The notes under the pieces were generated by a model. It was given only the letters and a program-made list of their open reading frames with translations. It had not been told where the DNA came from and did no database searches. From NCBI GenBank assembly GCA_964647685.1, contig CAZYJE010000006.1, positions 25,624-89,623 on the forward strand: a stretch of 64,000 nt of DNA. Reading direction: 5' to 3'. The stretch is from an uncultured Pseudomonadota bacterium. GTDB lineage: Bacteria > Babelota > Babeliae > Babelales > Vermiphilaceae. Made by a program: the position numbers and the translations under genes. This document shows positions 1 through 64,000 of this stretch, one piece after another (positions within the stretch are counted from its first letter, which is position 1; each line of letters opens with the position of its first letter).

Positions 1-368
1 GCTTTGATATTTATATTTTTTAGAATTGGGACCATTGTTTGGGTTACAATGTTATAATTGTAGCATGTTTGCAAAAATGTTTTGATGTGGTTTCTATTAT
101 TTGGAAATAAAGTGATAAGTTTTTTATATAAAAAAAGTGCTTCTTTTAATTTTTTATTTTTTATATAAAGATAAGCTGCTTGCTCATATACGTTTTCTGC
201 TTCTTTATCTTTAAATGCACAAAGCAAATCAGCTTCTATTTGTAAAGTGAAAGCTTCACTTTCAATTGAATGGGATAAAAGCTTATGCATAGCAAGAGCT
301 CTTTCTTTTTCACCTTTTGTTACACATTCTGCGAGTTTAAACCATGCTATATTAAATGATTGCTCCAT
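1..368 (-). CDS. hypothetical protein, N-terminal part (gene runs off the left edge); helical, TPR-like
   Basis: Own minus-strand translation from ATG at 368 (MEQSFNIAWFKLAECVTKGEKERALAMHKLL...) stays open to position 1. It is absent from the ORF track because no stop lies in the window. The segment AENVYEQAAYLYIKNKKLKEALFLYKKLITLFPNN looks like a TPR unit. Confidence 0.45.
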   Translation of the reverse strand, partial: MEQSFNIAWFKLAECVTKGEKERALAMHKLLSHSIESEAFTLQIEADLLCAFKDKEAENVYEQAAYLYIKNKKLKEALFLYKKLITLFPNNRNHIKTFLQTCYNYNIVTQTMVPILKNINIK

Positions 369-459
369 TTATTGTATCCTTTGTCAAAAATGATCTTCTT
401 TTTTTTATTTAATGAAACATTTTGAGATCATAAAATCAATAGATTATGGTAATTTTAAT

Positions 460-741
460 TTAAGATTTATTTTTTTTATGAAGTTGTTTTTTTATTATTA
501 ATACTTCATTATGATCTGGATTATTAAAAAATATTTTTTTTACAAAATCAACTGGAGATTGTGGGCCATTAGGTGATAGGAGTTCTGTTTTGATTTGTTT
601 ATTATTCTTTTTCCTATATTGATTTATAGCTCTTTTTACACTTGTGGGTAGTATTTTTTTTTGATGCGGTTTGTCGTGCATGCAAAAAAAAGTTTTTGTG
701 CCTAAAAAAATAAGTAAAAAAAATAAAGATTGTTTATTCAT
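460..741 (-). CDS. small secreted hypothetical protein
   Basis: ORF track 460..753. The internal ATG at 741 gives a signal-like N-terminus (MNKQSLFFLLIFLGTKTFFC) and is preceded by GGA. Lys-rich; no family recognised. Confidence 0.4.
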   Translation of the reverse strand: MNKQSLFFLLIFLGTKTFFCMHDKPHQKKILPTSVKRAINQYRKKNNKQIKTELLSPNGPQSPVDFVKKIFFNNPDHNEVLIIKKQLHKKNKS

Positions 742-842
742 GTAGTTTTCCATGATTGTTAATAACTAATAGAATGTTATTAGTAAACTATAATTGAAAA
801 CAAAAAATCAAGAAAAATAGAAAAGAAAAAATTTTAAATAAT

Positions 843-917
843 TGGTGCCGAGGGTCGGAATCGAACCAACGACGCTGAGCTCTTCAGGCTCACGCTCTAC
901 CACTGAGCTACCCCGGC
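843..917 (-). tRNA. tRNA-Phe (anticodon GAA), CCA encoded
   Basis: The reverse complement folds as a cloverleaf: GCCGGGG-TA-GCTC-AGTGGTA-GAGC-G-TGAGC-CTGAAGA-GCTCA-GCGTC-GTTGG-TTCGATT-CCGAC-CCTCGGC-A-CCA. All four stems pair, U33 is present and the anticodon is GAA. Confidence 0.9.
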
Positions 918-1017
918 ATACTTTTAGTAAATGTAAGTATTAGAGTATAGATAGCAGAGTTTTTGTCAATAAGAAAATGATTTTTTCTTCTTTTTGGGTT
1001 GCGTTGTAAATTCTTTT

Positions 1018-1047
1018 TTGATTTGCTACGCTGAAAGTCTCTATAAT
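1018..1047 (+). promoter_or_regulatory. candidate sigma70-type promoter of pheS
   Basis: TTGATT (1018-1023), an 18-nt spacer, then TATAAT (1042-1047), 21 nt upstream of the pheS ATG. Such motifs arise easily by chance in AT-rich DNA. Confidence 0.3.
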
Positions 1048-1068
1048 ACTACATAATTAGGTCCTATT

Positions 1069-2103
1069 ATGAAAACACTAAAAGAACTTATACAAGCATT
1101 TAAACAAGATTTTACAAAAGCTTTAGATACTGTAAAAAATCAGGATGAATTGGAAAAAGTTAGAGTTGCATTTCTTGGTAGAAAAAGTGCTTTAACAAAT
1201 TTGATGGTACATATGAAAACATTGGCAGTTGATGAAAAACGTATTTATGGACCATTATTAAATGACCTTAAAAAATCAAGTGAAACTGATTACAATAAAA
1301 AAATAACATCTTTAAAAGCTTCTTCTTACAGACAAAAAGAGTTGCAATATAAACATTTTGATGTTACAGCTTACAATCTTTCTGAGCGTCGTGGTGGTTT
1401 GCATATTTATACGCAAATTCTTACAGAAATAAAAGATATTTTTATTTCTATGGGTTATCAAGTTGCAGATGGAAATGAAGTTGAAACTGATTATTATAAT
1501 TTTGAAGCTTTAAATATTCCAAAAAATCATCCTGCTCGCGATATGCAGGATACATTTTGGTTAGATGTCCCCGGTTTATTAATGAGAACGCAAACATCGC
1601 CTATCCAAATTCATGCTATGCAAAAAGAGCAGGGACCAGTTGCTCTGATTGCGCCAGGAAGAGTGTACCGAAATGAAGCAACCGATGCTTCACATGATTT
1701 TATGTTTACACAAGTTGAAGGTTTGTTTGTAGGTGAAAATGTTTCTATGGCAAATCTACTTGCAACATTAAAGCTATTTTTGCAAAAAATTTTTAAAAAA
1801 GATGATTTAAAGATTAGAGTTCGTCCTGGATTTTTTCCTTTTGTTGAACCTGGCATAGAAGTAGATTTTTCTTGTACATTTTGTTCTTCTGGCTGTTCCG
1901 TTTGTAAAAAAACAGGGTGGATTGAGCTTATGGGTGCTGGACTTGTACATCCAAATGTTTTACGATGCGGTAAAATAGATCCAGAAAAATATTCTGGGTT
2001 TGCATTTGGTTTAGGAATAGAGCGACTTGCTATGATTAAATATGGCATAAATGACATTCGATTATTTCATGGTAATTCATTACAGTTTTTAAAGCAGTTT
2101 TAA
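1069..2103 (+). CDS. pheS: phenylalanine--tRNA ligase alpha subunit
   Basis: 344 aa with class II aaRS motifs typical of PheS (HPARDMQDTFW, RTQTSPIQI, PGRVYRNE, FPFVEPGIEVD, GFAFGLGIERLAM). Confidence 0.95.
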   Translation: MKTLKELIQAFKQDFTKALDTVKNQDELEKVRVAFLGRKSALTNLMVHMKTLAVDEKRIYGPLLNDLKKSSETDYNKKITSLKASSYRQKELQYKHFDVTAYNLSERRGGLHIYTQILTEIKDIFISMGYQVADGNEVETDYYNFEALNIPKNHPARDMQDTFWLDVPGLLMRTQTSPIQIHAMQKEQGPVALIAPGRVYRNEATDASHDFMFTQVEGLFVGENVSMANLLATLKLFLQKIFKKDDLKIRVRPGFFPFVEPGIEVDFSCTFCSSGCSVCKKTGWIELMGAGLVHPNVLRCGKIDPEKYSGFAFGLGIERLAMIKYGINDIRLFHGNSLQFLKQF

Positions 2104-2144
2104 AAAATATCTTTGTAAAGTAAAGCCTTAAAAGGAGAGATAGC

Positions 2145-3068
2145 ATGAGCATTGATGTAGTAAAAGCAATAATTCCAGCTGCGGGTTTGGGCACAAGATT
2201 TTTACCTTTTACCAAAGCAGTTCCTAAAGAGATGCTTCCATTGCTCAATAAACCAGCAATTCAACATGTTGTTGAAGAGGGTGTAAGTTCTGGTATAAAA
2301 AACTTTTTTATTGTTACAGGTAGAGCAAAGGCTGCTTTGGCGAATCATTTTGATATTAGTCCCGATTTGGAATTAATGTTAAAAGAAAAAAATAAGCTGG
2401 ATTTGATTTCTGGTATCGAAAAAATTATAAGATCAGCTCATTTTACTTATGTACGACAGCCAGAACCACTTGGTTTAGGCCATGCTATTTGGATGGCTCG
2501 TCATTCTATAGGAAAAGAATATTTTGGTGTTTTTTTACCAGATGATATTATTGTTTCAAAGCAACCTGGACTTGATCAACTTATTAAAGTTGCTCGACAA
2601 GAAAAAGCAAGTGTCATTGCTGTGCAAGAGGTTCCTATGGAATGTGTTTCTTCTTATGGTGTAGTATCAATTAAAAAACAAATAACACCAAAGTTGTTTC
2701 AAGTTTCGCATTTAGTAGAAAAACCAGATCAAAAAGATGCGCCATCAAATCTTGCAGTTATTGGTCGTTACGTTCTTTCTCACAAAGTATTTAATGCTCT
2801 TGATGAAATTAGTTCATATGCCACTGGAGAATTACAGTTGACTGATGCTATTTCTTATATGGCACAGCATGGAGAACGTGTTTTTGCATATAAAATGCAG
2901 GCAACTCGTTATGATATTGGAACACCAATTGGATGGTTTAAGGCGGTTATTGGCACAGCGCTTAAAGACCCTGTTTATGGACCACACATTAAAGATTTGC
3001 TTAAAGATTTAAATACACCAAACTCATTTATATTTAATCCAACAAAAAATATTATTCATACTTTGTAA
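2145..3068 (+). CDS. galU: UTP--glucose-1-phosphate uridylyltransferase
   Basis: N-terminus KAIIPAAGLGTRFLPFTKAVPKEMLPL plus VEKP and the GRY motif, as in GalU. RBS AAAGGAGAG lies upstream. Confidence 0.9.
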   Translation: MSIDVVKAIIPAAGLGTRFLPFTKAVPKEMLPLLNKPAIQHVVEEGVSSGIKNFFIVTGRAKAALANHFDISPDLELMLKEKNKLDLISGIEKIIRSAHFTYVRQPEPLGLGHAIWMARHSIGKEYFGVFLPDDIIVSKQPGLDQLIKVARQEKASVIAVQEVPMECVSSYGVVSIKKQITPKLFQVSHLVEKPDQKDAPSNLAVIGRYVLSHKVFNALDEISSYATGELQLTDAISYMAQHGERVFAYKMQATRYDIGTPIGWFKAVIGTALKDPVYGPHIKDLLKDLNTPNSFIFNPTKNIIHTL

Positions 3069-3090
3069 AATAAAACACATACTATAAAAA

Positions 3091-3129
3091 AGCCAGTTGT
3101 AACAAAAAATGCTACAACTGGCTTTTTTT
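3091..3129 (+). terminator. rho-independent terminator after galU
   Basis: An 11-bp perfect stem AGCCAGTTGTA / TACAACTGGCT followed by a T6 run and preceded by an A run. Confidence 0.7.
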
Positions 3130-3261
3130 AAAAATTTAAAGTAATATTTTCACGATTGTCATTGCTAAAATACATCCTTTTTATGAGCAATTATTGCAAT
3201 TAGAAAACTTTAGTTGTTAAAATTTATTTATACATGTCTATATATAAATGTGGGATTTATT

Positions 3262-3486
3262 ATGAATAGTATAAAATATAAAATAGCAGCTGCTTTAACC
3301 TTATTACCAATTTTTCTTTTTTCTTGCCCTACTCATCTTGGCAGAAAAAAACTAAGAGTTCGCAAGTTTTTTAAGTATCAGCTTGACTCTAAGTATGATA
3401 AATATATTGCTACTCTTAAAAAAATAGAAAAAGATCTTAAAAAAAATATAAAACAGTTAATTGTTAAATACCAAAACAGTAAATAA
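3262..3486 (+). CDS. small putative lipoprotein
   Basis: ORF track 3214..3486. The internal ATG at 3262 gives MNSIKYKIAAALTLLPIFLFSC, i.e. a signal peptide with a lipobox-like LFSC. Orphan. Confidence 0.4.
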   Translation: MNSIKYKIAAALTLLPIFLFSCPTHLGRKKLRVRKFFKYQLDSKYDKYIATLKKIEKDLKKNIKQLIVKYQNSK

Positions 3487-3495
3487 GGAAACAGT

Positions 3496-3723
3496 ATGAA
3501 AAAAACTTTATTTTTATATACTTTTCTTTTTTCTTTTTTTTTAAAAGCTAGCAATGATTGTATGGATAACTCTCATCATTTAAAAGAACCTTATGATAAT
3601 AAATCGTATCGTAAGGTTCTTTGTAATTGTCCTTGTAAAAAGTATAAAATCTACGAAGATCGAGGAAGATGTAGCAAATGTAAACATTTTCGCGACCCTA
3701 AAAAAGAAAGATGGGAACTGTAA
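3496..3723 (+). CDS. small secreted Cys-rich protein
   Basis: RBS AAGGAAAC lies 5 nt upstream. Signal-like MKKTLFLYTFLFSFFLKA is followed by CNCPC...C..C spacing (zinc-knuckle-like). Orphan. Confidence 0.45.
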   Translation: MKKTLFLYTFLFSFFLKASNDCMDNSHHLKEPYDNKSYRKVLCNCPCKKYKIYEDRGRCSKCKHFRDPKKERWEL

Positions 3724-3726
3724 AAG

Positions 3727-6132
3727 TTATTTTTTATAATTTTTTATAAATTCAATTATAGAATCCTGATTTAAAGATAAAGAGTCGATAGAAAGTTTAA
3801 TCAGTAGTTGAGCTATTTCGGGAAAATCTGAAGGTCCTTGCCCGCAAATGCCAATATATTTTTTATTTTTGTGAGCTCCAGTAATTGCAAGTTCAAACAT
3901 TTTTTTTACTGCCATGTCTCGTTCATCAAAAATATGGGCAAGAAGGCCAGAATCTCTATCAACACCAAGTGTTAATTGCGTTAAATCATTAGAGCCAATA
4001 GAAAAACCATCAAAAAGTTTACTAAATTCATTTATTAAAATAACATTTGATGGTATTTCACACATCATAATAATTTCTAAGTTATTTTTCCCTTTTTCTA
4101 GGCCTTGATTTTCCATGATTTGTAAAACTTTTTTCCCTTCTTTTACTGTTCTGACAAAAGGAACCATTACTTTAACATTTGTAAGTCCCATCTTTTCTCT
4201 AACTTTTTGCAAAGCTTGGCACTCTAAAATAAAAGCTTCTTTATACTCATTGCTATAATAACGAGATGCTCCTCTGTAGCCAAGCATAGGATTTTCTTCA
4301 TGTGGTTCAAAGTAGGTGCCGCCAATTAAATTTCGGTATTCATTTGTTTTAAAATCAGAAAGTCTAACAATAACAGGCTTTGGGTAAAATGCAGCTGCAA
4401 TCATTCCAATTGAATGGGCGAGTTTATCTATAAAAAACTGTTTTTTATCTTTATATCCTTGTGTAATATCTTCAATGAATTTTTTTATTGAAGCATCAGT
4501 TATTTTTTCTGGTTTCAAAAGGGCAAGTGGATGTATTTTAATATTGTTATTAATAATAAATTCTAATCTTGCAAGGCCGACACCATCATTTGGAAGCATA
4601 GAAAGAGTAAAAGCTCGTTCAGGGTCTGCAATATTAATCATAATTTTTGTAGGCACATCATTTGTCGAAATATTTTGTATTTCGATTTCTTTTTTTTCAA
4701 AAGGTATCGCTCCTTTATAGACAAATCCAGTTGTTCCTTGGCTACAATCAAGTGTTATTGTTGATTCATTTTCAATAGTTTTTGTTGCATTTGCTGTTCC
4801 TACAAGTGCTGGAATACCAAGTTCTCTACTTACAATTGCCGCATGACATGTTCTTCCACCATGGTCTGTTATGATTGCTCCAGCTTTTTTCATAATTGGA
4901 ACCCAGTCAGGATCAGTCATTTGTGTAATAATAATATCACCATCTTTAACAGATTTTATTTCTGTTGGGTCTTTAATAATTCGTGCAATACCAGAAACTA
5001 TTTGCTGACCAATGCTTTGTCCTTCTAAAATTGTTTCTATTTTATTATTAGCGACATTATTTTTTATGAGATGATATTTTGTGAGGATATTCATTTTTTT
5101 TGTTGTATGGACAGTTTCTGGTCGTGCTTGAATTATGTACAGCTTATTGTCTTTGCCATCTTTTGCCCATTCAATATCCATTGGGCACCATGTGCCTTTT
5201 AAGTTTGTATAGTAATCTTCAATGGTTGCAATTGCTTTTGCAAGTTCTATAATTTCTTCATTTTTTAATGAAAAACTTTGTTGCTCTTGTTTTGTTGTCT
5301 CTATTGTTTCGGTTGGATTATCTGTATCATTTGTATAAATAATTTTTATTTTTTTTTCTCCAATATTTTTTTTAATGATACTTGTAAATCCTTGTGCAAG
5401 TGTTGGTTTATGAATAACAAATTCATCAGGTATTACTTCACCTTTTACAATAGATTCGCCTAGTCCATAGGCGGAATTGATAATTATTGCATCTTTAAAG
5501 CCACTTTCTGTATCTAAAGAAAAAGCAACACCAGAAGATGCTAGATCAGAGCGAATCATTTTTTGTACGCCAACTGAAAGTGCAACTTGAAAATGGTCAA
5601 ATCCTTTTTCTGTCCGGTAAACAATTGCTCTATTGGTAAAGAGTGATGCTAAAGCTTTTTTATAAGCTTCAAGAAGGTTTTTGTGTCCAGTGATATTTAA
5701 ATATGTTTCTTGTTGTCCAGCAAAAGAGGCATTAGGTAAGTCTTCTGCAGTTGCAGATGATCTGACGGCAACATCGCAATCATTTTGATTATATTTTTTA
5801 CAAAGATTATCATAGGCTCTTGTAATTTCTTGGGCTAAATCATCTGGAATTTCTCCACTTAAAATTAAAGACCTGACAGAACTGCCAGCTTTTTCTAGTT
5901 GTTCTATATTTAAATGATCTTTTAACTCTTGAAATATAGTTTTTATTTTCTCGTTAAACTGATTATGTTGTATGTAATAGTCATATGCTTGAGCTGTGAC
6001 AGCAAAACCTGTAGGAATAAGGATATTTTTTTTTGTTAGATTGGCAATCATTTGACCAAGTGATGCATTTTTTCCGCCAACAAGTGGAATATCGTTGATT
6101 GTTAAGTTTTCAAATAATTTAATATATTTCAT
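3727..6132 (-). CDS. ppsA: phosphoenolpyruvate synthase (pyruvate, water dikinase)
   Basis: 801 aa. N-terminus VGGKNASLGQM, phospho-His region GGRTCHAAIVSRELGIPALVG and C-terminal PEP-utilising domain FFSIGSNDLTQL-like (FSIGSNDLTQLTLG). Confidence 0.93.
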   Translation of the reverse strand: MKYIKLFENLTINDIPLVGGKNASLGQMIANLTKKNILIPTGFAVTAQAYDYYIQHNQFNEKIKTIFQELKDHLNIEQLEKAGSSVRSLILSGEIPDDLAQEITRAYDNLCKKYNQNDCDVAVRSSATAEDLPNASFAGQQETYLNITGHKNLLEAYKKALASLFTNRAIVYRTEKGFDHFQVALSVGVQKMIRSDLASSGVAFSLDTESGFKDAIIINSAYGLGESIVKGEVIPDEFVIHKPTLAQGFTSIIKKNIGEKKIKIIYTNDTDNPTETIETTKQEQQSFSLKNEEIIELAKAIATIEDYYTNLKGTWCPMDIEWAKDGKDNKLYIIQARPETVHTTKKMNILTKYHLIKNNVANNKIETILEGQSIGQQIVSGIARIIKDPTEIKSVKDGDIIITQMTDPDWVPIMKKAGAIITDHGGRTCHAAIVSRELGIPALVGTANATKTIENESTITLDCSQGTTGFVYKGAIPFEKKEIEIQNISTNDVPTKIMINIADPERAFTLSMLPNDGVGLARLEFIINNNIKIHPLALLKPEKITDASIKKFIEDITQGYKDKKQFFIDKLAHSIGMIAAAFYPKPVIVRLSDFKTNEYRNLIGGTYFEPHEENPMLGYRGASRYYSNEYKEAFILECQALQKVREKMGLTNVKVMVPFVRTVKEGKKVLQIMENQGLEKGKNNLEIIMMCEIPSNVILINEFSKLFDGFSIGSNDLTQLTLGVDRDSGLLAHIFDERDMAVKKMFELAITGAHKNKKYIGICGQGPSDFPEIAQLLIKLSIDSLSLNQDSIIEFIKNYKK

Positions 6133-6201
6133 TTTTTATTCCTCTTTATTAAGAATTCATTAACAAAACTTATGTTTAATTAAAAAAATAATCAACCTAT
6201 T

Positions 6202-6331
6202 CGTCTTTGCGAACTTGCGTAAGCAAGTGTGGCAATCTAGTTAATTTTGTTTTTCTTCCGTCTAATTTATATTTTAATAATTATTGAAGTTATTTAATTA
6301 ACTGGATTGCCACGCTTCGCTCGCAAAGACG
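6202..6331. repeat. GC-rich inverted-repeat element, locus A (U' - 57-nt AT spacer - U); REP/REPIN/MITE-like
   Basis: 6300-6331 (AACTGGATTGCCACGCTTCGCTCGCAAAGACG) is identical to 62442-62473. 6202-6242 is its imperfect inverted partner and carries an inserted 16-nt hairpin. Confidence 0.75.
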
Positions 6332-6514
6332 TAATGATATTTATAACATTAATATTTTTGACTTTTACTGCTAAAGTATACTGTTTCTCTATAGCTTATA
6401 GGCAATAATTGATTTGCAAATCTTATTTTATCTTTTATAATTACAGGTGTTATATAGTTATATGTATGTAACTATTATCGTTTCACTCGTTTTATTCCTT
6501 ATAAAGGAGAATTT

Positions 6515-6649
6515 ATGAATACTTTTGATTGGTTAAAGCAAAAAGATTCATTTTTTTCATTGTCTCACTTTTCTATTGTAAACGCTTTTCTTTTATGTGC
6601 AGTCTCGTTTTTATGCACGATTATGTATCTCGGTATTATTAGCAAATAA
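6515..6649 (+). CDS. possible 44-aa membrane peptide
   Basis: Below the ORF-track cutoff. Strong RBS AAAGGAGAA lies 5 nt before the ATG. Product: MNTFDWLKQKDSFFSLSHFSIVNAFLLCAVSFLCTIMYLGIISK, with a hydrophobic C-terminal half. Confidence 0.3.
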   Translation: MNTFDWLKQKDSFFSLSHFSIVNAFLLCAVSFLCTIMYLGIISK

Positions 6650-6703
6650 TCACGCTAAACTAAGTTTTTTTAATTTTTTAATTTTTTATTGTAAAGGACT
6701 AAC

Positions 6704-7885
6704 ATGAGTAATGTTACAAGGTCTCATATTGTTTCTACAAGTCTTGCTATTTTTTCTATGCTCTTTGGAGCGGGAAACTTAATGTATCCGATTAAGGTTG
6801 GTATGATCTCTGGTCAACACAACTTAATTGGGTTTTTAGGTTTTTTAATTACAGCAGTGTTTTTACCATTAACTGGTTTGGTTGGTATGATCTTATTTGA
6901 TGGTGATTATAACGCATTTTTTGGTCGACTAGGCTCCAGAGCTGGTAAAATTATGATTGGGTTATGTATGATTATTCTTGGGCCGCTTATAGCACTTCCT
7001 AGAATTGTTAGTGTTGCACAAGTTATGATTGAACCATTTTTGCCTTTTGCGATACTAAAGGGGACAGATCCTTTTTCTCTTTTAGTATTTAGTTTAATTT
7101 TTTTAAGCCTGACATTTTTATGTGCATTTAAAGAAAATAGTATTATGGATATTTTGGGTTATGTTATTAGTCCACTTTTACTCATTTCTTTAACAACGAT
7201 TATTATAAAAGGTTTTATTGGCGCAACTGCTCCAATTGTTGTTGCAGAAAATCCGTGGAATCTATTTAAATTGAATTTAATTCGTGGCTATGGAACACTC
7301 GACCTGCTTGGAACAATTTTTTTTGCATCAATTGTTGTAAATATTTTGAAAAATAAAATGCCAAAAAGTACTCCAATAAATGTGCTTGCTTTATTCGGTT
7401 TAAAAGCCGGCTTTATAGGTGTTGGTCTTTTGGGGCTTGTTTATTTTGGGCAGAGTTTTTTAGGTGCGTATTATGGTGCTGGCCTTGAAATTTTCAATGA
7501 CGGTCAAGCTTTTAGAACTATTGTATTTACTATTGTTGGCAGTTATGGTGCAGCTATTGTTGCAATTGCGGTTTTAATGGCATGTTTTTCTACATCTATA
7601 GCGCTGAGTGCTGTTGTTGGTGATTATTTTCAAAAAAGTATTTGTAATAATAAAATTGGGTACGTCACAGCTTTGACAGTTATTTTGTCAGCTTCGGTAC
7701 CACTTTCTATTTATGGACTTGATGCTGTACTTGCTTTGACTGGTGGACCTATAACATATATTGGTTATCCAATACTAATTTCTGTGACATTTTGTAATAT
7801 TGCTTACAAGTTAGTTGGTTTTAAGCCAATTAAAATGCCGGTAGCCTTTGTAGGGTTAGTAGCATTAATTAGTTATTATATATAG
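6704..7885 (+). CDS. brnQ: branched-chain amino acid transport system II carrier (LIVCS family)
   Basis: 393 aa and polytopic. The N-terminal FSMLFGAGNLMYPIKVG and GFLITAV...GPLIALPR match my memory of BrnQ (FALFVGAGNIIFPP..., GFLITAVGLP). Confidence 0.85.
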   Translation: MSNVTRSHIVSTSLAIFSMLFGAGNLMYPIKVGMISGQHNLIGFLGFLITAVFLPLTGLVGMILFDGDYNAFFGRLGSRAGKIMIGLCMIILGPLIALPRIVSVAQVMIEPFLPFAILKGTDPFSLLVFSLIFLSLTFLCAFKENSIMDILGYVISPLLLISLTTIIIKGFIGATAPIVVAENPWNLFKLNLIRGYGTLDLLGTIFFASIVVNILKNKMPKSTPINVLALFGLKAGFIGVGLLGLVYFGQSFLGAYYGAGLEIFNDGQAFRTIVFTIVGSYGAAIVAIAVLMACFSTSIALSAVVGDYFQKSICNNKIGYVTALTVILSASVPLSIYGLDAVLALTGGPITYIGYPILISVTFCNIAYKLVGFKPIKMPVAFVGLVALISYYI

Positions 7886-7995
7886 GTAACAACTAGGGTT
7901 TGACACTCTTTTTTTATACCTATATCCTCTAGTGTAAGATCATAAAGATATTCAGAAAGAAAATTAATTATATTATTTAAAATAAGGAATTGATT

Positions 7996-8514
7996 GTGAA
8001 AAAATTAAGAATAATAGCATTGGCAGCACTAGCTGGATTATCTTTTTCTGTTGAGGCAAAAGAAATATCAAATATATCTGCTCAAAGAAAGAGCATTACA
8101 ACAAGTGTTGGTAAAATTTGGAAAAAATTAAAAACTCCAAAAGGACTTTTTATAGCAGTTCCTGCATTATTTGTTAGTAATCAATTATTTACAAATAAGC
8201 CATCAAATAAGTTTAATTATAAGAAATTAGGTTTTGAGCACCCAGAGCAAGTTTGGTATTTCATCAACGAAGTTTTAATTGGTTGCTTGAAAAAAGATGC
8301 TTCATTAAAACCTAAATTTAATGAAGATCCTAGCAAATGCAAAATGGTTCTTTCAAAAGGGCAAAAAGCACAAGGTGTTCTTGGTAAAACAGCATCATTT
8401 GCTATTGGTTCTATGAAGTTACCATTAAAACTTGTAACTACAATTGCAGGTATTGCAGTAGGATTAGAAATTTTAAATGATAGTCTTTTATCAGATCTTG
8501 AAATTTCTTCTTAA
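7996..8514 (+). CDS. hypothetical secreted protein
   Basis: ORF track 7990..8514 (TTG start). The GTG at 7996 lies 7 nt after AGGA and gives the signal peptide MKKLRIIALAALAGLSFSVEA. Orphan. Confidence 0.5.
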   Translation: MKKLRIIALAALAGLSFSVEAKEISNISAQRKSITTSVGKIWKKLKTPKGLFIAVPALFVSNQLFTNKPSNKFNYKKLGFEHPEQVWYFINEVLIGCLKKDASLKPKFNEDPSKCKMVLSKGQKAQGVLGKTASFAIGSMKLPLKLVTTIAGIAVGLEILNDSLLSDLEISS

Positions 8515-8540
8515 AATAAAAATATTTTAAATACAAAAAA

Positions 8541-8566
8541 GGAGGCTATAAAAGCCTCCTTTTTTG
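8541..8566 (+). terminator. rho-independent terminator
   Basis: GGAGGCT-ATAAA-AGCCTCC followed by TTTTTT. Confidence 0.65.
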
Positions 8567-8584
8567 TTTGATAAGGATTTAGAC

Positions 8585-9370
8585 ATGAATATAAAAATAA
8601 AAAAATATTTACCTTTAATGCTTATTGCTTCACTTTTTACAAAAAACTCTTTTGTAAAAGCATCAGATAATATCTTTCAAGATGTTATGTGCGTTGGTGG
8701 AACAATATTAGCAGGTGGCTTTATTGGAAGTTGTTTATATAATGCTTTTCGCAAGTTAACAGATAAAGAAGAAATTAATAGAGCAGATCGTTTATGCAGT
8801 AAGGCTGATGATACTTTAAATAATGTTTCTACTTATTATGCTCGTCCAATTTCTTACTTTAAAAAGTATAATAAAAAAAGTAGAGTTATTCGACATCTAA
8901 CACGACATATTCAAAATAAAGGGTTTGATGTTTCGGTTTTTATAGATTATGAAAAAGAACTTGATATAAAAATTTATAATGTAAGTTGGTTGATAGATAA
9001 AGTTCATAATAAAATAAAGCATTTAGAACGTTGTTCTGCATGTTTAGTTGATAAAGTTGAAAATCATCAAATATCAAGAAGAATTGCACGACTATATAGT
9101 AAGCAATATGATTCTTTTATTATTTCACTCAGTGAGTTTGAAGCTCGTTTAAATAGATTGTATAAAAAATTAAAGCGCTTGCATCGTTATGTTAAGAACT
9201 TGCCAGAGTATAGAGAAGCAGTACTGCTTGATCAACTAGAAAGAGAGCGTGAACGTAACTCTAGAAGAATAAAAATAAAGCTAAAAAAAAGACCGGTTGT
9301 AAAAACAAAAATAAAAGCTGGGGTTGATCTTGGCGGAGGAGTTGGTGTTGAATATGGTGTTACGATATAA
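8585..9370 (+). CDS. hypothetical membrane/secreted protein
   Basis: ORF track 8564..9370, but 8564 lies inside the upstream terminator T-run. The ATG at 8585 gives MNIKIKKYLPLMLIASLFTKNSFVKA. Basic coiled C-terminal half. Orphan. Confidence 0.5.
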   Translation: MNIKIKKYLPLMLIASLFTKNSFVKASDNIFQDVMCVGGTILAGGFIGSCLYNAFRKLTDKEEINRADRLCSKADDTLNNVSTYYARPISYFKKYNKKSRVIRHLTRHIQNKGFDVSVFIDYEKELDIKIYNVSWLIDKVHNKIKHLERCSACLVDKVENHQISRRIARLYSKQYDSFIISLSEFEARLNRLYKKLKRLHRYVKNLPEYREAVLLDQLERERERNSRRIKIKLKKRPVVKTKIKAGVDLGGGVGVEYGVTI

Positions 9371-9385
9371 AGATTGATTATTTTT

Positions 9386-9425
9386 AAAAAGAAGAGGCAG
9401 CTTTTAAAAGCTGCTTCTTCTTTTT
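9386..9425. terminator. bidirectional terminator between convergent genes
   Basis: GAAGAGGCAGC-TTTTAAAA-GCTGCTTCTTC (one mismatch), flanked by an A5 and a T5 run. Confidence 0.55.
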
Positions 9426-9432
9426 AAGTTAT

Positions 9433-9789
9433 TTAAGAGATAAGTTTTTTATATAAATTATCAATTTTTTGACAATCTATTCTCCACTCATTTAAGCTTT
9501 TATTTTCTATTGATGTAGAGTTACCTTTCTTTATAGAATTTATGAATGCTTCAAATAAGCACTCTTTTTCAGGGTTATTTTGCATATAGTTGTTAGCTTT
9601 AGGTGAAGAAATAGCTTGTTCTGCTTCTTTAAAATATTTTTTAGCATCGAATTTAGTAACAATTGAAAATAAGTTATTATTCTCTTTTTTTCTTTTTGTC
9701 TCAATTTTTAATGCAGGTTTTTTCATCATTCCAAAGATGCTTGGTGTAATTATGAGCAAGTTCAGACCTAATGCCAGATGTAATTTCAT
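9433..9789 (-). CDS. hypothetical secreted protein
   Basis: 118 aa with signal-like MKLHLALGLNLLIITPSIFG. Orphan. Confidence 0.5.
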   Translation of the reverse strand: MKLHLALGLNLLIITPSIFGMMKKPALKIETKRKKENNNLFSIVTKFDAKKYFKEAEQAISSPKANNYMQNNPEKECLFEAFINSIKKGNSTSIENKSLNEWRIDCQKIDNLYKKLIS

Positions 9790-9804
9790 GAGTTTTTCCT
9801 TTTG

Positions 9805-11553
9805 TTAAAGTTGAGCCATTGCGGCTTTTTGTTTGATAGTTGTTTTCTTTTGAGTTGTACTATTTTGTAGTTCTAAACATGCTTTTGTAAATCCATAAAA
9901 TAGTGGACTTGGGTTTGAAAGTCTACTTTTAAACTCTGGGTGCGCTTGTGTCGCTATAAAAAATGGATGATCTTTAATTTCTATAAATTCCATTAATGTT
10001 GTGCCATCAGATCGTTGATGTTTACCAGAAAAAATAAGTCCTTTATTTTCTAGTTGTTGTACAAATGCAGGATTAACTTCATAGCGGTGGCGATGACGCT
10101 CTATAACTGTTGTTGCGCTTACATTTTTATTTTTTAAAAGTTGCTGATCTTGCTCAAGTCTGTTTGTTTTTTTATAAAGGTCTAAAGTTCGTGTATTTTT
10201 TTGAAGCTCGGCATGGTAGCCACCAAGTCGCATTGTACCGCCATAATTTTTTTCATTTAAAATATTTTTTTGATCTGGAAGAACGTCAATAATAGGGTAT
10301 TTTGTTTGCGGGTTAACTTCTGTTGTATGTGCACCAGTCATATTACAAACATTGCGGGCAAACTCTACACACGCAAGTTGCATTCCATAACAAAGCCCTA
10401 AGTACGGTATTTTGTTAACTCGTGCATAATTAATAACATTTATCTTGCCTTCAACACCACTTGTTCCAAAGCCTCCAGGAACAATAATGCCGTCAAGTGT
10501 TTTTAATGTTTGTAGTTTTTCTTTATTGTCTTCAAAATCTTGAGCACTGAGCCACGTAATATTTATTTTTGTTGCAAGTTCAGCTCCACAATGAATAAGC
10601 GACTCATAAATACTTAAGTAACTGTCTTGAATGTCATAGTCACCAAGTGCTAAATATTTGCCGACAATTGCGATATTAACTTGTTTAGATGGCTTTTTTA
10701 TATTATTTACAAGCGTTTTCCAATTAAACAGTTGCAGCTCTTTTTTTGGTTGCAAGTTAAGTCGTTGTATTATTTTTTCTGGCAGTTTTTCTTTCTGAAG
10801 GTGAAGTGGTACTTCATACACGGTTTCAAGATCAGGCGCAGAAATAATATGTTCAAGTTTTATATGAACTGATGTGTTAATTTTCTTTTTTCTTACTTCA
10901 TCGGTACACTTTTCAGATCTGCAAATAATAAAGTCAGGGAAAATTCCTTCTTCGCGAAGTAGTTTTATTGCCTGTTGTGTTGGTTTTGTTTTCATTTCTT
11001 TAATGTGTTTAGGGACAGGCAGATAAGTTACCAAAACATGAGCAACATTTTCAGGCCCTAAGTCACGCTCTAATGTTTTTGCAGCAAAAAGATAGGGAAT
11101 ATTTTCATAATCTCCAATTGTTCCACCAATTTCTATAATTGCAACATCAGCGTCAGAATTTTGTGCTGCATTTTTAATCCGTTCAATAATTTTATCGGGA
11201 ATATGCGGTAAAAATTGAACTGTTTTTCCTAAATAGTGACCTGATCTTTCTTTATCTATAACAGATTTGTAAATTTGCCCTGTAGTTAAACAGTTTTGTT
11301 TTGGAATATCTGTATTTAAAAAACGTTCATAGGTTCCAAGATCTTGGTCTATTTCTCCGCCATCATCGGTTACCCACACTTCACCATGCTCAGTTGGACG
11401 TAATGTGCCTGCATCATAATTAATATATGGATCAACTTTGATGAGCGTTGTTTTTATTCCATGGTCTTTAAGAAGTTTGCCAAGTGATGCGGTAATAACC
11501 CCTTTTCCAACACTAGAAATAACACCACCGGTTACAAAAATAAATTTAGTCAT
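9805..11553 (-). CDS. pyrG: CTP synthase
   Basis: The N-terminal MTKFIFVTGGVISSVGKG is the synthetase P-loop. The GATase domain shows GLCYGMQL and HRHRYEVN. ORF track starts at 11568; I prefer the ATG at 11553 by analogy with other PyrG N-termini (start uncertain). There is a ~20-aa C-terminal tail beyond the usual end. Confidence 0.93.
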   Translation of the reverse strand: MTKFIFVTGGVISSVGKGVITASLGKLLKDHGIKTTLIKVDPYINYDAGTLRPTEHGEVWVTDDGGEIDQDLGTYERFLNTDIPKQNCLTTGQIYKSVIDKERSGHYLGKTVQFLPHIPDKIIERIKNAAQNSDADVAIIEIGGTIGDYENIPYLFAAKTLERDLGPENVAHVLVTYLPVPKHIKEMKTKPTQQAIKLLREEGIFPDFIICRSEKCTDEVRKKKINTSVHIKLEHIISAPDLETVYEVPLHLQKEKLPEKIIQRLNLQPKKELQLFNWKTLVNNIKKPSKQVNIAIVGKYLALGDYDIQDSYLSIYESLIHCGAELATKINITWLSAQDFEDNKEKLQTLKTLDGIIVPGGFGTSGVEGKINVINYARVNKIPYLGLCYGMQLACVEFARNVCNMTGAHTTEVNPQTKYPIIDVLPDQKNILNEKNYGGTMRLGGYHAELQKNTRTLDLYKKTNRLEQDQQLLKNKNVSATTVIERHRHRYEVNPAFVQQLENKGLIFSGKHQRSDGTTLMEFIEIKDHPFFIATQAHPEFKSRLSNPSPLFYGFTKACLELQNSTTQKKTTIKQKAAMAQL

Positions 11554-11718
11554 TAAAAGGGCTTTCATTATAATGCATTACTTTTTAACTTTTACTAGTA
11601 AGTGATTATAACAGAAAAAATAATTTCTTAAAAAAGTTTACTTTTAAGGTGTTTACTCTTTTTGGTAGTTTTTATACAAGTTATAAAAAAGGATTGAAAA
11701 GCAAAAGAAGGTAGAGTT

Positions 11719-13191
11719 ATGCAAGATCCAATTGTTGTTGTACAAGCACAAGAAGATTGGTTGTCGATAGAAAATGTTGTTCAGCATGCAGTTGTACAAA
11801 TAGTAGCTCAAGTTGGTAAATTTAATTGGAAAGAACCGTACAAGAATATAGAGCAACATGAAAGTCGTGGAACAGGCTTTTTTGTTGATGATCAAGGACA
11901 TATTGTTACAAATGCTCATGTTATTAATGAAGCAAAAGTTGTTTGGATTCATTTGCCTGCAATGGGTAAAAAAGTTATACGAGTAAAAATTATTAGTTTT
12001 TGTCCAGATAGAGATTTGGGGCTTTTAAAAGTTGTTGACGAAGATTTATCTCTTATACAGCAAGAACTGGGGGCAATTCCTTTTTTGTCGTGCGGCAACT
12101 CTGATCAAGTACGAAGAACAGACAAAATTTTATCTTTAGGGTATCCACTTGGTCAATATCGTCTAAAAAGTTCAACTGGAATTATCAGTGGTAGAGAATC
12201 GGGAAGTGGTATTTCTTATTTACAAATGACAGCAGCTGTCAACCCGGGAAGCTCAGGTGGGCCCTTACTTTCTGTAAATGGTGAAGTTGTTGGCATTACT
12301 GTTGCTTCAATTGCAAATGCTTCACATATTGGATATGCAATTCCTGTAAATGAATTTACGTGTATCGTGCAAGATATGATGAAAAAAAAGTTATTTAGAA
12401 AACCTATTATTGGGGGCATGTTTCATGAGACAACACAGGAGCATGCAAAATTTTTAGGAAATCCGATTCCAACTGGTGTTTATATTTATGATGTTTTGCC
12501 AGATTCTTTATTAGAGCAAGCTGGTGTCAAGCAAGCAGATGTGTTGTATTCGTTTAATGGAGTTTCTATCGATCCTTATGGTGAAGCTCGTGTTGACTGG
12601 AGTGTAGAAAAAGTGTCTCTTTATGATCTTATTTCTAGATTATACATCGGACAAGCTGTTGATCTTGAACTGTATAGAAATGGAGAGAAAATCACTGCAT
12701 CCTTTATATTAAAAGAGCCTGTTTTGTATCCAGTAAGAATGCGTTATCCAGATTATGAAATAATTGATTATGAAGTTATTGGCGGCATGGTTGTCATGGA
12801 GCTTTCTGATAATCATTTTGCGTATTTGTTAGAGGTTGCTCCAGAGCTTATTACGTATTCTAAGATTGAAAATCGTTTAAAGTCGGTTTTGATTGTTACT
12901 CATATTTTACCAGGCTCTTGCGTGCAGCAATTGCGATCTTTATCTGCTGGTGATATTTTAAAAGAGGTAAACGGAATTGCAGTTTCAACGTTAGATGATT
13001 TTAGAAAAATGTTAAGAATTAGTTTAGATTCTGATTTTCTAACAATCAAAACAGTACGAAATATTTTTGCAGTTCTTCCATTTAGACAAATTCTTAAGAA
13101 AGAAGAACAACTTTCTAAAGATTTTGTCTATACTATATCAGAAACAGTACAAGAATTACTCGAGTTGATTATTCATGAAAAAACGTCTTGA
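11719..13191 (+). CDS. HtrA/Deg-family serine protease, no signal peptide (Deg2/Deg9/Nma111-like architecture)
   Basis: Catalytic triad contexts TNAHV, DLGLLKV and NPGSSGGPL, followed by PDZ-like and second C-terminal domains. Collinear paralogue of 55200..56681. Confidence 0.85.
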   Translation: MQDPIVVVQAQEDWLSIENVVQHAVVQIVAQVGKFNWKEPYKNIEQHESRGTGFFVDDQGHIVTNAHVINEAKVVWIHLPAMGKKVIRVKIISFCPDRDLGLLKVVDEDLSLIQQELGAIPFLSCGNSDQVRRTDKILSLGYPLGQYRLKSSTGIISGRESGSGISYLQMTAAVNPGSSGGPLLSVNGEVVGITVASIANASHIGYAIPVNEFTCIVQDMMKKKLFRKPIIGGMFHETTQEHAKFLGNPIPTGVYIYDVLPDSLLEQAGVKQADVLYSFNGVSIDPYGEARVDWSVEKVSLYDLISRLYIGQAVDLELYRNGEKITASFILKEPVLYPVRMRYPDYEIIDYEVIGGMVVMELSDNHFAYLLEVAPELITYSKIENRLKSVLIVTHILPGSCVQQLRSLSAGDILKEVNGIAVSTLDDFRKMLRISLDSDFLTIKTVRNIFAVLPFRQILKKEEQLSKDFVYTISETVQELLELIIHEKTS

Positions 13192-13906
13192 TCTTTATTT
13201 ATTAGAAAAATACCCCCAATATAGTCGTAGGCAAATACAGACCTGGATTACTGAAGGCAGTGTGACTGTTGGTGGGACTGTTAAAAAAAAAGCTGGAGAA
13301 AAAGTAAATACAGATGCAGCTATTGTTTTAAGTGCTCAAGAACCAAAGTATGTCAGTAGGGCAGGTTTTAAATTAGAAAAAGCATTAGAGCACTTTAATA
13401 TTGATGTTACAGATCTTACATCTATTGATTCAGGCCTTTCTACTGGTGGCTTTACAGATTGTCTTTTGCAACATGGGGTCAAAAAAGTTTTTGGCATTGA
13501 TGTGGGTACAAACCAAGTTCACAAAAAAATAAATAACAACCCGCGTGTTATTGTTATGGAAAAAACAAACTTAAAAACAGTAACAGTTCAAGTTTTAGGT
13601 CAGCAAGTTGATTTTGTAACGCTCGATTTATCTTTTATATCTCTTTTAAAAGTCATGGATTCAGTTTCTAATCTGCTTAAAAAAAGTGGTGATTTAATTA
13701 CTTTAATTAAGCCACAATTTGAAGTACAAAAGCAGGATATTCGCAGCGGTGGCCTTGTAATTGACCCTAAAAAACATCAAGAAGTTTTGGAAAGGGTAAA
13801 AAGCGGTATTGAAAGCTGCGGTTTTGAATGTATTGGAATAATAGAGTCGCCACTTTTAGGTACAAGTGGCAACAAAGAATTTTTAGGATATTTTAGAAAG
13901 CAGTAG
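13175..13906 (+). CDS. tlyA: TlyA-family rRNA 2'-O-methyltransferase (hemolysin A-like)
   Basis: N-terminal S4-like RLDLYLLEK...SRRQIQTWI..G.V.V.G and an FtsJ-type SAM fold (DSGLSTGGFTDCLLQHG, DLSFISL). Overlaps the upstream gene by 17 nt. Confidence 0.85.
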   Translation: MKKRLDLYLLEKYPQYSRRQIQTWITEGSVTVGGTVKKKAGEKVNTDAAIVLSAQEPKYVSRAGFKLEKALEHFNIDVTDLTSIDSGLSTGGFTDCLLQHGVKKVFGIDVGTNQVHKKINNNPRVIVMEKTNLKTVTVQVLGQQVDFVTLDLSFISLLKVMDSVSNLLKKSGDLITLIKPQFEVQKQDIRSGGLVIDPKKHQEVLERVKSGIESCGFECIGIIESPLLGTSGNKEFLGYFRKQ

Positions 13907-13940
13907 AAGAATATAATAACTTATATTCCTCTACTGCTTT
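13900..13940. terminator. bidirectional terminator (stem includes the tlyA stop)
   Basis: GCAGTAGAAGAATATAA-TAAC-TTATATTCCTCTACTGC with 16 of 17 bp paired, followed by TTTCT. Confidence 0.6.
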
Positions 13941-13949
13941 CTAAGTATT

Positions 13950-14483
13950 TTACTTTTCTTGTTTTTCTATTAAGAGTTTCTTTTCTTCCATGAACAATTT
14001 TAAATTTTTTGGGTCAAATAATTTTGGTTTTTCTTCAAATAATTTAATTATTTTTTCATCCTTTTGATTCATTTTGTTGCAAACAATGCAAAAATAATTT
14101 TGCCAACCATTTATAGATCTGGTATCTTTATGGATTTTTTTATCGAGAGCTTGTTGAACTATCGGAAGAACGATTTTTTTGTATAATGAACTTAAGTTTC
14201 TATGTCTTGTCTGTTTGCCTTGGAATGGACATTCCATTTTATACCAATATTTTATTTTTTCTTTGGGATATTTTTCATGACAATATTTTATAATTTTGCT
14301 TATTCCACAATAATAGCCATTGGAATATTGTAAGTTTACAGCTAAAAGATTAAGTGTTTTTTTGAATTCTTCAAAGTCGCAAGTTTTTTTTTCTTTGGAG
14401 CTGAGACTAGTTTGGTTAAATTCCTTCATTGTAAAATTATTTTTAAATATAAGTAGTAGTGCGACAAATAGTATTTTTTTCAT
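13950..14483 (-). CDS. hypothetical secreted protein
   Basis: 177 aa with signal-like MKKILFVALLLIF and several Cys. Orphan. Confidence 0.5.
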   Translation of the reverse strand: MKKILFVALLLIFKNNFTMKEFNQTSLSSKEKKTCDFEEFKKTLNLLAVNLQYSNGYYCGISKIIKYCHEKYPKEKIKYWYKMECPFQGKQTRHRNLSSLYKKIVLPIVQQALDKKIHKDTRSINGWQNYFCIVCNKMNQKDEKIIKLFEEKPKLFDPKNLKLFMEEKKLLIEKQEK

Positions 14484-14656
14484 AGTTGGCTTTTTAATTT
14501 AAGTTTTTTAACAATTAACAACATGTCTACTAGGAATTATATTCTACTTATTTAATTTGTTCAATAAAATTTTTCTATAGTATTTATTGATTATTAAAAG
14601 ATAATGTTGATAAAACCTAAATAATGTTTTTATTAATTTTTATTAAGGAGTTGAGT

Positions 14657-15043
14657 GTGAGTAAAGCTAAATTATCTGTTATGATGCGTGCTACTAAAAT
14701 ATTAAAATATGCTTATGGGTTATTTTTCATTATTGCTGGCGCTGATAAGTTTATGAACATGATTGTTAAATGGGAGCGCTACATAAGCCCAATGATTCTT
14801 AACAAGCTTCCAATGATGTCTGATACTTTTATTAAAATAGTTGGTGCAATAGAAATGACAATTGGTGGTTTGATACTTGCCCATTGTGCTTGTCTTGGTA
14901 GCATGCTTGCAATTGGTTGGATTGGCCTTGTAATAATAAATTTACTTTCTATGGGGCGTATGTATATGGACGTTGTTGTGCGTGACATAATGATGGCTGT
15001 TGGTGCATACGTTATGGGAATGCTTGCTGGTGAGAAAAAATAG
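14657..15043 (+). CDS. small polytopic membrane protein (DoxX-like?)
   Basis: ORF track 14624..15043. The GTG at 14657 lies 6 nt after AAGGAG. It has 3-4 hydrophobic helices, and YGLFFIIAGADKF resembles the DoxX N-terminal motif (weak). Confidence 0.45.
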   Translation: MSKAKLSVMMRATKILKYAYGLFFIIAGADKFMNMIVKWERYISPMILNKLPMMSDTFIKIVGAIEMTIGGLILAHCACLGSMLAIGWIGLVIINLLSMGRMYMDVVVRDIMMAVGAYVMGMLAGEKK

Positions 15044-15063
15044 TTGAAACAAAAATTCTATTG

Positions 15064-15103
15064 AGCTTCTATGTACTATAATCTGTATATAGAAGCTTTT
15101 TTT
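15064..15103 (+). terminator. rho-independent terminator
   Basis: AGCTTCTAT...ATAGAAGCT stem followed by a T7 run. Confidence 0.6.
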
Positions 15104-15119
15104 ATTTGAAGGTGCATTA

Positions 15120-15872
15120 ATGACATTGTTTATAACAATATTACTGTATTTAATTTTTGTTCTTTGCTTAGTTGCTTATAAAAAAGATATAAGTATTGCA
15201 AACTTTACATGGGGTGGAGGTTGTGCTTTAGTTGCACTTTATGCAGCTGTTTTGAATGAAAATGTACATATAAAACAGATTGTTGCAGTAAGTATAACCA
15301 CTTTGTGGTGTATGAGAATGGTTGCTCATTTGTATGTTCGTTATACAGGTAAAGATCCAAGGTTTTTATTGTGGAATGGGCACAGTGGAGTCTATGCAGT
15401 TATTAAAAGTGCTGGATATATTTTTTGTATACAGCTTCCATTGTTGCTTGTAATGTCTGTTCCTATTTTTTTTATGATGAAGCAAAATAGTTTTACTGTT
15501 TTTACAAGGTTTGAATATTTTTTGATTGATTTGTGGCTTTTTGGTTTGTTGTATGAAACTGTTGCAGATTATCAGTTATATAGATTTTTATCGGTTTCTA
15601 AGAAAAAAAATGTAGTTATGTCCACAGGTTTGTGGCGATACTCGCGGCATCCTAATTATTTTGGAGAAATAGTCCTGTGGTGGGCATCAGCTTTTTTTGT
15701 TTTTATGTCTGTAAAGAATATAATAGTTTTTGTAGCACCTATAACAATTACCATACTTTTAACATGTATTTCTGGTGTGCCGCTTATTGAAAAAGCAATG
15801 AAAAATAATAAACATTATCAACAATATAAAAAGCAAACAAGCGTTATTATTCCGTGGTTTGTGCGTCATTAG
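15120..15872 (+). CDS. DUF1295 / steroid 5-alpha-reductase-like membrane protein
   Basis: 250 aa and polytopic. The C-terminal motif WRYSRHPNYFGEIVLWW is characteristic of this family. Confidence 0.7.
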   Translation: MTLFITILLYLIFVLCLVAYKKDISIANFTWGGGCALVALYAAVLNENVHIKQIVAVSITTLWCMRMVAHLYVRYTGKDPRFLLWNGHSGVYAVIKSAGYIFCIQLPLLLVMSVPIFFMMKQNSFTVFTRFEYFLIDLWLFGLLYETVADYQLYRFLSVSKKKNVVMSTGLWRYSRHPNYFGEIVLWWASAFFVFMSVKNIIVFVAPITITILLTCISGVPLIEKAMKNNKHYQQYKKQTSVIIPWFVRH

Positions 15873-16317
15873 TGTGGTTTAGTTTTTCTACTTTGTGTAA
15901 AAGTGAATGTATTTCTTCTAGTAAGATTGTTAATCTTTTTTCTAAACCAAGCTCTTTAAGAACAATTGCTATAGATCCAAAGGGTCCAAGAGCGTATAGT
16001 GCTGGTGAATTGGTATTATATTGATAATTTATATCGTCAAATTCAATTTGTAGAGCTGCAATTTTCTCTTGCTGGTAAGATATATTTTTGGAAAGTAAAG
16101 AGAGTCTATTGAGTTTTTGTTGTGTTTGGGCAAGTACGTTTTGAATTTTTTCGTCAATGGTATGTATTTTTATTGCTTGAAATGTTTTACTTTTTTTTTG
16201 TGCAGTATATTTTTTTTTATTAACTATCGTAAGGAGTTTTATAAAAAAACATAGTAATAAAAAAAGACAAAAATCTTTTATATAATCTTTTACTGTGTTC
16301 ATATTTTTCCAATTCAT
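15847..16317 (-). CDS. hypothetical membrane-anchored coiled-coil protein
   Basis: 156 aa with one N-terminal TM segment (FCLFLLLCFFIKLLTIV). Its 3' end overlaps the convergent gene by 26 nt. Orphan. Confidence 0.45.
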   Translation of the reverse strand: MNWKNMNTVKDYIKDFCLFLLLCFFIKLLTIVNKKKYTAQKKSKTFQAIKIHTIDEKIQNVLAQTQQKLNRLSLLSKNISYQQEKIAALQIEFDDINYQYNTNSPALYALGPFGSIAIVLKELGLEKRLTILLEEIHSLLHKVEKLNHTNDAQTTE

Positions 16318-16458
16318 TTTTATAAAAATTATTTTTATAATGATATTATATTTAAGTTCTTATATTCTAGAAACTGTTTATTCTTGTTGGGGTAAAAAAG
16401 TTTGCTGGTCAATAAGAACTTTTTTTGATACATATATAGTATAAATAAAGCATTTTGC

Positions 16459-16535
16459 GCGTCTGTAGCTCAATTGGATAGAGTACCGGGTTTCGATTCC
16501 GTTGGTTGTAGGTTCGAGTCCTACCAGGCGCACCA
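16459..16535 (+). tRNA. tRNA-Arg (anticodon UCG), CCA encoded
   Basis: GCGTCTG-TA-GCTC-AATTGGATA-GAGT-A-CCGGG-TTTCGAT-TCCGT-TGGTT-GTAGG-TTCGAGT-CCTAC-CAGGCGC-A-CCA. The acceptor, D and T stems pair. The anticodon stem has 4 bp plus a 27:43 mismatch. The overall layout parallels E. coli tRNA-Arg. Confidence 0.88.
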
Positions 16536-16560
16536 TTTTTTATTATAAAGGAAGAGTGTA

Positions 16561-17088
16561 ATGAAAAAACAATTATTGTTTATAGTGGTAGTAAATTTAT
16601 TTTTAATACATACATCGTTTGCAAAAATAGATGTAAACTTGTATAAAAAACTTATTAAAAATCCAAGAGCAATTAGAATTAAGTGTACTGTTGCTCGAGC
16701 ATATGAATCGAATCATTTTTTGGCAAAATTAGAAGTTTTGACTGCTAAAATAAAGCGCTCGCTCCTTGTAGAGTATGTTTTTAAAAATGAAGATGATTGC
16801 TCTATAAAATGTAAAGAACCAATTTCTGAAGAGTTAAAAAATGAGTTAACGCTTTTTGCTAAAAATATAGCAAAGAAAATTTATTTTGAGCCGATTGCTT
16901 GGAGAACGTTATCTTTTGAAGGTAGTTCTACTGTAAAGTCAGCAGTTGCTTTTAATTTATTATCGCTTGATACAGAAGAAATAAAAAATGATTACAAAGC
17001 AGCATTTAACTCTATTAAAGAAAAATATCGTGATTATGTGGTTCAAGAATTAAAAGCTGCTGTAGAAAAACATCAAGATAAAGATTAA
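16561..17088 (+). CDS. hypothetical secreted protein
   Basis: 175 aa. RBS AAGGAAGAG upstream; signal peptide MKKQLLFIVVVNLFLIHTSFA. Orphan. Confidence 0.5.
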   Translation: MKKQLLFIVVVNLFLIHTSFAKIDVNLYKKLIKNPRAIRIKCTVARAYESNHFLAKLEVLTAKIKRSLLVEYVFKNEDDCSIKCKEPISEELKNELTLFAKNIAKKIYFEPIAWRTLSFEGSSTVKSAVAFNLLSLDTEEIKNDYKAAFNSIKEKYRDYVVQELKAAVEKHQDKD

Positions 17089-17119
17089 ACATTTATTATA
17101 AATATTTTCAAAGAGGTAT

Positions 17120-18325
17120 ATGAGTACAAAGTATATAATTATTGGATCTTCTGCTGCGGGTATTGCAACAATTAATACGATTGCTCGCTTGGACAAAACT
17201 GCAGATATTACTTGTATATCAAATGAAGAAGAAAATCCTTATAATAAATGCGTTATTGTTGACTATTTATCTGGTGACAAAACACAAGAGCAGGTTTATA
17301 CATTAACAAAAGAGTTTTGTAAGAAAAAAAATATAAATTTACTTTTAGGTATTGCAGTTACAAAAATTTTGCCTCAAACAAAAGAGATTTTGTTGCAAAA
17401 TGGTAAAAAACTGCAATACGACTTTTTGTTTATTGGTACAGGGGCAAGTCCAATTGTTCCAAAAGTTGCAGGTTCAGAAAATGTTTCTGGAGTTTTTGCT
17501 TTTCATACATTAAAAAATACAAATACACTTTTATCTTTTATAAAGCAACATAAACCTAAAAAAGCAGTTGTTGTTGGTGCTGGTCTTAGCGGTCTTGAAT
17601 GTCTTGATGGACTTATGTCGCATAACATTGAGCTATGTTTAGTTGATATGCAAAAACAAGTTTTATATAGACAAGTGGACAGGCGTGCTGCTGAGTTGAT
17701 TCAAAATTACATGCAACAAAAAAATGTTTCTTTTTATTCAAACGATCTTGTTTCAGAAGTTAAAAGTAAAGATGACAAAGTAACGGGTGTTGTTCTTGCC
17801 AGTGGAACAATTTTAGAAGCTGATATGGTTATTTTTACAGTTGGATCAAGACCAAATAGTAACTTAGCTCTTGATGCAAAAATTGCTTTAAAAGGTCATA
17901 GTATTTTTGTTGATGATCATATGAGAACATCGCAAGAACATATTTATGCTGGTGGCGATGCTGCTATGGTTAAAGATTATAGAACAAAAGAGTATGTTCA
18001 AAGTTGTACGTGGCCTGATGCTATGCAGCAAGGTGTAGTTGCTGCACATGCAATGGTTGGCAAACAAAAAATATATCCTGGAGCTTTGTCTATTGTAAGC
18101 TCATCATTTTTTGATATAAAGTTTATTTCATGTGGTCCAGTTGCAAAAGACGATGAAAAATATGAAGTCATAATAAATTCAGCTGACAATTATTACCATA
18201 AATTTTTATTATATGAAGATCGTCTTATTGGATATTTAATGGTTGGGCAGATAAAAAATTTAAGTGCTTTGCGTCGAGCATATTTAACACAAGAAATTAT
18301 CAGTAAAGAAATTTTTTTTAGTTAA
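17120..18325 (+). CDS. FAD-dependent pyridine nucleotide-disulfide oxidoreductase (NADH oxidase/CoA-disulfide reductase-like)
   Basis: Two dinucleotide-binding motifs (IIIGSSAAG, VVVGAGLSGLE), a single candidate redox Cys in PYNKCVI, and GGDAA near the C-terminus. Confidence 0.8.
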   Translation: MSTKYIIIGSSAAGIATINTIARLDKTADITCISNEEENPYNKCVIVDYLSGDKTQEQVYTLTKEFCKKKNINLLLGIAVTKILPQTKEILLQNGKKLQYDFLFIGTGASPIVPKVAGSENVSGVFAFHTLKNTNTLLSFIKQHKPKKAVVVGAGLSGLECLDGLMSHNIELCLVDMQKQVLYRQVDRRAAELIQNYMQQKNVSFYSNDLVSEVKSKDDKVTGVVLASGTILEADMVIFTVGSRPNSNLALDAKIALKGHSIFVDDHMRTSQEHIYAGGDAAMVKDYRTKEYVQSCTWPDAMQQGVVAAHAMVGKQKIYPGALSIVSSSFFDIKFISCGPVAKDDEKYEVIINSADNYYHKFLLYEDRLIGYLMVGQIKNLSALRRAYLTQEIISKEIFFS

Positions 18326-18415
18326 TGTTATTTGCAGCTTTAGATTTTTTCAAAAATGAGTATCATTGTGTCTATAAGGTAGATGTAAGAGATATATAAT
18401 GAAAGATTAAACTGT

Positions 18416-19069
18416 ATGATAGAGTCTATTAAAACTAATTTATTATGGACAGAAGGTCTTCCAATAGTACTCGTTCTTAGTACTTTAGCTGTTGTTACTT
18501 TTATTTTTTTAAGACCATTTTTTTATATTACCTTTCTTTTATTTGCGTTTAGTTTTTATTTTTTTAGAAATCCAAAACGTGTTTGTAAAGAAGTTTTGAA
18601 TAATTCTTCTTTGTTTGTTTGTCCAGCAGATGGTAAAGTTGTTGGCGTTAACTATGATAAAAACAGTTCTTTCGATGGATTTTCTCAACGTGTTTCTATA
18701 TTTTTATCTCCATTTGATGTTCATGTAAATTGGGCTCCAGTCGATGGTGTTGTTGAAAAAGTTGTTTATAAGCCTGGTCAATTTAAAATGGCATTTTTGC
18801 CAAAAAGTTCAGAACTCAATGAGCGTAATGATGTATGTATTACCGCGAAGAATGGTAAAAAAATGGTTGTCAGACAAATTGCAGGAACAATTGCACGACA
18901 AATTTGTTGTTGGGTTAAAGATAATCAGGATATTAAGCAGGGACAGAAATACGGTATGATTAGATTTGGTTCTCGTGTTGACATTCTTTTGCCTGATGAT
19001 GCTATTATCAATGTGGGAGTAGGTCAACGTGTCTATGGTGGAAAAACTGTTCTTGGTAGGTGGAAGTGA
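18416..19069 (+). CDS. psd: phosphatidylserine decarboxylase, short (archaetidylserine-type) form
   Basis: 217 aa with two N-terminal TM segments and the self-cleavage region GMIRFGSRVDILLP. Confidence 0.85.
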   Translation: MIESIKTNLLWTEGLPIVLVLSTLAVVTFIFLRPFFYITFLLFAFSFYFFRNPKRVCKEVLNNSSLFVCPADGKVVGVNYDKNSSFDGFSQRVSIFLSPFDVHVNWAPVDGVVEKVVYKPGQFKMAFLPKSSELNERNDVCITAKNGKKMVVRQIAGTIARQICCWVKDNQDIKQGQKYGMIRFGSRVDILLPDDAIINVGVGQRVYGGKTVLGRWK

Positions 19070-19779
19070 AAAAAATTAGCATTAGACTCGCTGATGTAAA
19101 AAAAAAGGGAAAAGAAACATTATTTATTATTCCTTATTTTTTTACGTTAGCTAACGCTTGTTTTGGATTTTTATCTATAATTAGTGCATTTGATAAACAA
19201 TTTTCTTTAGCTGCTTATTGTATAATGCTTGCAGCATTAATGGATCTGTGTGACGGAAGACTTGCACGAGCATTTGGTTCTACAAGCTCTATTGGAATGG
19301 AGCTCGATTCTTTGTGTGATGCTGTTTCTTTTTGCTTGGCACCAGCTTTACTACTTTATGTTTGGAAGATTAATAATATATCTTATTTCGGTATAACAAG
19401 TCTTATTGTTTATCTTTGCGCTGGATTGTTGCGACTTGCTCGATTTAATGTGCTTGCAACAACAAATAAAAAAGAAAATTTTGTAGGGCTGCCAACACCT
19501 CTTGCTGCTATTTTTATAGCACAACTAGTTTTGCATTTTGACTTATCATCTTTATCTTTCTTATGGTCTATGATTATAGGTTTTTCATTATTAATGGTTT
19601 CTAATGTTACATTTTTATCATTTAAAAAATCAAAACTATTTTGTTTTATTCTTCCTTTAATTATTGTAGTTTTATTACTCTCTATATTATTTAATTCTTC
19701 TTTATTTTTATTAGGACTTTCTTTTTATATCATTTTAAGTACATTATTTTGTTTATTACATAAACTTGCAGTAATTTAA
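19060..19779 (+). CDS. pssA: CDP-diacylglycerol--serine O-phosphatidyltransferase
   Basis: CDP-alcohol phosphatidyltransferase motif DLCDGRLARAFGSTSSIGMELDSLCDAVSF. GTG start overlaps psd by 10 nt. Confidence 0.88.
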   Translation: MEVKKISIRLADVKKKGKETLFIIPYFFTLANACFGFLSIISAFDKQFSLAAYCIMLAALMDLCDGRLARAFGSTSSIGMELDSLCDAVSFCLAPALLLYVWKINNISYFGITSLIVYLCAGLLRLARFNVLATTNKKENFVGLPTPLAAIFIAQLVLHFDLSSLSFLWSMIIGFSLLMVSNVTFLSFKKSKLFCFILPLIIVVLLLSILFNSSLFLLGLSFYIILSTLFCLLHKLAVI

Positions 19780-19895
19780 ATTGCATAGTTTATTTTTTTT
19801 TACAACAAATATTACAATAAGAAAATTCTTGAAAGAAAAGATTGCTATAAAGTATCATATTAGTAAATAATTTTTATGCGTAAGTAGGTGAAAAT

Positions 19896-20933
19896 ATGTT
19901 TAATAAGTATTTTTTATATTATTTTTTTATTAGTATCTTAACTATTTCTGGCGCAATCATGTCTGATAATGACTGGACCCGTAATTATACAAAATTGTTT
20001 TCGGACAATGAGGTGCAACATAATAAGAACAAAAAACAAATAATTTTTGAAAAACAAAAAACTCCTCTTTTTTCTCAACTTATATTTTCTTGGAATGCTT
20101 TTAGGCCCAAAAAAGGTCATTTTTCTTTTTTTGTTCAATCTCGCAATGCAAAAACGAAACAATGGGGGAAGTGGCATCTTATGTTTGATTGGGGACAAAA
20201 TATTCAAAAATCACATTTTAGTAATTTTCAAGGTGATGATAAATATATGTATGTTCGTTTGGAAGTTGATAAGAAACAGTTAGCTGATAGTTTTCGAATA
20301 AAAATTTTAGCAAATAATGATGCTCATTTAGATAAAGTTAAGCGTTTTTCTGTTTCGGTATCAAATTTTAATGAGTTTAAGCATGAAAACTCTTTTGTAA
20401 TGAATAACTTTTCTTCTGTGCATGTTAAAAAAGTTCCTAAAAAGTCACAACTTATATTAAAACATGAACGGGCTTGTCATATGTGTTCTCCTACTGCATC
20501 AAGTATAGTCGTTGATTATTTTAGTAAAGAGAGGCACAATCCTTTATCATTTGCTAAAAATTCTTTAGATCATGGGCTTAATATTTATGGCAGCTGGCCT
20601 TTTAATGTTGCTCATGCATTTGAATGTTGTAAAGGGAAAGTATTTTTCTCTGTTGTACGTCTTAATTCTTTTATTGATATTTATAGGCAGCTTAAAAAAG
20701 ATATACCAGTTGTTGTAAGTGTCAGAGGTTCATTACCTGGGGCATTAAAAGAATATAATAATGGTCATTTATTAGTAGTTGTTGGATGGGATCAAAAAAA
20801 CAAAAAAGTTATTTGCCATGACCCAGCATTTAAGTCTCATAGAAAAACAGTTAAAAAATATGATATAAAATCTTTTTTAAAAACATGGGAATGTTCTCAT
20901 CGCCTTGCTTATTTACCAGAAATTGCATCATAA
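19896..20933 (+). CDS. secreted protein with C-terminal C39-like (papain-fold) peptidase domain
   Basis: Signal-like N-terminus. VPKKSQ...CHMCSPTASSIVVDYF and GHLLVVVGWD...ICHDP resemble the Cys and His blocks of Peptidase_C39_2-type domains (recalled from memory, not searched). Confidence 0.5.
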   Translation: MFNKYFLYYFFISILTISGAIMSDNDWTRNYTKLFSDNEVQHNKNKKQIIFEKQKTPLFSQLIFSWNAFRPKKGHFSFFVQSRNAKTKQWGKWHLMFDWGQNIQKSHFSNFQGDDKYMYVRLEVDKKQLADSFRIKILANNDAHLDKVKRFSVSVSNFNEFKHENSFVMNNFSSVHVKKVPKKSQLILKHERACHMCSPTASSIVVDYFSKERHNPLSFAKNSLDHGLNIYGSWPFNVAHAFECCKGKVFFSVVRLNSFIDIYRQLKKDIPVVVSVRGSLPGALKEYNNGHLLVVVGWDQKNKKVICHDPAFKSHRKTVKKYDIKSFLKTWECSHRLAYLPEIAS

Positions 20934-20952
20934 ATTATTTTTTGGAGAATGT

Positions 20953-22105
20953 ATGAAGAAACTATATTTTACTTTCATAATCATTTTATTTTGTAATAGT
21001 TTAACTGCTCAAAATTCAAAAAAATATAGCAATACTTTATTTTCTACATATATATATGAAGGGAATAAATCTTTTGATATAGAATATGCCAATCTTTTTT
21101 TGCTTTTTGATAAAAAACCTATTGTAAATTATCTGCCTCAAAAAAATAAGAGTAAAAGTAAAACTATTGAGTTTGTTTTTCCAAAATTATCGATCCAGAG
21201 TAAAAAAGTTCAATTGATGGTTGAGAAAATAAATAACGTTAAAAATAATAATTTTTCTATTTCATTTGAAAAAATTAAAAAACCAATTAATGGAATGAAG
21301 CTTGTAATAAAATATAATTTTGAAAAAATGTTTGTTGATTATAAAGCTTTTGTAAATACATTCTTAAAAAAAAATGGCCTTAAATTTACTTTGTATAATA
21401 AAAGAAAAATAGCATTAATAAAGCAAACAAATAATAAATTGCTGCAAGTTGCTCAATTTAAAAAAAAAAAAACCTTGTATTATTCTTGACTTTGGACATG
21501 GTGGCAATGACCTAGGTGCAAATTTTAAAAATGGTACATTATGTGAAAAAACTGTTTGTTTAGATCTTGGTCTTACTCTTACAAAGTTGCTTAAAAAAAA
21601 AGGCTATGATGTTTTTTTAACACGAGATAAAGATAAAACGGTAAAACTTGCAGAAAGAATTGAAGTAGCTAAAAAGCATAAAAACGCTGATTTTTTTATT
21701 TCTATTCATGCAAATAGTGCTTTGAATAAAAGTGCTTCTGGTGTTGAAACTTTTTATTTCGATTATGATAAATTTAAAACAATGATTCCAGTTTTATCAA
21801 ATGTAAATAAAGCAATTTTATTGTACTATTATAAAAATGTTACAACTAAAAGTAAGAAACTAGCTCAATCTTTACAAAACAATATTCTACTTTTTGCAAA
21901 ACCTCATAATAAATATCTTATTGATAGAAAAATTAAATCCGCATCTAATATATTACTTTCTGCACTAAATATGCCTGCAGTACTTGTAGAGGTTGGTTTT
22001 TTATCTCATGAAAAAGAAGGTTTGCTTTTAAGCACTAAAAAATATCAAAAAATATTAGTTAATGGTATTTATAAGGCAATAGATCAATATTTAAGGAGTA
22101 GTTAA
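20953..22105 (+). pseudogene. N-acetylmuramoyl-L-alanine amidase (Amidase_3) with signal peptide, interrupted by a frameshift in an A13 run
   Basis: ORF 20905..21489 (signal MKKLYFTFIIILFCNSLTAQ from ATG 20953) and ORF 21449..22105 (IILDFGHGGNDLGA, TRDKD, FISIHANS, GVETFY) overlap around A13 at 21460-21472. Removing one A fuses them in frame. Confidence 0.7.
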
Positions 22106-22287
22106 TTTTTTATAAAAGTAATTTTATAGTGTGTTTTGAGAATATTAAAATATTAAAATTACTTTAATTAATAAAATATTCTTTTCTAATCTCGACTCAT
22201 TTGTTAAAGTTAGAGTGTTTTATAAAATATAATTCAATATAAAAATATCATTCATTAACTATTTATTTCTTTATTATTTGAGACATT

Positions 22288-23664
22288 GTGGTAGAAACTA
22301 TTTGGAATCAATTTTTAACTATTGTAAAAGAAGAGGTTGGAAGTCGAGTTGTTGAAACTTGGTTTAAGGCTATTTCTTTATGCCAGTGGGATTCTATCAA
22401 TAACACTGTTTTTTTACAAGCACCCAATACTTTTGTTAAAAACTGGATTGAAAATAAATATAAAGATCTTATTAAAATACATTTAGGTCGACTTCTTCAT
22501 GTAAAAACTTTAAAAATAATATTTCTTGATAATAAAGCTGATAAACATCTCAAAAATTCTGATACTTTTGCAAATGTCGATTTTGTTCCTGCAGTTATTG
22601 ATAGAAAAAAAAATACAGTAACAACAGCAAATAAATTTAAAACATATGGGCCTATTAATAAAACTTATCAATTTGAAACATTTATTGTTGGGCCTAATAA
22701 TTCATTAGCTCGAGCTGCAGCAGAGGCTGTAACTGATAATCCAGGCAAGCTTTATAATCCACTTTTTATCTATGGTGATTCAGGTCTTGGAAAAACACAT
22801 TTGCTTCATGCAATTGGCAACTGTATACGTGCAAAACATAAAGATTTGACTGTTTTGTATCAAACTGCGGATCGATTTGTTAATGAATTTATTAGTGCAA
22901 TTCGATTTAATAAAATGCATAGATTCCAATCAAAATATAATAAAGTTGATGTTTTATTGATTGATGATATTCAATTTATTTCTAATAAAGAGCAAACACA
23001 AGAAGCTTTTTTTCATATTTTTAATACGCTTTATGATTCTCATAAACAAATTGTTTTTTCTAGTGATACTTTTCCTCAAAATATTAATGGTATTGCAGAT
23101 CGACTCAAATCAAGACTTGCTTGGGGGCTTGTTGCAGATATTTATGCTCCAAGTATAGAGATAAAAATTGCAATATTGAAAAAGAAGGCCGATGCTCATG
23201 GTATTAATTTAGATACAGTTATTGCAACATTTATCGCTTCTCGTATTAATTCTAATATTAGAGAGCTTGAAGGAGCTTTAATTAGGATTGTTGCCTTTGC
23301 TTCTTTAACGAAACAAGATATTACATTAGAACTTGCTCAAAAAGTTTTATTGCAATCACTTAATAGCAAAACTCAAATTGTTAATTTTAATAGAGTTGTC
23401 AAATGTATTTCTCGACATTATCCTTATGATTTAGAATCATTGCGTTCTAAAAAAAGAAATAAAAATTTATCTTTTTCTCGTCATCTTGCAATGTTTTTAA
23501 TGAAAGAAGTTACCAATAAATCGTTTAGAGATATTGGTAAATATTTGGGTGGAAGAGATCATTCTACAGTTATGCATGCAGTAAATAAAATAGAAAAATA
23601 TTTATTGAATAATCCAAGTTTTTCTGAGCAAGTACGTAAAATGAAAAAAGAAATTTATACTTAA
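22288..23664 (+). CDS. dnaA: chromosomal replication initiator DnaA
   Basis: 458 aa with a GTG start. It shows the N-terminal WNQFL..VKEEVG...ETWF, Walker A GDSGLGKTHLLHAIG, box VII and the C-terminal DNA-binding domain (GGRDHSTVMHAVNKIE). Confidence 0.95.
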   Translation: MVETIWNQFLTIVKEEVGSRVVETWFKAISLCQWDSINNTVFLQAPNTFVKNWIENKYKDLIKIHLGRLLHVKTLKIIFLDNKADKHLKNSDTFANVDFVPAVIDRKKNTVTTANKFKTYGPINKTYQFETFIVGPNNSLARAAAEAVTDNPGKLYNPLFIYGDSGLGKTHLLHAIGNCIRAKHKDLTVLYQTADRFVNEFISAIRFNKMHRFQSKYNKVDVLLIDDIQFISNKEQTQEAFFHIFNTLYDSHKQIVFSSDTFPQNINGIADRLKSRLAWGLVADIYAPSIEIKIAILKKKADAHGINLDTVIATFIASRINSNIRELEGALIRIVAFASLTKQDITLELAQKVLLQSLNSKTQIVNFNRVVKCISRHYPYDLESLRSKKRNKNLSFSRHLAMFLMKEVTNKSFRDIGKYLGGRDHSTVMHAVNKIEKYLLNNPSFSEQVRKMKKEIYT

Positions 23665-24707
23665 TAGTATAAGTGAAAATCAGATTTTTTTGTTTGTGCT
23701 GCTATTTGTTCTGATTTTGTTCTAAAAAATTGGTCATATGCACATTTTGACATTAAAGATAAGATCCAGTTAATATAGCCTGAAAAGGTTTGTTTTTCTT
23801 TAAATCCAACAAGAGATGGAAAATGTTCTGTGTCAACAATAACCATTTTGTCAGTATTTTTTTCTAAAATAAAATTATTAATATTCGGATCAATTGCCAT
23901 ATCTAAGTAATTACATAATTCCATACAAAACTTTCTATTTTTTCTATTAAAAATAGAAAGTTCTTTTTTTGATAGAATCTTATCTGTAATAATTGCATAT
24001 GTTCCTGGAATAACTGTTTCAATAGATTTTTTGTTGCCAATATTATTGCCTACAATTTTTATCCACCTATTATGTTTTTTATTATCAGGAAGCCAGAACC
24101 ATTTTCGTGGTGTATCAATTATTTTTGACCATTTTCTAGATTTTTTTATTTTTTGTACAATCATTTCTTTGTTTTTAATACGAGTAAATCCCATCAGATG
24201 TCTATTTATTCCGCCAGCCATATTAAAGAAAAATATAGGTTCAAAACCTTTTGTATAAGGCTTTGTAAAACTTTCAGGGTTTTCTATAAATAATTTTACT
24301 ATAAATGGATAATTTTTATATTCTAATACGAGCAGGCCATAACACTTTTTTTTATTAAAATTTTTTTTATGAATAATGTTAAAGTCTGTTAACTGTTTTT
24401 TGCCTAAAAAAAGTTCATTAATTGCTTTTTCTAAGATAGTGCTTAACTCTTTTCCTTCAATTGATTGTTTTGTATTATTGCGAAATGATATTTTAAAAGA
24501 CGGTAATAAATGTTTATTGAAATATGGTTTATTGAAGGTTTGAAAAATTGGATATTCTTCAAGGTGAGAATTGATAAGTCCATATTTTTTTTTTGAGTTA
24601 TTTATCCAGCATGTTGTTATTTTTGGTATTTTTTTGTCTGGTCTATGTGGACTTCTTGTATAAATAATACAAGAGTTTGTTAGTAGAAAAAGTAAAAATA
24701 ATAACAT
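23661..24707 (-). CDS. secreted hypothetical protein, possible protein-kinase-like fold
   Basis: 348 aa with a signal-like N-terminus. Candidate kinase-fold blocks are FIVKL (beta3 Lys), DPNINNFIL (D-x4-N catalytic loop) and IVDTEHF (metal-binding Asp). The CDS is credible; the fold call is speculative. Confidence 0.6.
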   Translation of the reverse strand: MLLFLLFLLTNSCIIYTRSPHRPDKKIPKITTCWINNSKKKYGLINSHLEEYPIFQTFNKPYFNKHLLPSFKISFRNNTKQSIEGKELSTILEKAINELFLGKKQLTDFNIIHKKNFNKKKCYGLLVLEYKNYPFIVKLFIENPESFTKPYTKGFEPIFFFNMAGGINRHLMGFTRIKNKEMIVQKIKKSRKWSKIIDTPRKWFWLPDNKKHNRWIKIVGNNIGNKKSIETVIPGTYAIITDKILSKKELSIFNRKNRKFCMELCNYLDMAIDPNINNFILEKNTDKMVIVDTEHFPSLVGFKEKQTFSGYINWILSLMSKCAYDQFFRTKSEQIAAQTKKSDFHLYY

Positions 24708-24887
24708 GTTTTTCGCAATTTTTATAAAAAATTAAGTTGCATTTTTAAACATCATAAACATATAAAAATGTATTATTACATGTCAAATCTTATTTGATTT
24801 TCAGAGCTGTTGATGTTCCTTATTAAGTTGAGTATGGTAATAAAAAAAGAGTTAAATAAATTAACATATTTTTAAAAAAGGATTGTA

Positions 24888-25415
24888 ATGAAAGGTGAAA
24901 ATTTAAACCGTCAACATGAGATACTTCATCATTTAAACTGTATTCCAAAAAAGATTTTATCGATACACGGAAGAGAAGACATAACAGAATTTGTTTTGAG
25001 AGAACTTTGCCATAAAAGCTGTTTTAATTTTAAAAAAGCAGCTTATTTTGTTCAAAATCCAGATTTTAATTGCTTAAAAGGAGTTGCAGGTTATTTTCAT
25101 AATGAAACACCAACTGTTTGTGATTTATTATGGGAGCATCCAGATAAATTTGTAGATAGACTGCATGGAGCAGATTTTAATACAAAAGTAAGAAAACTTA
25201 ACCAACAAGATTTGAAATTTAAAAACAATCAAGAAGAATGTTTACAAAATATTTCGGAGCAACTGTCAATTCAAAATCCTTCGCATCGTTTGGTAAAAAT
25301 GAAGCATGGAAACAACGGTATTTTGGTTTTTGAAAAAGAAAATAAAGATGAACCAATTATCACTGATTATCTTGACAATGGAATTTCTTTATTAGGATTT
25401 TGTCCTATTTATTAA
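24888..25415 (+). CDS. hypothetical cytoplasmic protein
   Basis: 175 aa with RBS AAAGGA upstream and no signal peptide. It may resemble a small-ligand-binding (GAF-like) fold, but I cannot support that. Confidence 0.5.
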   Translation: MKGENLNRQHEILHHLNCIPKKILSIHGREDITEFVLRELCHKSCFNFKKAAYFVQNPDFNCLKGVAGYFHNETPTVCDLLWEHPDKFVDRLHGADFNTKVRKLNQQDLKFKNNQEECLQNISEQLSIQNPSHRLVKMKHGNNGILVFEKENKDEPIITDYLDNGISLLGFCPIY

Positions 25416-26593
25416 AGAGTTTTTATTAATCCTATAAGTGGTTTTCCACTTAAATATGTTAATGTTGCTCCACCACCAGTTGAGCAATAATTAATTTTTT
25501 TATCAAGACAGAGCTTTTGAGCTACTGCTACTGAGTCTCCTCCAGCTACAATGCTAAATCCATTGGAGTTGCCCATTTCTTTTAATATGTTCTTCATGCC
25601 TTGCAGTGTTGCTATATTCTTTGTGTGTCCAATTGCACCGTTGAAAAACAATGTTTTTGCTTGTCTAATCAAAGGTTGTATTAACTTTTCTGTTTTTGGG
25701 CCAATTGAAACCCCAACACCATTTGATGGAAAATCTTCAGCTTGACTATAAGAAAGTGTCCCATCTAAATTATTTTCTGCTATTTGATAATCAACAGGAA
25801 AAACTATATTTATATTTTTTTCTTCTGCTAGCTTTAAGACTTTTTTACTTTCTTCTTGTAAATAATCATCTACTAAGGATTTACCAACCGGTTTTTTTAG
25901 TGCTTTTAAAAAAGTAAAACAGATTGCAGGGCATAAAATAACTGTTGTTACTTGATTCATTAAGTTTTTTATTAAAGGTAATTTATCTTTAATTTTTCCT
26001 CCACCTATAATCAGAACAAAAGGATTTTCTGCTTTTGTCAGTATTTTGTTAAGCATGTTAAATTCACGTTCAACAAGTAGTCCGACAGTTTTGTTTTCAC
26101 TCTTAAAAAGTTCAGGTACAAGTGTAATGGAAGTATCATCTCTATGAAGAAGTCCAAATGCATCATTAACATAGTAATCAGCAAGATTTGCAAGTTTTTT
26201 GGCAAAAGTTTTATTTTGATTTTGTTCCTCAGGGAAAAATCTTAAATTTTCTAAAAGAAGAATTTTTTTATTTTTAATAAAACTTTTTTGATATGCAGTT
26301 TCTAGATTTGGTTCAAACTCTATATTATAGTTATATTTTTCAAAAACAGTTGATATTTTCTTTGTAGAAAGATGTACTTCTTTTTGCTTTGGTCTACCAA
26401 TATGTGTTGCCAAAATAATTTTACCACCTTTTTGTAAAATTAAATTGATGGTTGGAAAAATTGCTTTTATACGATGCTCTGAAACAATATGATTATTTTC
26501 TATAGGTATGTTTAAATCAGCTCTAAGAAAAATTCTCTTGTCTTTTAGGTCCATTGTAGAAAGTTTAGATGATACGTCTATAATATTTTTCAT
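25412..26593 (-). CDS. pgk: phosphoglycerate kinase
   Basis: RIFLRADLNIP, ATHIGRP, GGGKIKDKL and STGGGATL motifs. ORF track extends to 26665, but the ATG at 26593 (MKNIIDVS...) sits 1 nt after the upstream stop and matches normal Pgk length. Confidence 0.92.
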   Translation of the reverse strand: MKNIIDVSSKLSTMDLKDKRIFLRADLNIPIENNHIVSEHRIKAIFPTINLILQKGGKIILATHIGRPKQKEVHLSTKKISTVFEKYNYNIEFEPNLETAYQKSFIKNKKILLLENLRFFPEEQNQNKTFAKKLANLADYYVNDAFGLLHRDDTSITLVPELFKSENKTVGLLVEREFNMLNKILTKAENPFVLIIGGGKIKDKLPLIKNLMNQVTTVILCPAICFTFLKALKKPVGKSLVDDYLQEESKKVLKLAEEKNINIVFPVDYQIAENNLDGTLSYSQAEDFPSNGVGVSIGPKTEKLIQPLIRQAKTLFFNGAIGHTKNIATLQGMKNILKEMGNSNGFSIVAGGDSVAVAQKLCLDKKINYCSTGGGATLTYLSGKPLIGLIKTL

Positions 26594-26594
26594 A

Positions 26595-27818
26595 TTATCT
26601 TTCAAATCGTAAAACATTAGAAATATTAATATTTTTTGTATTTTTAACCGAAAGCCATGTTGCAATAAAGCTTAATAGTAGAACAACTACAAATGTTATG
26701 ATTAAAATTTCGCTTGTCATTTTAACTGGTAAATAAGAAGCATAATAAGCGTCAGGAAGAGTTATAAAAGGGTAATTATCTAAAATATAAGCAGCAATAA
26801 TAGCAAATAGCAATCCAGATACTGTACTTACAAAAGAAATTATCATTCCTATTGATAAAAAAATATGTGAAATCATTTTATTTGTCATTCCCATTACTTT
26901 TAAAATAGCAATATCCTTACGTTTTTTTGTTATATACATAAATATAAGTGACATAATATTAGTGCTGGCAACAAGTGTTATAAGGCTCAGAAGTAAAAAC
27001 ATTGCATACTTTTCTAATTTTAATGATGAAATAATTGCAGGATACAAGTCTTTCCATGAATAAACATGCATATTAAATCGTTTTTCTAGTTGAGCAATTA
27101 CTTCTTCTGATTTTTTTTCGTCATGAAGCATAAGTGAAAGATGTGTTAACTGAGCATCTTCAAAAAGACTTTTTAAAAAAGAAAGAGAGCAAAAAGCCAT
27201 TGATGCATCAAACTCTTCTATACCCATTGTAAAGATCCCATTTATAAAAGCATCTTTTTGTTCTAATTTTATTTTTTTACTAGTTATCTCATCTTCTGGT
27301 GCAAATAAAAGTGTTATAGAGTCGTTTACTTCAAGGTCAAAATTTTGAGCTAATTTGCTACCAATCATAATTTCATTTTGTTGTAATAACTCAAAAAAAG
27401 ATGCTGTTTGATCATCACTTTTTATTTTCATATTCAGTTGATGATTTTTGTTATTTAAAAAATTAACTCCTTTTAAAATAATTGTTTCATAAGAGTCTTG
27501 CTTGGTAATAACAACCTGTTTTGTAGTGTAAGCATGGATTGATTTTATTTCAGGAAACTCTTTTTTTATTATTTTTTTTATTGTTGCAACATTAAGTGGA
27601 TCATTATTATGAGTGTGCATAGTAATATGACTATGCGCACCTCTGATTGTTTTGTATGTTACATGTTCAAATCCGTTCATTACACTTGCAATTAATGCAA
27701 GAGAAAATGCTCCTATACAAATGCCAAAAAAAGAAATTAGAAACATAGTTGTTATTGTTGGCTCTTTTTTTGTTCCTTTTAAAAAGCGCCAAGAAAGAAG
27801 AAGAGTTAGTTTATTCAT
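26595..27818 (-). CDS. lipoprotein-releasing ABC transporter permease, LolC/LolE family
   Basis: 407 aa. N-terminal SWRFLKG..., a large periplasmic loop, then a C-terminal FtsX-type 3-TM bundle (DIAILKVMGM). Confidence 0.85.
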   Translation of the reverse strand: MNKLTLLLSWRFLKGTKKEPTITTMFLISFFGICIGAFSLALIASVMNGFEHVTYKTIRGAHSHITMHTHNNDPLNVATIKKIIKKEFPEIKSIHAYTTKQVVITKQDSYETIILKGVNFLNNKNHQLNMKIKSDDQTASFFELLQQNEIMIGSKLAQNFDLEVNDSITLLFAPEDEITSKKIKLEQKDAFINGIFTMGIEEFDASMAFCSLSFLKSLFEDAQLTHLSLMLHDEKKSEEVIAQLEKRFNMHVYSWKDLYPAIISSLKLEKYAMFLLLSLITLVASTNIMSLIFMYITKKRKDIAILKVMGMTNKMISHIFLSIGMIISFVSTVSGLLFAIIAAYILDNYPFITLPDAYYASYLPVKMTSEILIITFVVVLLLSFIATWLSVKNTKNINISNVLRFER

Positions 27819-27896
27819 GTTGTTCCTTGTAAAATAATTATCTTTTTTTTAGGATACTAATATTATTTATATACTCTAGAATAAAGAGGTCTATTT

Positions 27897-28535
27897 ATGA
27901 AGCAAGTAATTTCTTTTTCTTTCCTAATGAGTTTTTTTCTAATTACTATTTCTGGCTGTGGAAGAGTTGTTGATTGGGCAAAATCTAATGTTAAACAAGG
28001 TTCAACAATAAAACATAAAAAATCTAATACCAAAAAATATATTAAAACATCTCGTATTTATGATCAATTTACTCTGTTGGGCTCATTTGATACGTTATGG
28101 CTTTCAGATGCAGTTCGCAAAGAGTATGTTGATTTGCATGCAGTTAAATTTGGAAAAACTCAAGAACAAAAAAATATTATACTGCGTAGACAGTTGGAAG
28201 AAAATAATCATTTTATTTCTTTTTATATATTAAGTGTTGCAGATATTTTATTAGGAGAAAAAGATTCTAAATGGTCTGTTATTCTTTCTATCAAAGATCA
28301 AACGTATACACCAATTGAGCTTAAAGTAGTTGAGCTTTCACCCGAATATCAACGAATATTTGATAAAAAAAATACAATATTTAAAACAGCGTATTTGGTT
28401 CGATTTAATGCCAAGGATATAGAAGATAAATTATTGTTACACAACTTTGTAAAAAAATTCTCTTTAATCTTTAGAACTTTAAAAAAAGAAATAAAACAAA
28501 CATGGAATAATTCTCATTTTATGGATAAAGTATGA
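27897..28535 (+). CDS. putative lipoprotein
   Basis: Signal peptide with lipobox (FFLITISGC). Orphan. Its stop overlaps the rpiB start (ATGA). Confidence 0.55.
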   Translation: MKQVISFSFLMSFFLITISGCGRVVDWAKSNVKQGSTIKHKKSNTKKYIKTSRIYDQFTLLGSFDTLWLSDAVRKEYVDLHAVKFGKTQEQKNIILRRQLEENNHFISFYILSVADILLGEKDSKWSVILSIKDQTYTPIELKVVELSPEYQRIFDKKNTIFKTAYLVRFNAKDIEDKLLLHNFVKKFSLIFRTLKKEIKQTWNNSHFMDKV

Positions 28536-28966
28536 AAATCGCTTTAGGCTCAGATCACCGTGGCTTTTTTTATAAAGAATTAATTAAAGGCTATAAAACG
28601 ATAAGTGACTTTTCAATTGATTGGATTGATGTTGGAACAAGCTCTAAAAGATCTTGTGATTATCCTGATTTTGCGCACAAAGTTTCTCAAAAAGTTCAAA
28701 GTAAAGAAGTTAAAAAAGGCATTTTGCTATGCGGTAGCGCTATAGGTATGGCAATTACAGCAAATCGATATAAAAATGTTTATGCTGGTCTAGTTTGGAA
28801 CAAGCAAGTCGCTGCGAAAGCAAAAGAACATGATAATATAAATATTTTAGTTTTGCCGTCAGATTATATAAAAAAAGATGAAATTTATGATATTATTGCT
28901 GCTTGGTTAACTACAGAGTTTAAAGGTGGTAAATATCAAACAAGATTAGAAAAAATTGATAACTAA
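28532..28966 (+). CDS. rpiB: ribose-5-phosphate isomerase B
   Basis: 144 aa; MKIALGSDHRGF and ILLCGSAIGMAITANR are RpiB/LacAB hallmarks. Confidence 0.9.
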   Translation: MKIALGSDHRGFFYKELIKGYKTISDFSIDWIDVGTSSKRSCDYPDFAHKVSQKVQSKEVKKGILLCGSAIGMAITANRYKNVYAGLVWNKQVAAKAKEHDNINILVLPSDYIKKDEIYDIIAAWLTTEFKGGKYQTRLEKIDN

Positions 28967-28968
28967 AG

Positions 28969-29005
28969 AAAAAGCGGCTGTATATTTTTATACAGCCGCT
29001 TTTTC
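28969..29005. terminator. bidirectional terminator
   Basis: A 12-bp perfect stem AGCGGCTGTATA-TTTT-TATACAGCCGCT flanked by A and T runs, between convergent genes. Confidence 0.7.
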
Positions 29006-29022
29006 TTTAGTTAATTAACTTG

Positions 29023-31536
29023 TTATTTAATTAATTTTTTAACTTTTTCAATAGAAAGAGTTTTATTTGTTAATAACTTATTTGCAACTTTCTCTATATT
29101 TTTTTTATTTTTTTCTAATAATTTAGTCACTTCTTTTTCACATTGACTGAGCAAGTCAAGAGCTTTTTTGAAGTACTCTTGCTGTATTGCTTTTGGCATA
29201 GATTTTACGTGTAAACCTTCAAAAACAAGTGATTTGATTATATCAAGAGCATCTTGTTTGTCATTAGTATTATAACTATGACCACTAGATCCTAATATAA
29301 TTTTTTCACTAATTGCTCCGGTAAGAATTATTTTAGCTTTATTTATTTTTTCTTCTCGAGAACTTAAATGTAAAGGGTCATGGTTGCATTTTGTAAATAT
29401 ACGACCATATCTGATATCTTTTTGTGTTCTTGGTCCATAATATTGTGCACTTGCAGATTCTTCTTTAAGTTCAGCATTATATGGTTCAATAGTCACAGAT
29501 GTAATATCAACTTTTGGCTGTAGTAAGATTGTTGCAATTAATCTACCAGCTTGATGAGCTGCGATTATTTTTTGTTCTGCAACTGGAATATTAGAACATT
29601 TGCCTGAAATAAGATCGTATGCTACTTCTAAAACACCTTGCTCTAAATGTTTTTGAGCTAAAGTTTCATTATTGAATTTTGCTTTTCTGAATGCTAAATC
29701 AACAATGCCTTCTAAATGTTTATAAGAGTAGTTGTGTGTTTTTGCAGTCAGTCCATCAATATCTATATAATCAAGATTTGGAAGAAGTGGTTGTAGTTTT
29801 TTAATAAAGAAATTTTTTCTTTCTTTATATGTTGGCATTTCAAAATGAATTGTTTTACCGAGTCTTCCTGGTCTTGTAAGCGCAGCATCAAGATTTTCTG
29901 GTTTATTAGTAGCTGCAATAACAATAACTTGACTGTTTGTTTTTGCGCTAAGAACACCACTTAATGATGACAAGAATGTACTAAGAAGTGTTGTATCACC
30001 ATCTGCACGCTGTAATTTAAGAAGATCAATTTCATCTATAAAAAGAACACATGGTGCTTCTTTTGCTGCAAGATTCATAATCATTTCAATCTGTTGTGAT
30101 GCAGTTTTACCATTTGAATCTTTGATCATGCTCGCATTAATTGAATAGAATCCAATTTCATCGGAGCTTCTACCAATTTGTTTAAATATTTTTTGAATTT
30201 CTCCACCCAAAGCTTCAGCGATAAATGATTTTCCTGTCCCAGGTTTTCCTGTAAACAAAAAACCACATTCAGGTTTAATACCAACTCTATCAAATCTTTC
30301 AGGATCTTTTATGTACTCAAGAACTTCAACTAGTTGAGCTTTAATATGGTCAAGGCCAACAACGTCATCAAAAGTTATTTTTGGAATAAGTTCTGTAGAT
30401 TCTTCATGTTGCTCTTTTACTTTTTTAGCTGCAACACCACCAAGTTGACGATCATACCACCAGTTAAAACGTTGACTCCACCAACAATAAAGATCTGAAG
30501 GCCATTCTTTTCCATAGATAAGAGTATAGCCACCAGCTAAAAATGCAGGTACATGCCAGTTTTTTTCTATTATAGAAAATATTCCAGAATTTAAACTATT
30601 AGTAGATCCTAAGATTTTTCTTAATTTACTTGTGTCTTCTTGAAATGACTTTAATATTTCTCCCCCAAAGAGGTTTTTAATGAAATTATTTTCTTCATAA
30701 TTGGTTGGGTTGTAACCATTATCAATAATTCGATAGATAAGTAATAGATTGTTATCATCAATATCTTTTACTCCCTTACTTGCAATAAAATTTTCACCTC
30801 TTTTGCTTGCTTCTGATTTTCCATAATCAGTAAATTTATAATACCAGGTTAATCCTACAAAACTGGTTACTGTTAAAGCTTTTAAGTATCTCCAAGTGTT
30901 AGATCTTCTTCCTGACTCATAATAATTATGAAACTTTCTGAATGCTTTATTCCATCTTGTAAGACCAATTTGTTGAGCTTCTTGATCAAGTTCTAAGCAA
31001 AGCATTTCATTATTAACAAGTTGTTTTTCGATTTGCTCTATAGATAATGCATCAACAGAAGAGTTTTTATCTTCCGTTAGTTTTGTATAGATGCTATCAA
31101 CATCTTTTAAATTATTGCCGATAGAAGTTTTAAGAGACTTTATTAAAGTTGTATTAAAGTTAGTTAAGAAATAAAGAGCTTGGATATCAGGATCAATAAA
31201 TGGATTTTTTCTAATATTGATAATAATTGTTCTAATAGCTTTCAGTTCTTTTAAAATTTTATGCTTATCGGCACCGGGAATTATATCATTTTTTGTAGCA
31301 AGAGATAGGTCTTCTATAATACTATCGATTTTTTTTAGTTGATTTAATGCTGCTTCAAGAAATTTACTAGTGACTTGCTTAAGGATCTTTTCAAAAGAAG
31401 CTTTTTCTTCGGCTGTTAGCTCTTTTTGAGTGGTTATAGCTGTATTTTTAACATTTTGCTCTGCAGAAATCTGTGTTATAATACTTAGCATTAAACAAGA
31501 AAAAAGCATTTTTTTCATTAAAGATGTCAGTTTCAT
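29023..31536 (-). CDS. FtsH-like AAA+ protein with extended N-terminal region and degenerate M41 zinc site
   Basis: 837 aa. Walker A GKPGTGKS lies near residue 430, Walker B is LFIDEIDLL, the SRH is ATNKPENLDAALTRPGRLGK, and the C-terminal domain is collinear with FtsH. However, HEAGH is replaced by HQAGR (29542-29556). Confidence 0.85.
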   Translation of the reverse strand: MKLTSLMKKMLFSCLMLSIITQISAEQNVKNTAITTQKELTAEEKASFEKILKQVTSKFLEAALNQLKKIDSIIEDLSLATKNDIIPGADKHKILKELKAIRTIIINIRKNPFIDPDIQALYFLTNFNTTLIKSLKTSIGNNLKDVDSIYTKLTEDKNSSVDALSIEQIEKQLVNNEMLCLELDQEAQQIGLTRWNKAFRKFHNYYESGRRSNTWRYLKALTVTSFVGLTWYYKFTDYGKSEASKRGENFIASKGVKDIDDNNLLLIYRIIDNGYNPTNYEENNFIKNLFGGEILKSFQEDTSKLRKILGSTNSLNSGIFSIIEKNWHVPAFLAGGYTLIYGKEWPSDLYCWWSQRFNWWYDRQLGGVAAKKVKEQHEESTELIPKITFDDVVGLDHIKAQLVEVLEYIKDPERFDRVGIKPECGFLFTGKPGTGKSFIAEALGGEIQKIFKQIGRSSDEIGFYSINASMIKDSNGKTASQQIEMIMNLAAKEAPCVLFIDEIDLLKLQRADGDTTLLSTFLSSLSGVLSAKTNSQVIVIAATNKPENLDAALTRPGRLGKTIHFEMPTYKERKNFFIKKLQPLLPNLDYIDIDGLTAKTHNYSYKHLEGIVDLAFRKAKFNNETLAQKHLEQGVLEVAYDLISGKCSNIPVAEQKIIAAHQAGRLIATILLQPKVDITSVTIEPYNAELKEESASAQYYGPRTQKDIRYGRIFTKCNHDPLHLSSREEKINKAKIILTGAISEKIILGSSGHSYNTNDKQDALDIIKSLVFEGLHVKSMPKAIQQEYFKKALDLLSQCEKEVTKLLEKNKKNIEKVANKLLTNKTLSIEKVKKLIK

Positions 31537-31654
31537 AAAAATAAAAAACCTTTCGACAATTTTTAGAAAGTAAATAAAAATTACATATAGTATTTAGTAT
31601 AGTCAGATAGCATTTTTTGTCGAATTTTAGCTAGTTTCATCTTGAAAGGGTTGT

Positions 31655-33124
31655 ATGAAAAGCAGCAAAAAAATAGTAAAAATAGTTGGTTTTTCAGTAG
31701 TTTTGATAAGTCTTGGTTTTATACTTCTAAAAAAAACAAATTATTCTATTTGTTCAAGGTTGGTTGTACCATCAAATCAAAAAGATTTTTTAAAGGTTGT
31801 ATCAGAAAAAGATAATATTGCCCCTCTTGTCATTATAGGTTCTGGGCCGGCGGGTCTTTCAGCTGCAATTTATGGTGCTCGGCAAAGTATCAAAACCTTA
31901 GTAATAGAAGGCAGTGAGCCTGGTGGGCAACTGATGCAAACATCATATGTAGAAAATTGGCCTGGAAAAACAAAGGCTTTAGGCTCAGAAATAATTGGAG
32001 ATATAAGGTCACAAGCAAAATCTTTGGGTGCAGAATTTTTGCAAGATACTGTAATGAATATAGATACCTCTTGTTATCCTTTTAAAATTATAACAGCAGA
32101 CAAAAAGCAGCTATATGCACTTTCTATTGTTTTGGCTACTGGTTCAACACCAAGAACATTGGGTATCGAGGGTGAAAAAAAATATTGGGGCAGTGGTGTA
32201 ACAACATGTGCAATTTGTGATGCACCATTTTTCAAAAATAAAGATGTTGTTGTAGTAGGAGGCGGTGATTCAGCTGTAGAAGAGGCTATTCAACTTGCTC
32301 CCTATGCAAAAAAAATATCAATTTTAGTTAGAAAAGATTCAATGCGTGCAGCTCCAACAATGCAAGATAGATTGAGTGGTTATCCAAATATATCAATAAA
32401 CTATAATACCGAGCTAAAAAAGATCATGGGAGATACAAACCATGTCAATAATATTGATATTTATAATAATAAAACTAAAGCAACTAAAAATATACCTATG
32501 GACGGTGTTTTTTTAGCAATTGGACATACGCCAAATACTCAATTATTAAAAGATGCTGTTGAAACTAATAGTAATGGTTATATAAAAGTTAAAGATCGAT
32601 CGCAAAAAACATCTATACCAGGTATTTTTGCAGCTGGTGATGTGGAAGATTTTCAATACCGCCAGGCTGGTGTAGCTTCTGCTAGCGGTATCAAAGCATC
32701 TCTTGATGTAGCAGAGTTTTTAACACATATTGGATTTGATGATTATGCTACAAAACAGTTAGAAGATACATTTTTTGTTCTTGATGGAACTCAAAAGAGT
32801 GCACAGCTAAAATCTGTTAGTAGCCTAGAAGAGCTTGATAAAATTGTAAAACAGTCAGAAAAGGCTATTATTCTTGATTTCTATACACAATATTGTCCAT
32901 CATGTTTACAAATGCTTCCTCATTTAGCGACTGTAGCACAAGAATATACAGATAAGGTCGTTGTATTTAAAGTTGATGCAGAAGAATCTTTTGATATAGT
33001 TGAAAGGTTCAATGTACACAAAGTTCCAACTATTATTGCTTTGAAAAACTCAAAAGAAATAGCTCGAGTAAAAAAAGCGATGAAAAAACAAGAAATACGA
33101 GCATTTATAGATAATCTTGCTTAA
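31655..33124 (+). CDS. trxB: thioredoxin reductase fused to a C-terminal thioredoxin domain, with N-terminal hydrophobic anchor
   Basis: GSGPAGLSAAIYGAR, redox CAIC (CAICDAPFF), GGGDSAVEEA and GIFAAGDV, then a linker and a Trx fold with CPSC (YTQYCPSCLQM...VPTIIALK). N-terminus: KIVKIVGFSVVLISLGFILL. Confidence 0.88.
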   Translation: MKSSKKIVKIVGFSVVLISLGFILLKKTNYSICSRLVVPSNQKDFLKVVSEKDNIAPLVIIGSGPAGLSAAIYGARQSIKTLVIEGSEPGGQLMQTSYVENWPGKTKALGSEIIGDIRSQAKSLGAEFLQDTVMNIDTSCYPFKIITADKKQLYALSIVLATGSTPRTLGIEGEKKYWGSGVTTCAICDAPFFKNKDVVVVGGGDSAVEEAIQLAPYAKKISILVRKDSMRAAPTMQDRLSGYPNISINYNTELKKIMGDTNHVNNIDIYNNKTKATKNIPMDGVFLAIGHTPNTQLLKDAVETNSNGYIKVKDRSQKTSIPGIFAAGDVEDFQYRQAGVASASGIKASLDVAEFLTHIGFDDYATKQLEDTFFVLDGTQKSAQLKSVSSLEELDKIVKQSEKAIILDFYTQYCPSCLQMLPHLATVAQEYTDKVVVFKVDAEESFDIVERFNVHKVPTIIALKNSKEIARVKKAMKKQEIRAFIDNLA

Positions 33125-33134
33125 TAATTAGTTT

Positions 33135-33186
33135 CTATTGTTTAAAAAAAGCCCTGACAAAAATCAGGGCTTTTTTTAAACAATAG
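33135..33186. terminator. bidirectional terminator (extended palindrome)
   Basis: CTATTGTTT-A7-GCCCTGA-CAAAAA-TCAGGGC-T7-AAACAATAG. Confidence 0.7.
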
Positions 33187-33195
33187 ACTTTTGCT

Positions 33196-35112
33196 TTATT
33201 CGATTTTATTTATAAGTAAGCTCAGCTTTTGTTTTATAGATCTTTTTTCTCTATTTTTTACATTTAATGTTAAAATTTTTTTCTTCAGGTTTTCTATAAA
33301 TGTTTTTAGTTTAGCTCTTAGGTTATATGTTTCTTCATATTGAAATTCTAAATCAGTAGCTAATTCTTCCATTATTGCATATAAAGCATCAATAGTTTTT
33401 AGATTTAAATTATTAAAGACAATATTAAAAGAATCAATAATTTTTGCGGTATGGTTTAAGTTTTCTTTGATTTCATAATCACTATACTCCTCATATAACA
33501 AGTTAATTTTTTTCAATATTAAAAGTAAGAAAGTATCATCTTCTTTATTTAAATGTGAAATAATATTATTTATTCTATCTAAAGAATCGATATTAATTTT
33601 TTCAATAGACTTGATAAAGATAGGTTTCATTTTTTCTTTTTTTATAGAGTATGAGTTTAAGATCCATTTTATTGTTTCTTGATAGCTTATATTTTGAGGT
33701 ATTTTATATTCTTTTATATAAGGTAATAAATTAAAAATATTTTCATTTGTTTTTTTAATTAAGATTTTATTTATTGTTTGCTTGTTTTCTCTTCTTTCTG
33801 AAAAAGCATGTTTAGGATTATTTTGAAAATAAAATTTATAACTTTGACTATCAATAATTACCTCTAATGCTTCAGTATCATTATCTATTTTTGAATGAAT
33901 AAATTTAAAAGGGCGATTTTTTTTTGATAAATACTTACCAAGTTCAGAAAAATTTTTTGCTGGTCTTTCTTTATGAATAAAAATATTATTAGATAAGTTT
34001 AAGAAATTTTTTGCTGTTGTATCAAGCCCATATTTTTTATCAACAAATTTTATGTTTTTAAATTCAGTAATAAATTTTGCAAAATCTAAACGAAATTTTT
34101 TCTTATATATATCTTCCATTTTTATATTTTTTATTAAATTTTTAAATGTTTCATCAAGAGATATATTGTCAGGTAAAAGATTAAGGTCATAATTTTTGGT
34201 TTTTGTGTTCCATAAAATAATATTTAAAGCAAAATCTAAAAATGTAGCTTCTGAGCAGTCAGTAATATTTATTTCTTTTAATAGAATACATTCTAGAGAG
34301 GGTGGTATAAGAAATTCATTTTGAACCACAAATAAAAATAATTCATAATTGTTTTTTATAAAGTTGGTAAGTCCTGAAGGACTCATGTTTTTTATTTCTT
34401 CAATACTTGCTTTTACTTGACTTAACTTAAAATTTGAATTTAAGTTTTCTCTATTTTTAGATAAGTTTTTTTTATTAATAGCATTTGTTATATTTTCACC
34501 TATTTTTTCAATAAAGTTTAACAATTCAAATTTTGTTTGTATTTTATAATTAGCAAAGGATAGTAATAGTTTAATTGTTTCTTGTGGGAGTGTTTTATAA
34601 GATTTATAAATCTTTATTAACAAATTTTTAAATTTTACTCTTGTTGTTTTTTTTGCTCTTTTTTTATTTCCAATTTCTTTTATATAATTATTTCTCCATT
34701 TTGTTATGAAATCTTCTACTTTTTTATTATCAGCTATTTTTTTGTCATCTAAAATTTTTATTATTTCTGTATTTAAAATGCCTATCATTTCTGCAATTAA
34801 ATTAGGGTTTAAAGCATAAGCAGGTAAGGATTTATTGTTTGTTGGCCTTGCTTGATTGTCTAATAAATAAAAAAGACCTTTTTCTTCTGCAAGTACCATT
34901 TTAAAAATGTTGTTTAAAATTTCTAGTTTAGGAGCTATTTCTTTAATTTTAAAAATATTTGTCGCAATTTTTGTAGTTTGAGCATTTCCAGGCCATAGAT
35001 ATTGATATTCTTTTTCGAATATAGATAAGGTTCCTTGAAAAATATTATTAATAGGTACTATTGGGTTAAAGTATGATGTTAATATTATTAATTTTATAAT
35101 GATTTTTTTCAT
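33196..35112 (-). CDS. large orphan secreted protein (Asn/Lys/Ile-rich)
   Basis: 638 aa with signal-like MKKIIIKLIILTSYF. No recognisable motif. Confidence 0.55.
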   Translation of the reverse strand: MKKIIIKLIILTSYFNPIVPINNIFQGTLSIFEKEYQYLWPGNAQTTKIATNIFKIKEIAPKLEILNNIFKMVLAEEKGLFYLLDNQARPTNNKSLPAYALNPNLIAEMIGILNTEIIKILDDKKIADNKKVEDFITKWRNNYIKEIGNKKRAKKTTRVKFKNLLIKIYKSYKTLPQETIKLLLSFANYKIQTKFELLNFIEKIGENITNAINKKNLSKNRENLNSNFKLSQVKASIEEIKNMSPSGLTNFIKNNYELFLFVVQNEFLIPPSLECILLKEINITDCSEATFLDFALNIILWNTKTKNYDLNLLPDNISLDETFKNLIKNIKMEDIYKKKFRLDFAKFITEFKNIKFVDKKYGLDTTAKNFLNLSNNIFIHKERPAKNFSELGKYLSKKNRPFKFIHSKIDNDTEALEVIIDSQSYKFYFQNNPKHAFSERRENKQTINKILIKKTNENIFNLLPYIKEYKIPQNISYQETIKWILNSYSIKKEKMKPIFIKSIEKINIDSLDRINNIISHLNKEDDTFLLLILKKINLLYEEYSDYEIKENLNHTAKIIDSFNIVFNNLNLKTIDALYAIMEELATDLEFQYEETYNLRAKLKTFIENLKKKILTLNVKNREKRSIKQKLSLLINKIE

Positions 35113-35382
35113 GTTCTGATCTTCCTTATATATTAAAAATTGTATACTTTTTTGACATGTTTATATGGTAGAAATTTTTTATATTACAAGAATAGAGTTT
35201 AACTTTAATTTTTATTTGGTTTTATCTATAGAGCTCATCTTTAGAGACTTTAAGAAATAAATACATCTAACTTGCCTTTATCGGCGCTTTTTATTTTTTT
35301 AAAATTGTTGCAATTTGTAATTTTTGCCTGATATTCTTAATAGTAAGTATAGGTTTAAAGGATAGTTACAGGCAAAAGGAAT

Positions 35383-36483
35383 ATGATGATACGAGTACAG
35401 CAATTTACAAAATGTAGAGTTTTTCTCACATTTTTTGTAGTGCTGCACTTTTTTTATTTTAATTCTAATGCAATGATTCCCATTTCTATTGGTGTCCATG
35501 GGGATATTGTTACTCGTGATTCTAGGGAGATTGAAGGGGCAATGGTAGAGCAAGTTATGCTTTATCCCAAAAAAAGTGCTCAATCTAAGGAACGGATTAT
35601 GCGTCGAGGTGTTCTTGTTAAGCGTAAAAATGCAAAAGGAACTGTTTTGATTAATCATGGATTTATGTGCGATAGAAAAGATTCAGCCTTTTTAAGAACA
35701 TTATTTCCAGAATATAATTGTATGACCTTTGATATGCGAGCTCATGGTGATTTTATAGAGGGACAATATAGTACCCTTGGTGGTGATGAAGCACTTGATG
35801 TAGAAGCTGCGGCTCAATTCTTAAGAAAACATCCAGATTTACAAAATAAACCACTTTTTGCTTATGGATTTTCTATGGGGGCTGTTGCTTCGATAGAGGC
35901 ACAGTCAAAAAATAGCTCTTTATTTGATGCAATGATACTTGATTGTCCATTTGATAAATCTGAAACAGTTATTAAACGTGGTCTTGAGCATATGAAAGTT
36001 TCATTCTTTGGTTATAAATTTAATATTCCAGGAAGATCTTTGTTGCAACGTTATGCTTTTCATCCTTATATTCAGTCATTTGTAAAACTTGTTCTAAAAA
36101 CAGTTGCCAATATGGGGACTCGTAATATAAAAACAAAGGCTTATCCTGTTTTTCCAGCAGAATCTATCAAGAAAATATCTGTACCATGTTTGTTTATTCA
36201 TTGTAAAAATGATGAAAAAGTTTCAGTTGCTGCGATAAAAAAAGTATTTAACAATGCTGGAAGTTCGTACAAAAAGCTATGGATTACAAATGGAAGATAC
36301 CATTATGATTCGATATTTTATAATCCAGAGCGCTACTCTCGGTACATAAATCGTTTTACCAATGCTTTTTTAAGTAATGAAATACATAACATAGTTAATA
36401 AAGAAGTTGTAGAAGATCAAGATGAAAATGTTGATATTGCAACACATATTAATAATGGAAAAATCGAAAGAAAAAGAAAATGA
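35383..36483 (+). CDS. alpha/beta-fold serine hydrolase
   Basis: Nucleophile elbow GFSMGA, oxyanion region LINHGF, and candidate Asp (HCKNDEKV) and His (GRYHYDS). Hydrophobic N-terminus. Confidence 0.75.
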   Translation: MMIRVQQFTKCRVFLTFFVVLHFFYFNSNAMIPISIGVHGDIVTRDSREIEGAMVEQVMLYPKKSAQSKERIMRRGVLVKRKNAKGTVLINHGFMCDRKDSAFLRTLFPEYNCMTFDMRAHGDFIEGQYSTLGGDEALDVEAAAQFLRKHPDLQNKPLFAYGFSMGAVASIEAQSKNSSLFDAMILDCPFDKSETVIKRGLEHMKVSFFGYKFNIPGRSLLQRYAFHPYIQSFVKLVLKTVANMGTRNIKTKAYPVFPAESIKKISVPCLFIHCKNDEKVSVAAIKKVFNNAGSSYKKLWITNGRYHYDSIFYNPERYSRYINRFTNAFLSNEIHNIVNKEVVEDQDENVDIATHINNGKIERKRK

Positions 36484-36671
36484 AGACTATTTTTATAATG
36501 CTTTTTATTTTTGTAATTATTATTTGTGCTCGTAGATCAAAAAAAAAGGATAAAAATCCGCTTGTTTTTAAAGAATTTTTTAAAGATACCTTACGCGGTC
36601 TTTTTATTGTTGCTGTAGGTATAGCTATTTTATTAATTGGATCTTTCATTTTTCAAAAGTTTATAAAGTAA
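36480..36671 (+). CDS. small membrane protein
   Basis: 63 aa with two hydrophobic segments separated by RRSKKKDKNP. Its start overlaps the upstream stop (ATGA). Confidence 0.45.
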   Translation: MKTIFIMLFIFVIIICARRSKKKDKNPLVFKEFFKDTLRGLFIVAVGIAILLIGSFIFQKFIK

Positions 36672-36683
36672 ATGAGGTTGAAA

Positions 36684-37370
36684 ATGAAGAAAATAAGATA
36701 TGTTGCTCGTATAATTATGTATGTTAGTTTTTTTTGTGCAGGTCTTGGACTACTTATAGATCTTTCTGCACGACACTCGACAGCTTATTCAGAAGATCGT
36801 TTTTTTGATTTGCTTCGTAAATATGAACTGTCTGTTGTTCTTTTTTATTATCAAGATTATCAATCGAAAAAAAATAAAGATGAGAAAAAAGATATTGCAG
36901 ATCTGCTGAAAGATTTTAAATCTGCAAGTAAAATTAGAAGCTTTAAAAAAGCTGATATTTTATTTATGCCTGTTAATCTTGCAAGAGAAAAAGTTGAAAA
37001 CTTAGCTAATCAATATGGAATTTCAAAGAAAAAAATTATTGTTAAAGAAGAATCATTAATGATTCATAGACCAACTATAATGTTGTTTAAAGATGGCAAA
37101 CCTTTCAATAATATTCGTATAACAGGTGATTTATCAAAATCTCGAATAAAAAAATATGTAAATCAATATTTTAGAGAATTTATTGATGAAATTCTTAAAC
37201 AAAAAGAAGAAGATAGAAAAAAAAGATTAGAAGAATCTCGTTATAGATCGTATCACTATACACCATACTATTATGGTTATGGTTGGGGCTGGCCCTATTA
37301 TCGAAGTTATTATTGGCCATATTATGGTTATGGTCGTCACTGGGGCTGGGGGCATCATTATTGGTGGTAA
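36684..37370 (+). CDS. membrane-anchored thioredoxin-fold-like protein (no CXXC) with Tyr/Gly/Trp-rich C-terminal tail
   Basis: ORF track 36672..37370; the ATG at 36684 lies 5 nt after GAGG. It has a TM anchor, and VVLFYYQDY...PTIMLFKDGKP is a Trx-like pattern lacking the cysteines. The last 42 aa are YRSYHYTPYYYGYGWGWPYYRSYYWPYYGYGRHWGWGHHYWW. Confidence 0.55.
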   Translation: MKKIRYVARIIMYVSFFCAGLGLLIDLSARHSTAYSEDRFFDLLRKYELSVVLFYYQDYQSKKNKDEKKDIADLLKDFKSASKIRSFKKADILFMPVNLAREKVENLANQYGISKKKIIVKEESLMIHRPTIMLFKDGKPFNNIRITGDLSKSRIKKYVNQYFREFIDEILKQKEEDRKKRLEESRYRSYHYTPYYYGYGWGWPYYRSYYWPYYGYGRHWGWGHHYWW

Positions 37371-37459
37371 ATCAAGGTTACATTCCCAGTAAAATTCTTT
37401 TATGATATCCTTTTTAAGACATTAAAGTTCTTTTAAACATCTTAAAAAGGATATCTTTT

Positions 37460-47798: not shown

Positions 47799-47805
47799 AT
47801 TTAAA

Positions 47806-50271
47806 TTATTTATTTATAAACAACTTAATTGCAGAAATAAATCCTTGAATATTTTTCTGCAATATATCAAGACCAACAGGACTTGGAACTCTTTCTTTTA
47901 TCGGTTGTAAAATCTTATTACTTTTATTTACATTCTGCTGTAGTTGTGCAATCTGTTGTTGCATAAATTCCGTTATAAAGCTTAATTCATTAACTGTTAA
48001 TAATTTTAAATTGCCAAGTTTCTGTAAAGACTCTTTTAAGCTTAACTTTGACTGCATTTGTTCTTCTAGATTTGTAATAATTGTTGAAATTTGAAAAATA
48101 AACTCTATTTTTTTCAAATTCTCTTTCTCTTCTTGAGTTAGTCCAGTAGTAACAGCTTGATTATAATATTCATCATATAATTTTTGAAATTGCTTTTGTT
48201 CTTTTTTAGACGCAGTTTTATCAACTATTTTTTTAGATAAATTTTGCCAAATAGTTTTAGCCTTATTATCCTCAGTGTCAGTAAGTTCACTTGTAATTGA
48301 TATAATCTGATTTTTAACTTTTTGATCTAACTCTTGAAATTCTTTTTGTAATTGTTCATCTGATAAATTGCTAAATTTATTCAACTCTTTGTACTGATTA
48401 GCTTTATTTTTATCTTCTTGAGAGCTTTCAGACTTACTCATTTCTGCAATTCCTCTATTTTTAAGAGTCTGCAGCTGGTTCTTTTCTGGAATGGTTATCT
48501 GATTAGACACTAATTTTTCTTGTAATACCTTTATTCTTTCTTTGTCTTTATCGTTTAATTTTGAAAAAGCTTCTTTTCTAATTTTTTCAAATTCACTTTC
48601 AAACGTACTTGCAAAATCATTAAATGATTTATTTATAAGAGCTAAAGAAAGATCTAAACTATTATCAATGCCTTTATACATCCATAAAATATCCAGCGGC
48701 AAATCCAATTCTTTATTTGCATACAATTTTGCAATGTCACTTTGTAAAACATTAAGCTTTGCAAGCAGTGGGTTTGATTTTAGTTCTATATTTTTTTTAT
48801 ATTTTTTTTCGACTGTAGCTTCAATATTCTCTTCTTTTATCTGTTCTATAAGCTCAACAATTACTTCTTTTGCTTGTTGGCAAAGGGCATTTAATTTAGG
48901 TATATGAGTTTGTACCAAATTAAAATCTTTAACATTGTCCACTACTGTTGCAAAAATATCATCAAACCGTTGTGTCTCTTTAAAAATTCCTGATATATCT
49001 TCAAGAATTGATTCTAGCTTTTTAACTAACTCTTGTGATGAAAGTTTCTCTTTTTCTTCCTTGTCATCTTTGTCATCTTTTTTTAAAGATTCAGATTTAT
49101 TTTTTTTAGATCCACTATCTTTTTTATCTGATTGACTCAGTCCAGGAGCAGTTTTTTGTTGTGGAACATAACCAGAAGGTGAAGAATCTAGGCCTTGAAA
49201 ATACTCATCTGGCATATCACTGCCAACTGCAAACTGTTCTTTTTGACCAACAAGCTTAACAGGAGTTTGGCGAATTGATTTTTTCGATTCACTCAATGCT
49301 TTGCTTGTCAAAGCAGATTCTTGACTTTCGATTTTTTTTGCTTTTGGATCGTATGACTTAAAAACATCATTAATACTTTCAATTATATTTTTATCTTTAT
49401 TGAGTAAAGTATTGATAATCAAGTTAGTTGCTATTCTCAATGCCTTACTAGATTGCTTTTTAACAACTGGATCTAGAGATTCTACTTGTACATTTATTTG
49501 ACTAACATATTCATCAAAGGTTGTAGAAAATGTATATAGTTGAGAATATAAATCTTCATTTTTTAATAAATAAGAAATATATTTATACTTTTTAGTTTTA
49601 GTATCTCTATCTTTTAATTTATATAGTTGTTGCTTAAACATTTGTAGTTGTTGATTAATTTTTTGCCAAGAAATATTTTTTATTTCTACATCTATTTTTC
49701 TTCTTTGTGCCCATTTTGAAAATTTTTCATCAAAATTATCTATAGTCGCAATTTTAAGTTCAAATGAATCAATCGTTGCAATAATTTCATTAATAAGTAT
49801 TACTGCTTGTTTAATTTTTGCTTCCTTTTTCTTATCTATAGATTTCTTCTTCTTTGGTTTTTCTTCTACTGGTTTTTCAATAGGTTCTTGTATAACTGGA
49901 GGTTTTTTAAAATCAGTTGGGGCAGCAGATGGTTTTTGCTCTTGTTGAAAGGCTTTTTCTAATTCTTGTTCAACCTGTCTTAAATAAGCTTCTCTTTCTT
50001 CATCCGACATTGCTTCTATTTTTGCTATTTCCTGCTGAACCTCTTCTTGTTGCTCTGGAGAAAGATTTTGAAAAATATTTTCTGTAACTGCCTGCATATA
50101 TGATTGTTGCTCTTCTGGAGAAAGGTTTTTAAAATCTTCTTCGCTCAAGACTGGTAGGTCCATATCCATTTGCTGCTGAGCAAGTAGATTGTTATGGTTA
50201 AAAAAATATATACCACAAAATAATAAAATTAATTTGATATTAAAAAAAAATATTGAATTTTTACGAAGCAT
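47806..50271 (-). CDS. large orphan secreted coiled-coil protein (Glu/Lys/Gln-rich)
   Basis: 821 aa with a hydrophobic N-terminus, duplicated NLSPE(E/Q)QQ motifs and charged low-complexity tracts (KKDDKDDKEEKEK). Confidence 0.6.
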   Translation of the reverse strand: MLRKNSIFFFNIKLILLFCGIYFFNHNNLLAQQQMDMDLPVLSEEDFKNLSPEEQQSYMQAVTENIFQNLSPEQQEEVQQEIAKIEAMSDEEREAYLRQVEQELEKAFQQEQKPSAAPTDFKKPPVIQEPIEKPVEEKPKKKKSIDKKKEAKIKQAVILINEIIATIDSFELKIATIDNFDEKFSKWAQRRKIDVEIKNISWQKINQQLQMFKQQLYKLKDRDTKTKKYKYISYLLKNEDLYSQLYTFSTTFDEYVSQINVQVESLDPVVKKQSSKALRIATNLIINTLLNKDKNIIESINDVFKSYDPKAKKIESQESALTSKALSESKKSIRQTPVKLVGQKEQFAVGSDMPDEYFQGLDSSPSGYVPQQKTAPGLSQSDKKDSGSKKNKSESLKKDDKDDKEEKEKLSSQELVKKLESILEDISGIFKETQRFDDIFATVVDNVKDFNLVQTHIPKLNALCQQAKEVIVELIEQIKEENIEATVEKKYKKNIELKSNPLLAKLNVLQSDIAKLYANKELDLPLDILWMYKGIDNSLDLSLALINKSFNDFASTFESEFEKIRKEAFSKLNDKDKERIKVLQEKLVSNQITIPEKNQLQTLKNRGIAEMSKSESSQEDKNKANQYKELNKFSNLSDEQLQKEFQELDQKVKNQIISITSELTDTEDNKAKTIWQNLSKKIVDKTASKKEQKQFQKLYDEYYNQAVTTGLTQEEKENLKKIEFIFQISTIITNLEEQMQSKLSLKESLQKLGNLKLLTVNELSFITEFMQQQIAQLQQNVNKSNKILQPIKERVPSPVGLDILQKNIQGFISAIKLFINK

Positions 50272-50349
50272 TATAAGCCTTTATTTTTTATTGTTTTTAA
50301 TCTTTTTTCTTGTGTACAGTGTATACATGGTTTTTTATCTGATCAACCA

Positions 50350-50421
50350 CTGGTATCTAAAATGAAAAAAAATGGTTTTTTACTTCTGGTATCTAAAATG
50401 AAAAAAAATGGTTTTTTACTT
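50350..50421 (+). repeat. perfect 36-bp tandem duplication (x2) spanning the pseudopilin start codon
   Basis: CTGGTATCTAAAATGAAAAAAAATGGTTTTTTACTT occurs at 50350-50385 and again, identically, at 50386-50421. Confidence 0.9.
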
Positions 50422-50760
50422 ATAGAAATAATGATTTTTCTTGGAGTGATGAGTATATTTTTTATAACCATTAGTCAGTACTTTACTACTTTACTCATTA
50501 CTTATGAAAATAGTAATAAAAAGATAGAAGCATTTAATAAAGCATCAAAAATACTAAATTCTTTATTGCAAAACTATGATGATTCAGTCAATAGCAAAGA
50601 TACTATAATTTCTGAAGTTTCTTCTGGAATAAAATTACCAGCTATTTTTGTAAATAATAATAAAAAGAAAACTTTCAAGCCTATAAAAATAACAACAAAA
50701 TGGGTCGATACGAATGGCAATGAAAAAGAAATTCAACTTGTTTCAGCCTGTGTTGTTTGA
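50398..50760 (+). CDS. pseudopilin / type IV pilin-like protein
   Basis: The prepilin leader and methylation motif MKKNG|FLLIEIMIFLGVMS starts at the second ATG (50398). ORF track starts at 50362, in the duplicated copy. Confidence 0.7.
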   Translation: MKKNGFLLIEIMIFLGVMSIFFITISQYFTTLLITYENSNKKIEAFNKASKILNSLLQNYDDSVNSKDTIISEVSSGIKLPAIFVNNNKKKTFKPIKITTKWVDTNGNEKEIQLVSACVV

Positions 50761-51269
50761 AAATGAAAAGCTCAAATGAAAAAGGATTTAGCCTTATAGA
50801 GTGGCAAATATACTTTTTGCTGCTTATAATGGCATCAATTTTACTTTTTCATTCTTTTTTTATAATACAAAAGTTTCTTATTAAACAAAATAAAAAATTG
50901 CAAGCTATAACTGAACTTCATACAGCATATGATCTTTGCAAGCGAGATATACTAACGGCAGATTATAATGTAAAAAATTGGATAAAAAGTGAAGTACACA
51001 GTTTTTTATATAAAAAAAACAACAAATATATTGGCTGGAGATTTAATAAAAAAACAAAAAAACTATATCGAACAAGCGGGGTTTATGATGCAAATAATCA
51101 AAACTGGAAAAAGAAAAAAGTAAGCTTAATTGCTGAAGATATAACTGATTTTACTTGTATATATACTATAAAAAATGAAAAAATAAATTTTATTACTCTA
51201 TCAATAGTCAATGATGTAAATTCAATATATCAAAAATGCTATCTAAAAAATAAAGTAATAAAAATATGA
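50757..51269 (+). CDS. pseudopilin / type IV pilin-like protein
   Basis: MKMKSSNEKG|FSLIEWQIYFLLLIMASI carries the GFxLIE prepilin motif. 4-nt overlap with the upstream gene. Confidence 0.65.
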   Translation: MKMKSSNEKGFSLIEWQIYFLLLIMASILLFHSFFIIQKFLIKQNKKLQAITELHTAYDLCKRDILTADYNVKNWIKSEVHSFLYKKNNKYIGWRFNKKTKKLYRTSGVYDANNQNWKKKKVSLIAEDITDFTCIYTIKNEKINFITLSIVNDVNSIYQKCYLKNKVIKI

Positions 51270-51727
51270 TTAAAAATAATCAATCTGGCTCATCGCTACT
51301 GCTTGTTTTTTTTGTTACATCTATTGCTTTATTATGCAGTCAATCAGTTCTTTTTCAAATTTTTTTATCAAAAAATGTATTAACAAAAAGGTATCAATTA
51401 ATACAGCAAAGATATATCACTGAAGGAGTTTTGCGTTATGCATTTTTCTTATGCTGCAACTATCAAGATTTTTTTATAAAAAAAGTGCATAAAAAAAATG
51501 AACCGATTACGATTGATACCGGAAATTGGAAACTTAATAACGCTGCCTATAAAGCAACATTAACGTTATTGCAAAAAAATGAAACTATCTTTGCACAAGC
51601 TACCACAGTCAATGAGCAAAATAGCATTACCGATAAAGTTTCTTGCTCTATTTTGTATAAAAATTTAGAAAAAAACCCATCTGCATACGCTATTGAAATT
51701 AAAAATTGGAGCTATGAAAATGATTAA
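51266..51727 (+). CDS. minor pseudopilin-like protein (degenerate N-terminal motif)
   Basis: MIKNNQSGSSLLLVFFVTSIALL has a hydrophobic pilin-like N-helix without Glu5. 4-nt overlap with the upstream gene. Confidence 0.45.
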   Translation: MIKNNQSGSSLLLVFFVTSIALLCSQSVLFQIFLSKNVLTKRYQLIQQRYITEGVLRYAFFLCCNYQDFFIKKVHKKNEPITIDTGNWKLNNAAYKATLTLLQKNETIFAQATTVNEQNSITDKVSCSILYKNLEKNPSAYAIEIKNWSYEND

Positions 51728-53060
51728 ACAATTTATAGCAACTACTGCTTCTGCTATCATGCTTGCTGGCGCTTTAATATTTCCTTACTATTTATGTGTA
51801 GGGTCATTTTTATTTTTAGTTCCACTTTTTTATTATGGCCTAACAAATAAGTTAAGTTTTACGCATGGATTTTTATGGGGAACAACATTTTTTATTTTTC
51901 ATTCTTATGCAAGCTTTGTAACAATAATGAACAATGAAAATAAGGTTGGACCTTTTTTAGCTTTACTCATAATTATTATATTTTATGCAATACAATCTGG
52001 CCTGTGGTTCTATTTTTTTCAATATTTAAACAAGAAAATCAACCCGATAATAAGCCTTACAGTAACAACATGGCTTTTTTTTGTATGGATTTCCTTCGGA
52101 TCGCTCTTTTTTTTGGGCGACTTTATAGGTTACCCTTTCTCTTTTCCACTTTTGCCGCTTGCTGCGCATCCAAAACTTTTATTTATTTTGCCTTATGCAG
52201 GCTTAAAAGGGACAATGTTTTTACTTATTCTACTGTCTATGTCTTTAACATTATTAATAAGTAGAAAAAATAAATATATGCTCCTTTTGTTTTTTTCATG
52301 TAGCTCTGTCTTTTTAATTGGTTTTTTTGTCTCTCAATCTCAACGACCTCAACCACCATATTTATCTCAATTTGGTCATATTGTTCCTCATCAAAAATAT
52401 ACTCATCCTCTTGATATAGCTCAAGATGTGTATTATAAAATGAAAAAAATGATAGAAACTAAACCAACAGTGCAATATATTTTTATGCCTGAATCAAGTT
52501 ACAATTTTGCCCTTAATAAAGATAGAAAGGTAATAAAGATGTGGTACAATAATGCTCTTTATAACAATAAACATCTTTTTATTGGTGCTTCTTATAAAAA
52601 CAGTTCTCATCATTTTTTCAACTCTTTGTATTGGATTTACCAAGGAAATATAAAGCAGGTTTATAATAAAAGTAGACTTATGCCATTTTTAGAATATATA
52701 CCATGGCCTTGGAGTCAGATTAAAACTATAAAAAACTTATTTCTTCAATCAAATACAGAATTTTGCTCGGTAAATGCTCAATCAGAAGAATTTTTCCTTT
52801 CAAAAGATCTATCTTTTGAGCCTTATATTTGTGCAGAAATATTTTTTGGTAAAAATTGGAAAAATAAAAAAAAGTATAATCATCAAGAAAAACCTTTACT
52901 TTTAATAGTTAGTGATATCTCTCTGTCTTATGATTATCAAAAAAATCTTATGCTTTTATGGGCAAAAGCAAAATCTATAGAACTCCAAAGAGATATTTTT
53001 TATATTGGTTATTATTTTGCAAAGTGGATATCAAAAAATGGTTCTATAATCACTATTTAA
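51720..53060 (+). CDS. lnt: apolipoprotein N-acyltransferase
   Basis: Multi-TM N-terminal half plus a CN-hydrolase domain. Candidate triad contexts are MPESS (Glu), YNKSRLMPFLEYIP (Lys; compare E. coli YDKHHLVPFGEFVP from memory) and YICAEIFF (Cys). ORF track starts at 51693; ATG 51720 lies 8 nt after GGAG. Confidence 0.75.
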   Translation: MIKQFIATTASAIMLAGALIFPYYLCVGSFLFLVPLFYYGLTNKLSFTHGFLWGTTFFIFHSYASFVTIMNNENKVGPFLALLIIIIFYAIQSGLWFYFFQYLNKKINPIISLTVTTWLFFVWISFGSLFFLGDFIGYPFSFPLLPLAAHPKLLFILPYAGLKGTMFLLILLSMSLTLLISRKNKYMLLLFFSCSSVFLIGFFVSQSQRPQPPYLSQFGHIVPHQKYTHPLDIAQDVYYKMKKMIETKPTVQYIFMPESSYNFALNKDRKVIKMWYNNALYNNKHLFIGASYKNSSHHFFNSLYWIYQGNIKQVYNKSRLMPFLEYIPWPWSQIKTIKNLFLQSNTEFCSVNAQSEEFFLSKDLSFEPYICAEIFFGKNWKNKKKYNHQEKPLLLIVSDISLSYDYQKNLMLLWAKAKSIELQRDIFYIGYYFAKWISKNGSIITI

Positions 53061-53145
53061 AAAGAATGTAAGTTTTCAATAGGTTAATTTTGCGTTATAC
53101 TAATATAAAATTAATTACATTATTTTGTGACTAGAAGGTTTATGC

Positions 53146-53601
53146 ATGAGAGTATTTTTATTAAAAGATATCAAAGGAATAGGTATTGCTGGTGAAATTG
53201 TTCCAGTTAGTAATGGATTCTGGAATAATTTTATGCAAACAAGAAAGTTAGGCGTAAAAATTACACCTGCAAATGCTAAATTTTATGAAGAAAAAGCTAA
53301 AGTCGTAGAAAATAGAAAGTCTGTTATAGAGTCTAATACTTCTATGCTTGCAGAAAAAATTAAAGGACTTACTATTACTATTAAGCACAAAGTGCACGAT
53401 GATGGAAAACTTTATGCATCAGTAAATGGTTCTGAAGTTGCTGAAGAACTTTTAAAACATGGTGTATCTATAGCAAAAAATCAAGTTGAGTTTGCTAAAT
53501 CTATCAAAAAAGTTGGTACTCATCTTGTAACAATTAAACTTTCTTCTAAATTAAAACCACAATTAAAGCTTAAAATAATTTCAGGTAACAATAACAACTA
53601 A
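53146..53601 (+). CDS. rplI: 50S ribosomal protein L9
   Basis: MRVFLLKDIKGIGIAGEIVPVSNGFWNNF matches the L9 N-domain. 151 aa, with the usual position upstream of dnaB. Confidence 0.92.
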   Translation: MRVFLLKDIKGIGIAGEIVPVSNGFWNNFMQTRKLGVKITPANAKFYEEKAKVVENRKSVIESNTSMLAEKIKGLTITIKHKVHDDGKLYASVNGSEVAEELLKHGVSIAKNQVEFAKSIKKVGTHLVTIKLSSKLKPQLKLKIISGNNNN

Positions 53602-53622
53602 AGTTTTAATTGGAGAAAAGTA

Positions 53623-54999
53623 ATGCAAAAAGGTCAGCGTAAAAATAACCAGATAAAGGTTATAAATCCTGAACGAATTTTAGGTAAATCTTTACCCGCT
53701 AATATAGACGCAGAAAAAGCTGTGCTTGGCGCATTATTGTTAAACGATGAAAACGTTAATAAAGTTTCTGAAATAATTTTACCAGAAGATTTTTATAGTT
53801 ATCAAAACAAGATCATTTATGAAATGATCTTGTTTGTTTTTCAAAAATATAATCGTTTAGATCTTGTCTTACTACAAGATGCTCTTAAAAAAAAAGATTT
53901 GCTTGAATCAATTGGTGGAATAAGTTCTCTTATTGCCTTACAAGAAGATATTCCTTCGCTAGGGTTGATTGAGCAACATTGTCAAATTATTAAAGAAAAA
54001 TCTATTTTACGAGATTTAATTAAATCAGCTACAAATATAATTACAAACTGCTACGATCAAGATGAAAAAAATATTTCTGCAGTTTTAGATAAAGCTGAAC
54101 AAACAATTTTTCAGATATCAAGCAAACGAACAAGTCAAAATTTTGTTCAACTTAATATTTGGCTCAAAAAAACATTTCAACATTTATCTAGCATTAAAAG
54201 TCATAGCAAGGGGATTACTGGAATACCATCAGGCTATAAAAAACTGGATAGCATGTCATCTGGTTTTCAAAATGGAGATTTTGTTATTTTAGCAGCTCGT
54301 CCTTCGATGGGTAAAACCGCTTTAGCGCTTACTTTAGCAAGCCATGCTGCAAATCAAGGATTTACAGTTGGATTCTTTTCTTTAGAGATGTCAGCAGAAC
54401 AGCTAACATTGAGGCTTTTGTCTTCTGAATCAGGTATAGCTCATCACAATATCAGAAATGCTACTATTACTTCAGAAGAATGGGTTGACCTTACCAATGT
54501 TGCAGCTCGACTTGCTGAAATGAAACTATTTATTGATGACACTGCCGGAATGAATATTATGGATTTGCGAGTCAAAGCTCGTAAATTAAAAGCTGAACAC
54601 GATGTTCAATTAATTGTTATTGATTATTTACAACTACTCAACTCAAGTAGTCGTCACGAAAATAGACATCAAGAAGTTTCAGCAATTTCTCGTGCCCTAA
54701 AAGCACTTGCAAAAGAGTTAAAAATACCAATTATATCTCTTTCTCAACTTTCTCGTGCTGTCGATAGCCGTATGGACAAAAGACCAATGTTATCTGATCT
54801 TCGTGAATCCGGAGCTATTGAACAAGATGCTGATTTAATTATGTTTTTATACAGAGATATTGTTTATAATTCTGAAACAGAAAACCCAGCTCTTTCAGAA
54901 TTAATAATTGGAAAACAAAGAAATGGTCCAACAGGGACAGTTTATTTAAATTTTTCTAAAGAGTTAACAAAGTTTGAAGATATTGGAGATGCCTATTAG
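53623..54999 (+). CDS. dnaB: replicative DNA helicase
   Basis: N-domain LPANIDAEKAVLGALLL, Walker A ARPSMGKTALAL, Walker B LIVIDYLQL and SLSQLSRAVDSR. No intein. Confidence 0.95.
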   Translation: MQKGQRKNNQIKVINPERILGKSLPANIDAEKAVLGALLLNDENVNKVSEIILPEDFYSYQNKIIYEMILFVFQKYNRLDLVLLQDALKKKDLLESIGGISSLIALQEDIPSLGLIEQHCQIIKEKSILRDLIKSATNIITNCYDQDEKNISAVLDKAEQTIFQISSKRTSQNFVQLNIWLKKTFQHLSSIKSHSKGITGIPSGYKKLDSMSSGFQNGDFVILAARPSMGKTALALTLASHAANQGFTVGFFSLEMSAEQLTLRLLSSESGIAHHNIRNATITSEEWVDLTNVAARLAEMKLFIDDTAGMNIMDLRVKARKLKAEHDVQLIVIDYLQLLNSSSRHENRHQEVSAISRALKALAKELKIPIISLSQLSRAVDSRMDKRPMLSDLRESGAIEQDADLIMFLYRDIVYNSETENPALSELIIGKQRNGPTGTVYLNFSKELTKFEDIGDAY

Positions 55000-55070
55000 A
55001 TTCATTTTATAATCATTAAAGAAAAATCAATAAATATAATATATGTGGAAATTATATAATAAGGTCAAAA

Positions 55071-55172
55071 ATGAATTTTTTTAAAAAATATGATTTAATA
55101 GCTTGCTTTACAGCATTTTTTATTGTTTCTGGTTTATTTGCAAAAGGACTACACTCACTGTTTATACATTAA
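55071..55172 (+). CDS. possible 33-aa hydrophobic peptide
   Basis: Below the track cutoff. AAGG lies 6 nt upstream. Product: MNFFKKYDLIACFTAFFIVSGLFAKGLHSLFIH. Weak. Confidence 0.25.
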   Translation: MNFFKKYDLIACFTAFFIVSGLFAKGLHSLFIH

Positions 55173-55199
55173 AAATTAATTAAAATAGGGATCAACGTA

Positions 55200-56681
55200 A
55201 TGAAGAAAATATTTATAATAAGTATTTTCTTTTGTTTTTTTCAAGCAAAAGGAAATACATGGTGTACAATTCAAGAAAATGTTTGCAATGCTGTTGTACA
55301 AATATTTGTACAAGCTATTTCAACAAATATATTAAAACCTTACGAAACACCACAAGAAAAATCTGGCACTGGCAGTGGATTTATCATTAATGAAAAAGGA
55401 TATATTATTACCAATGCTCATGTCGTTAATCAAGCAATTGGTATTTGGATTTATATACCATCTATTGGCAAACATTTAATGAAAGTAGAACTTGTCAGTA
55501 TAGCTCCAACAAAAGATTTGGCTTTACTTAAAATTAGTGATTTTGATCTTGAATTTATTAAAAATAAATTAGGAGCTATCCCTTATGTTGCTTTGGGAAA
55601 TTCAGACTCTCTAAAAAAAGCAGAAAATATTTTAACTTTGGGCTATCCAATGCCAACAAGCCAATCAACATTAAAAATAACAAAAGGTATTTTTAGTGGA
55701 AAAGCAATCATTAATAATCAAGAAATGTTGCAAATTGATGCAGCTGTCAACCCAGGAAGTTCTGGATGTCCTGTTTTTAATAAAGCTGGAAAAGTTATTG
55801 GTATTACTCAATCAGGAATTGTTGAAGCACAAAACATTGGTTATATTATTCCTGTAAATAGATTAAAAAATGCCCTTAAGCATATGTACAAAATACCTCT
55901 TCTTCATAATACATTTCTTGGACTTTTAACAACCAATGCAACAATTAGTTTAACCGATTATTTAGGCAATCCTCAACCAGGTGGATGCTATGTTATTGAT
56001 GTGATTAAAAATAGTGCACTTGAAAAAGCTGGTGTTCAAAAAGATGACATGATCTATGAAGTGAATGGGTACGAACTTGATATTTATGGAGAGATGAGCG
56101 TTGAGTGGTCTCAAGATAGAATCTTTATAGTAGATTATATTGAACGACTTTCTATTGGCGATAAGGTAGACATGAAAGTTTACAGAAAAGGGAGGCTGTT
56201 GAGCTTGACTGCAACAATTTGCGAATCTGATCTTCCTAAAATCAGAGCAATTTATCCTGGTTACGAAAAAATCGATTATGAAATTTTTGCAGGAATGATT
56301 GTCATGCAATTAAATATTAACCATATTCAACTGTTTAAAAATTATGCACCAGGACTTTTAAAATATACACAAATGAATTTACAAAATGAGTCAGTTTTGA
56401 TAATTACTCATATTTTTAACAATTGTTTACTTTCAAGAGCACAAACGATAAGTGCTGGAATGGTTGTAGAAGAAATAAATAACCAACCAGTCAAAACACT
56501 ACAAGATTTTAGAAGTATAATAAAAAGCAGTCTTGACGATAAACATTTATTAATAAAAACGATGGATACAATATCAAGTTATTCAAGTTCTATTTTTACT
56601 GTACTTGCAATGCAAGATGTTATACATGAAGAGCCACAACTTGCTCAAATATATGGTTATCCAATGTCGAATCTATTGTGA
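55200..56681 (+). CDS. HtrA/Deg-family serine protease with signal peptide (paralogue of 11719..13191)
   Basis: Signal MKKIFIISIFFCFFQAKG; triad contexts TNAHV, DLALLKI and NPGSSGCPV. Same PDZ and C-terminal arrangement as the paralogue. Confidence 0.85.
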   Translation: MKKIFIISIFFCFFQAKGNTWCTIQENVCNAVVQIFVQAISTNILKPYETPQEKSGTGSGFIINEKGYIITNAHVVNQAIGIWIYIPSIGKHLMKVELVSIAPTKDLALLKISDFDLEFIKNKLGAIPYVALGNSDSLKKAENILTLGYPMPTSQSTLKITKGIFSGKAIINNQEMLQIDAAVNPGSSGCPVFNKAGKVIGITQSGIVEAQNIGYIIPVNRLKNALKHMYKIPLLHNTFLGLLTTNATISLTDYLGNPQPGGCYVIDVIKNSALEKAGVQKDDMIYEVNGYELDIYGEMSVEWSQDRIFIVDYIERLSIGDKVDMKVYRKGRLLSLTATICESDLPKIRAIYPGYEKIDYEIFAGMIVMQLNINHIQLFKNYAPGLLKYTQMNLQNESVLIITHIFNNCLLSRAQTISAGMVVEEINNQPVKTLQDFRSIIKSSLDDKHLLIKTMDTISSYSSSIFTVLAMQDVIHEEPQLAQIYGYPMSNLL

Positions 56682-57163
56682 TTATCTTAGGAGTTGATCC
56701 TGGTTGTAGATTTTCTGGCTTTGCAATCTTAAAAAAAGAAAAACAAAAATCTTATTTATTAGATTATGGCTGCTTGACAATGTCGTCTAAGCAGCCACTT
56801 GTCCAAAGAATTGGCATTTTCCATGAATTTTTTACAGAAAAAATAATTAAATGGAAAGTGACAAGCATAGCGCTCGAAACTTCTTTTCTAGGAAAAAATG
56901 CACAAAATTTTTTAAAGCTTGGTTATTTAAGAGGTATCTTATATTTACTGTGCAACAACTACAGTTTACAACTTCACGAGTTTTCACCTCGAGAAATTAA
57001 ACTATCGGTAACTGGTTATGGCGCTGCAAGTAAAGATCAAGTTGCAAGGGCAGTTGTCCAATTTTTTCCTGCAATTAAAACTAAAATACCAATTCGTGAT
57101 GATGTAACTGATGCCCTTGCAATTACTCTATGTGGATTATGGGCCAGCAAAAGATTTAATTAG
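56678..57163 (+). CDS. ruvC: crossover junction endodeoxyribonuclease RuvC
   Basis: (GTG)IILGVDPG..., the ALE acidic residue, and the C-terminal DVTDALAI. Overlaps the upstream stop (GTGA). Confidence 0.9.
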   Translation: MIILGVDPGCRFSGFAILKKEKQKSYLLDYGCLTMSSKQPLVQRIGIFHEFFTEKIIKWKVTSIALETSFLGKNAQNFLKLGYLRGILYLLCNNYSLQLHEFSPREIKLSVTGYGAASKDQVARAVVQFFPAIKTKIPIRDDVTDALAITLCGLWASKRFN

Positions 57164-57247
57164 CAGGAATTTATTGTTTTATCTAATATTTCTATGCAAA
57201 ACTCTAAGTAAGAAAGCTTTATTAGTTAAAAACTAAGGAGAGTCTTT

Positions 57248-57751
57248 ATGAAAGGTTTGCAATCATTACTGACAGGCAATATTTATAATAACGATAACAA
57301 TATTTCATTATCTGACTATTTTTATAAATCAATGTATATTGATAAACCATTTACCGATGAAGCTATTTTGTACTTACAAGAAATTTTTTTACAAAATGGT
57401 TTTCATTTTTTACAAGTTGAAGATATAGAGTTTAGTAGAACATTAGTGAAAAATTTTTTAAAATCACTTAATTGTCATAATGATATTGCGGCAATAAGTT
57501 TAGAAGCTATTGATTGCGATAAAAAAGTAAATAATATTTATCATAATCTTATATTTAATGGTTATATTGACGGCAGGCTCCATAGTGACTTTGAAGAATT
57601 TTTTTTGGATCAATGGTTTTATGATTTTCTATGGATCGAAGCTTCTAAAAAATTACTCAACTCATCTTGGATTAATCCATTTTTAAAAAAAATGAAAGAA
57701 TTGAATTTTGACAAAGAAATTCCAATTTTGATTTTTTTTTATCAAGAATAA
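57248..57751 (+). CDS. hypothetical cytoplasmic protein
   Basis: 167 aa with RBS AAGGAGAG upstream. Orphan. Last plus-strand gene before the polarity switch. Confidence 0.5.
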   Translation: MKGLQSLLTGNIYNNDNNISLSDYFYKSMYIDKPFTDEAILYLQEIFLQNGFHFLQVEDIEFSRTLVKNFLKSLNCHNDIAAISLEAIDCDKKVNNIYHNLIFNGYIDGRLHSDFEEFFLDQWFYDFLWIEASKKLLNSSWINPFLKKMKELNFDKEIPILIFFYQE

Positions 57752-58021
57752 TCATATTACAAAGATTTTTTAATTTTGAAACTTTTTAAAAAAATAAAAC
57801 AAAAATTTTAGACTGATAGGGTAATTAGGCTCAAATTTTGAATTTAAGATGAAAGTCATACAAAAGGTATAAATATTCGACAATCATTAAAATCTTTCAA
57901 TACGGTTAAACCTGAAAAACGTTTTTTGAGTAATAATAAAATTCTAATTTCTAAATGAATAAATAATAATTTTGTCGACACTTAAAGTTTTCACAATTAA
58001 AAATCTATAATAGATGTATTT

Positions 58022-58054
58022 AAATAAAAATATCCGCTCAATTTAGAGCGGATA
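58022..58054 (-). terminator. rho-independent terminator for the 58208..58690 transcript
   Basis: TATCCGCTC-AATTTA-GAGCGGATA. On the minus strand it is followed by TTTTTATTTA. Confidence 0.55.
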
Positions 58055-58060
58055 TAATAA

Positions 58061-58088
58061 AATTCTGATAATGTATATTATGTAAAAA
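58061..58088. other. dif: candidate dif site (XerC/XerD chromosome dimer resolution site)
   Basis: AATTCTGATAA-TGTATA-TTATGTAAAAA. The central hexamer is identical to E. coli dif, the right arm matches E. coli at 9/11 positions and the first 9 nt of the B. subtilis arm, and the inner ATAA of the left arm is conserved. The site lies at a convergent polarity switch. Confidence 0.65.
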
Positions 58089-58207
58089 ATCTTATGCTTT
58101 ATTTAAAGGAAAAATCAAAGTTTAGATAAGTTACTTATAAAAATCCATGTTAACTAGATATTAAAACATTTAAAATTAAAAATCAATAAATTAATAATTT
58201 TCTTTTA

Positions 58208-58690
58208 TCATTTCTTAAAACTTAATAAATATCCATCAAAAGAATATTTTGATTCTTCATAGCACTCATTGAAGCTACTACTTTCTTTATCGTGCCTATC
58301 AAAAATTTTTTTTACTTGGCAAAAGCATTCATCAAAACTCTCTTTTTTAATAAAAAATTGATCCGAATAAAAATTATTACTTATACATAACTTTTTTAAT
58401 GACCTGTTACTATCTATTTCATCTCTATTTCTTTTTTTACTATTCTCAATATTTTCAAACAAACCACTCTCTTTTACACTATCAATATCCGGGTCAAAGA
58501 CTTTTTCTCGTAAATAGTCATCTAACCTTTTCTCTCGATCAGTAAGAAAATTTTTAATCTTTTTCTTGCTTCTTACATGTGTTGTACAAACTGTACGAAA
58601 TTTTCCATCGAGACATTTAACTCTTCTGGAAACAGAGGCAATTTTATTATTGAATAACAATACTAGTGCAAATAAAAATACTTTATACAT
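58208..58690 (-). CDS. hypothetical secreted protein
   Basis: 160 aa with signal-like MYKVFLFALVLLFNNKIASV. Orphan. Confidence 0.5.
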   Translation of the reverse strand: MYKVFLFALVLLFNNKIASVSRRVKCLDGKFRTVCTTHVRSKKKIKNFLTDREKRLDDYLREKVFDPDIDSVKESGLFENIENSKKRNRDEIDSNRSLKKLCISNNFYSDQFFIKKESFDECFCQVKKIFDRHDKESSSFNECYEESKYSFDGYLLSFKK

Positions 58691-58788
58691 ATCAACTATC
58701 TTCTATCTGGAAACTATAATTAAACTCAAGTTTTATCAATTAATCTTTAATTATATATTTTCAATATAAAACATCAATAATAATTGTA

Positions 58789-59775
58789 TTATTTTAGAAC
58801 ATAAGCTACTCTTTCTAGATAATTTCTATTATTAAATATAAAATATTTAATTGAATTATTTTCATAATTATATCTTGGAACTAATGGAAAAATTGACTCT
58901 TGTAAATATTTTTTACTATCACTAGTTAAAACCTCTAACGGCACGCTAAAAGAAAAAAGTTTTTCATCACTCCATATACCACTTTTTAAATTAATTTGAT
59001 GATAAAAAAATTTTATTGCTTTATCATTTTTATCTATAGCTGCTTTATGCGTTAAGTAAAAACCCATAGAATTAGAAGCCATTGTTAAAAACAAAATAGG
59101 ATCTTTTTGGCTGCTAATAATAGTCAATGATTGCAACTCATCTATTTCTATTTTTTTTTCTTTATTTTCTTGCTCTAACAATAAAGCCACTTTTTCTTCA
59201 AAAGAACAACTACCATCAATAAATAAATCTTTTTTCATTAAAGGATATGCAGCGCTTTTTATGGAGTACAAACCATCAACTCTTTCAACATAAAATAACA
59301 AATCATCTATTTTTTGAGGGTACAAATAATCAATGCCTTCCTTTTCTAGTAAAATAGAGACATTACCATCAACGCCTATTTGATACAGACCGTAATTGTC
59401 ACAATATTTCGCACTTGCATAAAAACAAACACTATCTATCCAATGCAGTAAAGTAAAATTATATAGGGGATAGTATAAATCAAGAGACTGGGGGCAACGT
59501 TTATGAAATTTTTTGACTCTGATTCTTCCATTATCAATAAAGCTAAAACCACTTTTGTTTGGAAGCAGCCTTACTCCAAATGGAACATAAGAAGAAGAAA
59601 GAAGCTTTTCTTTTTTAGTTGTTTTCTTGCTCCATAAAACAACTTGAATGTTACGCCCTTCTTTTTGGTCCATGCAAATAAATCTATCTGAATCTAACTG
59701 AGCAACAGGGTAAAAATAATCCTGAGAATATAAAGAAGTGCAGAAAAATAAAATAATGAATTTTAGAAACTTCAT
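58789..59775 (-). CDS. hypothetical secreted protein (possibly beta-rich/propeller-like)
   Basis: 328 aa with signal MKFLKFIILFFCTSLYSQ. Recurrent short beta-strand-like segments. Family not recognised. Confidence 0.55.
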   Translation of the reverse strand: MKFLKFIILFFCTSLYSQDYFYPVAQLDSDRFICMDQKEGRNIQVVLWSKKTTKKEKLLSSSYVPFGVRLLPNKSGFSFIDNGRIRVKKFHKRCPQSLDLYYPLYNFTLLHWIDSVCFYASAKYCDNYGLYQIGVDGNVSILLEKEGIDYLYPQKIDDLLFYVERVDGLYSIKSAAYPLMKKDLFIDGSCSFEEKVALLLEQENKEKKIEIDELQSLTIISSQKDPILFLTMASNSMGFYLTHKAAIDKNDKAIKFFYHQINLKSGIWSDEKLFSFSVPLEVLTSDSKKYLQESIFPLVPRYNYENNSIKYFIFNNRNYLERVAYVLK

Positions 59776-59835
59776 AAAACCAACTCCTTTATAAAAAGTA
59801 TAAAACCTTAATTGTTTATAATTTATAATATTATT

Positions 59836-59875
59836 AAAAAATAAACCACCGCGGCAACCGAAGTTATCGCGGTGG
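59836..59875 (-). terminator. GC-rich hairpin with T-run on the minus strand (terminator of recF read-through or of a small RNA)
   Basis: CCACCGCG-14 nt-CGCGGTGG (59846-59875). On the minus strand it is followed by TTTATTTTTT. Confidence 0.5.
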
Positions 59876-60092
59876 AAAAAAGGAGAGTAGTAATGAAGCC
59901 TAAATTAAAGCGTGCTATCAATTACTTGATTAACACTATAATAATAATACTGTAAATGATCAGAATGTCAATTAAAATAAAAAATAATAATTCAACATTA
60001 TAAATGATTATTAAGTATCATTATCAATTAGAATATAACAGCCTGGAGCTACTGTCAACAGCCCCAAAATAGAAAAACCCTTTCAAATGGGG

Positions 60093-61181
60093 CTATTGGA
60101 TATTTAAAGAGCATTTTTTAGCATTTAATTGCATCAGCAAGTCGTCAAATAGCCCTTTGTTAATAGGTGAGGTAAAAATAAGCTGATTTGAAAGAGTCGA
60201 AAGAAATGATATAAGTTTTTTGAGCCTCAATTCGTCAAAATCGGTCATAAAATCGTCCAAAAGCAATGTTGCAAGCCCTTTTTTATCTTGCAAGTGCTGT
60301 AATTGAGCTATTTTAAGGAGTAAAACAGTTAATTTCTGCTGTCCTCGTGACGCATAATTTTTACTCTTCTTGTCTTGAAACTTTATCAATATGTCGTCTA
60401 AATGGGCGCCAAACAAAGTTCTTTTGCAAGTAACTTCTTTTAAAGAGAATTCATGATCTTGCAAAAAAACAGCTACAGATTTTCCTATTACCTCTTTCTT
60501 AGGTCTAAATTCCAGGCAAACTTGTAGTTGTTCATCAAAAATAGTTGTTAACATTACATTAATGCGATTTTCAAAATCTTTGAGTAACTGTATGCGTAAT
60601 TTATGAATCTCAGCTGTTTTTTGCCATAAAAGCTTGGTCCAAACTACAAAAGAGTCTTTATCAATTTTAAAAGCTCTTAAAAGGCTATTTCTATTATCAA
60701 GTACTTTTTTGTACTCTCTAAGCATTTTACCATACAGAGGATCTTGTAATAAAATTGCCTGATCTATAAAACTTCTTCTAACCTCTGGGCCACCTTTAAT
60801 CAAAAAAAGATCATCTTCTGTTAACGTAATAATACGATAATGATCCATCAACTCTTTAAACGAACTAATATTTTTTTGGTTCAGTTTTACAAGCCGTTTT
60901 TTCTTTTCAAAGCCAACTTGCAAACTACAATCCATTCTTTGCTCATTTGTTCCAGAGAAAAAATCTGTTTTTATAAAAAAAGTATCTTTACCAAATTGCA
61001 ACAAATTGCCAGGAGAATATGTTCTAAAAGAACGAAGATAACAAAGATAATGAAGAGCTTCAAGCAAAGTTGTTTTCCCAACTCCATTTACACCTTGAAT
61101 AACAACAATTTTGTTATCAAGATCTAACTTTAAGCTATCAAAACAACGAAAGTTTTTTATCTCTATGTGCTTTATGTGCAC
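60093..61181 (-). CDS. recF: DNA replication and repair protein RecF
   Basis: MHIKHIEIKNFRCF..., Walker A GVNGVGKTTLLEAL, signature SRGQQKL and Walker B LLLDDF. Confidence 0.92.
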   Translation of the reverse strand: MHIKHIEIKNFRCFDSLKLDLDNKIVVIQGVNGVGKTTLLEALHYLCYLRSFRTYSPGNLLQFGKDTFFIKTDFFSGTNEQRMDCSLQVGFEKKKRLVKLNQKNISSFKELMDHYRIITLTEDDLFLIKGGPEVRRSFIDQAILLQDPLYGKMLREYKKVLDNRNSLLRAFKIDKDSFVVWTKLLWQKTAEIHKLRIQLLKDFENRINVMLTTIFDEQLQVCLEFRPKKEVIGKSVAVFLQDHEFSLKEVTCKRTLFGAHLDDILIKFQDKKSKNYASRGQQKLTVLLLKIAQLQHLQDKKGLATLLLDDFMTDFDELRLKKLISFLSTLSNQLIFTSPINKGLFDDLLMQLNAKKCSLNIQ

Positions 61182-61199
61182 GACCTACCTTATCTTATA

Positions 61200-62324
61200 T
61201 TAGTTATTTGCTGTTGGAGAAACCGGCATAACCAAATAAACCAAGTTGAAATTTTCTGTTTTTGTTTCAAAAATAATTGGTCGAGATGAATCTTTTAAAG
61301 AAAATCCAATAGTACTATCAGAAAAAACTTGGAGTCCATTTAATAAGTAAGGAGCATAAAAACGAATATTCATATTTTCACCATCAAATTTTTCCAGCGG
61401 TACATTTTCTTCTAGTTTACCAACTTCTTTATTTTGCATAGACACATTCATATAATCAGATGTAAAATCAAATTTTGTAGCAATAAATTGTCCAGAAAGT
61501 AAACAAGAAGACCTTCTTAATGTTTTTATAAAATGAGTTCTGTCTACCGTTGCTCCAACAAATCCTTTTTTATCTAAAATTGGTTGATACTCAGGAAATG
61601 GATCAACAAGTAATTTTGTAAAAAAGTTAAATGATTCGCCAGAAAAAACTAACTGATTATTGCAAACTCCAAGAAATACATGAGCTGAATTAGAACCTTC
61701 CAAAATCTTTTTTAGTTCAAAAATTGCTCGCCTTGGCAGTAACCATTTTTTATCTTGCTCTAATGTATATTTAGATGAAGTAACTTGCGCCAAACAATGA
61801 CCATCGGTTGCTGTCATTTTAAGCTGATCACCAGAAATCTCTAAATACAAACCGTTAAGAGCTGTGTTTGAATTATTTTGCGGAATCAAAAAAGCAACTT
61901 TACTAAGAATTTCAAGCAAAAAAGATGACTCCATTTCCATCAAATTTTCTATGCGCTCTGGAAACGGTGGAAACTCTTGCGCATCTTTAATCTTAAGAGC
62001 CAAATTTACTGATCCAGACTTAATCAAAAGTTGATCATTTTTCATGTAAAATTCAATTTCACCATCAAGCTCTTTTACAAAGTCAAAAATTCGACGCCCT
62101 GAAACTAAAAAAGATTTTGGCTCTTCGATATCGCTACTTTTGACTAAATAACTTGCTTGTAGACTAATTTCTAAATCTGTACTTTTAAGTACTAATTCTT
62201 TGTGCCCGATATGAAATAAAATAGATGTTGTCGTATCAAGTGTCGTACGTTTTGTACAAATAGGTTGCATAGAAGATAGAATTGCCATTAAAGATTTTTG
62301 ATCTACAACAAATTTATTTTTCAT
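61200..62324 (-). CDS. dnaN: DNA polymerase III beta sliding clamp
   Basis: 374 aa with a three-domain repeat pattern; LNGLYLEISGDQLKMTATDGHCLA and the C-terminal YLVMPV are typical DnaN. Confidence 0.93.
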   Translation of the reverse strand: MKNKFVVDQKSLMAILSSMQPICTKRTTLDTTTSILFHIGHKELVLKSTDLEISLQASYLVKSSDIEEPKSFLVSGRRIFDFVKELDGEIEFYMKNDQLLIKSGSVNLALKIKDAQEFPPFPERIENLMEMESSFLLEILSKVAFLIPQNNSNTALNGLYLEISGDQLKMTATDGHCLAQVTSSKYTLEQDKKWLLPRRAIFELKKILEGSNSAHVFLGVCNNQLVFSGESFNFFTKLLVDPFPEYQPILDKKGFVGATVDRTHFIKTLRRSSCLLSGQFIATKFDFTSDYMNVSMQNKEVGKLEENVPLEKFDGENMNIRFYAPYLLNGLQVFSDSTIGFSLKDSSRPIIFETKTENFNLVYLVMPVSPTANN

Positions 62325-62441
62325 ATGATACCTGCCATGTTCAATGTACTAATATTTTTTATTTATAATCCTTCATTAGTATAATAAAGAACAAAAAAAT
62401 AGAAAGAAAATTAAGACATAATGATTGCTTCGCTCTTAATA

Positions 62442-62577
62442 AACTGGATTGCCACGCTTCGCTCGCAAAGACGAAAAAAGAATATTTATTTTCTATATAC
62501 ATATGATTTTTTAAATAAGAAAATAACCAAGTAACCTGTCTTTGCGAGCCTATAAAAATAGGCGCGGCAATCCAGTT
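62442..62577. repeat. GC-rich inverted-repeat element, locus B (U - 64-nt AT spacer - U')
   Basis: 62442-62473 is identical to 6300-6331. 62538-62577 (GTCTTTGCGA[GCCTATAAAAATAGGC]GCGGCAATCCAGTT) is the inverted partner and carries a different inserted hairpin. Confidence 0.75.
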
Positions 62578-62619
62578 TATTTTATAATATTTCATTTAAA
62601 AACTAAAAAATAAAAAACA

Positions 62620-63528
62620 TCACGAACGTGAATGTTTTTTGTCATAAACTTCACGTAAATAATTTGTATCCAAATGTGTATAAATTTGCACTGTCGATAA
62701 ATTTTCGTGCCCTAAAAGCAGCTGTAAAGACCTTAGGTCGGCTCCATTTTTCAGCATATGCGTTGCAAGCGAGTGCCGCAACTGATGGGGAGAAATCACT
62801 TTATCGCTGCCCGTTTTTTCCCACAGCTCTTTTAAAATAAACCAAAACGACTGACGAGAAATTGGCTTCATTTTGCCACCATAATAAACAGGGAACAAAT
62901 AATTACCTTTATTATGTTTTTTGCCACCATCTAAAAATTTATGCAAAACATCGGTAATATATTTTTTAAGCAAATCTAAAATAGAATCTGGAATTGGAAT
63001 ATGCCTACCCTTTCCACCCTTTCCTGCAACGGCAAGGACTTTAGAATCAAAATGAACTTGAGAAATAGTGAGTGTTGTAAGCTCTGTAATACGCATACCA
63101 GAAACATACAGTAAAAAAAGCATTACCTTGTTGCGAACGCCAATATCTGTTGTATCAAGCTCTGCAACTTGAAACAATTTTTTTAGTTCCAATTCGCTTA
63201 AATAACGTGGCAATTTTTTGTCTATTTTAGGGAAATGCAAATCGGTAGCATGATTTTTTGTTCCTAAATATTTGCTTGTGTAAGAAAAAAAAACCTTTAA
63301 AGAAGAAATTTTGCGAGCCATAGTACGAGCACTAAGATTCAGCTCTTTTAAATGGTACAAAAAACTTTTAACCTGCTCAGCTGTACAACTTTCAACAACT
63401 GCCTTATGAGTAATATGTAAAAAAGTAATCAGTTGCTTAATGTCCCGTTTGTAAGCATCAAAGGTATTTTTAGAAACTCGCTTTTCTGTAAGTAAAAATG
63501 TTTCAAAACGCATCAATGCCATACTCAT
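62620..63528 (-). CDS. xerD: tyrosine site-specific recombinase XerD
   Basis: N-terminal SAM-like domain (FETFLLTEKRVSKNTFDAYKRDIKQL), RQSFWFILKE (compare XerD RQTFWHRIKH, from memory), and catalytic HQLRHSLATHML...LLGHENLSTVQIYTH. Confidence 0.85.
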   Translation of the reverse strand: MSMALMRFETFLLTEKRVSKNTFDAYKRDIKQLITFLHITHKAVVESCTAEQVKSFLYHLKELNLSARTMARKISSLKVFFSYTSKYLGTKNHATDLHFPKIDKKLPRYLSELELKKLFQVAELDTTDIGVRNKVMLFLLYVSGMRITELTTLTISQVHFDSKVLAVAGKGGKGRHIPIPDSILDLLKKYITDVLHKFLDGGKKHNKGNYLFPVYYGGKMKPISRQSFWFILKELWEKTGSDKVISPHQLRHSLATHMLKNGADLRSLQLLLGHENLSTVQIYTHLDTNYLREVYDKKHSRS

Positions 63529-63558
63529 TTTCTACTCCCCAACTGTGTTTATTCAGTA

Positions 63559-63732
63559 CTATAATTTTACTTTTTTAAAAAAATTTTTTACATTTTTTTG
63601 ATCATATTTCTTTTTATTAAGAATTTCTGTTAATTTTCCCATTACTTTACGAAAATTAACAGGATTAAATTTTAAACCTGTTGTATTTGTACTTAAAAAA
63701 TAAAACAAAGCTACCAAAAAAGGTTTTTTCAT
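63559..63732 (-). CDS. possible 57-aa secreted peptide
   Basis: Below the track cutoff. Product MKKPFLVALFYFLSTNTTG... (signal-like), then a basic tail. The preceding AAGGATAAAG is a plausible RBS. Confidence 0.35.
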   Translation of the reverse strand: MKKPFLVALFYFLSTNTTGLKFNPVNFRKVMGKLTEILNKKKYDQKNVKNFFKKVKL

Positions 63733-63752
63733 GACTTTATCCTTATCTAATA

Positions 63753-63980
63753 TTAATATGCCTTTGCTACAAGTACATCTGTTGCACTTTCTTTGCTACA
63801 ATTAAAGCACTCTTTTTTTGTTTGTTCTTCAAGCAAGCAGCGTGTAAATGCCTGATATTTTTTCAGCTCTTGCTCACATGCTGGATTTAAACACCACCCT
63901 GTTTGATAAAATCCACCATCATCTTTCATTTGTTTGCCAAAATCTGCAAGTTTTTCTACTTGGTGCCAATTGTCTTGCAT
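63753..63980 (-). CDS. hypothetical Cys-containing protein
   Basis: 75-aa ORF from the track, close to the window edge. No family recognised. Confidence 0.4.
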   Translation of the reverse strand: MQDNWHQVEKLADFGKQMKDDGGFYQTGWCLNPACEQELKKYQAFTRCLLEEQTKKECFNCSKESATDVLVAKAY

Positions 63981-64000
63981 ACGCTTTTTTGCATTTTCAA

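Follow-up and report, generated by a model that had tools for sequence, protein, structure and literature searches.

The closest described relatives of the repeats analysed here come from two lines of work. In the first, Di Nocera et al. (2013) defined a superfamily of CGTC-tagged REPs, comprising the families CGTC-1 to -4 and including dRS3 of Neisseria and RPE-4/RPE-6 of Rickettsia. According to that paper (PMC3733652), the head of such a repeat is CGTC, or one of the variants TGTC and CCTC, and stays unpaired at one end of a palindrome. The stem has 8–9 bp, of which the first two positions are complementary A/T residues, the loop has 4–5 nt and the tail is CCA. These REPs are multi-copy and dispersed, five phyla being listed, and they commonly form dimers, mostly with the tags outside (HH), less often with the tags inside (TT) and in a few cases in tandem, which are often heterodimers. 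Many REPs are found 3' of genes, where they are probably transcribed. CGTC REPs never occur in association with RAYT genes according to the same paper, which reports no associated transposase and notes that bulged repeats may have evaded the screen. Papers on RepRanger and on HUH endonucleases cite this description, nothing more.

The second line of work deals with an enzyme. Chenal et al. (2025) described the Neisseria NTS, CGTCATTCCCGCGMAVGCGGGAATCYRG, a sequence that contains dRS3 (PMC11893778). NTS and the Ssn-related motifs (SRM) are bound and cut by GIY-YIG nucleases of the SsnA family; the substrate is always single-stranded DNA (ssDNA) and always the tagged strand, with the cut a few nucleotides 5' of the motif head (PMC11893778). 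Ssn proteins are single-domain GIY-YIG proteins of roughly 100 amino acids, and in the characterised relatives (Neisseria NTS, Wolbachia and others) their recognition site is a hairpin of this kind with its oriented flanks; mutation of Y6/Y17/E64 abolishes cleavage by SsnA (PMC11893778). The ssn genes are typically bracketed by inverted motifs (NTS-ssnA-NTS), a layout that resembles a miniature insertion sequence. Two parts of the motif are critical in Neisseria, the GTC that precedes the palindrome and the C that follows it, and in Neisseria meningitidis the Ssn system modulates natural transformation (PMC11893778). The string used to search for SRMs is HGTCWYN(0-2)YYVSBRHN(0-5)WNVSBRGN(0-2)RNCYNB (PMC11893778).

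Here, we examine two GC-rich intergenic islands in a 64-kb stretch of DNA (the window) from a member of the Dependentiae (TM6). The nearest named homologues of the DnaB encoded in the window are 72–76% identical to it and all come from Candidatus Dependentiae or Babeliales; window proteins are also met in marine-biofilm metagenome assemblies. The islands hold four repeat units that we consider likely to be non-autonomous CGTC-REP/SRM doublets, whose hairpin form, as ssDNA, an Ssn-type GIY-YIG nuclease would recognise. In what follows, the anatomy of the units is compared with the two known families, their distribution and the genes that they bracket are described, and the competing readings are weighed.

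Anatomy of two inverted doublets

The 32-mer AACTGGATTGCCACGCTTCGCTCGCAAAGACG is present twice in the window with zero mismatches (units A2 and B1, table 1), exactly as an initial annotation of the sequence had stated, and 100 dinucleotide-preserving shuffles of the window contained no match at ≤3 mismatches. The identity of the two copies goes beyond the 32-mer, reaching 95% over 41 nt. Facing A2 across an AT-rich spacer is the imperfect inverted partner that had also been proposed (A1), with blocks that are reverse complements of those in A2; the complementarity even enters the spacer by a few bases (TTAATT/AATTAA). The initial inventory was right for this pair and incomplete for the second locus, where the partner B2 had been overlooked, and the window has four units rather than three. 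They form two inverted heterodimers of opposite geometry: the tags are outside (HH) at locus A and inside (TT) at locus B. Each heterodimer combines one short unit with one unit that has a longer apical hairpin. The units have a GC content of 45–56% in a window of 29%. A gene call of 78 amino acids that spans one of the two GC-rich islands is probably spurious.

Table 1. Coordinates of the repeat units, their spacers and the neighbouring genes in the window.
Feature	Position	Strand	Head	Description
ppsA-like gene	3727–6132	-		PEP-synthase-like; PEP-utilising Pfam domains in the product
Unit A1	6202–6242	+	CGTC, 6202–6205	CGTCTTTGCGA-ACTTGCGTAAGCAAGT-GTGGCAATCTAGTT; U' of the initial annotation; head, outer stem arm TTTGC, GA, apical hairpin ACTTGC-GTAA-GCAAGT, GTG, stem arm GCAAT, tail CTAGTT (+ strand); placed by sequence, block matches and ssDNA fold
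Locus A spacer	6243–6299			57 nt, 14% GC
Unit A2	6300–6331	-	CGTC, 6331–6328	U of the initial annotation; CGTC-TTTGC-GA-GC(GAA)GC-GTG-GCAAT-CCAGTT (- strand)
44-aa ORF	6515	+		between locus A and the brnQ-like gene
brnQ-like gene	6704	+		branched-chain amino-acid transporter; brnQ Pfam domain
dnaN	61200–62324	-		start faces locus B
Candidate decayed third unit	62422–62434	-		GATTGCTTCGCTC; 12–13-nt match to canonical GGATTGCTTCGCT...CGCAATGACG
Unit B1	62442–62473	-	CGTC, 62473–62470	identical to A2 over 32 nt
Locus B spacer	62474–62536			63 nt, 16% GC
Unit B2	62537–62577	+	TGTC, 62537–62540	TGTCTTTGCGAG-CCTATAAAAATAGG-CGCGGCAATCCAGTT; TGTC-TTTGC-GA-GCCTAT-AAAA-ATAGGC-GCG-GCAAT-CCAGTT (+ strand)
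xerC/D-type recombinase gene	62620–63528	-		3' end faces locus B

Read on the strand that carries the tag, all units follow the plan (C/T)GTC-TTTGC-GA-(variable small hairpin)-CGY-GGCAAT-CCAGTT. In the predicted ssDNA fold the head (C/T)GTC is unpaired and is followed by an outer stem of 4–5 bp (TTGC/GCAA) that begins with T/A residues. Above this stem there is a small purine-rich internal loop, with GA opposite GYG, and then the variable apical hairpin, which has a stem of 2–6 bp and a loop of 3–4 nt (GAA, GTAA or AAAA). The short unit has GC-GAA-GC at its apex, and A1 and B2 have 6 bp closed by a 4-nt loop; for A1, this is the GTAA-looped hairpin that the initial annotation had seen in the insert between the two blocks. 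The 3' tail (T)CCAGTT is left unpaired; three units read TCCAGTT there, and the fourth reads TCTAGTT. A fifth site, next to B1, may be a decayed unit, a weak candidate whose short match could also be due to chance.

Taken one at a time, the units differ in stability. As ssDNA, A1 folds with -7.9 kcal/mol (z -3.0), against -2.8 kcal/mol (z +0.4) for the short unit U, which has hardly any stability of its own. The complete locus A doublet reaches -32.3 kcal/mol as DNA (z -8.8), forming a long interrupted hairpin across its spacer in which the C-to-T difference between the units becomes a G:T pair, as had been proposed. As RNA, the two strands of the same doublet give z -8.9 and -9.7, and the doublet at locus B gives z between -9.1 and -10.3.

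This anatomy places the units close to the CGTC REPs. In both, a CGTC or TGTC head precedes a stem that starts with T/A, the tail is CCA (CTA in A1), the repeats are intergenic and occur in distant phyla, and the dimers are often heterodimers, with HH predominating in the 2013 description and one HH and one TT pair in the window. That description gives an uninterrupted stem length of 8–9 bp and a loop of 4–5 nt, whereas the units of the window have an interrupted stem and a centre of variable length; moreover, Dependentiae and Patescibacteria are outside the five phyla that it lists. The ATTGCGAG type may itself be one of the four CGTC families.

The units also resemble NTS and the SRMs. Shared features are an oriented hairpin with an unpaired HGTC(W)(Y) head, an RNCYNB tail (here AATCCAG) and a presence in hundreds of genomes across phyla, and all four units of the window retain the GTC that precedes the stem and the C that follows it. 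The stems differ: NTS has a perfect ATTCCCGC/GCGGGAAT stem, whereas the window subtype has (A/T)TTGCGA...GCAAT with an internal loop and an apex that varies between 7 and 34 nt. The published SRM string matches neither the window units (0 of 4) nor the units collected below (0 of 262), and it does match Neisseria NTS controls. The head of the subtype fits HGTCWY and the tail fits RNCYNB; the string fails at the 5' stem arm, where TTGCGAG is incompatible with YYVSBRH. Surveys based on this string therefore undercount the motifs.

Distribution of the subtype and the genes it brackets

A scan of 185,579 representative genomes with the pattern AACTRGATTGCC-N(5-35)-TCGCAAAGAC returned 56 stretches that have both conserved blocks (10–12 nt each, with a variable insert between them), where by our own estimate about 4 would be expected by chance in this collection for 22 specified bases. 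The source genome is not among the 56. The stretches come from Patescibacteria, Legionellaceae, Gallionella, Nitrosomonas, Sphingomonadaceae and other Alphaproteobacteria, Treponema, Bacteroidota, Planctomycetota, Gemmatimonadota, Verrucomicrobiota and others. A metagenome collection contributed 83 stretches with the two blocks, none of them from a close relative of the source genome, and a viral contig collection had no copies. Host GC ranges from 0.29 to 0.68, and an identical 31/32-mer is found in loci at 35, 38 and 58% GC. The initial annotation had classed the repeats as REP-type inverted intergenic palindromes rather than terminators, with copies to be expected elsewhere, and this much of its classification stands. 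In the other genomes, inverted pairs predominate (33 with tags outside, 16 with tags inside and 9 in tandem), with spacers of 4–136 nt, and single units also occur.

Relaxing the pattern yields the general form GTC(A/T)TTGCGA - insert - (G/A)GCAATC(C/T)AG. Columns set by the search pattern are not countable as conserved, and this holds in part for the tail, in which 107 non-identical units have C in 107, then C in 88 or T in 17, then A in 107. Better evidence comes from positions that vary. Covariation over all copies was a check that the initial annotation had suggested, and the outer stem does have compensatory variants in units from other genomes: TCCGC/GCGGT seven times, ATCGC/GCGAT and TTCGC/GCGAT four times each, and TCTGC/GCAGT three times. 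In addition, a set of 166 distinct inserts folds into hairpins more readily than shuffled versions of the same inserts (Wilcoxon p = 2e-13). That is, both the compensatory outer stems and the folding of the inserts show that the hairpin is under structural constraint. The apical hairpin of the (A/T)TTGCGA...GCAAT subtype varies in length over the 7–34 nt given above.

Many of the matched taxa are rich in integrons, and attC sites were considered as an identity for the units. Visual inspection led us to reject this: the units lack the RYYYAAC/GTTRRRY core sites and form isolated inverted pairs rather than cassette arrays.

An all-against-all BLASTP comparison of the ORFs from the 56 loci revealed only generic families (e.g. 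response regulators and ABC ATPases), each in at most five loci, and no recurrent transposase family near the units. The sole informative cluster consists of homologous small ORFs in a Paceibacteria locus (L018) and in a gammaproteobacterial MAG (L054). Each lies inside a tags-outside pair and encodes a single-domain GIY-YIG protein (PF01541, E = 4e-17 and 7e-14), and a third GIY-YIG gene within a tags-outside pair was found at L064. With only 3 of about 136 unit-centred loci having an ssn gene, as is expected for a dispersed repeat, these cases alone have little statistical weight.

The reverse look-up starts from the protein. A profile built from the three unit-flanked proteins has at least 8000 homologues at E ≤ 1e-10, of which four on long contigs from differing lineages were taken as a sample: one in Legionella oakridgensis, one on a 632-kb ENA contig, one in a Moranbacteria MAG and one in a dnaK–dnaJ insertion. 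All four are bracketed by units: a CGTC(A/T)TTGCGA...GCAATCCAG unit precedes the start codon by 10–50 nt, and another, inverted, follows the stop codon after 1–20 nt. The unit-ssn-unit layout is found in seven of seven independent lineages (L018, L054, L064, L152/153, L154/155, L156/157 and L158/159), three of them met via the units and four via the protein look-up. Such a cassette can be wedged between housekeeping genes, e.g. between dnaK and dnaJ.

The unit-flanked proteins have 96–101 amino acids (roughly 97), and the GIY-YIG domain is the only one that Pfam finds in them; searches of PDB and NCBIfam with the GIY-YIG protein gave no useful match. Residues Y9, Y20 and E67 are invariant, with the spacing of Y6, Y17 and E64 in published SsnA. 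The proteins are thus putative members of the Ssn nuclease family (CDD cd10448). Inverted copies that bracket a GIY-YIG gene of roughly 97–100 amino acids with the same catalytic Y/Y/E spacing are common to the SRM/NTS systems and to the subtype described here, and the TTGCGA...GCAAT subtype is associated with Ssn-like genes. The two differ in that ssDNA cutting has been demonstrated for NTS and is predicted, from sequence and gene layout, for the window subtype, and in that no ssn gene was found in about 74 kb of the window genome.

Genomic context and competing readings

Locus A lies in a divergent intergenic region, between a ppsA-like and a brnQ-like gene; locus B separates dnaN, which starts on one side of it, from a xerC/D-type recombinase gene that ends on the other (table 1). 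Syntenic Dependentiae relatives (DnaB 78% identical) have a common gene order, L9-DnaB-RuvC...RecF-DnaN-XerC-ProRS, and their orthologous dnaN–xerC spacer has no unit, nor is there one elsewhere in about 35 kb. It follows that the doublet at locus B is an insertion specific to this lineage, rather than a regulatory element conserved with dnaN or xerC. Other assemblies supplied about 10 kb of flanking sequence, and in the window and these flanks (about 74 kb in all) there is no further unit and no ssn or GIY-YIG gene. Several independent assemblies end inside units. Reading these contig breaks as a sign of many copies was rejected: the two known loci suffice, given that an exact 32-nt repeat at two loci breaks an assembly graph at k=31.

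Among the alternatives, the one that survives best concerns only what the doublets do today. The units could be orphan relics of horizontal transfer or of an old burst, left in a reduced genome that has no cognate nuclease and doing nothing specific now. Such a reading agrees with the small number of units (four in about 74 kb, with no ssn gene nearby), with the candidate decayed unit that adjoins locus B, with the lack of units in the relatives and with the reduced genomes of Dependentiae. It sits less well with the identity over 32 nt of two units that are 56 kb apart and with the retention in four of four units of the head GTC and the post-stem C, which together argue for recent spread or ongoing constraint. 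We regard relic status as possible but somewhat doubtful. The family and the origin of the units are the same whether they are relics or targets of an acting nuclease; the difference is present-day activity only.

A role chiefly at the RNA level (terminators, 3'-end stabilisers or processing sites), to which the DNA history would be secondary, appears improbable to us. For both doublets, the RNA of either strand folds very stably (z from -8.9 to -10.3). Locus B comes just after the end of xerC/D and ahead of dnaN, which runs in the same direction, and a read-through transcript would contain it; many REPs are described as lying 3' of genes and being probably transcribed (PMC3733652). Against this, locus A is flanked by divergent genes and hence follows the 3' end of no gene, no terminator made of a stem and a T-tract was detected at locus A or locus B, and the orthologous spacer of the syntenic relatives lacks the element. 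The near-identical 22-nt core in hosts of 29 to 68% GC is also hard to reconcile with such a role: a core kept across host GC points to sequence-specific recognition, beyond mere stem stability. A side effect on transcripts is possible at locus B.

Searches for known signals at the two loci bear on the same question. No Rfam match above noise was obtained at either of them, an overlap with an annotated non-coding RNA being the outcome that would have spoken against the initial annotation. The Rfam search at gathering thresholds found two tRNAs only, elsewhere in the window, and a permissive search of both intergenic regions gave sub-threshold matches to plant miRNA precursors and snoRNAs, a reflection of the long hairpin. 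Likewise, neither locus has a terminator-like site, and promoter-like matches at both are at the level of shuffles.

The initial annotation had favoured REP/REPIN doublets mobilised by a RAYT, i.e. an IS200/IS605-like Y1 transposase. The layout is indeed REPIN-like, with intergenic inverted doublets of short GC-rich palindromes that form long hairpins, and GTAG REPs, REPINs and BIMEs share with the window units their short, dispersed intergenic inverted-doublet palindromes and an oriented unpaired tag on an ssDNA hairpin; even an enzyme gene bracketed by repeats has its counterpart, in a REPtron-like layout. However, the tag is CGTC or TGTC and not GTAG, and the bracketed gene encodes a GIY-YIG nuclease, from a superfamily unrelated to the HUH Y1 transposases. 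CGTC REPs are never RAYT-associated according to PMC3733652, no recurrent transposase was found in the 56 loci, and a domain search of 20 small or unassigned ORFs of the window detected no Y1 or other transposase domain and no nuclease domain, contrary to the expectation of a RAYT. The comparison with the subterminal hairpins of IS200/IS605 elements has the same outcome. There, too, an imperfect ssDNA hairpin and adjacent unpaired bases are recognised and cleavage takes place beside the hairpin, but the left and right hairpins differ and flank a Y1 transposase (with or without TnpB), whereas window-type units are identical or near-identical, occur in all orientations and are mostly without a gene. 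We consider mobilisation by a RAYT very unlikely. Thus, of the class proposed at the outset, the REP-type part holds and the RAYT/REPIN and MITE parts find no support.

The last of these, a small MITE that has terminal inverted repeats and would be both descended from and moved by a DDE-type insertion sequence, is scarcely credible: locus A resembles a 130-bp element with inverted ends of 32–41 nt and an AT-rich core, but locus B joins the same units the opposite way, with the other ends outside, neither doublet has a target-site duplication, no transposase is nearby, and other genomes show single, tandem and both inverted geometries with spacers of 4–136 nt.

Proposed mechanism and what it means for the family

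We return to the reading that we consider likely, namely that the four units are non-autonomous CGTC-REP/SRM doublets recognised in hairpin form by an Ssn-type nuclease. In single-stranded DNA, each unit would fold into an unpaired head, an interrupted stem, an apical hairpin and an unpaired tail. The window subtype, with its TTGCGA...GCAAT core, would be the cognate site of one Ssn subclade, and the two doublets would be REPIN-like non-autonomous copies acquired by insertion in this Dependentiae lineage. At any time when the region is single-stranded, in replication, recombination or DNA uptake, the doublets may serve as nuclease targets or recombination hot-spots. The acting Ssn would be encoded elsewhere in the genome; if no Ssn remains, the doublets would be relics. 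Finally, Ssn may itself be the agent that spreads the units. Binding and cleavage by Ssn are taken from the literature (PMC11893778), and we infer their extension to the window genome by analogy.

A bolder proposal goes beyond the window. The (A/T)TTGCGA...GCAATCCAG units may represent a distinct and very widespread Ssn specificity class, and the unit-ssn-unit cassette may be an active, GIY-YIG-driven ssDNA mobile element that seeds non-autonomous doublets across phyla, including the host-dependent Dependentiae and Patescibacteria. We put this forward tentatively, as something that could be true but that we would not bet on.

The kind of element is already known, from its description in 2013 and its mechanism in 2025, and what is added here is modestly new: the presence in Dependentiae (TM6), the Ssn link of the very widespread TTGCGA...GCAAT subtype and the failure of the SRM string to recover it. 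The initial annotation was not aware of such a family for this kind of genome. The family itself had been described (PMC3733652 and PMC11893778), and the statement may hold narrowly, for Dependentiae: we found no literature report of CGTC/SRM-type repeats in this group, and literature searches by unit sequence strings found unrelated primers only.

At the level of the window, two odd GC-rich islands are accounted for. At the level of the family, the puzzle left in 2013, CGTC REPs without a dedicated enzyme, is tied to the Ssn discovery of 2025 for one further, very common subtype. New Ssn specificities would also be of practical interest as site-specific cutters of ssDNA.

Dependentiae are obligate symbionts or parasites of protists, and the range of the family is now extended to them. 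If the cassette reading is true, it would supply the missing mobilising enzyme of the CGTC REPs, and a unit-ssn-unit cassette that proves mobile would amount to a transposable element based on an ssDNA nuclease of the GIY-YIG type.

Motif subtypes and cassettes in other genomes

Units of the Neisseria Transformation Sequence (NTS) type, TGTCATTCCCGCG....GGGAATCCA, occur in Legionella oakridgensis (L152 519-602) and in an unrelated contig of 38% GC (L158 2924-2950). At both, they share loci with units of the TTGCGA type found in the window, and thus the two motif subtypes coexist within one genome. In a Moranbacteria MAG (L156/L157), the density is very high across whole 10-kb loci (~15 units per 10 kb). 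Two kinds of co-varying stem, ATTGC/GCAAT and ATCGC/GCGAT, are represented among its units and frequently alternate inside dimers.

Units also flank genes for Ssn-like proteins (small single-domain GIY-YIG ssDNA nucleases). Besides the dnaK-dnaJ case (table), a similar unit-ssn-unit arrangement lies between lppC and a UPF0102 gene in an ENA contig (L154). Both cassettes are compact insertions in conserved gene neighbourhoods.

Locus B and other landmarks of the window

Coordinates of features in the window and in one other contig
Feature	Position	Strand	Context
Possible decayed third unit, GATTGCTTCGCTC	62422-62434		Directly adjoins unit B1
78-aa ORF	62359-62595	-	Covers the entire locus B doublet
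Exact tandem duplication of a 36-nt unit, CTGGTATCTAAAATGAAAAAAAATGGTTTTTTACTT	50350-50421		Overlaps the start of ORF 50362-50760
Perfect 27-nt inverted repeat, TAATTTAAATAAAAAAAGGCTCAACTT / AAGTTGAGCCTTTTTTTATTTAAATTA, 3-nt loop	47752-47808		Between two ORFs
ssn-like GIY-YIG gene with two flanking units	L158/L159 4940-5320		Inserted between dnaK and dnaJ

At locus B, the doublet between xerC/D and dnaN, the short segment beside B1 agrees over 12-13 nt with the canonical unit form GGATTGCTTCGCT...CGCAATGACG and may be a decayed third unit of the locus. Public assemblies annotate the ORF spanning the doublet as a gene (L003 6840-7076); this gene call is probably spurious and generated by the repeat itself.

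Elsewhere in the window, the perfect inverted repeat separates the convergent ORFs 44964-47759 (+) and 47806-50271 (-) and looks like a bidirectional terminator. At a larger scale, the cumulative GC skew of the window climbs to ~58 kb and declines thereafter, and gene orientation switches at the same place: genes before it are mostly on the + strand, while recF-dnaN-xerC and their neighbours after it are on the - strand. The convergent layout is common to syntenic relatives, and the combined turn in skew and strand resembles a site of replication fork convergence. Such a point adjoining dnaN is unexpected.

Repeats and possible assembly breaks

Among the profile-search matches listed (from a search with at least 8000 homologues), many contigs carrying Ssn-like genes are just 0.5-2 kb long. 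Lengths this short are what regular breakage of metagenome assemblies at the flanking repeats would produce, and they imply that binned genomes probably contain too few of the Ssn-like genes and associated motifs.

Follow-up and report, generated by a model that had tools for sequence, protein, structure and literature searches.

A predicted replication origin upstream of nusA and a terminus-proximal dnaA in Dependentiae (Babeliales)

That dnaA lies beside oriC is regarded as an almost universal landmark, and genome numbering is commonly started at dnaA. The locus studied here raises the question of whether dnaA marks the origin at all, and of where replication begins if it does not. In the window, by which we mean the whole 64,000-nucleotide stretch of DNA that was analysed (contig C6, positions 25624 to 89623), dnaA is not followed by dnaN and a candidate dif site is found on the same stretch. 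The genome is a metagenome-assembled genome (MAG) of 901 kb in 48 contigs, with a GC content of about 30%, an estimated completeness of 96.6% and an estimated contamination of 0.26%.

The dnaA locus and the terminus region

The open reading frame at 22288-23664 on the plus strand, whose GTG start at 22288 had been correctly placed by the initial annotation, encodes a protein of 458 amino acids as read from the window. Domain I, the AAA+ domain III and the helix-turn-helix of domain IV were all found in this protein by Pfam, with profile scores of 53 bits for DnaA_N, 225 bits for Bac_DnaA and 83 bits for Bac_DnaA_C, all above the cut-off, and the alignment to B. subtilis DnaA (8BTG) ran from end to end with an E value of 2e-109. 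The Walker A and B motifs, sensor I, the box VII arginine finger, sensor II and the DNA-reading motif of domain IV were aligned to 8BTG, the strings concerned being GDSGLGKTHL, DVLLIDDIQF, VFSSD, DRLKSRLAWGL, NIRELEGAL and GGRDHSTVMHA. Across the genome dnaA was the sole match to PF00308 and is thus present in a single copy, which also leaves the genome with neither a second DnaA nor an Hda homologue. Read from its sequence, dnaA is a canonical, normal and apparently functional initiator gene that is predicted to be physically unlinked from the origin. The features around it are as follows.

21449-22105, plus strand: N-acetylmuramoyl-L-alanine amidase gene, upstream neighbour of dnaA (Pfam Amidase_3, E=6.7e-47)
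22106-22287, no strand: AT-rich spacer 5' of dnaA, without DnaA boxes (GC content and box scan)
22288-23664, plus strand: dnaA, GTG start, single copy (Pfam and 8BTG alignment)
23661-24707, minus strand: convergent neighbour gene of 348 amino acids with a hydrophobic N-terminal helix (open reading frame, without a Pfam match)
25412-26665, minus strand: phosphoglycerate kinase gene, pgk (Pfam PGK, E=6e-103)

The stops of dnaA and of the convergent gene share four nucleotides (23661-23664), as had been noted. The convergent gene had also been called an orphan, which proved to be wrong, as it belongs to a conserved family, of which a homologue follows dnaA at 68 of the 80 related loci that were compared; an amidase homologue was found in 65 and pgk in 51 of the same 80. 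The conserved block is made up of the amidase gene, dnaA, the convergent gene for the 348-residue protein and pgk, and lies 34 kb from dif. In an alignment of 33 sequences the 348-residue protein had a mean column identity of 44%, and its AlphaFold model reached a pLDDT of 93; comparison of the model with the PDB gave no significant match, the best E value being 0.02 and many of the weak matches being protein kinases.

The 182-bp spacer upstream of dnaA has a GC content of 14.8%. On neither strand did it contain a 9-mer differing from TTATCCACA or TTATCCACC by two or fewer mismatches, which excludes the relaxed form TTWTNCACA as well, so that the earlier description of the spacer as AT-rich and free of boxes, even relaxed ones, holds. 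Taken alone this is uninformative, since the lack of a given 9-mer from 182 bp is the chance expectation. It becomes meaningful because nine boxes were found at the predicted origin described below and no box cluster was found upstream of dnaA at any of the 80 related loci. In 39.6 kb of dnaA-upstream DNA from these 80 relatives a single TTATCCAC 8-mer was present, which is the background rate, and k-mer recurrence across the same loci revealed no conserved motif beyond the end of the amidase gene. The window as a whole holds 14 one-mismatch DnaA boxes where 20.5 are expected. A copy of TTATCCACC at 24059, 395 bp past the dnaA stop, was considered as a regulatory box and rejected, as boxes downstream of dnaA occur in relatives at the background rate (4 of 80 loci, about 4.5 expected). 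Matches to a sigma-70-like promoter in the dnaA spacer were no commoner than in shuffled sequence. Since the dnaA promoter region carries no DnaA box, dnaA probably lacks the box-mediated autoregulation found in E. coli and B. subtilis.

A canonical dnaA-dnaN(-recF-gyrB) origin cluster has dnaN immediately downstream of dnaA and a cluster of DnaA boxes flanking dnaA, and neither was found here; dnaN was also absent within 6 kb of dnaA at all 80 related loci. In the window it is located on the far side of dif. The replication and recombination genes around dif, on either side of it, are as follows.

53623-54999, plus strand: dnaB, replicative helicase gene, 3 kb from dif (Pfam DnaB, DnaB_C)
56678-57163, plus strand: ruvC (Pfam RuvC)
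58061-58088, plus strand: dif, XerCD-type (sequence, single copy, GC-skew maximum)
60093-61181, minus strand: recF (Pfam SMC_N, AAA_23)
61200-62324, minus strand: dnaN, beta clamp gene (Pfam DNA_pol3_beta domains 1-3)
62620-63528, minus strand: XerC/XerD-type tyrosine recombinase gene (Pfam Phage_integrase, Phage_int_SAM_1)

The dif 28-mer reads AATTCTGATAA, TGTATA, TTATGTAAAAA and is near-canonical: it has the 11-6-11 architecture with a conserved XerD arm, occurs once, lies at the skew maximum, and is accompanied by an encoded Xer recombinase. The initial annotation had placed dnaA about 34 kb from a candidate dif at this position, and both the site and the distance were borne out, dnaA being 34.4 kb from dif and the sign of the GC skew switching at about 58 kb. 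Its placement of dnaN and recF 37 kb away on the other strand, with no dnaN after dnaA, agrees with the Pfam assignments, which put dnaN on the minus strand, on the other side of dif and 37.5 kb from dnaA. Within the window the GC skew remains positive through dnaA and changes sign only at about 58 kb. Two observations had been named in advance as contrary to an origin away from dnaA, a DnaA-box cluster within 22106-22287 and a GC-skew minimum at dnaA; both were looked for, and both are absent. What the window covers is the part of a Dependentiae (Babeliales) chromosome around the replication terminus, and dnaB, ruvC, recF, dnaN and the xer gene are clustered directly around dif.

A predicted origin upstream of nusA

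A genome-wide DnaA-box scan and an analysis of GC skew had been proposed as checks, and in our hands both put the origin at about 24.4 kb on another contig, C19. When GC skew was calculated in 5-kb windows, nearly every large contig was found to be of uniform sign, and only two sign switches were present in the 0.9-Mb genome. One, from positive to negative, is the maximum at about 84 kb on C6, which is about 58 kb in the window and corresponds to dif; the other, from negative to positive, is the minimum at about 24.4 kb on C19. In each of the four arms the skew at third codon positions (GC3), expressed on the plus strand, agreed in sign between plus-strand genes, minus-strand genes and non-coding DNA, and it flipped at dif and at the C19 point. 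As this sign is common to genes of both strands and to non-coding DNA, the skew follows replication and not transcription. Of 149 long open reading frames, 100 were co-oriented with forks modelled to run from 24.4 kb on C19 to dif.

The scan for DnaA boxes returned one cluster in the genome, in which nine copies of TTATCCACC lie within 251 bp (C19, 24347-24597) and which coincides with the GC-skew minimum; the next-best cluster held three sites with one mismatch each. In all 13 copies of TTATCCACC are found in the genome, against about five expected genome-wide, and nine of the 13 lie in the cluster. The spacer that the cluster fills is bounded by nusA-infB, at its 5' end, and by a UDG-family gene, at its 3' end, and the predicted oriC spans about 24,280-24,600 on C19, directly upstream of nusA and outside the window. 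Read from nusA, it begins with an A/T tract of about 40 bp, followed by TAG TAG TAA TAG, a 4-bp spacer and one box; after a spacer of about 57 bp there are three boxes at an 11-bp period and one further box, and at the far end a T-run precedes four oppositely oriented boxes, again at an 11-bp period. The A/T tract and TAGTAGTAATAG adjoin the first box, and this module is kept in 12 genera. The strand on which the trios are read, in relation to the box, was assigned provisionally by comparison with the layout in B. subtilis. The element upstream of nusA therefore combines what is looked for in an oriC, namely a unique box cluster, an adjacent AT-rich tract with trios and a GC-skew minimum. Canonical parS (TGTTTCACGTGAAACA, up to two mismatches), looked for as an independent origin marker, was not found in the genome.

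Conservation of the layout and competing explanations

The relatives used for comparison were 261 Dependentiae (TM6)/Babeliales genomes, all of one order. Of 31 close relatives 21 carried a pair of boxes spaced at 11 bp (TTATCCACNNNTTATCCAC), as did 161 of the 261 genomes of the phylum; the reversed control pattern gave no match. The pair always takes the form of two arrays of opposite orientation, separated by about 130-150 bp, and occurs, among the matches whose places were listed, at one locus per genome, except for a few draft assemblies with matches on two contigs. At all 12 of the loci examined, which belong to different genera, it lies directly upstream of nusA, and at 10 of the 12 a gene for a UDG, a C11 peptidase or both was present on the side of the arrays away from nusA. 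Ten loci came from genomes in which the exact word is missing; eight of them showed this architecture upstream of nusA with at most one mismatch, and at the remaining two (G021 and G059) it was recognised by eye with variant words. The variant box words upstream of nusA were TTATGCACC/TTATCAACC, TTATCGACA, TTATGAACA and TTATCAACA. The spacer between box and trios, 4 bp here, is about 12-14 bp in relatives and often GC-rich.

The most informative relative was a complete chromosome of 1,596,033 bp and 39% GC from another genus (G017). Its skew switches from negative to positive within 345-350 kb, where the arrays lie at 350,048-350,208, and from positive to negative at 1,100 kb, where dif lies at 1,100,558; dnaA is at 1,131,852, 31 kb from dif. 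Positions 11.7-63.5 kb of the window are collinear with 1,156-1,094 kb of this chromosome, which argues against a misassembly of C6. In the same genome recF is syntenic and dnaB lies beside ruvC and dif. In a complete chromosome of another family (G037, 1,118,422 bp) the box pair was located at 652,114 and dnaB is again found beside ruvC; the skew sampled around the dnaB-ruvC and recF-dnaN junction was noisy, and no dif was recognised in the spacer between ruvC and recF.

As the genome is a MAG in 48 contigs, the physical distance between oriC and dnaA in the source organism was inferred from relatives. In ten of ten single-contig genomes the circular distance from dnaA to oriC, expressed as a fraction of the chromosome, was 0.38-0.50 (0.498 in G010, 0.490 in G017, 0.485 in G014, 0.475 in G055, 0.463 in G013, 0.447 in G009, 0.417 in G037, 0.410 in G039, 0.377 in G035 and 0.376 in G054). 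The other family represented by complete genomes, f3, has dnaA placed less strictly opposite oriC, at 0.38-0.42 in four of its five. On large contigs of six further genomes (G002, G028, G030, G023, G052 and G040) the two are 433-595 kb apart. In relatives dif was found near dnaA and dnaN, and the distance between dnaA and a dif match was 31-54 kb in this genome (G000) and in nine relatives (G017, G002, G018, G007, G008, G019, G030, G028 and G074). In all 17 genomes in which they share a contig (this one and 16 relatives) dnaA and dnaN are 31-61 kb apart, convergent in 15 of the 17 and divergent in two families. The layout in which oriC lies beside nusA, and dnaA, dnaN and dnaB lie beside dif, is ancestral to the sampled phylum. 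The suggestion that oriC is not next to dnaA is therefore supported from several sides: by the presence of only two skew switches with the sole box cluster at the minimum on C19, by a skew that is linked to replication, and by the arrays at the minimum and dif at the maximum of the complete relative. We put the probability that the element upstream of nusA is oriC, that dnaA is unlinked from it and beside the terminus, and that this layout is phylum-wide, at roughly 0.88.

Clusters of DnaA boxes that are not origins occur in E. coli and B. subtilis, and the arrays described here sit in the promoter region of nusA. It might be argued, then, that they form a DnaA-titrating or regulatory locus, either datA- or DARS-like or serving DnaA control of the nusA-infB operon, with the true origin elsewhere. 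Against this, the arrays fall, both here and in the complete relative, within about 1 kb of the GC-skew minimum, and they adjoin an AT-rich tract and a trio-like module; moreover they are the sole cluster in the genome, which has no other skew minimum, and we regard a purely regulatory role as very improbable. Slightly harder still to credit is a cryptic origin with diverged sites, beside dnaA or, as an ancestral relic, beside dnaN, acting alone or together with the nusA site. The markers dnaA, dnaN and recF are classically those of an origin, the spacer 5' of dnaA is very AT-rich, and two boxes with one mismatch each are present about 350 bp upstream of dnaN (62675 and 62692). However, the skew climbs monotonically through dnaA to its peak at dif, no box within two mismatches is found upstream of dnaA, and the boxes near dnaN, which have no counterpart in G017 or G037 and could have arisen by chance, were rejected as the remains of an origin. 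That the nusA site has canonical boxes shows that the specificity of DnaA has not drifted in this genome, which also speaks against diverged sites.

An artefact, by which C6 would be chimeric or mis-binned and the proximity of dnaA to dif unreal, has in its favour that the genome is a metagenome bin of 48 contigs. The estimated contamination is nevertheless low, the 50-kb stretch that begins upstream of dnaA and ends at xer is collinear with a complete chromosome of another genus, and the spacings of dnaA from dif and from dnaN recur in many relatives, so that we consider this the least probable of the explanations weighed here. The preferred reading is that of an origin upstream of nusA with dnaA at the terminus.

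Possible mechanism and comparison with known systems

If the origin lies beside nusA, DnaA made from the terminus-proximal gene would diffuse to oriC and act in trans. On the arrays it might assemble into a pair of opposed oligomers resembling the Left and Right DnaA subcomplexes of E. coli oriC, and the oligomer beside the trios and the AT tract would open the duplex and lead to the loading of DnaB. Forks would then leave oriC in both directions and meet at dif, where Xer would resolve chromosome dimers.

As to why the initiator gene should lie at the terminus, two readings may be offered, which even jointly we hold to be doubtful. Under the first, the position of dnaA, dnaN and dnaB beside dif has been selected: these genes would be copied last, so that the ratio of initiator gene to origin would halve at initiation and recover only once replication finishes, which might provide a built-in, termination-coupled timer blocking re-initiation. 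The setting of this reading is a genome in which no Hda homologue was detected and whose dnaA promoter has no DnaA box. Under the second, an ancient exchange of origin and terminus took place, in which a new origin would have arisen beside nusA and the ancestral dnaA-dnaN origin region would have become the terminus. The placement of dnaA at the terminus may also be plain inherited synteny, with which the extensive collinearity with G017 is compatible.

The use of dnaA as a start point or origin marker would mislabel Dependentiae genomes, in which dnaA is predicted to mark the trough and not the peak. Cultured members of the phylum, namely Babela, Vermiphilus and Chromulinavorax, have been grown in protist hosts, and they make the prediction of a terminus-located dnaA directly testable by deep sequencing. 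For the E. coli DnaA-control loci datA and DARS, an effect of chromosomal position is already known (PMC5010248). A phylum in which dnaA, dnaN, recF and dnaB are gathered around dif, opposite a highly regular predicted origin linked to nusA, offers a natural test of whether the position of the initiator gene matters.

In E. coli oriC lies between mnmG/gidA and mioC, with dnaA about 42 kb away (less than 1% of the chromosome), and consists of a DUE with Left and Right DnaA-oligomerisation regions whose arrayed sites have an 11-bp period; the E. coli dnaA gene is autoregulated through a DnaA box in its promoter. The predicted origin resembles that of E. coli in that it is not beside dnaA and in that its boxes are all placed to one side of the unwinding element, in two opposed groups with an 11-bp period. 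Unlike the origin-proximal dnaA of E. coli, the gene described here is located opposite the origin, and no box is present in its promoter; the arrayed sites are all of consensus sequence, whereas those of E. coli are degenerate and of low affinity, and the flanking gene here is nusA. The element fits the class of 'canonical one-sided' oriC with two opposed DnaA-oligomerisation regions (PMC13643167).

The basal unwinding system of B. subtilis consists of DnaA-boxes 6 and 7, DnaA-trios (3'-GAT-5') and an AT-rich region. Like it, the nusA-linked element has a box, a short spacer, at least three trios with a central A and an AT tract, the trios here being trio-like by sequence. The origin of B. 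subtilis has two parts, placed around dnaA, and adjoins dnaN, whereas the one predicted here is unlinked from both. A search rule for the basal unwinding system (PMC8287927) calls for three or more trios at no more than 16 bp from a box, and the nusA-linked element, with its box, 4-bp spacer, TAG TAG TAA TAG and AT-rich tract, falls within it.

Within the Dependentiae, an origin was previously predicted for Chromulinavorax destructans from GC skew and TTATCCACA boxes, at 651,641-652,233 of 1,174,272 bp (PMC6561590). That report is silent on the position of dnaA, on linkage to nusA and on conservation across the phylum. In the literature searched, the coverage of which was incomplete, no report was found of a phylum-conserved dnaA-dnaN-dnaB cluster at the terminus or of a terminus-proximal dnaA in the Dependentiae. 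A dnaA unlinked from oriC is in itself an already known situation. In SkewDB dnaA is described as 'typically but not necessarily' near the origin, its distance from the skew origin being no more than 5% in slightly over 80% of chromosomes (PMC8941118). The displacement seen here is near-maximal (0.38-0.50 of the chromosome), includes dnaN, recF and dnaB along with dnaA, and was found in every family that was checked.

Box words and origin arrays upstream of nusA

Across the nusA-upstream regions that were compared (loci L159-L168, from Dependentiae genomes G059, G009, G026, G021, G024, G025 and others), the DnaA box word was found to differ by lineage, whereas the origin architecture was unchanged. 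The lineage words were TTATCCACC, TTATCCACA, TTATGCACC/TTATCAACC, TTATCGACA and TTATGAACA, and the origin of G059 carries a CTATTCAC-like word. Judged from these sequences, the lineage-specific words look like a natural series for the co-evolution of DnaA domain IV and its box. In some relatives the arrays were expanded or duplicated. Eleven box pairs (two DnaA boxes at 11-bp spacing), including those of an extra forward array, were found in G003 (contig C9, 5818-6178), and 18 forward box pairs in G259, while in G038 the entire origin was present on both contigs C3 and C16, which may reflect either duplication or assembly redundancy.

Genes at dif and the orientation of dnaA and dnaN

The dif site is tightly surrounded by replication and recombination genes, arranged in the window in the following order.

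53623-63528: dnaB, HtrA-like protease gene, ruvC, dif, two genes, recF, dnaN, xerC/D

The two genes between dif and recF gave no confident Pfam match. The core dnaB-ruvC|recF-dnaN was retained in the complete chromosome of a member of the same family (G017) and in a complete relative from another family (G037). In 15 of the 17 genomes with both genes on one contig, the present one included, dnaA and dnaN converge on dif. In the remaining two, which represent other families (G021, contig C2; G024, contig C1), the coordinates of dnaN (-) are some 40 kb lower than those of dnaA (+), so that the pair is divergent. Scanning of the whole 901-kb draft genome, in which contig C25 (1,544 bp) consists solely of N, revealed no canonical parS (TGTTTCACGTGAAACA, with up to two mismatches), and a standard ParABS system may, on this sequence scan, be absent from the organism.

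dnaA and its convergent neighbour

The gene convergent to dnaA belongs to a conserved Dependentiae family.

23661-24707 (-): dnaA's convergent neighbour, about 350 aa

Its members begin with a hydrophobic helix at the N-terminus, and 23 of their residues are invariant, among them D273, N278, D292 and E294. The AlphaFold model of the protein was confident (pLDDT 93, pTM 0.89), and a PDB search with it returned no significant structural match; many of the weak matches (E >= 0.02) were protein kinases or aminoglycoside phosphotransferases. As for dnaA itself, in a comparison with 80 related loci its GTG start (22288) appears to be kept in most relatives; the dnaA of E. coli also starts with GTG.

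Follow-up and report, generated by a model that had tools for sequence, protein, structure and literature searches.

What does an FtsH-like AAA+ protein do when its metalloprotease site appears to be dead? This question is raised by an intact open reading frame at 29023..31536 on the minus strand of the window, the whole 64,000-nucleotide stretch of DNA analysed here. The encoded protein of 837 amino acids (P0001) is assigned by profile matches, an AlphaFold2 model and Foldseek searches to the FtsH-derived pseudoproteases, and is called pseudo-FtsH below. A first reading of the locus, made from the letters of the DNA, had described an FtsH-like AAA+ protein with a dead metalloprotease site, and motifs, alignments and predicted fold agree with that description. 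As canonical reference we use FtsH of MEROPS family M41, exemplified by E. coli FtsH (HflB) and T. maritima FtsH (PDB 2CE7/3KDS).

Pseudo-FtsH is a second, heavily remodelled copy of FtsH which has retained the ATP engine and has lost the cutting site and the substrate-gripping loop. Since the AAA+ residues are kept and the protease and threading parts are lost, we identify the 837-aa protein as a predicted ATPase-active pseudoprotease.

The AAA+ module and the protease site

The AAA+ module is of the classic clade and spans 29617..30381 (residues 386-640; like all features of the gene given below, on the minus strand). In a Pfam search, residues 427-566 matched the AAA family PF00004 with an E-value of 2.4e-25. 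Residue counts across the family were taken from an alignment of 216 members. The Walker A motif GKPGTGKS (30226..30249, residues 430-437) retains its lysine in 215 of them, and the glutamate of Walker B (Glu502 in LFIDEIDLL; 30019..30045, residues 498-506) is present in all 216. Walker B is followed by LxLQR, a motif of the pseudo-FtsH family, and then by a shortened pore-2 loop. The second region of homology (SRH), ATNKPENLDAALTRPGRLGK (29857..29916, residues 541-560), carries the sensor-1 residue N544, found in 210/216 members, and the arginine finger R558, found in 216/216; R555 is kept in P0001 and is a glutamine in 142/216 relatives. Walker A, Walker B, sensor-1 and the SRH arginine, which mark the classic-clade module of FtsH/M41, are each conserved in at least 210 of the 216 sequences and are shared with canonical FtsH. 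The sequence-only reading had called the module intact, and the motifs were found where it had placed them. It had also remarked on a long N-terminus; Walker A indeed begins at residue 430, whereas the genome's canonical FtsH has it at residue 208.

By the alignments, the parts of the AAA+ ring which grip and thread substrates are dismantled. In canonical FtsH the pore-1 loop is 17 residues long and carries an aromatic-hydrophobic-Gly motif (MFVG). In about 94% of the family this loop is 7 residues shorter and lacks a conserved aromatic residue (10 residues in 182/216 members, 10-12 in 206/216). The pore-2 loop is also shorter than in FtsH, by about 8 residues. The DGF inter-subunit motif couples the nucleotide state to the pore loops; in the family MDGF is replaced with MSGx and the motif is lost. 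In P0001, the aligned pore-1 position reads ASMIKDSNGKT (30103..30135, residues 468-478), the aromatic-hydrophobic-Gly motif is absent, and an insertion SNGKTASQQ is shared with few relatives only. As a counter-point to the loss of threading, the pore-1 loop of P0001 is full length, though polar (KDSNGK). Furthermore, since Tyr or Phe precedes the conserved loop glycine in 47/216 members (about 22%), a rudimentary pore contact may exist in these proteins.

Behind the ATPase lies an M41-like pseudoprotease domain (29026..29604, residues 645-837), recognised by a sub-threshold Pfam score, AlphaFold2, Foldseek and phmmer. PF01434 (M41) scored 23.1 bits against a cut-off of 29.9, and the equivalog profiles TIGR01241 and NF008004 scored 154.5 bits against 600 and 106.5 against 1008, respectively. 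The M41 fold itself is evident at the structural level. The AlphaFold2 model (pLDDT 83, pTM 0.77) adopts the FtsH fold over residues ~380-837, and Foldseek matched it over about 470 columns to FtsH 3kds (TM 0.79, target-normalised), YME1, AFG3L2 and Ycf2-FtsHi. The order of the domains, AAA+ then M41, is that of canonical FtsH; the collinearity proposed in the sequence-only reading is seen in these models as well as in the alignments.

The position of the catalytic motif HEAGH is occupied by HQAGR (29542..29556, residues 661-665). The catalytic glutamate and the second zinc-binding histidine are lost, as first read from the sequence. Three independent alignments support this equivalence: MAFFT with the genome's own FtsH and Haemophilus FtsH, phmmer with T. 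maritima FtsH 3kds, in which 'aahqagr' stands opposite 'AYHEAGH', and phmmer with AFG3L2 6nyy. A displaced catalytic motif was rejected, as a scan of the whole 837-aa sequence found no HExxH or HxxEH elsewhere. The anticipated loss of zinc ligands is partial: the second histidine is gone, but the first histidine is retained together with D759 (29260..29262), which aligns with the third zinc ligand of FtsH, an aspartate, and is Asp in 145/216 relatives. In place of HEXXH and a downstream Asp, P0001 holds only these two remnants in common with canonical FtsH.

The distribution of the change, which the sequence-only reading had proposed to establish, makes it a family trait. The catalytic glutamate is lost in 214/216 members, usually replaced with Gln, Phe or Leu, and the second histidine in 123/216, while the first is usually kept. 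We therefore regard the metalloprotease centre of pseudo-FtsH as predicted to be dead. In AAA proteases, E-to-Q mutants of HEXXH keep the fold, the zinc site and the ATPase and do not cleave. The commonest motif of the family, HQAGH (39/216), is the very sequence to which the site was engineered for inactivation in the AFG3L2 chain of PDB 6NYY, and the natural HQXXH sites may be considered 'trap-like'. However, E-to-Q mutants have intact pore loops and can translocate substrate, whereas P0001 has also lost the second histidine (HQAGR) and the pore loops. Two members hold a possibly active site, P0234 (HEAGH and Asp) and P0185 (HEIAH), and provide a counter-point to the dead-protease reading.

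Since 214 of 216 relatives likewise lack the glutamate, a sequencing error or strain-specific lesion was rejected. Nor is pseudo-FtsH the sole FtsH of its genome: the search for a canonical ftsH suggested earlier found one with HEAGH on contig 23, unlinked to the present gene. With no other HEXXH in the protein, a canonical ftsH present and the glutamate lost family-wide, the two objections which the sequence-only reading had raised against itself (a true site elsewhere, or a lesion in the only FtsH) therefore fail.

The N-terminal half and its topology

The N-terminus resembles a signal peptide (31462..31536, residues 1-25), with MKLTSLMKK as basic n-region, an uncharged h-region of 12 residues and QISA|EQ as c-region; a signal-like segment had been noted here before. 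Such a leader, with two K/R and frequent AxA-like ends, is found in essentially all members. Its h-region has a median length of 15 residues in the family, compared with about 19 for TM1 of canonical FtsH.

The next domain is family-specific and all-helical (30901..31425, residues 38-212). Structure prediction, which had been recommended in the sequence-only reading, gave a six-helix bundle with high confidence (pLDDT 91, pTM 0.83). The reading had described a coiled region of ~190 aa; the model shows a compact bundle here. This 175-aa bundle replaces the periplasmic alpha/beta domain PF06480 (FtsH_ext) of canonical FtsH, for which Pfam gave no match in pseudo-FtsH. Foldseek found no significant relative of the bundle in the PDB (best E 0.5, TM <0.35), a Pfam scan of the domain in 50 members returned scattered noise only, and no identity was assigned from either. 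The bundle may represent a new extracytoplasmic domain without structural relative. At its end, GLTRWNKAFR (30937..30966, residues 191-200; consensus GLxWxNKxxR) is the best-conserved motif of the N-terminal half, with L192, N196 and R200 each present in at least 90% of the family, and abuts the first weak hydrophobic helix.

This helix, TM-A (30832..30897, residues 214-235), is a candidate transmembrane helix rich in Gly, Ala, Ser and Thr, whose C-terminal residues WYY form an aromatic belt. The helix is weak in P0001 and strong in some relatives. It leads into a variable linker added relative to canonical FtsH (30553..30831, residues 236-328; 41-172 aa in the family), which AlphaFold models with low confidence (pLDDT <50 for residues 274-332). 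Residues 329-365 (30442..30552) comprise seg-B, VPAFLAGGYTLIY, followed by an amphipathic helix that is basic and rich in Trp, SDLYCWWSQRFNWWYDRQL, and lastly LGG. Seg-B lies about 84 aa before Walker A (82-96 aa in the family), which is the place of TM2 in canonical FtsH (73-83 aa), and the hydrophobic N-terminal leader is a further feature in common.

The two hydrophobic segments reported earlier are present, at residues 214-235 and 329-341, but they are far weaker than their canonical counterparts. Over 17 residues, Kyte-Doolittle hydropathy peaks at 0.73 for TM-A and at 0.76 for seg-B, compared with 2.2-2.8 for the TM helices of canonical FtsH, and the pair of strong TM helices around FtsH_ext is absent. 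By a simple Hessa-scale sum (+7.9 kcal/mol for TM-A and +11.4 for seg-B in P0001) neither segment is predicted to insert, and in 56/60 members both segments have sums above 1.5 kcal/mol. Positive-inside counts showed the flank after seg-B to be more basic than the preceding one. Hydropathy, Hessa-scale sum and positive-inside counts conflict for TM-A and seg-B. If all three hydrophobic segments spanned the membrane, the ATPase would be placed outside the cytoplasm.

Family, phylogeny and genomic setting

Pseudo-FtsH is a lineage-specific FtsH paralogue kept beside canonical FtsH in most Dependentiae (Babeliales), and its family is large and previously undescribed. Members are found in about 115 of the 151 Dependentiae genomes sampled; about a quarter of the genomes hold FtsH without pseudo-FtsH. 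Throughout these genomes of 0.8-1.9 Mb the frames are intact (~800-1000 aa) and mostly in single copy. Clustered at 50% identity, the family falls into 150 groups or more with full-length scores above 580 bits. Its traits are the leader, the helical N-domain, the short pore-1 loop, the motifs DEIDLLxLQR and GRFGK, conserved like GLxWxNKxxR, and a residue other than Glu at the second position of HEXXH. Except for the short pore-1 loop, P0001 displays all defining features, including the position between trxB-trx and rpiB. The canonical FtsH sequences sampled from Dependentiae (13/13) have HE[AGS]GH together with a pair of strong TM helices.

In a maximum-likelihood tree that covered bacterial FtsH only, the family is monophyletic (100/100 support), and its evolution is 2-3 times faster than that of canonical FtsH. 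Its stem branch measures ~2.2 substitutions/site and the clade is not nested within the Dependentiae FtsH clade; duplication and transfer are indistinguishable.

The gene is monocistronic, with rpiB (28532-28966, plus strand) convergent and a trxB-trx fusion (31655-33124, plus strand) divergent. The 118-bp divergent intergenic region 5′ of the gene holds a promoter-like site, TCGACA-16-TATACT (31596..31623), about 60 nt upstream of the ATG; it matches 10/12 consensus positions, and is a consensus match only, as such sites are no commoner in this region than in shuffles. Across genomes, the gene occupies a fixed place in a conserved block of ~10 genes, whose members among 58 loci include trxB-trx (45), rpiB (50) and a lolC/E-like gene (50), with pgk also nearby. 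The intact frames, the mostly single copy and this fixed place suggest that the gene is selected for a function. Because the flanks consist of several differently oriented housekeeping transcription units, we read this neighbourhood as general synteny and not as an operon, and assignment of a function from it was set aside. No translocon genes were found in the conserved neighbourhood. In the cultured strain Noda2021 the orthologue carries the annotation 'hypothetical protein', and our literature search found no paper joining Dependentiae, TM6 or Babela with FtsH.

Proposed function and competing explanations

From the features that have been lost, we infer a mechanism in which ATP hydrolysis serves neither threading nor degradation. 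Our preferred reading, which we hold with about even confidence, is that pseudo-FtsH would act at the envelope as an ATP-driven switch, a scaffold or a mechanotransducer. An FtsH-like ring, assumed from the fold, would assemble on the inner membrane, facing the cytoplasm, and the helical bundles would be exposed to the periplasm. The binding and hydrolysis of ATP would constitute a conformational switch rather than a threading motor. Either the movements of the ring would be passed via the membrane-proximal helices to the extracytoplasmic domain, a mechanotransmission as in FtsEX/MacB-type machines, or the ATP state would gate the binding of partners to the dead protease chamber, which would serve as scaffold or holdase. 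Substrates would be neither degraded nor processively unfolded.

In comparison, there is little support for a threading unfoldase or an FtsHi-type import motor, and the switch, scaffold or mechanotransducer is more likely. In such a reading, the inactive FtsH would be a dedicated unfoldase, extraction or pulling motor, an analogue of plastid Ycf2/Orf2971-FtsHi which threads membrane or translocating proteins without degrading them; we consider this unlikely. The likeness to plastid FtsHi1-5 and Ycf2 (Orf2971) as dead derivatives of FtsH, pointed out in the sequence-only reading, is apt. In both cases an FtsH-derived paralogue has a degenerate HEXXH and intact ATPase motifs and is kept beside an active FtsH, non-cytoplasmic or N-terminal modules are enlarged, and the structures are alike, Ycf2-FtsHi chains being among the Foldseek matches. 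The large extracytoplasmic module and the members with an aromatic residue beside the loop glycine also speak for a motor. However, in the plastid motor, thought to thread preproteins, the central pore still carries the conserved aromatic residue of the pore loop (bioRxiv 10.1101/2024.09.02.610899), which is lost here through the shortened or, in P0001, polar pore-1 loop. The reduced pore-2 loop, the missing DGF motif and the lack of linked translocon genes argue in the same direction. The membrane unfoldase or translocation motor of the sequence-only reading is accordingly not borne out by the pore loops, the DGF motif or the weak TM segments. Two further differences concern origin and site chemistry. 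Pseudo-FtsH probably arose independently, in a bacterial phylum, and it usually keeps the first histidine, which is often lost in FtsHi (motifs TEVGV, NEAAM and WAAGR; PMC11266112).

It is rather improbable that the AAA+/pseudoprotease body lies outside the cytoplasm. In this view the leader would be a cleaved Sec signal peptide, and the whole protein would either reach the periplasm or be secreted, TM-A and seg-B then serving as its anchor in a host-facing membrane; host ATP would be the fuel. Dependentiae are ATP-importing parasites, and host ATP must cross the envelope. The near-universal signal-peptide-like leader, the weakness of the downstream segments and the fast evolution of the family would suit such a location, and a topology with leader and both segments spanning would bring the C-terminal body to the trans side. 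However, TM1 of FtsH is an N-in signal anchor, so that a leader-like N-terminus is expected as a remnant of this ancestry, and the more basic flank after seg-B fits a cytoplasmic ATPase. Furthermore, unlike typical effectors, the gene mostly occurs once per genome, at a fixed position between housekeeping genes (rpiB, pgk, lolC/E-like, trxB), and we know of no proven periplasmic AAA+ ATPase. A possible precedent is offered by the AAA-ATPase/permuted Ulp1-peptidase fusions of Babela massiliensis, for which signal peptides were predicted and secretion was proposed (PMC4378268). These proteins come from the same phylum and likewise combine an AAA domain with a peptidase domain, inactivated in several of them, and an atypical predicted signal peptide. 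In contrast to pseudo-FtsH, their peptidase is a C48 cysteine peptidase and not M41, and they are Babela-specific with 9 copies rather than phylum-wide and mostly single copy. If the extracytoplasmic location were true, pseudo-FtsH would be the first bacterial AAA+ machine to work outside the cytoplasm, at the parasite-host interface.

We are similarly doubtful that pseudo-FtsH is a regulatory or structural partner of canonical FtsH, either within hetero-hexamers, as for FtsHi/FtsH12 and m-AAA subunits, or as a docked adaptor which would tune the choice of substrates, with the periplasmic domain as sensor. In each genome with a family member one canonical FtsH is encoded as well, the cores that make up the ring interfaces of FtsH (AAA and M41-like) are still recognisable, and pseudoenzymes are known to regulate active cousins (PMC11266112). 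On the other hand, the long stem branch, the loss of ring coupling through DGF, completely different membrane anchors, the lack of linkage between the two genes and the genomes which keep FtsH alone all argue against such a partnership. Lastly, an ftsH duplicate in decay and without function, to which the lost catalytic, pore-loop and TM features and the fast evolution might point, is highly improbable and effectively refuted by the conservation pattern: intact frames in reduced genomes, essentially invariant ATPase residues, conserved family motifs and two confidently modelled domains.

To our knowledge, FtsH pseudoproteases have so far been described from plastids only (FtsHi/Ycf2). A 2024 review of metallopeptidase pseudoenzymes gives no bacterial M41 example (PMC11266112). 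Pseudo-FtsH is probably a core envelope component of a whole phylum whose members are obligate intracellular parasites and have reduced genomes, and may be viewed as a natural experiment on what an AAA+ ring does without its pore mechanism. Cultured hosts in the phylum are Babela, Vermiphilus, Chromulinavorax and Noda2021.

Identity of the pseudoprotease

The gene examined here (29023..31536, minus strand) encodes an 837-residue protein, P0001, which is best described as an FtsH-derived pseudoprotease. Pfam recognises an AAA domain at residues 427-566 (E 2.4e-25) and leaves Peptidase_M41 below threshold (23.1 vs 29.9 bits); FtsH_ext was not found in this search. With the NCBIfam FtsH equivalog model the protein reaches 154 bits, where the cut-off is 600. 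Every motif quoted in the sequence-only reading is present where that reading had placed it, and its proposal of a dead metalloprotease site is borne out. The HQAGR motif (residues 661-665, positions 29542-29556) stands opposite HEAGH in multiple alignments that include the genome's own FtsH and one from Haemophilus. Independent pairwise HMMER alignments place it opposite AYHEAGH of T. maritima FtsH (3KDS) and AYHQAGH of the AFG3L2 chain in 6NYY. A check of the whole protein found no HExxH or HxxEH elsewhere, and D759 aligns with the position of the third zinc ligand. An AlphaFold2 model built from an alignment of 60 family sequences (mean pLDDT 83, pTM 0.77) has FtsH 3KDS as its best PDB match (TM 0.79 normalised to the target), the other top matches being YME1, AFG3L2 and Ycf2-FtsHi motor chains.

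Four known systems come closest. Canonical FtsH is one of them, and P0001 departs from it in the catalytic, pore-loop and membrane-anchor features by which FtsH is defined. The others are the plastid FtsHi/Ycf2 pseudoproteases, whose motor has a pore-loop feature that P0001 does not share, the engineered E-to-Q protease-dead AAA proteases and, by analogy within the same phylum, the AAA/Ulp1 fusions of Babela, which bear signal peptides (PMC4378268). No description of the pseudo-FtsH family was found in the literature searched; in the cultured strain Noda2021 the orthologue (BDC34495.1) carries the annotation 'hypothetical'.

ATPase site, protease site and pore loops

Conservation was counted over 216 distinct family members. 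The Walker A Lys is kept in 215, the sensor-1 Asn in 210, and both the Walker B Glu and Arg558 in all 216. At the protease site, the second position of HEXXH is Gln in 96 members, Phe in 55, Leu in 29 and Met in 10, with Glu in only two; the first His is kept in 182/216, the second in 93/216 and the Asp of the third ligand in 145/216. These counts indicate strong constraint on the ATPase site and none comparable on the protease site. We hold it very probable that P0001 is a non-proteolytic, ATPase-competent FtsH paralogue.

The nucleotide-binding motifs of the family have peculiarities of their own. In the consensus P-loop, GPTRTGK[ST], Thr-Arg stands in place of the Pro-Gly of FtsH. In 142/216 members a Gln replaces the first SRH arginine, and an Arg precedes it by one position. 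P0001, with GKPGTGKS and TRPGR, is more canonical than this consensus.

The pore loops are also altered. The pore-1 stretch, between strand beta-2 and helix alpha-2 (MFVG in FtsH), spans 17 residues in canonical FtsH. Of the 216 family members, 182 have a stretch of 10 residues and 206 one of 10-12, and an aromatic precedes the conserved Gly of the loop in only 47. P0001 is among the few members whose loop has full length, which an insertion (SNGKTASQQ) brings about; this loop is polar (ASMIKDSNGKT). The loop that follows Walker B (pore-2) lacks about 8 residues and carries a nearly invariant LxLQR instead, while the inter-subunit signalling motif MDGF has become MSGx. In these respects the substrate-handling elements of the ring are dismantled in the family. 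P0001 combines an FtsH fold, a conserved ATPase site and a dead protease site, and is without the canonical threading loops.

Two metagenome proteins, P0234 (HEAGH plus the Asp) and P0185 (HEIAH), are the sole members that retain the HEXXH Glu, and their metal sites are possibly functional. Both have the leader and the short pore-1 loop of the family. Because they keep the Glu but have the short loop, the loss of the pore loop and that of the protease site are separable.

A motor that threads or pulls, like the one in plastids, would suit the structural likeness to the Ycf2-FtsHi chains. This reading is weakened because the plastid motor retains the pore aromatic (bioRxiv 10.1101/2024.09.02.610899), and we consider it unlikely.

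The N-terminal half, topology and a possible mechanism

In nearly all members the N-terminus has a basic n-region, followed by an h-region that is uncharged and short (median 15 residues vs about 19 for TM1 of canonical Dependentiae FtsH). The end of the h-region is often AxA-like (QISA|EQ in P0001), and the charges flanking the leader point to an N-in orientation. Residues 38-212 follow as a six-helix bundle, in the full-length model and in a domain-only model alike (the latter with pLDDT 91, pTM 0.83). This domain had no significant match in the PDB (best E 0.5) and, across the family, no consistent match in Pfam; it closes with GLxWxNKxxR, the best-conserved N-terminal motif of the family. 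The ATPase module of P0001 is joined to a new domain of extracytoplasmic type.

Two hydrophobic segments separate this domain from the AAA module. TM-A (residues 214-235) is a helix rich in Gly/Ala that bears an aromatic belt. A linker, poorly modelled and 41-172 aa long across the family, leads to seg-B, a short hydrophobic stretch (residues 329-341), after which a Trp-rich basic amphipathic helix runs into LGG and then the AAA module. From the end of seg-B to Walker A there are 82-96 aa; the corresponding distance from TM2 of canonical FtsH is 73-83 aa. Both segments are far less hydrophobic than the TM helices of canonical FtsH: in P0001 the Kyte-Doolittle maxima are 0.73 for TM-A (family median ~1.3) and 0.76 for seg-B (~1.2), against 2.2-2.8 for those helices. 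Simple Hessa-scale sums for P0001 are +7.9 and +11.4 kcal/mol, respectively, against -3.5 to +1.9 kcal/mol for the helices of canonical FtsH.

The most economical arrangement would be FtsH-like, with a leader or TM1 and one spanning helix enclosing a periplasmic bundle, and with the ATPase in the cytoplasm. The flank that follows seg-B is the more basic one, in keeping with this topology. Export of the whole protein, with an ATPase working outside the cytoplasm, would accord with the AxA-like leader ends; we regard it as rather unlikely.

The reading we prefer is a non-threading switch or scaffold with a cytoplasmic ATPase, to which we give about equal weight of being right or wrong. P0001 would assemble as a ring at the inner membrane and would use ATP as a conformational switch, not for translocation. 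The switch would act either on the N-terminal bundle (mechanotransmission) or on partners bound by the inactive protease chamber (scaffold or holdase).

Distribution, origin and gene neighbourhood

The genome holding the window (0.90 Mb, 96.6% complete; G+C of the window ~29%) also encodes a canonical FtsH on contig 23 (608 aa, HEAGH). With this second homologue and a dead site shared across the family, the strain-specific or sequencing lesion that the sequence-only reading had considered does not account for HQAGR. A word-indexed search returned 13 close relatives before scores fell to generic AAA proteins; an exhaustive profile search gave at least 150 clusters (50% identity) with full-length scores >580 bits. 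Record titles read Candidatus Dependentiae, Babeliales, Babelota or TM6, and nearly all of the sixty-odd loci from species-representative genomes are labelled Dependentiae/Babeliales. The titles Alteromonas naphthalenivorans, Candidatus Hydrogenedentota and uncultured Pseudomonadota also occur (L025, L008 and many loci filed under the last name). In these records the gene and its neighbours are of Dependentiae type (e.g. rpiB; most of the synteny block in the longer loci), so that mislabelling or mis-binning of the MAGs is probable.

In 151 genomes from across the Dependentiae, a profile search (E < 1e-65 and a match extending to the last part of the pseudoprotease domain, judged by eye from the result table) found a family member in about 115, leaving ~36 without one, and a canonical-type FtsH match in all 151. 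The window's own GTDB family has the pseudo-FtsH in 54/55 genomes; seven other families appear without it. A partner or regulator of canonical FtsH would find the latter encoded in every one of these genomes; we judge such a role quite improbable. A few genomes carry two or more copies of the pseudo-FtsH gene, in tandem at L010 (3406-5805 and 5896-8268) and L035 (696-3086 and 4933-7488). Several others have 3-6 FtsH-like matches in total.

A maximum-likelihood tree built on the AAA+M41 region recovers the family as monophyletic (100/100). Its stem measures ~2.2 substitutions per site, and its terminal branches are 2-3 times longer than in canonical FtsH. The canonical Dependentiae FtsH form their own clade (100/100), and HE[AGS]GH is present in 13/13 examined. 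The tree does not distinguish ancient duplication from transfer as the origin of the family.

The gene keeps the same position within a block of about ten genes. Gene order and orientation in the block are conserved across Dependentiae and in most of 58 loci (L003-L060), although the encoded proteins share only 25-45% identity. The order (window ~23600-39000) is w37460, unk232, alpha/beta hydrolase, trxB-trx, pseudo-FtsH, rpiB, lipoprotein, lolC/E-like permease, pgk, unk175 and unk348, where w37460 and the unk names are our handles for neighbour genes. We take this as evidence of a stable core gene; with the invariant ATPase residues, it leaves a mere relic barely credible. As the block is made up of unrelated housekeeping genes in several units of opposite orientation, a functional operon was set aside.

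From the gene orientations, the pseudo-FtsH gene is a separate transcription unit, convergent with an rpiB-like gene (28532-28966, plus strand) and divergent from a membrane-anchored TrxB-Trx fusion (31655-33124, plus strand), from which a 118-bp spacer with one promoter-like site separates it. The fusion joins TrxB (Pyr_redox_2) to thioredoxin behind an N-terminal hydrophobic anchor and is a further normally cytoplasmic enzyme of this genome with a leader-like N-terminus; its adjacency to the pseudo-FtsH gene is kept in 45/58 loci. Between trxB-trx and the hydrolase lies a 638-aa orphan with a leader-like N-terminus (33196-35112, minus strand) and no Pfam match. Because none of the 58 related loci yielded a homologue in its flanks, it looks like a lineage-specific insertion within the block. 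A 212-aa predicted lipoprotein (27897-28535, plus strand; lipobox-like LITISGC), without a Pfam family, is encoded beside rpiB in 41/58 loci, and in the window its stop and the start of rpiB share 4 nt.

Follow-up and report, generated by a model that had tools for sequence, protein, structure and literature searches.

Gene order around the convergent junction

Within the window, the term used here for the whole 64-kb stretch of DNA that was analysed, two blocks of genes of opposite polarity face each other across a gap of 456 nt (57752–58207), and it is in this gap that the 28-bp sequence considered below is located (Table 1). The plus-strand block to the left carries genes recognised by NCBIfam models as those for L9, DnaB, an HtrA-like protease and RuvC, and ends with a gene for a protein of 167 amino acids (hyp167), while the minus-strand block to the right opens with a gene for a 160-aa hypothetical protein and continues with recF, dnaN and the gene for a tyrosine recombinase of the Xer family. 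Both blocks (53623–57163, plus; 60093–62324, minus) are thus transcribed towards the site. Counted over the window, 36 of 49 genes on the left are on the plus strand and 10 of 13 on the right are on the minus strand; the corresponding numbers of genes aimed at the site in the pooled relatives described below are 118 of 174 and 89 of 97. Closer to the site, the convergence claimed in a preliminary description of this DNA was found as claimed, all ORFs from 50362 to 57751 being on the plus strand and all ORFs from 58208 to the right edge on the minus strand. The further claim that the gap is the longest non-coding interval of the window had to be abandoned: 6133–6703 is 571 nt in length and is free of ORFs of 45 aa or more, and a second longer gap, 3069–3726 (658 nt), contains short ORFs only.

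The 28-mer itself, AATTCTGATAATGTATATTATGTAAAAA, lies on the plus strand at exactly the position previously given for it, and is read directly as AATTCTGATAA–TGTATA–TTATGTAAAAA, an 11-6-11 architecture with an inner ATAA/TTAT palindrome. It is present as a single copy in the window, where the closest other 28-mer differs from it by 7 mismatches. With the stop codon of the 160-aa gene on one side and a terminator-like hairpin on the other, it would be crossed by a minus-strand transcript before that transcript terminated at the hairpin and its T-run.

Table 1. Features of the window at and around the convergent junction.
Feature	Position	Strand	Basis or remark
dnaB	53623–54999	+	NCBIfam
htrA-like	55200–56681	+	NCBIfam
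ruvC	56678–57163	+	NCBIfam
hyp167 (167-aa protein), last gene of left block	57248–57751	+	no family match
GC-skew shift point	58000–58200		cumulative G-C maximum at 58130
Terminator-like hairpin, then T-run	58030–58055	-	10 pairs, 5 of them G-C, then TTTTTATTT
Putative dif core site, 28 bp	58061–58088	+	direct reading; position weight matrix; conservation in 17 other species
Left (XerC-type) arm, AATTCTGATAA	58061–58071	+	direct reading
Central region, TGTATA	58072–58077	+	direct reading
Right (XerD-type) arm, TTATGTAAAAA	58078–58088	+	direct reading
160-aa hypothetical protein, first gene of right block	58208–58690	-	converges on the site
recF	60093–61181	-	NCBIfam
dnaN	61200–62324	-	NCBIfam
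Xer-family tyrosine recombinase, XerD-like, 302 aa	62620–63528	-	NCBIfam; PDB match; BLASTP; residue alignment

Also present in the gap is a 16-nt direct repeat, ATAATAAAATTCT(A/G)AT, with copies at 57933–57948 and 58054–58069, the first situated 121 nt upstream of the site and the second covering the outer left arm plus the preceding 7 nt. By a hand estimate, some 0.05–0.1 such repeats would be expected by chance, and the repeat could be either the scar of an earlier Xer-mediated insertion or excision, or a product of chance.

A scan with DnaB, which also served to place the window as DNA from Dependentiae (TM6, Babeliales), was used to recover related loci of approximately 21 kb each (~20 kb read per genome), with one genome retained per species; the best relative exhibited 77% identity, and the locus itself is present as identical copies in several metagenome assemblies. 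Across the recovered Dependentiae loci the same order of genes is kept, L9-DnaB-(HtrA)-RuvC-(hyp167) converging with (hyp328)-RecF-DnaN-(Xer)-ProRS, an order of dnaB-ruvC and recF-dnaN which is unusually conserved for a terminus region. The immediate neighbours differ between species while the site persists. Throughout the phylum dnaN-recF is not found beside dnaA, and together with dnaB and ruvC flanks the putative terminus.

The hyp167 gene lies directly to the left of the site in at least ten species, often with its stop codon just 16–46 nt away, orthologues being present in loci L009, L013, L014, L016, L021, L024, L029, L030, L076 and L155. The protein has no Pfam or NCBIfam match and a single distant homologue, and its AlphaFold model (pLDDT 52) is of low confidence and too poor for a fold search.

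An Rfam search of the window at the gathering threshold returned two tRNAs only. A gene resembling that for a small RNA was encountered on the minus strand at 59842–59945, in the gap between 58789–59775 and recF, when loci lacking the 28-bp site were searched for shared words. Its 27-nt core, AGGCUUCAUUACUACUCUCCUUUUUUCC, is invariant in 19 Dependentiae species apart from one position in L022, a 21-nt part of it being exact in 19 of 19 species, those without the site included. The core is followed by a hairpin and U-run, with compensatory changes in 9 of the 13 hairpin pairs; the 5' part is variable, and TTGACA-like boxes are present upstream in several species. No Rfam family reached threshold, the best sub-threshold match being LhrC at 22 bits. 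The plus strand of the same locus reads as a Shine–Dalgarno sequence plus ATG, and the ORF so defined is not conserved. The gene may specify a CU-rich, anti-SD-like regulatory RNA.

Resemblance to known dif sites and conservation among Dependentiae

Reference dif sequences for Escherichia coli, Bacillus subtilis and Frankia alni were taken from Kono et al. 2011 (PMC3025954), and the window site proved to be identical at 21 of 28 positions to that of E. coli and likewise at 21 of 28 to that of B. subtilis. Three resemblances asserted in the preliminary description were upheld by these sequences: E. coli dif has the identical central TGTATA, the right arm agrees with its E. coli counterpart at 9 of 11 positions and reproduces the first 9 nt of the B. 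subtilis one, and the left arm keeps its inner ATAA. With the E. coli element, GGTGCGCATAA–TGTATA–TTATGTTAAAT, which is served by the XerC/XerD system, the window site thus shares the 28-bp length, the 11-6-11 layout and an identical 16-nt core, but differs from it in the outer left arm (AATTCTG in place of GGTGCGC). By comparison with the actinobacterial F. alni site, CACGCCGATAA–TGCACA–TTATGTCAAGT, the left inner arm is of the same CYGATAA type rather than the proteobacterial GCGCATAA, and the pattern TG..(C/T)A TTATGT is common to both; the outer right arm, however, is AAAAA and not CAAGT, and the phylum is unrelated.

The extent to which such resemblance exceeds chance depended on the measure applied. 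In 200 Markov-1 random sequences of 64 kb with the composition of the window (29% G+C), 25 (~12%) contained a 28-mer with no more than 7 mismatches to the dif of E. coli, B. subtilis or F. alni, and a loose version of the core pattern is expected some 3.4 times per window. The mismatch count was consequently dropped as a test of significance, and the earlier estimate that a match of this kind would be very unlikely by chance fails as far as raw similarity is concerned. By way of contrast, the exact 16-nt E. coli core has an expectation of 0.24 per window even with 2 mismatches allowed, and a position weight matrix (PWM) trained without the window assigned the site 33.3 bits, compared with 7.1 bits for the second-best position in the window and a maximum of 22.7 (mean 9.2) over the 200 random sequences. 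It is therefore by virtue of its conservation, as captured by the PWM of related sites, and of the rarity of its 16-nt core, rather than by its raw similarity to any reference dif, that the site stands out.

Seventeen other Dependentiae species each yielded one strong match to the motif (23–38 bits, with the runner-up at no more than 17 bits), always intergenic and always between the convergent ruvC-side and recF-side blocks, with the 11-6-11 layout and inner palindrome common to all 18 species and the site a single copy within each related locus of ~21 kb. The consensus across species is nnnTCTGATAA TGnATA TTATGTAAAAA, and a left arm of the proteobacterial type, CGCATAA, was recorded in four of them. 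When 148 nt around the sites were aligned, some 24 positions were conserved, of which ATAA and ATTATG were invariant, amid flanks that could not be aligned; the central 6 bp vary, with positions 3–4 free, as do positions 1–4 of the outer left arm. The arms are accordingly better conserved than the centre, and the XerD arm better than the XerC arm. The dif sites of other phyla follow the same pattern as described in PMC3025954, where they keep ATAA-N6-TTATGTnAA and the XerD-side arm is the better conserved of the two in all phyla reported.

Some departures from the common arrangement were recorded. In L030, and in this species alone, the site (8218–8245) is inverted relative to the flanking genes; it also has the proteobacterial-type sequence GCGTCGCATAATGTATATTATGTCAAAT. 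A second, weaker dif-like site (16.7 bits) is present in L017 at 14902–14929, 333 nt to the left of the main L017 site, and in L010, L012 and L017 ruvC is separated from the site by 2.5–7 kb of extra genes. The second L017 site and the extra genes in these three loci suggest insertions beside dif.

Strand composition at the site and the linked recombinase

The cumulative G-C skew of the window attains its maximum 69 nt from the first base of the site, and the skew switches sign there, from positive on the left to negative on the right. Since gene orientation also drives skew, the two effects were separated using the window prolonged on its right by 4.4 kb from a metagenome contig of identical sequence (68 kb in all). 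To the left of the site the skew was +0.133 for plus-strand and +0.002 for minus-strand genes; to the right, the values were -0.049 for plus-strand genes (n = 3 only) and -0.139 for minus-strand genes. These values indicate a component independent of orientation which flips from about +0.07 to about -0.09, the estimate for the right-hand side drawing on three plus-strand genes. In the 1.08-Mb contig L155 the switch occurs 630 nt from the site and the next 15 kb are negative in every 2-kb block, while in L168 and L169 it is within ~0.5 kb of the site and most 2-kb blocks beyond are negative, a few being weakly positive. The same sign change at the site, in weaker form, was evident in the pooled relatives. 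In closed relatives dnaB falls anywhere from 7 to 79% of the record, so there is no common start point. Hand calculation from contig ranges and site positions puts the predicted dif at about 1,100,583 in OY969699.1, 102,233 in OY970383.1 and 608,519 in OY969901.1, and at about 280,391 on CAYTCH010000001.1.

As a candidate replication origin the site was rejected: gene polarity is convergent, the skew runs from positive to negative, and there is no cluster of DnaA boxes. Specifically, TTATCCACA is absent from the window, and the 6 relaxed DnaA boxes detected there are scattered, with none in the gap. The genes dnaN and recF are usually origin-proximal, and their position adjoining the site counts against its being a terminus. 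For two cultured members of the phylum the origin was set by GC skew (PMC4378268, PMC6561590), beside dnaA in one case and at a DnaA box in the other case, so that the presence of dnaN-recF next to the site does not mark an origin. From the converging polarity and the local skew switch we infer that the two replichores meet at the site, in a position that would be opposite oriC.

The recombinase gene beyond dnaN, described beforehand as a XerD-type gene 4.5 kb to the right of the site, is indeed there and its product scores best against XerD: NCBIfam models returned 276 bits for XerD and 261 bits for XerC, both of them under the curated cut-offs, the best PDB match was E. coli XerD (1a0p), and BLASTP gave 172 bits to E. 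coli XerD and 148 to E. coli XerC. In an alignment with E. coli XerD the protein retains the catalytic R, K, H-x-x-R, H and Y. Its orthologues in seven further species likewise resemble E. coli XerD more closely than XerC, and orthologues named in the sources are called XerD.

The presence of this gene closely follows that of the site. All ten species that carry xer between proS and dnaN also possess the site, the gene being linked to it at a distance of 3–7 kb in 10 species, and L168 and L169, retrieved by means of the Xer protein alone as a forward test, both carry it. Conversely, none of the five species that lack the site at this junction and were read past dnaN (L018, L022, L024, L027 and L031) has an intact xer gene there: proS abuts dnaN in L022 (~14708–14738) and L031 (~16731–16772), and L024 retains at 15357–16028 a 270-aa xerD remnant devoid of the LLGH...IYTH region that includes the nucleophilic tyrosine. 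A search for a divergent dif in the loci without the site produced no ATAA-N6-TTAT candidate in common. In a rough DnaB tree most of the site-less loci group together in a single clade, some records of which bear the label Babeliaceae, and one or few losses are therefore more probable than five independent ones. Joint loss of site and gene is what a functional pair predicts; together with the L024 remnant and the report that Babela massiliensis is without FtsK, the joint absence suggests that this clade has lost the whole dimer-resolution system.

FtsK has been reported as present in one Dependentiae genome in the same publication that records its absence from B. massiliensis (PMC4378268). None was found among the window ORFs scanned, which amounted to ~29 of the ~60 ORFs of at least 100 aa and included all of those of 587 aa or more. 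All 6- to 8-mers were counted on the strands pointing towards the site in the 68 kb, and no skewed word resembling KOPS survived correction for multiple testing; the most skewed words, GTTGTA and AGTTGTTG, resemble coding bias, and the known KOPS/SRS words GGGNAGGG and GAGAAGGG are absent from the 68 kb.

Proposed role of the site and alternative readings

The element at 58061–58088 is in all likelihood a chromosomal dif, that of a bacterium of the Dependentiae (TM6/Babeliales). The proposal with which this study began, that of a XerCD-type dif at a probable replication terminus, thereby gains support from three directions: the copy conserved at the same junction, the skew switch, and the co-occurrence and co-loss of the site with the XerD-like gene. 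By analogy with the paradigm established in E. coli and in B. subtilis, the dif of which is served by CodV/RipX, two Xer protomers would occupy each copy of the site, one per 11-bp arm, the XerD-like protein encoded 4.5 kb away binding TTATGTAAAAA and a probable XerC-like partner encoded elsewhere binding nnnTCTGATAA. Two sister dif sites would then synapse, strand exchange would take place at the edges of the 6-bp centre, and a chromosome dimer formed by homologous recombination would be returned to monomers in a reaction probably triggered by FtsK at division, if the organism has FtsK. For binding, catalysis, the partner recombinase and control by FtsK alike, this is what we infer from the better-characterised systems. 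The arms are asymmetric at conserved positions, TCTGATAA as against the reverse complement TTACATAA, an asymmetry which is kept across species and which favours two different binding specificities.

In common with the XerC/XerD-dif paradigm, the site coincides with a local GC-skew shift point at which genes converge, and a XerD-like recombinase with its catalytic residues intact is encoded. Relative to that paradigm the Dependentiae arrangement is distinguished by several features. The site occupies a gene junction that is fixed throughout the phylum rather than a variable terminus region; the xerD-like gene is only 3–7 kb away; and XerC, FtsK and KOPS were not seen in the DNA read. For comparison, Kono et al. 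found xerD to lie mostly near the origin.

The alternative that fares best would retain the site as a genuine dif and assign both of its arms to a single recombinase, the linked XerD-like protein, after the manner of XerS/difSL, XerH/difH and XerL. Systems of this type are known from streptococci and lactococci (XerS/difSL), from Campylobacterota (XerH/difH) and from Legionellales (XerL). The likeness extends to the linkage of gene and site, which is typical of such systems and is seen here at 3–7 kb in 10 species, to the host-associated or reduced genomes concerned, and to the loss of gene and site together; moreover, only one xer gene was present in any 21-kb locus, no second Xer paralogue being found in the DNA read (the window and the ~21-kb loci), and the protein falls below the curated cut-offs for both XerD and XerC. 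Against these points must be set the asymmetry of the arms, preserved across species as in sites served by two recombinases, the classical 28-bp form of the site, the membership of the protein in the XerC/D family, and the location of its gene kilobases away rather than adjacent. A second gene could, in addition, sit anywhere beyond the ~20 kb read per genome, and the genome paper for Chromulinavorax destructans lists two xer genes, 'xerJ/D' (PMC6561590). With one xer gene seen, and that one linked to dif, a single-recombinase variant is accordingly kept in consideration as an unlikely alternative. An assignment to the XerS/difSL type in particular was rejected, the recombinase scoring 88.6 bits against the XerS model (cut-off 267) and the site being a classical 28-mer, not the 31-bp difSL, at 4.5 kb from the gene.

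A very improbable reading is that the 28-mer is not the chromosomal dif and represents instead an attachment site, or the scar of one, for a mobile element that uses Xer (an IMEX or prophage), or else a plasmid-type pdif. Similar cores do occur in 66 'viral' contigs of IMG/VR, some of them at both ends of prophage-sized elements; a 16-nt copy of the left half-site is present 121 nt upstream of the window site; and species differ by several kb in the distance from ruvC to the site. The flanks, however, are housekeeping genes in an order conserved throughout the phylum, the window contains no second site of 8 bits or more, and the flanking genes are found in none of the 66 viral contigs. Because IMEX elements use the real dif of their host for integration, the presence of one would not contradict the identification of the window site as dif.

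Among the viral contigs an identical dif-like 28-mer, ACTTTGGATAATGTGTATTATGTAAACT, recurs in several of ~54–58 kb (L098, L117, L118, L136, L137 and L145, together with L090 and L116, which are one and the same IMG/VR contig of 53,996 nt), and one viral contig carries it twice. These contigs have the look of one prophage family that has inserted at the dif of its host, and are unrelated to Dependentiae.

It is similarly hard to credit that the site serves as an operator for a transcription factor or as part of a bidirectional terminator region. Palindromic arms about a variable centre would also suit a dimeric repressor, and the site does stand between a stop codon and a terminator-like hairpin; nevertheless, its conserved bases are those given for dif of other phyla, ATAA-N6-TTATGTnAA, in PMC3025954, its presence or absence follows that of the xer gene, and it stays in place when the neighbouring genes change. 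Scarcely tenable is a chance AT-rich near-palindrome devoid of function: a reference dif is approached as closely in 25 of 200 random sequences and the loose core is expected about three times per window, but the motif is conserved at this junction in 17 further species amid unalignable flanks, with a PWM score far above the random maximum.

A more comprehensive picture, in which the phylum possesses a fixed cassette dnaB-ruvC / dif / recF-dnaN-xerD, possibly run by a single XerD-like recombinase, and one clade has shed both dif and xerD, is offered tentatively and, taken as a whole, is rather doubtful.

The identification of the site as dif adds an ordinary, well-known type of element, newly documented, to the inventory of a little-studied phylum, the additions being a fixed gene context that includes a linked xerD, and the loss of site and gene together in one clade; its mechanism would be the textbook one and should not surprise a specialist. 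No paper linking Dependentiae with dif, XerD or chromosome dimers was found in the open-access literature, and Dependentiae do not figure among the 16 phyla of the 2011 survey in the part of it that is accessible (PMC3025954).

In practical terms the site would serve to mark the replication terminus in the sequence of Dependentiae/TM6 genomes; as these are almost all metagenome assemblies with an arbitrary start, such a landmark helps with both orientation and quality checks. The fixed gene context, and the clade from which dif and xerD have been lost together, also offer a natural comparison through which to ask when host-dependent bacteria can drop dimer resolution. If dif and xerD have indeed been discarded, in a phylum where Babela is reported to be without FtsK, then some obligate intracellular bacteria with non-binary multiplication would manage without Xer-mediated resolution of chromosome dimers.

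Follow-up and report, generated by a model that had tools for sequence, protein, structure and literature searches.

The closest described counterparts of the repeats analysed here are the Ssn-related motifs (SRMs), among them the NTS of Neisseria, CGTCATTCCCGCGMAVGCGGGAATCYRG (Chenal 2025, Nat Commun 16:2388, PMC11893778). SsnA of Neisseria meningitidis is a 94-aa single-domain GIY-YIG protein that binds the NTS solely as single-stranded DNA (ssDNA) and cuts a few nucleotides upstream of it; double-stranded DNA (dsDNA), RNA and the complementary strand are ignored both by SsnA and by three homologues (PMC11893778). In mutagenesis of the NTS, the GTC before the palindrome was found to govern cutting and the C after the palindrome to govern binding, the loop could be removed or extended with paired DNA while cutting was kept, and changing the palindrome with the hairpin kept abolished SsnA activity (PMC11893778). 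The ssn genes are typically framed by their own motif, 2% of NTS copies lie inside genes, and SsnA has been linked to transformation and to the restriction of incoming ssDNA in Neisseria (PMC11893778). A literature search for follow-up studies of SsnA returned Chenal 2025 itself only.

The locus examined here lies in a genome of the Dependentiae (TM6) of 0.90 Mb and 30.7% GC (48 contigs, 96.6% complete), of which the window, that is, the whole 64,000-nt stretch analysed, represents C6:25624-89623. Two hairpin units, together called locus B, occupy the spacer between a xerD-type gene and dnaN. We write units in the direction (C)GTC...CCAGTT. The first, U, is a short T-type unit of the 28-nt class with a CGTC tag, located at 62442-62473 on the minus strand and having the letters AACTGGATTGCCACGCTTCGCTCGCAAAGAC(G); its plus-strand reading, AACTGGATTGCCACGCTTCGCTCGCAAAGACG, is the reverse complement of the unit, which on the minus strand is C-GTCTTTGCGA-GCGAAGC-GTGGCAATCCAGTT, CGTC tag included. 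The second, U', is a mid-length T-type unit of the 37-nt class at 62538-62577 on the plus strand (GTCTTTGCGAGCCTATAAAAATAGGCGCGGCAATCCAGTT). It consists of GTCTTTGCGA-[GCCTAT-AAAA-ATAGGC]-GCGGCAATCCAGTT, so that a distal helix, which is a perfect hairpin of 6 bp with a 4-nt loop, occupies the loop position and replaces the GCGAAGC of U. The two units are divergent, with their 5' ends facing each other across an AT-rich linker of 64 nt (62474-62537).

A second pair of the same repeat family, locus A (6203-6332), is convergent: its plus-strand unit (6203-6242, T-type, 37 nt, distal helix ACTTGC-GTAA-GCAAGT) and its minus-strand unit (6300-6332, T-type, 28 nt, identical to U) have their 3' ends facing each other. 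The two layouts cannot be interconverted by a strand flip, and the linkers of the two loci have no detectable similarity. The first-pass annotation, which had placed U, the linker, U' and a nearby 13-mer at exactly these positions, was thus accurate about the perfect hairpin in U' and about the reversed order of the arms in the two loci. Its description of the spacers as unrelated also holds for loci A and B; yet the linker of locus B does have a homologue elsewhere, at C5:5291-5352, and all of locus B, linker included, is homologous to a composite at C5:5247-5387 (77% over 145 nt). Four half-unit patterns occur in the window, compared with 0.04-0.10 expected by shuffling, and none of 100 shuffles reached four. 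Locus B is not an assembly artefact: it is found at 100% identity in two independent public assemblies, and two others end inside U, as is expected because U belongs to a multi-copy repeat. The independent assemblies showed no polymorphism, and close strains were not seen to differ in the presence or absence of units.

A two-half search of the whole genome identified 88 genuine units on 13 contigs, a number at odds with the possibility, raised in the first-pass annotation, that only two loci exist and are explained by a local duplication. All 88 units are intergenic in a genome of which 87% is covered by open reading frames (ORFs) of at least 100 aa (13% non-coding). Each unit carries an invariant clamp, (C)GTC-WTTGC-GA...GYG-GCAAT-CYAG, plus a variable distal helix. 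Virtually every unit has the GTC tag, with C as the preceding base in 78 of the 88 and T in U' (TGTC); GCAAT-C is at least 90% conserved. Two variants of the head can be distinguished. The 38 T-type units (GTCTTTGCGA...AATCCAG) end in CCAG or CTAG; the 50 A-type units (GTCATTGCGA...AATCT[ACT], also written GTCATTGC...AATCT[ACT]) end in CT[ACT] and keep the YRG only partly. By length the units form three classes: the shortest (28 nt) have a GCGWAGC core, those of 36-38 nt possess a distal stem of 6 bp and a loop of 3-4 nt, and those of 62-72 nt hold a second repeat inside the loop. Among neighbours no more than 300 nt apart, 16 pairs are convergent, 14 are divergent and 11 are tandem, and many units are solo. 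This mixed geometry implies that the module is the single unit rather than the pair, in agreement with the earlier proposal that it is the unit that is conserved.

The structure was assessed in an alignment of 18 distinct units of the mid-length class. Among them the outer helix (TTGC/GCAA, with an additional A-T in the A-type) is invariant. By comparison, five of the six pairs of the distal helix have changed on both sides, and 98% of its cells are paired (95% for all helices together). The covariation score is 0.41 versus 0.21 in shuffled alignments (reached by 0 of 500), and controls with a slid partner score at most 0.15. On the negative side, the short unit alone has no better energy than its shuffles in nearest-neighbour DNA folding (z = -0.3). 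By the alignment, the unit is a sequence-specific invariant clamp carrying a part that is free in sequence and conserved in structure, as the first-pass annotation had surmised when it described a modular mini-hairpin whose ability to pair is conserved.

These features closely parallel those of the SRMs. The units, like SRMs and the NTS, are directional hairpins of about 28-40 nt (62-72 nt with the nested insert) with a 5' (C)GTC(A/T)T tag, a 3' ATC-YAG and a C directly after the palindrome; their CGTCWTT head and AATCYRG tail are the positions found critical in mutagenesis of the NTS. The likeness extends to the many copies, nearly all intergenic in SRMs and entirely so here; to a gene for a GIY-YIG-only nuclease of about 95 aa located between two inward-facing units; to a patchy, cross-phylum distribution enriched in host-associated bacteria; and to extra paired DNA at the loop position, exactly where U and U' differ. 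The modular mini-hairpin is explained by the tolerance of the loop to added stems (PMC11893778). The differences concern the stem, which is WTTGC-GA...GYG-GCAAT here and ATTCCCGCG...CGCGGGAAT in the NTS; the three length classes, one of which accommodates a second repeat family in its loop; and the host, a Dependentiae bacterium with a genome of 0.9 Mb. The published SRM pattern, HGTCWYN(0-2)YYVSBRHN(0-5)WNVSBRGN(0-2)RNCYNB (PMC11893778), which is a search tool and not a biological definition, matches the canonical NTS but fails on U, on U' and on the A-type (0 of the 88 units), and it has no match in the whole genome versus 0-2 in simulated genomes. Moreover, the stem differs from every motif tested in that study (PMC11893778). 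Given this unmatched stem and the dependence of SsnA on its palindrome, recognition here must be by a co-evolved enzyme.

From the build of the units, their number, their confinement to intergenic DNA, the covariation, the framed nuclease gene, the recurrence of this architecture in relatives and other phyla, and the lineage-specific insertion, all of which our analysis shows, we consider it quite probable that the units are a dispersed hairpin repeat of the SRM/NTS type and that locus B consists of two independent copies with their tail modules. The architecture was already known from the SRM/Ssn systems; the novelty lies in the stem, a subtype to which the published pattern is blind, and in the host phylum.

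A candidate for the co-evolved enzyme is encoded in the same genome. The gene at C18:31739-32026 specifies a 95-aa protein whose sole domain is GIY-YIG (PF01541, E 3e-14), and it is located between a unit starting at 31674 on the plus strand and a unit starting at 32041 on the minus strand. Over 35 nt, U does not differ from the upstream one of these units (C18:31674-31708), and the 29-nt cores of U and of both flanking units are all identical. Tyr7, Tyr18 and Glu65 of the protein correspond to the mutated residues Y6, Y17 and E64 of the 94-aa SsnA, the correspondence being an offset of +1 position and not an alignment with SsnA. A sequence search of the PDB with the protein returned uncharacterised UPF0213 GIY-YIG proteins only, with weak E-values, and more than 1800 homologues of 87-100 aa occur across phyla. 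Eight close homologues (46-67% identity) are found in Dependentiae relatives, and six of them are framed on both sides by GTC-tagged hairpins in the arrangement -> gene <-, with stems that differ by lineage. The exceptions are G012, with a unit only downstream, and G024, in which the downstream flank is unclear. In G033 and G020 the motifs beside the homologue fit the published SRM pattern, so that motifs of the published kind flank homologues at 55% identity. Two-sided framing is also seen in members of other phyla. We conclude that the likely partner of the units, as judged from this gene arrangement, is the 95-aa GIY-YIG nuclease, putatively of the Ssn type. The A-type units, which make up 50 of the 88, do not flank the nuclease gene and may be relics of another enzyme.

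The units also resemble the REP, BIME and REPIN repeats in being short imperfect palindromes that are confined to intergenic DNA and arranged in mosaic arrays with conserved linkers, and in both cases the hairpins are thought to be bound as ssDNA by one dedicated enzyme whose gene is flanked by the units. The systems of Enterobacteria and Pseudomonas, however, employ a Y1 HUH enzyme (RAYT) and have a GTAG head, in place of the GIY-YIG enzyme and the CGTC head found here. Could the units nevertheless be REPs mobilised by a RAYT, with U and U' forming a REPIN that folds as one long ssDNA hairpin? The pair does fold as a long foldback (-35 to -37 kcal/mol, z about -9), and the intergenic, palindromic units are clustered like BIMEs. 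Against this, a search for Y1_Tnp/RAYT (PF01797) gave no match in this 96.6%-complete genome, whereas 6 of 14 control genomes gave matches; the head is not the GTAG/GTGG of REPs; the pair geometries given above show no excess of inverted doublets; and the gene found between units encodes a GIY-YIG nuclease. A REPIN origin is accordingly extremely unlikely, and we rejected the RAYT hypothesis because the genome has no Y1/RAYT gene. The first-pass annotation was right about the class of element, a recognition site for a protein or a mobile unit of the REP type, but the partners it proposed, Xer and RAYT, are not the likely ones: no Y1/RAYT gene is present, and xerD adjoins dnaN also in relatives without the element.

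The distribution of the motif was examined in relatives and in other phyla. The exact 26-mer core of the unit, GTCWTTGCGAGCGWAGCGNNGCAATC, is found at more than 120 loci in many phyla, where we estimate that fewer than one would arise by chance. Its hosts, which include Bradyrhizobium, sphingomonads, Legionellales, Coxiellaceae, Dehalococcoidia, Bacteroidales and Calothrix, belong to Alpha- and Gammaproteobacteria, Chloroflexota, Bacteroidota and Cyanobacteria, among other groups, and the 26-mer stays the same in hosts whose GC content varies from 30% to more than 60%. Among relatives the motif is patchy (5 of 41). Among these 41, a strong homologue of the nuclease is present in four of the five motif-bearing genomes versus 5 of the 36 motif-negative ones (Fisher p = 0.006). 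Likewise, a homologue (E <= 1e-10) is encoded in 37 of 50 motif-bearing genomes of other phyla versus 7 of the 36 motif-negative relatives (p = 8e-7). The association is not universal: the homologue is missing in 13 of these 50 genomes, and relative G026, in which units of three types form dense arrays, has no detectable homologue. Four of the fetched 26-mer loci contain the gene, and the distance between motif and gene is given for three of them: in two of the four the motif abuts the gene within 10-12 nt, and in a third the fetched match is 1.2 kb away and other hairpins flank the gene. The same architecture is thus present in relatives and across phyla.

Locus B is inserted between two neighbouring genes. 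To its left lies dnaN, encoding the beta subunit of DNA polymerase III (374 aa, 61200-62324, minus strand), whose product has its best named matches in Candidatus Dependentiae; to its right lies a gene for a xerC/xerD-type tyrosine recombinase (302 aa, 62620-63528, minus strand), and U' lies 43 nt past the stop codon of this gene. The element fills the spacer between them, as had been noted before. The spacer measures 298 nt here versus 86-103 nt in five relatives (G002, G003, G025, L171 and L173), and the surplus is the repeat composite of about 215 nt. In four closer relatives, with DnaN proteins 75-76% identical, the spacer is 'empty' and about 100 nt long in two cases and has an unrelated filler in the other two; the repeat element is absent from the spacers of all of them. 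By this comparison, the composite of about 215 nt is a lineage-specific insertion into the xerD-dnaN spacer.

The insertion appears to have spared the signals of dnaN. A promoter-like block, TTGTTC-N5-TATACT, is located upstream of the gene (62378-62397, minus strand), and related TTGyyC-N5-TATACT blocks occur at equal distance from dnaN in the relatives with spacers of 86-103 nt; a consensus promoter scan did not call the block at 62378-62397. The block sits in the roughly 80 nt adjoining dnaN, with the composite upstream of it. Because a conserved block lies between the element and dnaN, the composite was probably inserted just upstream of the dnaN promoter and outside the dnaN leader, contrary to a possibility that the first-pass annotation raised. 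About 215 nt of repeat material would thus have entered between the xerD stop codon and the promoter block with neither of them disrupted.

Since the locus adjoins both xerD and dnaN, with a candidate dif site nearby, and since the outer arms of the units are invariant, the units could in principle be a dsDNA site for a host protein such as Xer, a nucleoid protein or a replication factor. Their 88 copies are spread over 13 contigs with no link to xerD, however, there are relatives in which xerD adjoins dnaN and no units are present, and a patchy occurrence in 5 of 41 relatives is ill-suited to a core host function; we regard a host dsDNA site as highly improbable. Throughout the family xerD keeps its syntenic place next to dnaN, and it is probably not a partner of the repeat. 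The orientation of the units relative to GC skew is also unbiased (44 versus 38, p = 0.58), as is their orientation relative to the direction of the flanking genes (41 versus 43 ahead and 49 versus 38 behind), and neither result supports a replication-strand or transcription-linked role.

The covariation of the distal helix and the position of U' close behind the xerD stop codon would also suit a structured RNA at the 3' end of xerD or in the dnaN leader, for example, a terminator, an mRNA-stabilising hairpin or a small RNA, and units between convergent genes are somewhat over-represented (26 of 83, versus 19% of the intergenic length). Several observations make this explanation very improbable. 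No T-run or other intrinsic terminator was called between 62250 and 62700, and, together with the random orientation of units relative to their neighbouring genes, the lack of a terminator signature argues against a transcriptional role. A search of the whole window against Rfam returned two tRNAs only at the gathering threshold. The outer stem is invariant instead of covarying, which points to sequence-specific recognition by a protein, and the persistence of an unchanged 26-mer across so wide a range of GC content and phyla fits a mobile DNA site better. Finally, the conserved promoter block of dnaN is downstream of the element.

Repeat-derived DNA at locus B extends beyond the two hairpins and includes tail modules that recur in the genome. 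The tail after U, tail module 2 (62405-62441, minus strand; TTTATTAAGAGCGAAGCAATCATTATGTCTTA), begins with TTTATTAAGAGCGAAGCAATCATTATG and is found behind other units with the consensus TTYATTAAGRGYRAARCTAYC... The 13-mer GATTGCTTCGCTC at 62423-62435, which had been taken for a decayed copy of U, is part of this conserved 3' tail module and recurs, for example, at C31:20350-20373. The tail after U' is different: tail module 1 (62578-62623, plus strand; TATTTTATAATATTTCATTTAAAAAC...) begins with TATTTTATAATATTTCAT and extends to the xerD stop codon. U' and tail module 1 together are 84% identical to C31:1512-1598, and this match sets the right edge of the element to about 62623, where xerD has its stop codon. 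Copies of both tails are found behind other units as well, and in the nuclease cassette tail 1 forms the leader of the gene and tail 2 is located at its 3' end.

An ORF of 78 aa (62359-62595, minus strand; product MKYYKINWIAAP...VFASEAWQSS...) runs through U and U', and its ATG is provided on the opposite strand by an ATTTCAT in tail module 1. We agree with the first-pass annotation that this ORF is spurious: its product has no Pfam match, and similarity elsewhere in the genome is confined to copies of the repeat, in which the frame is broken by stop codons. ORFs of the 'VFASEA.QSS / LRFARND' type in other phyla are likewise flagged as spurious. Literature searches retrieved nothing on repeat-borne peptide strings such as LRFARND or VIASEAKQ, and 10-14-mers of the repeat gave chance primer matches only.

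The arrangement of some units raises the question of whether they are the terminal inverted repeats of a conventional DDE insertion sequence and of MITEs derived from it. Pairs of convergent units that enclose no gene and carry conserved internal tails, such as those at C43:33070-33239 and C43:52203-52407, have the expected appearance. Yet units are also found solo, in tandem and, as in locus B, divergent, the 95-aa nuclease is the sole gene seen between inverted units, and a target-site duplication is not evident. An origin from a DDE element is therefore very improbable.

We infer binding and cleavage by the 95-aa protein, the means of spread and the cellular role as follows. Replication, repair, recombination or DNA uptake would expose the motif strand as ssDNA, and the exposed strand would fold. 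By analogy with SsnA, the 95-aa nuclease is predicted to bind the hairpin and the C that follows it, to nick this strand, as ssDNA, a few nucleotides upstream of the GTC tag, and to ignore dsDNA, RNA and the complementary strand. If cutting is SsnA-like, both predicted nick sites of locus B would fall inside the 64-nt linker, one per strand. The nuclease gene and its two inward-facing units may together constitute a small cassette resembling an insertion sequence (IS), and the gene-less units and pairs would be its REP- or MITE-like offspring, accumulated in non-coding DNA. One possible role is the restriction of incoming ssDNA, as in Neisseria; homologues of ComEC and DprA are encoded in the genome, although both are widespread, nearly universal genes.

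The genome contains a second motif family, CCGTCTTC-variable hairpin-CGCCGTGACARG (module 2), in about 30 copies. Module 2 is found inside the loops of SRM-type units, always in the same orientation, and the units that host it have at least three to four different distal stems. Motifs similar to module 2 also flank a second GIY-YIG gene (79 aa), which adjoins a tRNA-Ser gene. The insertion sequences IS1397 and ISKpn1 insert into the loops of the palindromic units of REP/BIME elements. Here, too, a second mobile sequence would lie within the loop of the hairpin of a first repeat, but module 2 is a gene-less motif of about 33 nt rather than a full IS, and its insertion is putative. One tentative reading, which we consider rather unlikely, is that two pairs of GIY-YIG nuclease and hairpin motif reside in the same genome, with one motif parasitising the other. 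If true, motifs of about 30 nt would be mobile as ssDNA and would target exposed hairpin loops, which would bear directly on how Ssn-type repeats spread.

Our findings have several implications for this family of repeats and its hosts. The published pattern misses an abundant subtype, that of the 26-mer, and published counts of motif-bearing genomes are consequently too low. The 28-, 37- and ~70-nt units represent a natural series of loop extensions, and the units together with the 95-aa nuclease provide a new candidate enzyme/site pair for ssDNA tools. The pairing of motif and nuclease, likely as it is here, is extended to Dependentiae, an obligate intracellular phylum. For the organism itself, the GC-rich pair in front of dnaN would be selfish or domesticated repeat DNA, and not a control site for replication or Xer.

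The SRM units, an 88-copy family of intergenic hairpin repeats that carry a 5' (C)GTC tag, share the genome with a second dispersed motif, module 2, in which a variable hairpin lies between CCGTCTTC and CGCCGTGACARG (length ~33 nt; ~30 copies in the genome). At least 10–16 of these copies are held in the loops of SRM units, for example outside the window at C39:34079-34149, C23:16374-16445 and C37:14205-14275, and in every case the nested copy has the orientation of its host. The distal stems of the host units differ from one another (ATTTGC, ACTTGC, GCTTAC and GCTTTT), which suggests that module 2 entered SRM loops by repeated, loop-targeted insertion. Further copies adjoin ...AATCCAG or stop immediately 5' of the ATG of a gene; another copy outside the window is located at C37:14306-14336.

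Module 2-like motifs also lie on both sides of a second small GIY-YIG gene (CCGTCGCTCGAAGAGCTATGGCGTGATG upstream and CCGTCTCCGCTTTCTAAGCTACTCCGTGATAAG downstream), which encodes 79 amino acids and is situated ~200 nt past tRNA-Ser(GGA) (L127:1209-1740, equivalent to C18:33434-33965 in the genome). Its product is 42 per cent identical over 43 amino acids to the 95-aa GIY-YIG protein, a putative Ssn-type nuclease whose gene is framed by SRM units, and the catalytic core is the only part that the two proteins have in common. The 79-aa gene and its flanking motifs may constitute a second nuclease/motif pair.

Upstream of dnaN, a TTGyyC-N5-TATACT block (window 62378-62397, minus strand), located ~45–55 nt from the ATG, is conserved among Dependentiae relatives and is a candidate promoter for dnaN, its two boxes being unusually close together; a scan with the sigma-70 consensus made no call at this block. 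Some of the T-type SRM units are preceded on their 5' side by a conserved stretch of 40 nt, GGTTCTGTTGACATTTGACTATAATAATTTTTCCTATTC, with perfect TTGACA and TATAAT hexamers separated by only 6 nt (C43:33030-33069, C43:52163-52202, C43:72556-72595, C16:2622-2660 and C19:48876-48915).

Several contig ends fall within repeat copies, both in this genome (C43:14-209 and C9:15781-16023) and in Logan assemblies of the same organism (L166:1-30 and L168:1-30), and the SRM family is probably the cause of much of the assembly fragmentation.

G026, a relative from a different family, has dense, BIME-like arrays of GTC-tagged units (L163:1560-2440, 5360-6160 and 9916-10090; L164:940-3030) that rotate among three unit types: GTCTTTGCGAACGCATGTGAAGCAATCCAG, GTCTTTGCGAGCGCAGCGCGGCAATCCAG and, on the opposite strand, GTCATCACGAGGAG...CGACGTGGTGATCCAG. 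No homolog of the 95-aa nuclease was found in this genome, which is 95 per cent complete. Elsewhere, units beside nuclease homologs have long additional stems at the loop position, such as GTCGTTGCGACCGTGTCCGTCGAAGCC...GCGAAGCAATCCAGG (L131:1240-1500 and the downstream flank in relative G023; also L024 and L064). Because such stems recur in units of other genomes, loop extension is a general feature of this repeat family.
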